Origin: a virus
Taxonomy: Duplodnaviria > Heunggongvirae > Uroviricota > Caudoviricetes
Reading direction: 5' to 3' (one strand)
IMG/VR virus record: IMGVR_UViG_2711768073_000021
Length of the DNA: 6,531 bases
Shown here: positions 1-6,531 of the stretch, piece after piece
Numbering within the stretch: position 1 is the first letter of the stretch
Layout of the letters: each line of letters starts with the position of its first letter
Made by a program: the position numbers and the translations under genes
The notes under the pieces: model-generated
What the model was told of the DNA's origin: nothing
Database searches by the model: none
The model's input: the letters and a program-made list of their open reading frames with translations, nothing else

Positions 1-111
1 CAGCTGCTTACCGCGCTTCGTGCGCTGCTGTTAAGCCGCAAGAATCCGTTTGGCGATATCAAATCTGATGGCACGGTGAAAACGGCTCTCGAAAACCTTG
101 GTTTGGGAGAA
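1..111. repeat. Inverted repeat, left arm; encodes the 3' end of a tail-fibre constant region and ends in crossover site A
   Basis: Bases 1..111 are the exact reverse complement of 2031..2141 (111/111 by direct comparison). The arm reaches the first base of the window, so its true length is unknown. Confidence 0.9.
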
Positions 112-552
112 GCGGCAAAACGAAATGTGGGCAACGGGGAAAACCAAATCCCTGATATGTCTTTCTGGACGGTTACTGGTGGCAATGGAAATTTTGTGAT
201 TCGTCAACCTGACGGGCTAATCATTCAGATGGTTACTGTAAGTATAAGCGGTCCAGTGGCGATGAATGGAATGACTGATAATGCTTATGCCATTACAGGT
301 TCTAATAAGTCTTATATTGCCACAGCCACATTGCCCTTTGTATTTCCTAATAAGGTGCTGGGCGTTATCCCTCTGGTATCAACAACAGCTTATGGTGGTG
401 TATCCAGTAATATTACAGGTTCATACGCGACGGCGGTTTGTTCTTTTGCCGCTGTCAGGGGGAATAATACGATTGTGTTCAAAGTCGACAAACCACTGAA
501 TGCAGCCTTTCCTTCAGATACCAGCGTCTCAGCGTTAATCATTGGACGGTAA
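1..552 (+). CDS. Tail fibre protein, 5'-partial at window edge: constant-region fragment fused in frame to variable C-terminal domain Sv
   Basis: Frame 1 is open from base 1 to TAA at 550..552; the ORF track starts it at GTG 76. Translation of 1..111 ([37 protein letters not shown]) is identical to the constant part of the minus-strand tail fibre 1572..2333. After the crossover site it diverges into a Gly/Ser/Thr-rich domain typical of fibre tips. Confidence 0.8.
86..111. other. Serine-invertase crossover site A (hix/gix/pix-like, 12-2-12)
   Basis: CTCTCGAAAACC-TT-GGTTTGGGAGAA is an imperfect palindrome of two 12-bp half-sites around a 2-bp core. It resembles the hix/gix consensus as recalled (TTnTCnnAAACC half-sites), lies at the inner boundary of the inverted repeat, and is in frame within tail-fibre coding sequence. 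Confidence 0.75.
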
Positions 553-554
553 GA

Positions 555-998
555 ATGAACTCAGTATTCTTTTCACCCGCAAGTAAAAGTTTTTATCTGC
601 AAGAATTGTTTCCAGAATATGAGGATGCGGGAACGCTTCCTGATGATGTTATTGAAATTACCAGAGAAACATATGAGCAATTTCTTGGGCTGCATCCAGA
701 AGGGAAAGAAATTGGCGCTGACAGTTCAGGACGGCCAATATGGATTAATTCCCCGCCGCCTTCAAAAGAGGATGAGATGCTGGCGGCTGAAATGAAAAAG
801 ATATCTTTGGTTTCAGAAGTCAATACCTACATCAATACCCATCAGTGGCCTGGCAAAGCTGCTATTGGTCGTCTGAAAGGTTACGAGCTGGAACAATATA
901 ATTTATGGCTGGATTATCTGGACGCACTGGAACTGGTTGATACCTCCAGTGCTCCAGATATTGAATGGCCTACGCCTCCGGTAGTTCAGGCCAGATGA
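555..998 (+). CDS. Tail fibre assembly chaperone (Tfa / Mu U / P2 G-like), partner of Sv
   Basis: ATG lies 2 nt after the Sv stop. C-terminus [24 protein letters not shown] matches the conserved Tfa C-terminal motif (DTSxAPDIEWP). It overlaps the opposing tfa 3' end convergently (970..998). Confidence 0.85.
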   Translation: MNSVFFSPASKSFYLQELFPEYEDAGTLPDDVIEITRETYEQFLGLHPEGKEIGADSSGRPIWINSPPPSKEDEMLAAEMKKISLVSEVNTYINTHQWPGKAAIGRLKGYELEQYNLWLDYLDALELVDTSSAPDIEWPTPPVVQAR

Positions 999-1575
999 CA
1001 TCCGGCGCGGTGCTGGTATCTGTTGCAGTCACCGCGTCAATGTAATCCAGCACAGCGTTAAGCCGGGTTGTTTCTGCCTGCGTCAGCTTCCGCCCGGCCT
1101 GCAATTTCAGCTGAATCAGACTAATGGAAGCCATAGCAGCATCAATCAGTGACTGGCGCCGTACTTCTGCCGCGTCTACTGCGGCGTTATGCTGTGCCTC
1201 AGTATCGGTCACCCATTTCTCACCATCCCATTTATCGTATGACGTTAACGGGGCGATAGTGGTTGTATTTTCAGGGTAATCACCCGGAACTGTGATTTCT
1301 TTTGATTCTCCTGTTTCGGTGCTATAGACGATTTCACCGCGATGGTCTGGCACATATTCCCATGAGTTAAAATCTGCAGAACGGCAAATTGCATAACCAG
1401 CTTTATATGAGCCAGGAGCATCTAAACAGGAACATGCCGGGATACCAACACCCACAGCAAGATATTCAGTTGATGTGGAAATATATTCCCGTGTTTCACC
1501 ATCATAATTATAAACGGTAATGTCTCCGGCCTTTGTGGCGATGAGTTCATTATTTAATACAGCTTTACTTATCAT
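970..1575 (-). CDS. Tail fibre assembly chaperone (Tfa-like), partner of Sv'
   Basis: ATGA start/stop overlap with the upstream tail-fibre gene. Contains ...KWVTDTEAQ... and C-terminal [24 protein letters not shown], characteristic of the lambda Tfa / Mu U family. Confidence 0.85.
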
Positions 1576-2333
1576 GCAGCCCTCACAATATAATTAAAGG
1601 CGATGTTACGGGAGCGGGTTTCAGATGCTGTGCGAACTGAGCGAGATGCGTCGAATGTCCAGTTATAAGCGCCATAACCCTCAATAATTTCGGCTTCCTT
1701 TAGACCTGTAGATAATACTTGCCCATGTTGACTAAATGGCCCTGAACTAAGTACGTCTCTAAAAAGCTGGGTACGCCCAAAAGAACCAACAATATTCTGA
1801 ATTGCATCATTCTGTGCAGATAATAAGTTACGACCAGAGTCAATCCCGCGCCCATCATCCCAGCCACGAATAAATTCACCGCGTAAATCTGGTAATTTTA
1901 ATGTTGGGTAAGCCTTTGCCAGATTTGGGTACTTTTCAGAAGAAAATACTGCTCCGTTACATTTTAGCCACCCCGTTGGCGGAGTGGCGGAAGGCCACGG
2001 AACAGGCACACCAACGGGTAATGCCGAACCTTCTCCCAAACCAAGGTTTTCGAGAGCCGTTTTCACCGTGCCATCAGATTTGATATCGCCAAACGGATTC
2101 TTGCGGCTTAACAGCAGCGCACGAAGCGCGGTAAGCAGCTGGTCATGCCGCCCCTTCTCCAGGCTGGCACCGGATGCCTCCACCACGCTGCAGAGTTCTT
2201 CCTGCAACATGTCAAAGTAGTCATCATCCAGATCGGTGGCAGGTGTGCCGGTCTGGGGGTTACCACGGGTAAAACCGTTCTTACCCGCGCCGAACTTATC
2301 CTTCTGCGCGGTTTTCGTGTCTATACGATGCAT
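1572..2333 (-). CDS. Tail fibre protein (constant N-terminal part Sc + variable C-terminal part Sv' with phage tail-collar-like motif)
   Basis: 253 aa. N-terminus [21 protein letters not shown]... is recalled as typical of e14/lambdoid-prophage side tail fibre proteins. The reading frame passes through crossover site B (ALENLGLGE). The C-terminal part has [11 protein letters not shown]...[13 protein letters not shown], resembling the T4 gp12-type tail collar motif. Tightly coupled to the upstream gene (3-nt gap) and downstream tfa (ATGA overlap). Confidence 0.9.
2031..2056. other. Serine-invertase crossover site B
   Basis: TTCTCCCAAACC-AA-GGTTTTCGAGAG, the reverse complement of site A, in inverted orientation relative to A. 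Confidence 0.75.
2031..2141. repeat. Inverted repeat, right arm
   Basis: Exact reverse complement of 1..111. Whether identity continues beyond 2141 cannot be tested, because the partner would lie left of base 1. Confidence 0.9.
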
Positions 2334-2336
2334 GGA

Positions 2337-4146
<1,810 letters not shown>

Positions 4147-4158
4147 CCACTACAAGAC

Positions 4159-4184
4159 TTCTCCCAAACCAACGTTTATGAAAA
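4159..4184. other. Third serine-invertase crossover site (site C), invertase-proximal, orphaned next to the IS
   Basis: TTCTCCCAAACC-AA-CGTTTATGAAAA. The first 14 bp (inner half plus core) are identical to site B; the other half-site is distinct. Starts 4 bp after the IS right terminus and ends 55 bp upstream of the invertase ATG. Same orientation as B, inverted relative to A. Confidence 0.65.
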
Positions 4185-4238
4185 TGCAGAAATAACGAGC
4201 AAATGGCATCATTCCTGCTTTTGTCAGGGAGATCTACC

Positions 4239-4793
4239 ATGCTTATTGGCTATGTACGTGTGTCAACAAATGACCAGAACACAGATCTACAACGTAATGC
4301 GCTGAACTGTGCAGGATGCGAGCTGATTTTTGAAGACAAGATAAGCGGTACAAAGTCCGAAAGGCCTGGACTGAAAAAACTGCTCAGGACATTATCGGCA
4401 GGTGACACTCTGGTTGTCTGGAAGCTGGATCGGCTGGGGCGTAGTATGCGGCATCTGGTCATTCTGGTTGAGGAGTTGCGCGAACGAGGCATCAACTTTC
4501 GTAGTCTGACGGATTCAATTGATACTAGTACCCCAATGGGGCGCTTTTTCTTTCATGTGATGGGTGCCCTGGCTGAAATGGAGCGTGAACTGATTGTTGA
4601 ACGAACAAAAGCTGGACTGGAAGCTGCTCGCGCACAGGGACGAATTGGTGGACGTAAGCCAAAACTAACGGATGAGCAGTGGGCGCAGGCAGGGAGACTA
4701 ATCGCTGCAGGAGAAACGCGTCAGCGCGTAGCATTAATTTATGATGTAGGAGTGTCAACACTATACCGAAAATTTCCTGTAGGCAGGGATTAG
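4239..4793 (+). CDS. Site-specific DNA invertase, serine recombinase of the Gin/Pin/Hin/Cin family
   Basis: MLIGYVRVSTNDQNTDLQRNAL...GDTLVVWKLDRLGRSMRHL...GINFRSLTDSIDTSTPMGRFFFHVMGALAEMERELIVERT...GRIGGRKPKLT... carries the catalytic Ser in YVRVS and a C-terminal HTH, near-identical in pattern to Gin/Pin as recalled. RBS AGGGAGA is 6 nt upstream of ATG 4239. The ORF-track start at 4203 is a probable over-extension. Confidence 0.92.
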   Translation: MLIGYVRVSTNDQNTDLQRNALNCAGCELIFEDKISGTKSERPGLKKLLRTLSAGDTLVVWKLDRLGRSMRHLVILVEELRERGINFRSLTDSIDTSTPMGRFFFHVMGALAEMERELIVERTKAGLEAARAQGRIGGRKPKLTDEQWAQAGRLIAAGETRQRVALIYDVGVSTLYRKFPVGRD

Positions 4794-5022
4794 ACATGAT
4801 GCAGGCCACCGGTAAAGATTGATGCTGGCAGACAGCACAACTTTACAGCCCAAACTGTCGAGCTCTTGGGAACTCAGACACTAGCCATATATCGGCTCTC
4901 TTAGAGCCGGTGAACCCTCTAAATCAATTCGCCCAGAATGATATTTTTGTACTGGGCAGACCATCACAATTCGGTAATAGACAGCATCAAAGGCAGCTAA
5001 ATAAACCTTAGGCTTATCCACA

Positions 5023-6531
5023 TTACATATCTGCATCAGGAGCCAGTGGGTGTCGAAGATAATGTTCCTGAAGAACATCTGCAATTGATTTCAGATTGTC
5101 TTCCTTAACAATGGAAAGAATGTCACGTCCATTTTTCCAGTCTAATGATATTTTTGTATTTCTTTGCTTCTGATGAAGCAGCAGCTCAAGTGCTTCAGGT
5201 TCAAAATCTGATGAGGTCCAGAATGAAAAAGTCATTTTTCGGTCACGGTACACATGAATCTGACTGTAGAATTTTCTGATGCGTTGAACTCGTTCGAGCC
5301 ACTTTTCGATCATTTCGACTGAAATTAGTCGCTTAACTTCATAGCCTTTACATTCGTAGCACTTAATTTCTGCTTCGCCTCTAAAACCAATCACATCTAT
5401 TTCAGCCTTACCTGCCTCGGTACTGATTTGTTTATTCAAGTCCACAGTGCTGACATTTTGGGTTTTCAGTACGATGTGACCAACTAACATTTCAAACATT
5501 ACGCCTCTTATATTGATTGCGGCGCCTTCAATCCTCGTAAGTCCTTTAAATAGTTCGTTGATTTTTTCTGGGTTTGCTGCCGCAATAGCACTGGCACGAT
5601 TAAGAGTATTTAATAAACTGGACAGTAGTGCTGAAATGTCTTGACCAAGTAGGTTAGATACTGTTGTAGCCATTACACCAGCTTGTTTCGCAAGGCGAAA
5701 GGCTTCTGGATCAAAACGTTCTGCAATCAGCATAGCTAGAAACGGGCGAGTATTTCGCATATTTCTGCATCGCTGTACTTTCGTGAGATAGGTTTGGATG
5801 CTTTTGCTATCTAAATCATTGTATATGACATCTGCAACAATGAAGCCATTACTCATTTCACCTTTTTGTACTGTTGCTAAAGGCATAATATATGACGGAG
5901 CACATATGTCCCAATGGTGATGGCTAAATGAAGGCATATTCTGAGAGTTACGGACTTGGACCTTATTAAAGCTGCCAAGGCTATTGTGTTTAATCCAGTC
6001 AGCTACACCTTTAATGAGAATATCTTCAACCAGCAATTGGTTTCGGACATGTTGGGTATCCGTTACCCCGTTAATATTATTTATGTAAGTAACAAGACAA
6101 TCCCCCAAAACGACATCAACTTCCCTACGCAGAACTGAACCTTTAAGCAATTGCGCTTCAAGACGGCTTGACGCAATGTGTCCCTTCAGTTTGTCCGGAC
6201 TCCCTGAAACCTTGCTAAAAAGATATGTCGGGATCGCCCCTTGATAAGGGTGGAAAGCGAAAAAGGTGTGAGCATAGACTGTTCTTGCATTTACATGACT
6301 TTCAAGCAATGCAATCCAATATCGACGAGAGTTATAGTCCTTTGTCAGATAGAGAAATGCTTCATTTTTGGGCAAAGAAAAATGAGTAAAACGTTGAACA
6401 TCACCTCCAACGCGGGAGATTCGCTGTCTGGCGTTAACTTCTGTTAGGCCATTGGCTATCAGTTTTTCTCTTAAGGCAGATGAGGACATCGGCCCGTAGA
6501 TATGTAGAAGTTGTTCTATGGATGGTTTCAT
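5023..6531 (-). CDS. Hypothetical 502-aa protein with putative C-terminal PD-(D/E)xK (Mrr-catalytic-like) nuclease motif; candidate restriction/defence cargo; N-terminus may extend beyond window
   Basis: Long uninterrupted minus-strand ORF in visibly AT-rich DNA, convergent with the invertase. Residues ~340..410 read FEMLVGHIVL...AEIDVIGFRGEAEIKCYECKGYEVKRLISVEMIEKWL, matching the hhhD...(D/E)xK layout of Mrr_cat-type nucleases (D379, E393-x-K395; GAA TGT AAA is the reverse complement of 5347..5355). No Walker A motif seen. The ATG sits exactly at the window end, so the true start is uncertain. Confidence 0.7.
   Translation of the reverse strand: MKPSIEQLLHIYGPMSSSALREKLIANGLTEVNARQRISRVGGDVQRFTHFSLPKNEAFLYLTKDYNSRRYWIALLESHVNARTVYAHTFFAFHPYQGAIPTYLFSKVSGSPDKLKGHIASSRLEAQLLKGSVLRREVDVVLGDCLVTYINNINGVTDTQHVRNQLLVEDILIKGVADWIKHNSLGSFNKVQVRNSQNMPSFSHHHWDICAPSYIMPLATVQKGEMSNGFIVADVIYNDLDSKSIQTYLTKVQRCRNMRNTRPFLAMLIAERFDPEAFRLAKQAGVMATTVSNLLGQDISALLSSLLNTLNRASAIAAANPEKINELFKGLTRIEGAAINIRGVMFEMLVGHIVLKTQNVSTVDLNKQISTEAGKAEIDVIGFRGEAEIKCYECKGYEVKRLISVEMIEKWLERVQRIRKFYSQIHVYRDRKMTFSFWTSSDFEPEALELLLHQKQRNTKISLDWKNGRDILSIVKEDNLKSIADVLQEHYLRHPLAPDADM

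Follow-up and report, generated by a model that had tools for sequence, protein, structure and literature searches.

A 112-nt inverted repeat beside a Pin-type invertible tail-fibre segment is probably an assembly overhang of a switch present in both orientations

The 6,531-nt stretch of DNA analysed here, called the window throughout, carries an invertible tail-fibre segment, and a perfect inverted repeat reaches from its crossover sites outward into the coding sequence of the fibre constant region (Sc). The question raised by this locus is whether the constant region is present twice. The original prediction, made from the sequence alone, had named three ways in which such a repeat could arise: two facing tail-fibre genes that share a constant region, an inverted duplication, or a boundary of the window or of the contig that fell inside a repeat. 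If the second constant region were real, the locus would represent an unusual two-gene variant of the classic phase-variation system.

The repeat, the surrounding genes and their relatives

A repeat search of the 6.5-kb window placed the two arms of the perfect inverted repeat at 1-112 (plus strand) and 2030-2141 (minus strand). The arms are 112 nt long and 100% complementary, and a perfect repeat of this length in 6.5 kb is far beyond what chance can produce. In the left arm, the final 85 nt of the Sc coding sequence are followed by the 26-bp crossover site A (86-111, plus strand; CTCTCGAAAACC TT GGTTTGGGAGAA) and 1 further nt, and the right arm lies within a complete fibre gene. The repeat beyond the crossover site, which had been claimed at a length 1 nt shorter, is confirmed by this search, as are the 85 nt of constant-region coding sequence outside the site. 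The plus-strand reading frame is open from base 1, again as predicted, and runs on to a stop at 550-552.

Beyond site A this frame (1-552) enters the variable tip Sv1 (113-552, plus strand), which is in frame with Sc, shows a weak match to Gp53-like_C and is identical to the 247-aa fibre of one related locus (L003). The tip is followed by the tail-fibre assembly chaperone tfa1 (555-998, plus strand; Pfam Caudo_TAP, E=6e-27), which faces a second, tfaE-like chaperone, tfa2 (970-1575, minus strand; Caudo_TAP, E=6e-32). The convergent 3' ends of tfa1 and tfa2 overlap by 29 nt (970-998), an overlap kept in all related loci. The complete tail fibre of 253 aa is encoded on the minus strand at 1572-2333, has a Pfam Collar domain and contains crossover site B (2031-2056, written on the plus strand as TTCTCCCAAACC AA GGTTTTCGAGAG). 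Its Sc runs from 2333 down to 2056 and is fused via site B to the tip Sv2, and exactly this 253-aa protein is found in many standard loci. Next to it lies the baseplate gene ymfQ of the Mu gp48 family (2337-2909, minus strand; Pfam Phage_Mu_Gp48). The 5' end of ymfQ is replaced by the end of an IS3-family insertion sequence (IS) of 1258 bp (2897-4154, plus strand; ends TGTAGTGG...CCACTACA), and the junction between the truncated gene (ymfQ') and the IS is also found in complete genomes. The IS3-family element lacks a target-site duplication at both loci where we met it, with GGA/GTG as flanks beside ssrA and GCG/AGG in the e14 prophage of strain 602687. In both places (IS copies at L001, 11805-13062, and L034, 9851-11108) prophage genes have been lost next to the element. 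In the e14 of 602687 the IS removed the stretch from the end of tfa3 through the tail terminator and left pinE with a single crossover site.

The IS is followed at 4155-4157 by 'AG' and a scaffold gap, and the sequence restarts at 4158. A third crossover site, site C, lies on the invertase side at 4159-4184 (plus strand; TTCTCCCAAACC AA CGTTTATGAAAA), direct with respect to site B and inverted with respect to site A. It precedes the gene of a serine DNA invertase of the Pin family with 184 aa (4239-4793, plus strand; Pfam Resolvase, E=8.6e-52, and HTH_7, E=2.9e-14). Between the invertase gene and ssrA there is an open reading frame of 502 aa (5023-6531, minus strand), which is part of the surrounding locus and not of the repeat. 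A Pfam search matched this frame to no family, and a weak LmuA-like match covers its C-terminal third only (E=0.007). The corresponding cargo slot is occupied elsewhere by mcrA in e14 (L034), by a GmrSD enzyme (L014) and by an HNH protein (L019); a role of the 502-aa frame in defence against phages is possible.

Starting from the encoded proteins and from BLAST, we collected dozens of related loci, and the extension of the repeat was measured in 24 of them. All fetched loci share one layout, in the order ymfQ, Sc, site, tip with chaperone, opposed chaperone with tip, site and pin, and they sit either beside ssrA or at the e14 position. Every one of the 24 loci has one constant region. In none of these loci does the perfect inverted repeat continue outward past the central dinucleotide (0 nt), and the 100 nt beyond the dinucleotide are 24-30% identical, which is the level of random sequence. 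Outward identity of 97-98 nt, up to the contig end, occurs only in the window and its source contig. None of the complete E. coli genomes (n=5,426) matches the layout of the window over more than 62% of its length. Searches with the 502-aa, 253-aa and 190-aa proteins, together with whole-window BLAST against E. coli genomes, phages and plasmids, returned no genome or contig with the window layout other than one sister scaffold, which is described below. Two copies of the constant region, whether as facing fibre genes or as an inverted duplication, are thus left without support from either the related loci or the complete genomes.

The segment itself is found in both orientations among the closest relatives. 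Strain 602687 is identical to the window over 93-4154, and PS1Thumoskin9 is identical to 1-2049 joined to 2030-4154, in each case except for the half-site bases 97 and 2045. These two genomes carry the same IS-truncated remnant with the segment in opposite orientations, and each has one Sc. The differing bases 97 and 2045 flank the central TT/AA, where differences would be expected for this invertase family. The segment also lies in opposite orientations in two near-identical chromosomes from one project (L020 and L024; 5,150,578 and 5,150,576 nt), which is direct evidence that the switch flips on laboratory time scales.

Contig ends, the scaffold gap and the assembly graph

The source of the window is the draft contig CYGD01000038.1 (GCA_001284425.1), of which it covers positions 2-6532. 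The left arm takes up the initial 113 nt of this contig, and the repeat measured in the contig is accordingly 113 nt. The partial 183-aa product of 1-552 is known from a single record, which is placed at position 1 of CYGD01000038.1. The left arm had been thought to be cut only by the edge of the window. It is indeed cut there, but not by the window alone, as the contig itself ends at this point. The third of the predicted possibilities, a boundary inside the repeat, is therefore seen directly in a contig that starts 1 nt before window base 1. The second anomaly of the source record is a single N, which is located at window position 4157 in the text ...CCACTACAAG N CTTCTCCC... (in a shorter form, ...GACCACTACAAG N CTTCTCCCAAACC...). 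The 'A' that stands at 4157 in the window is a substitute for this N that came from the preparation of the window, and it created a false junction between the IS and a crossover site. Since base 4157 is an N, the abutment of the IS to site C is a scaffold join and not sequence.

We built a toy compacted de Bruijn graph from pieces of the window, with one Sc and with the segment in a 1:1 mixture of orientations. At k=113 the graph gave unitigs at 1-209 (the Sc-Sv1 junction), 1933-2141 on the minus strand (the Sc-Sv2 junction), 98-2044 (the segment), 2030-4154 on the minus strand (Sc-ymfQ'-IS) and 4158-6531 (the invertase side). This single-Sc graph reproduces the end of the arm at 2141, the restart after the N at 4158 and, with an offset of 1 nt, the start of the contig, which begins 1 nt earlier than the unitig. 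With k=69, the end of the Sc-Sv2 junction unitig falls at 2097 and coincides exactly with the contig end in the sister scaffold. When the scaffold was taken literally, with two Sc, a direct contact of the IS with site C and another IS copy elsewhere, the invertase-side unitig began at 4045 and not at 4158. The restart at 4158 means that at least two alternative sequences lie beyond the invertase-side site and that they differ from the first base. The first bases of Sv1 (C) and Sv2 (G) do differ, as such a restart requires. Contig start, gap and sister-contig end thus sit as expected for a single-copy locus in mixed orientation, which speaks against the two copies of the constant region that had been proposed. 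A widely used pipeline runs Velvet at k of 66-90% of the read length, followed by SSPACE and 120 rounds of GapFiller (PMC5320598). According to its authors, both SSPACE and GapFiller are greedy and liable to false joins (PMC5320598). Values of k=113 and k=69 both fall within the 66-90% range of this pipeline (PMC5320598), which may be the one behind the present assemblies.

Taken together, the 112-nt repeat is most probably an assembly overhang from a culture in which an ordinary tail-fibre switch was present in both orientations, and the artefact would then report active inversion. The true locus would read ymfQ'-Sc-site-(Sv1 tfa1 / tfa2 Sv2)-site-pin-ORF502-ssrA. Pin, or another Pin-family enzyme of the strain, would flip the 1.9-kb segment and produce a mixed culture, from which reads for both the Sc-Sv1 and the Sc-Sv2 junctions would be obtained. 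A de Bruijn assembler with a large k could then pass from Sc into the segment via one junction and leave it via the other Sc junction. It would halt there because the next node was Sc, which had already been used, and a terminal overhang of about k-1 would be left, corresponding to the 113-nt arm. A scaffolding step may subsequently have attached the invertase-side contig to the segment across a negative gap, for which a single N was entered. Gap-filling may then have prolonged the loose Sc end through ymfQ' and the IS, up to the point at which the sequences beside the different IS copies part. Runaway gap-filling of this kind would be the source of the 2.1 kb (Sc-ymfQ'-IS) that stands between the segment and the gap. 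On this reading, flipping of the switch in the culture that was sequenced is indirectly attested by the artefact.

The sister scaffold CYDP01000040.1 (GCA_001283505.1; L033) presents the same locus in another form. Segment, constant region with ymfQ' and invertase-side sequence are identical to the window wherever both cover them, and only 985 nt of the IS are present. The scaffold is a mirror image of the window: it reads IS-ymfQ'-Sc-site-Sv1...Sv2-site, continues for 48 nt into the reverse complement of Sc and reaches a contig end. The overhang amounts to 68 nt when it is counted from the inner boundary of the repeat (window position 2030). The scaffold also contains one n, and one of its contig edges is found 985 nt into the IS, a place where no break of the graph would be expected and where capped iterative gap extension would produce one. 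At 12790-12815 the crossover site is garbled to the T-rich aatttgtctttttttttt in place of aaccttctcccaaaccaa, at equal length, which suggests a gap fill on low evidence. We regard the mirror overhang, the n, the garbled site and the edge inside the IS as signs of greedy gap extension. The invertase-side contig of this scaffold runs on into a third tip, Sv3-tfa3, which in 602687 is the tip of the e14 pinE locus. The invertase-side flank of this locus and that of the e14 pinE locus have 72 identical nt in common. Sv3-tfa3 was considered as a third cassette of the locus and set aside, as it probably reflects a chimeric path through the shared 72 nt at small k.

The segment is troublesome for assemblers in other records as well. 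Three 'circular plasmids' of 1.92 kb in the plasmid collection are exactly window 110-2032. These records from finished assemblies (CP148528.1, NZ_CP148539.1 and NZ_CP148540.1; 1920-1923 bp) contain the invertible segment only, and chromosomes from the same project (CP148535 and CP148531) already hold the full locus. The plasmid records look like redundant loops of the assembly graph that were deposited as plasmids, and such spurious plasmids mean that assemblers demonstrably mishandle the segment. Many partial forms, encoded on contigs of about 1.9 kb that hold only the segment, were found among 40 sampled members of the protein cluster, and in this sample the fibre form with an Sc overhang occurs in CYGD01000038.1 alone. 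A perfect inverted repeat that touches the end of a draft contig next to an invertible segment may accordingly be read as the signature of a mixed-orientation culture and not of a gene duplication.

Alternative origins of the repeat

The alternative that survives best is a real inverted duplication, in which the invertible segment is flanked at either end by Sc, perhaps together with ymfQ' and the IS. Recombination of site A with site B would then swap tips between two facing fibre genes and would not act as an on/off switch of one gene. Several observations are in keeping with such an arrangement. The Sc-Sv1 and Sc-Sv2 junctions are both present in the assembly, and both sister assemblies re-enter Sc after the segment. 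At window position 66 the left arm has T, which is the Sc allele of the right arm and not that of the prophages that carry this invertase-side sequence, although the identity of the two arms is equally expected if there is one single copy. The modelled single-copy graph keeps the Sc junction unitigs apart from the segment unitig, and the Sc-side branch would therefore have to be taken at both ends, with both invertase-side branches dropped or out-voted. The graph modelled with two Sc at k=113 delivers 1-2141 as one unitig with no pruning of branches and no extra assumption. The invertase-side contig, in addition, was scaffolded to the end of the IS and not to the end of the segment, for which the overhang account needs the assumption of runaway gap-filling.

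On the other side, the second copy is known from two short-read scaffolds, in each of which it breaks off at a contig end after only about k-1 nt, and it is absent from all related loci and from the complete genomes. The start of the invertase-side contig weighs more directly against a duplication. It coincides exactly with the point at which Sv1 and Sv2 diverge (4158), which implies that the invertase-side site sees both ends of the segment, and this is incompatible with Sc flanking the segment on both sides. No contig or complete genome was found in which this segment is joined directly to this invertase-side sequence, and for this reason the true layout proposed above is one that we infer. 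A duplication keeps a small share of the probability because of this missing join, the separate junction unitigs and the 1-nt offset; we consider it unlikely. As a second constant region, the repeat is best regarded as no real feature, and the system in which it occurs is one that is already known.

An exchange between two prophages is less likely again, to the point of being very improbable. Pin-mediated inversion between a site of a second, complete prophage and a site of the remnant could place a foreign ymfQ-Sc to the left of the segment and so create two facing fibre genes. The lineage does have several Pin-type loci, such as the e14 of 602687 with pinE and its lone site, and the window's invertase-side sequence is that of a prophage type other than the usual partner of the remnant. 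The left arm, however, has the Sc allele of the remnant with T at 66, whereas G stands at this position in each of the three sequenced prophages of the other type. The arrangement occurs in no complete genome, and the exchange would leave the coincidences of the gap and the unitig borders unexplained. Models with tandem prophages or with recombination between IS copies were also rejected, as the layout does not follow from any single event and a foreign Sc is at odds with the allele seen.

The idea that the IS had moved or rearranged DNA so as to abut site C, with A, B and C forming a three-site system of nested inversions, is refuted as stated and retains next to no credence: the window text does read IS end, 3 nt and site, and the IS copies of the lineage do lack target duplications and lie at deletion junctions, but the third of the 3 nt is an N in the source, so that no such junction exists, and a real junction would be expected to assemble 110 nt into the IS. 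The 30-nt junction of the IS and site C had no match in viral, species-representative or metagenome contigs or in the 5,426 complete E. coli genomes, and was thus missing from every collection searched. Among all fetched loci and the viral contigs, GGGAGAAGTCT is the start of no known tip cassette, and its sole viral match is unrelated and due to chance. Four models that started from the IS-AGA-site junction fell once its third base proved to be an N: an IS-mediated inversion, an adjacent deletion, the integration by Pin of a circle made by the transposase, and a tip cassette with GLGEV at its start. The N at 4157 explains the absence of the junction from all collections, the three unmatched bases and the failure of the models of rearrangement by the IS or Pin. 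A scaffold N that is silently swapped for a base can make false junctions, in the present case an apparent IS beside a recombination site.

Comparison with known invertible segments

Read as an overhang, the repeat leaves little new biology: a decayed prophage carries a Pin-type switch of textbook form. The locus is an ordinary invertible tail-fibre segment similar to the e14 P segment, and it belongs to a defective prophage remnant with Mu-like tail genes beside ssrA. The gene order and gene families of the e14 P segment of E. coli K-12 (ymfQ, stfP, tfaP, tfaE, stfE, pinE) are shared by all complete relatives, whose genes carry the RefSeq annotations ymfQ, tfaE and pinE. As in the P segment, the serine invertase encoded at 4239-4793 has its resolvase domain at the N-terminus and an HTH at the C-terminus, the 26-bp sites (86-111, 2031-2056 and 4159-4184) bound the segment in inverted orientation with exchange at the central dinucleotide, which bases 97 and 2045 flank, and one constant N-terminus lies outside a segment with opposed tips and chaperones inside, an arrangement seen in the 24 related loci. 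Both orientations occur as well, in 602687 versus PS1Thumoskin9 and in L020 versus L024. The invertase gene lies just outside the segment by the distal site in all relatives, and in the window it is joined to the rest only across the scaffold N. The differences from e14 are that the remnant sits here beside ssrA, that ymfQ is cut by an IS3-family element and that a 502-aa orphan, and not mcrA, lies beyond pin. The extra Sc arm is no property of the family; it is confined to the terminal 113 nt of the contig.

The locus resembles the G segment of Mu with Gin, the Hin system of Salmonella and the Cin system of the P1 C segment in its serine invertase (Resolvase and HTH_7), its 26-bp sites, the exchange at the central dinucleotide and one constant region outside with alternative C-terminal tips inside, whereas the sequences of fibre and chaperone differ. 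In the C segment of P1, which also inverts tail-fibre sequences, inverted repeats of 0.6 kb lie beside the crossover sites and inside the segment. The present locus has no such long internal repeats, as identity extends inward for only 15 nt. Its extra identity, in contrast to that of P1, lies outside the sites, reaches only up to the contig end and is missing in all relatives. A further likeness is to the hairpins and loops that the graphs of short-read or hybrid assemblies form at invertible segments, from which we see no substantial difference: the same flanking node is reached from both ends of the segment, the overhang has a length of about k-1, and breakpoints coincide with the borders of unitigs.

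Follow-up and report, generated by a model that had tools for sequence, protein, structure and literature searches.

How many crossover sites does this tail-fibre switch really possess, and what is to be made of a third one that appears to be squeezed between an insertion sequence (IS) and the invertase gene? The question arises from the window (the whole 6,531-nt stretch of DNA analysed here), in which the 14-mer TTCTCCCAAACCAA occurs at positions 98-111 on the minus strand and at 2031-2044 and 4159-4172 on the plus strand, i.e. three times against 0.04 expected from 200 shuffles of the window, which is not chance. The three sites to which these matches belong are called A, B and C (Table 1). 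In the earlier note on this DNA, site C was seen as an orphan directly beside the IS end, the DNA from B to C as a later interposition, and the whole as a three-site, multi-state locus. The reading that we prefer, at a probability of roughly 0.8, is that the window would represent both flip states of an ordinary two-site switch stitched together, i.e. a scaffolding artefact.

Table 1. Features of the window (positions count from its first letter; + and - denote strands).
Feature	Position	Strand	Remarks
Tail-fibre constant region, last 85 nt before the site	1..85	+	perfect inverted copy of 2057-2141
Site A, constant-side crossover site	86..111	-	on the + strand: CTCTCGAAAACC TT GGTTTGGGAGAA
Invertible P-type segment, 1,917 nt	113..2029		Pfam Caudo_TAP, Collar
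Variable fibre end 1	to 552	+	inside the invertible segment
tfa	555-998	+	inside the invertible segment
tfa	970-1575	-	inside the invertible segment
Variable Collar-domain fibre end 2	from 1572	-	inside the invertible segment
Site B, constant-side site (site A as in the other flip state)	2031..2056	+	TTCTCCCAAACC AA GGTTTTCGAGAG
Tail-fibre constant N-terminal part	2057..2333	-	full ORF 1572-2333, 253 aa
ymfQ-like gene (Mu Gp48 family), 5' end cut by the IS (ymfQ')	2337..2909	-	Pfam Phage_Mu_Gp48
IS3-family insertion sequence, 1,258 bp	2897..4154	+	terminal inverted repeats, orfA/orfB, A6G frameshift motif
Scaffold join	4155..4157		AG after the IS end, then the N of the record (A in the window)
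Site C, canonical pin-proximal crossover site	4159..4184	+	TTCTCCCAAACC AA CGTTTATGAAAA; whole site TTCTCCCAAACCAACGTTTATGAAAA
Spacer from site C to the pin start codon, 54 nt	4185..4238	+	conserved with K-12
pin, serine DNA invertase, 184 aa	4239..4793	+	Pfam Resolvase and HTH_7
502-aa protein between pin and ssrA; flanks the switch, no part of it	5023..6531	-	ORF

What kind of site is C? Its half-sites match at 8 of 12 positions as inverted repeats flanking the central AA, which bears out the hix/gix-like 12-2-12 architecture ascribed to it before; equally exact is the claimed 14-bp identity of 4159..4184 with site B at 2031..2044, which also recurs at 98-111 in reverse complement. The run shared by sites B and C is 15 nt long (4158-4172), with 20 nt alignable at 95%, and the partner available to site C is site A in inverted orientation, TT on the plus strand being AA on the minus strand. 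Over its full length, site C is identical (26/26) to the pin-proximal (right) site of e14 in K-12 MG1655, TTCTCCCAAACCAACGTTTATGAAAA, located 54 nt upstream of the pinE ATG, and the same distance separates site C from the ATG of pin. The left site of e14 in MG1655, CTCTCGAAAACCTTGGTTTGGGAGAA, situated inside stfP, is in turn 26/26 identical to site A. The published e14 repeats, TTGGTTTGGGAGAAGG and CCTTCTCCCAAACCAA, have a core in common with the window sites and surround the 1,797-bp e14 P segment, which is inverted by PinE, PinQ and PinR (PMC12529663). Identity to the e14 site combined with equal spacing to the invertase thus makes site C the invertase-proximal boundary, as the earlier note had proposed, and in every complete genome examined this site is contiguous with a fibre variable end. 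Judged from its sequence, site C is the usual right-hand crossover site known from tail-fibre switches of the e14/Mu type, and it is probably active as a recombination partner and no orphan. The adjoining Pin matches the structure of Mu Gin (3uj3) over its full length (E = 2e-92) and has the catalytic Ser9. The pin promoter presumably lies within the 54-nt spacer; because a simple scan for the sigma-70 consensus between site C and pin gave no match, a promoter there can only be inferred, and promoter and terminator scans near this spacer and near the IS/ymfQ' junction found nothing either.

Does the switch look the same where it has been assembled without interruption? Relatives were sought with the exact YmfQ' protein, which marks this very IS junction because its annotated GTG start lies within the left inverted repeat of the IS (2897-2909; the same annotation is found in strain 602687). 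This marker was present in 91 collection blocks, with 10 places among the matches listed, and eight of these 10 (L004-L009, L011 and L012, several from complete genomes) are contiguous across the locus; the remaining two are L013 and L010, both described below. Each of the eight contains exactly two crossover sites, one on the constant side and one on the pin side, 1,945 nt apart (for example, at 10854 and 12799), and this is also the distance from A to B in the window; measured from start to start, site B thus occupies the place that the pin-type site holds in the contiguous relatives. The sequence of site A is unchanged in all eight, and their 1,917-nt interior differs from the window by 0-1 mismatches, lying in one orientation in five of them and in the other in three. 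The near-identity of these interiors indicates that the two orientations are natural inversion isomers made at exactly these sites, and that, on this natural evidence from relatives, the truncated remnant still inverts. Recombination at the site is therefore documented by precise isomers across relatives and by both junction types in the present assembly, evidence that is indirect for this isolate. Contiguous relatives all combine a constant-side site of the A type with a site of the C type, so that A plus C is indeed the normal pair, and the site abutting the invertase, which the earlier note suggested reading from intact relatives, is the pin-side C type in the eight listed. More broadly, in loci with the exact pin, 502-aa or 253-aa protein that retain both ymfQ and pin, these two genes lie on the same strand with one constant region, and the exact 253-aa fibre protein is present in canonical ymfQ-stf-tfa-tfa-var-pin loci.

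The junction between the IS and site C was looked for separately. It was found in none of 5,426 complete E. coli genomes (BLAST of 4000-4400), and exact as well as N-tolerant pattern scans of genome_contigs and metagenome_contigs returned zero matches; at the level of the whole window, BLAST against the 5,426 complete E. coli genomes and phage records gave no place that was at least 80% covered. Four BLAST rows with full coverage were considered as candidates for the IS/site C junction and discarded, being two-piece matches of 92% over 739 nt. A complete genome with a different arrangement is L010 (CP148297.1, 8756-12900), where the stretch comprising the IS/ymfQ' junction, the constant region and the left site runs into a different invertible segment that ends at a site of the pin type (TTCTCCCAAACCAACGTTTAAGAAAA), an invertase of 188 aa and P2-like tail genes, as if two prophage inversion modules had undergone exchange.

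Where does the window itself come from? Apart from one base, it equals positions 2-6532 of a draft contig of 31,529 bp (CYGD01000038.1; GCA_001284425.1), the single record returned for the partial product encoded at 1-552, whose gene opens the contig. The sole mismatch over 6,531 nt is position 4157, which is A in the window and N in the public record (position 4158 of the contig). This is the one N in the 10.5 kb of the contig examined, and it is located 2 nt past the IS end and 1 nt ahead of the 15 nt common to sites B and C, i.e. at two repeat boundaries, where contig ends would be expected. The N implies that the IS-to-site-C junction is a scaffold join, devoid of contiguous read-through sequence, and the supposed direct contact between an orphan site C and the IS end dissolves into an N in the record. 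The IS also lacks the target duplication of 3-4 bp expected of its family, GGA preceding it and AG-N following it, which is compatible with the joining of unrelated flanks or with an IS-mediated deletion, as in strain 602687. At the opposite end, the contig begins 1 nt to the left of the window, and the left copy of the constant region is a 113-nt contig-end tail; it follows that a second fibre gene at this place is without support. The inverted arms formed by this tail (1-112) and by 2030-2141 are 100% complementary in the repeat listing. With an N at one end, a contig-end tail at the other and two sites in each contiguous relative, three or more sites were not found on any one contiguous molecule.

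The most telling result comes from taking the window apart. When all DNA that separates the crossover dinucleotides of sites B and C (2045-4172) is deleted in silico, the product shows 0 mismatches over 2,238 nt to L004, L008, L009 and L012; it is the canonical state I. When the whole stretch made up of ymfQ', the constant region, site B and the segment is reversed and followed by site C and pin, there are 1-2 mismatches over 2,993 nt to L005-L007, and this reversed product is the canonical state II of these three relatives. The left tail would accordingly represent the state-I neighbour of variable end 1, the block 2030-4154 the state-II neighbour of variable end 2, and site C with pin the state-I neighbour of that same variable end 2. 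An overlay of two flip states thereby explains the order and orientation of every part of the window. The idea that the DNA between B and C was interposed later is not supported by this comparison, given that the block meets site C through an N and that its removal restores the canonical locus exactly.

It is not difficult to conceive how such a sequence might have come about. The real locus would be a truncated prophage remnant beside ssrA with two sites only, in the order IS, ymfQ', fibre constant region, left site, 1.9-kb segment, site C, pin and the 502-aa gene. The sequenced culture would have contained both flip states, in which case reads leaving one end of the segment towards the right lead into two different neighbours, the pin flank in state I and, in state II, the constant region followed by ymfQ' and the IS. 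These neighbours may then have been set in series by a greedy scaffolder (the identity of the scaffolder and the order of events are inferred), after which gap filling would have crossed the repeated IS and stopped where it ends, with a single N remaining, while the opposite end of the segment retained the 113-nt constant-region tail, giving the appearance of three sites. These thoughts find some support in the literature: flip states of e14 coexist in clonal cultures, where abnormal Illumina read pairs reveal both (PMC4272514), and pipelines built on SSPACE and GapFiller place Ns at read-pair joins, go through many greedy filling rounds and, as the authors of such a pipeline concede, may produce false joins (PMC5320598). 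That the segment was flipping in the sequenced culture is implied by the assembly itself, where both constant-region junctions are found. A query across the left end of the IS has up to 16 matching places per genome; since the IS is multicopy, a gap fill starting from ymfQ' can traverse it and stall at its end. The lengths of the two contig-end tails now known (113 nt here, 68 nt in the sister draft described below) were also tried as the trace of a single assembler k-mer, and they fit no single rule. Two observations are, however, counterpoints to the artefact. Two independent drafts place the pin contig at the IS side of the ymfQ' block, which a real adjacency would explain just as well, and the AG after the IS is not the GT of the ypjA' flank expected from strain 602687.

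Strain 602687 is instructive with respect to the IS. Its copies at two loci of this strain are 100% identical (L001, 8805-10062; L025, 9860-11117). They truncate two prophage remnants, one in ymfQ at ssrA and the other after tfa in the e14 locus, and both lack a target duplication, which suggests IS-mediated deletions. As the GTG start of ymfQ' is inside the IS repeat, the IS supplies the start codon of the ymfQ'-fibre operon; perhaps it also drives transcription of this operon in the remnant.

The second of the two drafts, L013 (GCA_001283505.1), agrees with the window in the order of its parts but has the segment in the other orientation; its N lies inside the IS (at the equivalent of window position 3881), and at its contig end there is a constant-region tail of 68 nt in which the crossover site is garbled. 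In that site, at 12797-12812, 16 nt of the crossover sequence are replaced by TTTGTCTTTTTTTTTT, probably contig-end or gap-filling noise. In L013, no N separates site C from the sequence that it runs into, var3-tfa3, which consists of a gp53-like variable end and a tfa fragment; var3-tfa3 has 99.8% identity with the cassette at the e14 locus of strain 602687, where the same IS then follows. The pin-proximal site and spacer at 4158-4229 of the window form an exact 72-nt repeat with the invertase flank of the e14 locus of strain 602687 (L025). This repeat of the ssrA- and e14-locus pin flanks makes a cross-locus gap fill possible and is long enough for the two loci to become entangled in short-read assembly graphs; only by way of such a cross-locus gap fill does the simple artefact model account for the var3-tfa3 junction of L013.

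What would have to be true if the window were, after all, to be taken at face value? In a genuine three-site locus, which we consider unlikely, an inverted second constant copy, ymfQ' and the IS would lie between the segment and the pin-proximal site, and the molecule would read constant(+)-A-segment-B-constant(-)-ymfQ'-IS-(few bases)-C-pin; there is only a slim chance that it exists in this form, the N hiding one or a few bases. Scaffold order and orientation agree between two drafts, and AG-N-C fits AGCC, the end of the K-12-type stfE variable region beside the site, making it conceivable that the IS inserted 4 nt away from the site; but the N sits exactly at the two repeat boundaries of the junction, and spanning reads would normally have closed a gap of 1 nt. 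The exchange of prophage inversion modules does seem to happen, to judge from the complete genome L010, but neither three sites nor the IS/site C junction turned up in any contiguous assembly searched, the left copy is merely a contig-end tail, the IS lacks a target duplication, and two known flip states, once overlaid, reproduce the entire layout. The claim of a three-site, multi-state locus is not supported, in view of that tail and of the fact that no complete or long contig had three sites. Were it nevertheless true, Pin could produce inversions of 1.9 kb (A x B) and 4.1 kb (A x C) and, rarely, a B x C deletion, and the 4.1-kb inversion would turn the fibre gene off and move the IS along. 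Some rearrangements were also worked through by hand and set aside: an IS-IS inversion within one prophage results in a single constant copy and two of the IS, inverting the stretch between the outer IS end and site C in place gives a product that lacks the constant/variable-end-1 junction, and IS-IS or site-site exchanges between ssrA and e14 remnants like those of strain 602687, whose products are tfa3/IS/ypjA' and ymfQ'/IS/tail-terminator junctions, do not give the observed order.

A complex but real arrangement in which site C is joined to var3-tfa3 and the IS, for example after recombination between ssrA-locus and e14-locus remnants, with the N hiding about 0.9 kb, seems very doubtful. 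Such an arrangement would explain at once why site C of L013 passes without an N into var3-tfa3, why this cassette is 99.8% that of the 602687 e14 locus with the same IS behind it, and why the right flank of the IS at that locus opens with AG. However, the IS of the scaffold, with its right end towards pin, is opposite to the tfa3/IS-left-end junction of strain 602687, the simple exchanges worked out by hand fail to give the scaffold order, and the exact 72-nt run common to both pin flanks permits a cross-locus gap fill. Could site C, alternatively, be a dead relic that no longer recombines, as the earlier note allowed? That is highly improbable: the site agrees with the functional e14 site at all 26 positions (PMC12529663), Pin is an intact invertase that retains its catalytic serine, the same pair of sites borders both orientations of an identical segment in relatives and has thus been flipped naturally in this element, and the presence of both constant-region junctions in one assembly implies flipping in culture.

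If the window is, as we prefer, an overlay of two flip states, little is gained for biology, and its significance is practical and twofold. Neither site nor switch is new, as both were already known in the 1980s, and what the window contributes is a new allele, carried by a prophage remnant that is itself common; what seemed novel, the three-site layout, is most likely an assembly artefact. Yet the case carries a lesson, namely that invertible segments in mixed cultures and a multicopy IS can give scaffolds that mimic multi-site recombination loci, and that a base substituted for an N conceals the only visible warning of a scaffold gap. Moreover, the flipping remnant keeps only ymfQ', the fibre cassette, pin and the 502-aa gene. 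Inversion of the e14 P segment has been reported to produce a fibre chimera that prevents phages from adsorbing, and the continued flipping of the remnant bears on this report (PMC12529663). Relatives possessing the 502-aa protein have it beside pin and ssrA; it has no Pfam match, and PADLOC returned only a weak match to LmuA (E = 0.007). A D...ECK motif near its C-terminus has the appearance of a PD-(D/E)xK nuclease, and the exact protein occurs in 106 collection blocks, its place between pin and ssrA being where e14 has mcrA. It is possible that it is a prophage-borne defence gene.

How would the two-site switch operate, and which known systems does it resemble? Gin, Hin and Cin act as dimers on 26-bp sites, which they bring together with a Fis-bound enhancer, found in the 5' part of the invertase gene, in a synapse or invertasome, followed by cleavage at AA/TT and rotation. 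By homology with these enzymes, the left site and site C would each be occupied by Pin dimers, the invertasome would assemble with the help of Fis bound at an enhancer (the need for both enhancer and Fis being assumed from the homology of pin and gin), and cleavage and rotation at the central AA/TT would invert the 1.9-kb segment. As a result, the constant N-terminus of the fibre would acquire one of two C-termini, each presumably with a dedicated assembly chaperone gene: the Collar-domain end, which gives 253 aa, or the alternative one, which gives 247 aa in relatives. The closest counterpart is the e14 P-segment system (pinE, stfP/stfE, tfaP/tfaE), for which PMC4272514 cites Plasterk and van de Putte 1985. 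Both crossover sites are 26/26 identical between the two elements, the site-pin spacing is equal, the order ymfQ - fibre constant - site - var/tfa/tfa/var - site - pin is shared, and the sizes are alike (1,917 nt between the sites here, 1,797 bp reported for e14). In contrast, the variable cassettes are other alleles here, the element resides at ssrA and not at icd, the 502-aa gene takes the place of mcrA, and the element is truncated at the start of ymfQ by an IS3-family element. Gin/gix of Mu, Cin/cix of P1 and Hin/hix of Salmonella likewise use 26-bp sites of the 12-2-12 type with an AA/TT crossover dinucleotide, and Gin and Cin also exchange tail-fibre C-termini; the sequences of gix and hix probably differ in detail from the window sites. 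Systems with more than two sites and several states do exist, such as the Min system of plasmid p15B, with six sites, and the R64 shufflon. A three-site locus in the window would resemble them, but whereas their sites lie on one verified molecule, the third site here is reached through a scaffold N.

Follow-up and report, generated by a model that had tools for sequence, protein, structure and literature searches.

What occupies the 229-bp spacer between a phage DNA invertase gene and the accessory gene that converges on it, and where was this accessory (cargo) gene joined to the phage backbone? These questions arise in IMG/VR record IMGVR_UViG_2711768073_000021, a 6531-nucleotide stretch of DNA from a tailed phage (Caudoviricetes), the whole of which is called the window here. 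A preliminary description, made by reading the letters, had taken the spacer for an intergenic junction between an invertase module and foreign cargo, and the hairpin within it for a weak bidirectional terminator or a recombination scar. Here, we report a comparison of this locus with related prophages and mobile elements. The spacer and its hairpin, taken as a whole, are very probably the outcome of ordinary prophage decay and derive largely from the relic of a dinI-family gene. The kind of history is already well known from mosaic prophage ends, gene relics and accessory genes beside attR, as in the pin–mcrA region of e14; what the spacer adds is one unannotated dinI pseudogene in these genomes.

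Prophage context of the window

Annotated relatives identify the window as the right arm of a prophage in the e14 family, equipped with a Mu-like baseplate/tail-fibre module and a Pin invertase. ORFs and Pfam matches delimit an invertible tail-fibre block, consisting of stf'/tfa' (76–998, plus strand) and tfa/stf (970–2333, minus strand), a Mu gp48/YmfQ-like baseplate gene (2337 to ~2900, minus strand) and an IS3-family element (ISSen4-like, ~2898–4154). A gene for a pin-type serine DNA invertase of 184 residues follows (4239–4793, plus strand; Pfam Resolvase, 8.6e-52; HTH_7, 2.9e-14), which is labelled pinE or recombinase in the annotations of relatives. The spacer (4794–5022) separates it from the cargo ORF of 502 codons (5023–6531, minus strand), which has no Pfam match. 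In relatives, the annotated gene order is baseplate, ymfQ, stf, tfa, inverted tfa'/stf', pin, accessory genes and attR, and RefSeq annotates nothing between pin and the cargo gene.

The attachment site of e14-family prophages varies by strain (ssrA, icd or a tRNA-Pro gene), and carriers of the module found here are mostly integrated at ssrA. A pin-like match occurs in 2715 of 5426 complete E. coli genomes and pin together with the cargo gene in eight; the carriers form one recent lineage, with 99.2–99.9% identity across the entire module. The pin allele of the window is the one common to dinI-bearing relatives, and homology of the window to the e14-type pin, which accompanies mcrA, stops at the region of the pin stop codon.

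A decayed dinI-family gene in the spacer

A sensitive blastn search of 4794–6531 against the 5426 complete E. coli genomes gave, beyond the eight full-length matches, matches to 4794–4902 at 77–87% identity and to 4903–4972 at 86–89%. Both sets fall under genes annotated as 'DinI family protein', many of which directly adjoin a recombinase gene, and the best identities to annotated DinI genes are 87.2% (4794–4902) and 88.7% (4903–4972). DinI is an SOS protein that binds the RecA filament. In isolate 44 (L003), strain 1500 (L005) and Ecol_545 (L004), a dinI gene of 80–88 codons comes after pin and converges on it, and the intact DinI proteins of relatives match the Pfam DinI family at 3.8e-23 (the protein of isolate 44) and 1.6e-20, as well as PHROG 189.

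Blastn, tblastn and a multiple alignment (A1) agree on two parts of the relic, both on the minus strand. The 3' part (4843–4902) encodes DinI residues ~70–88 and the stop codon (complement of 4843–4845); tblastn aligns residues 70–88 at 4902–4846 with 13 of 19 identical, KRADIWLVSEFPRARQFGL, followed by the stop. The 5' part (4904–4972) holds residues ~11–33 in two frames with an in-frame stop: residues 19–33 lie in another frame at 4948–4904 and contain the stop (KNIILGELI*RVHRL, 11 of 15 identical), and residues 11–19 form a third frame segment at 4971–4945 (NCDGLPSTK). The pieces are read in frames −1, −3 and −1, nothing remains of residues ~34–69 (~36 codons), and the start codon has not been conserved. 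In alignment A1, the window tracks the dinI relatives from the pin stop codon through a 49-bp gap, the dinI stop codon and the C-terminal codons as far as ...ATATCGGC; after ~110 bp that are missing, the match picks up again at ...CCGGTGAACCC... and, on the way to the dinI start, shows two deletions, of 1 bp and 4 bp, and an insertion of 11 bp. Weak similarity to the 5' end of dinI, up to the former start codon, extends over 4973–5010 in this one MAFFT alignment alone.

Judged from these alignments, most of the spacer is an unannotated, decayed dinI-family gene on the minus strand that runs from 4843 to at least 4972 and probably to ~5010. The 229 bp are free of ORFs, but ~130–170 bp of them are dinI pseudogene rather than simple intergenic sequence. 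Homology to DinI (PF06183) is evident at both the DNA and the protein level and an intact ORF of ~80–88 codons with a start codon is absent, so the relic is a pseudogene rather than a member gene of the family. A 67-codon ORF at 4881–5084 (minus strand) was considered as a gene and rejected: it starts with TTG, overlaps the 3' end of the cargo gene, has no Pfam match and is an out-of-frame dinI remnant. A literature search on dinI, invertases and prophages returned nothing on a pin–dinI–cargo arrangement.

The two parts of the relic differ in their closest relatives: the 3' part is nearest to the 88-residue dinI allele of isolate 44 and the 5' part to the 80-residue allele of Ecol_545. Because the halves are nearest to different alleles and blastn found no intact allele combining two such halves in complete E. 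coli genomes, the join at 4903/4904 may have arisen by illegitimate joining of two dinI copies instead of by deletion within one.

The hairpin at 4893–4909

The hairpin CGGCTCT-CTT-AGAGCCG was confirmed at 4893–4909, where it straddles the deletion join at 4903/4904. Its stem has seven perfect pairs, five of them G–C, around a 3-nt loop, and folds at −13.5 kcal/mol when flanking A–U and G–U pairs are included; it is a GC-rich stem-loop of the sort that Rho-independent terminators possess. As first described, it has no U-run 3' of the stem on either strand (the plus strand continues with GTGAACCC and the minus strand with ATATATGG), and a promoter/terminator scan of 4794–5022 found zero sites. 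An Rfam scan of the entire window at E ≤ 1 gave no match in the spacer; its single match, to isrC, falls within the IS. When perfect 7-bp stems with loops of 3–8 nt were counted, first-order Markov simulations gave P ≈ 0.065 for at least one in the 229-bp spacer, and the whole window holds four versus 2.9 ± 2.2 expected. The hairpin does not go beyond chance.

The origin of the two arms can be read from the dinI relatives. The left arm, CGGCTCT, comes from codons around ...EEADMW..., and the right arm, AGAGCCG, from codons around ...KRVHR...; in intact dinI genes, ~110 bp separates the sequences of the two arms (alignment A1). All eight complete genomes with the module read ATCGGC-CTCTTAGAGCCGG and are without T4897. 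Their left arm, CGGCCTCTT, is exactly what intact dinI genes have at this place, which makes the T-less form the older one. This form gives a bulged 6-bp stem at −8.5 kcal/mol (z = −1.6). The perfect stem with the extra T4897 is seen only in the window and in two IMG/VR contigs (L015 and L016), and so is not conserved among relatives. The perfect 7-bp stem is therefore owed to a very recent change of one base, at the deletion join of a gene that was already dead. Thus, the suggestion of a recombination scar holds to the extent that the hairpin straddles an internal deletion join in the dinI relic, but this is not the join to the cargo. More generally, a deletion join and the insertion of one base can produce a tidy hairpin between two convergent genes, which cautions against calling terminators from hairpins on sequence alone.

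The ancestral gap between pin and dinI

The first 49 bp of the spacer, from the pin stop to the dinI stop (4794–4842), correspond to the ancestral gap between the two genes (alignment A5). In six relatives with intact dinI, this gap holds a GC-rich palindrome, TGCAGGCyGCC-N16-GGCrGCCTGCA, with a conserved stem of 11–14 bp; copies occur at 6151–6188 of L003, in L023, L026 and others. In the relatives, the palindrome has a folding energy of −23 to −32 kcal/mol, and AAUUUUAC comes after it on the pin strand. Its 11-bp stem is kept in the six relatives except at one position, which is mismatched in four. The window has a decayed copy (4800–4837), in which four of the 11 pairs are broken and which adopts a different fold at −18.7 kcal/mol. 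Across eight aligned sequences (the six relatives, the window and FT130, L001), 83% of cells in the stem are paired, compared with 20–56% when the partner columns are slid. A covariation test found one compensatory pair and no excess over shuffles, so that the support for the palindrome comes from conservation and energy only.

These features suggest that the ancestral palindrome was likely the convergent terminator of pin and dinI. Conserved in relatives and degraded here, it is a better candidate for a bidirectional terminator than the hairpin, and its decay along with that of dinI fits relaxed constraint on the entire block.

The junction between backbone and cargo

Homology bounds the junction from both sides. 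Secure homology to the dinI-bearing relatives, present on both sides of the hairpin, reaches at least 4972, and DNA homology to the cargo modules of Salmonella (L010) and Morganella (L011 and L012) begins at 12878 of L001, equivalent to window position 5035, which lies within the cargo ORF, 10 bp from its 3' end. The junction therefore lies in 4973–5034, an interval that overlaps the cargo stop codon (5023–5025). At the other end, cargo-module homology extends no more than 162 bp upstream of the start of the gene. In L002, an IS is located at window position 5024–5028. A blastn search with word size 7, comparing the sequence upstream of intact dinI with window 4960–5120, returned chance-level 7–10-mers only and did not narrow the interval. 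The junction had been placed at ~4880 or at the hairpin; since dinI homology spans the hairpin to at least 4972, its true position is ~100–150 bp further to the right.

Base composition also changes in this area. The GC content is 49.2% in pin, 45.9% in the spacer and 40.9% in the cargo gene, and within the spacer it is 50.6% in the first 87 bp (4794–4880) and 43.0% in the last 142 bp (4881–5022). In a two-segment likelihood scan over 4155–6531 with a permutation test, the maximum-likelihood change point is 4920, with 48.8% GC to its left and 40.8% to its right (P = 0.002); the 2-LLR support interval is 4712–5088, so composition alone locates no breakpoint better than about ±190 bp. The GC3 value is 0.42 for pin and 0.35 for the cargo gene, and the phage's own variable tail genes go down to 0.37–0.39; the tail module of the relative L001 has 56.2% GC. 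The GC drop that had been noticed by eye from ~4880 is therefore real and significant, a discontinuity against the phage backbone as expected of an accessory-gene junction, but its best point is 4920 with broad support. Accordingly, the breakpoint is placed by homology at the cargo stop codon and not at the compositional change point.

Alignment to relatives also revealed different content at this place. Between pin and attR, they carry mcrA, dinI only, dinI with three hypothetical genes, dinI ... HNH, or other hypothetical genes, and another carries a DUF3037/HipA-kinase pair with dinI and umuDC; such differing gene content at the same place is what an accessory-gene junction would show. Thus, the pin–attR region of e14-family prophages is a place where accessory genes of restriction type or related to the SOS response are exchanged. 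In strain GE3 (L007, 5811–7366), a DUF3037 protein and a HipA-family kinase lie as a pair between pin and an intact dinI, so both sides of dinI are open to cargo in these prophages.

The cargo gene

The view of the cargo gene as foreign and variable was borne out: it is present in eight of 5426 E. coli genomes, relatives hold other genes in its place, and it is not universally linked to this invertase. Homologues at 82–86% identity without an invertase nearby occur in a Salmonella ICE-like region, at the end of a Morganella siphovirus/lambdoid-type prophage and on a Pantoea plasmid, that is, in unrelated mobile elements and without the neighbouring phage genes. The GC content of the cargo gene (40.9%) is close to that of these homologues (39–45%) and of mcrA (38%), as opposed to 56% in the tail module of L001. 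Ninety-two members of the family can be detected, spread over many phyla and including members from Proteobacteria, Myxococcus and Verrucomicrobia. No family model was found for it in Pfam, NCBIfam or PHROG, and scattered weak matches to Mrr_cat and NERD occur among the homologues.

An AF2 model of the cargo protein (pLDDT 90.1, pTM 0.85) confidently predicts winged-helix domains followed by a C-terminal PD-(D/E)xK nuclease, placing the protein in this superfamily of the restriction-endonuclease-like fold as judged from the model. In an alignment of 46 homologues, with identity down to 24%, two residues, D379 and E393, never vary, E347 and E377 show at least 90% conservation and the consensus reads AEIDV...YECKG; the family thus has the acidic residues and lysine of a D ... 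E-x-K catalytic motif. PADLOC gave a marginal match to LmuA (E = 0.0073). In three carriers, the cargo gene is the sole gene between the dinI relic and ssrA and has no adjoining methyltransferase. These observations fit a putative solitary McrA/Mrr-like or effector-type nuclease. Literature searches with the RefSeq accessions of the cargo protein returned no publication.

A wider reading is that the pin–attR interval is a defence-gene hot spot and that the cargo, having displaced dinI here, founds an undescribed solitary winged-helix/PD-(D/E)xK family; it would restrict DNA in a type IV-like (modification-dependent) manner or serve as an effector of abortive infection, and so take over the function of McrA in e14. 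We regard this as possible yet doubtful, and even if it were true, the spacer itself would still be a relic. The cargo gene, a candidate new solitary nuclease of mobile elements, is the part of the locus worth following up.

Comparison with known systems

A close counterpart is the right end of e14 in E. coli K-12, with pin, mcrA and attR in icd. There too, a Pin invertase adjoins an invertible tail-fibre segment of the same tail-module family (ymfQ, stf, tfa), and an AT-rich, solitary restriction-type nuclease gene lies just inside attR (38% GC in mcrA, 41% in the cargo gene). Nevertheless, the two differ in several respects. The cargo is a predicted PD-(D/E)xK nuclease, whereas McrA belongs to the HNH type; the cargo gene is on the opposite strand, convergent to pin with a dinI relic in between; and carriers of the window module are mostly at ssrA rather than icd. 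Another parallel is the gin–mom region of phage Mu, where the invertase lies at the end of the tail-fibre genes and a variable, compositionally distinct DNA-modification accessory gene lies just inside the phage end. The window prophage likewise has an invertase and then a variable modification/restriction-type accessory gene near the phage end, but it does not transpose, its integration relies on attachment sites such as ssrA, icd and tRNA-Pro, and its genes are unrelated to com and mom.

Within the spacer, two comparisons apply. Prophage DinI genes (PF06183, PHROG 189) are homologous to 4843–4972 in DNA (87–89%) and also in protein, and they take the same position convergent to pin; the relic, however, is no longer a gene, having lost ~36 codons, its start codon and its promoter region and being split over three frame segments with an in-frame stop. 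With Rho-independent bidirectional terminators, the hairpin shares a short GC-rich stem-loop between two 3' ends, but it is without a flanking U- or A-run and its perfect stem is not conserved.

Origin of the spacer and alternative explanations

The decay of dinI would account for the locus as follows. The pin-to-attR stretch of e14-family prophages is a variable accessory region, and one variant of the backbone has a small dinI-family gene convergent to pin, with the GC-rich palindrome in the 49-bp gap. In the lineage of the window, an AT-rich single-gene module for the predicted nuclease lies directly upstream of dinI, at the place of its would-be promoter, and dinI has decayed: ~36 internal codons are gone, frameshifts and an in-frame stop are present, and no start codon is left. 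The 229-bp spacer is then the sum of the old pin–dinI gap (4794–4842) and the wreck of dinI (4843 to ~5010), and the hairpin an accident of the deletion join that a later single-T insertion in the sub-lineage of the window turned from a bulged 6-bp into a perfect 7-bp stem. This account draws on the homology, deletion, frame disruption, T polymorphism, GC shift, variability of the locus and mobility of the cargo that are observed here. Loss of the dinI promoter on insertion of the cargo presumably relaxed selection on dinI, and the relic would have no function of its own, being transcribed only as the 3' tail of cargo or pin mRNA. The deletion join was found in IMG/VR only alongside the cargo, and neither of its two alleles had a match among GTDB representatives (one genome per species); since the scar is seen only together with the cargo, dinI may have decayed before or after the cargo was gained.

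Other explanations concern mainly the hairpin. If it were a weak, factor-independent terminator that acts in both directions on the convergent transcripts of pin and the cargo gene, its GC-rich stem and its energy of −13.5 kcal/mol would be in keeping, and with the ancestral pin–dinI palindrome degraded, a replacement stop signal might help. The missing U-run on either strand and the negative terminator scan of the spacer argue against this, as does the fact that the eight near-identical complete genomes have only the bulged stem of −8.5 kcal/mol; moreover, the stem sits inside a pseudogene, was made by a deletion join and has an occurrence compatible with chance. The terminator role first proposed is thus improbable. 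That the hairpin, or the position ~4880, marks the point where foreign cargo joined the invertase module is scarcely credible: dinI sequence lies on both flanks of the hairpin, 4904–4972 is 88.7% identical to pin-adjoining dinI in genomes free of the cargo, and homology of the cargo to other elements starts only at 5035, even though the change point at 4920 is close by and BLAST homology switches between two types of dinI allele at 4902/4903.

A third possibility is that the relic has been kept as a functional 3' untranslated region or small RNA of the cargo or pin transcript, the stem-perfecting T being adaptive. On both strands, the spacer gives a somewhat more stable fold than shuffled sequence (z = −2.75 and −2.97), which leaves a small chance for a structural role of its RNA, and the relic is 99–100% conserved among the carriers examined. 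Because these carriers are a single recent lineage, however, their conservation carries no weight; in addition, Rfam finds nothing in the spacer and the stem is polymorphic. A functional RNA is therefore very unlikely, and dinI decay remains the preferred explanation of both spacer and hairpin.

Observations on the left part of the window and on strain FT130

The left part of the window differs in its arrangement from canonical relatives. Three pix-type crossover half-sites (TTCTCCCAAACCAA) lie at 98–111 (minus strand), 2031–2044 (plus strand) and 4159–4172 (plus strand), with zero expected by chance. A perfect inverted repeat of 112 bp (1–112 and 2030–2141) places the tail-fibre constant part on both sides of the cassette block, whereas in canonical relatives it flanks the block on one side only. 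The IMG/VR contigs L015 and L016 contain the same pix and cassette pieces in other orders. Isomers made by Pin or by the IS could account for the arrangement, as could the paths that an assembly takes across the invertible region. No single rearrangement that would explain the left part, with stf on both sides and the IS joined to pix–pin, fits L009, L015 and L016, and assembly isomers are possible.

The IS3-family element is flanked on one side by ymfQ without its first seven codons and on the other by the pin-associated pix site; a target-site duplication is absent (GGA|IS|AGA). Strain 602687 (L009) has the identical ymfQ|IS junction (99.98% over window 93–4154) and ypjA on the far side; the window must therefore have acquired its join of the IS to pix–pin by a secondary rearrangement, and it belongs to a defective prophage. 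The Rfam match to isrC, an 'Hfq-binding sRNA', at 2965–3087 (plus strand; 150 bits, E = 1.3e-37) falls entirely within the 5' part of orfA, the transposase gene of the IS, and was rejected as a separate sRNA gene, being simply part of the IS.

In strain FT130 (L001, 14608–17246), the cargo gene is followed by a 3'-end fragment of ssrA, an attR remnant, and beyond it by a 94-codon ORF and a gene for a 564-residue AAA_15/AAA_21 (AbiEii/OLD-like) ATPase, which adjoins a truncated LysR-family gene beside the pao operon. This arrangement indicates a second island or a relocated prophage end. The same region of FT130 contains a 68-bp stretch that resembles the pin–dinI gap of Ecol_545.
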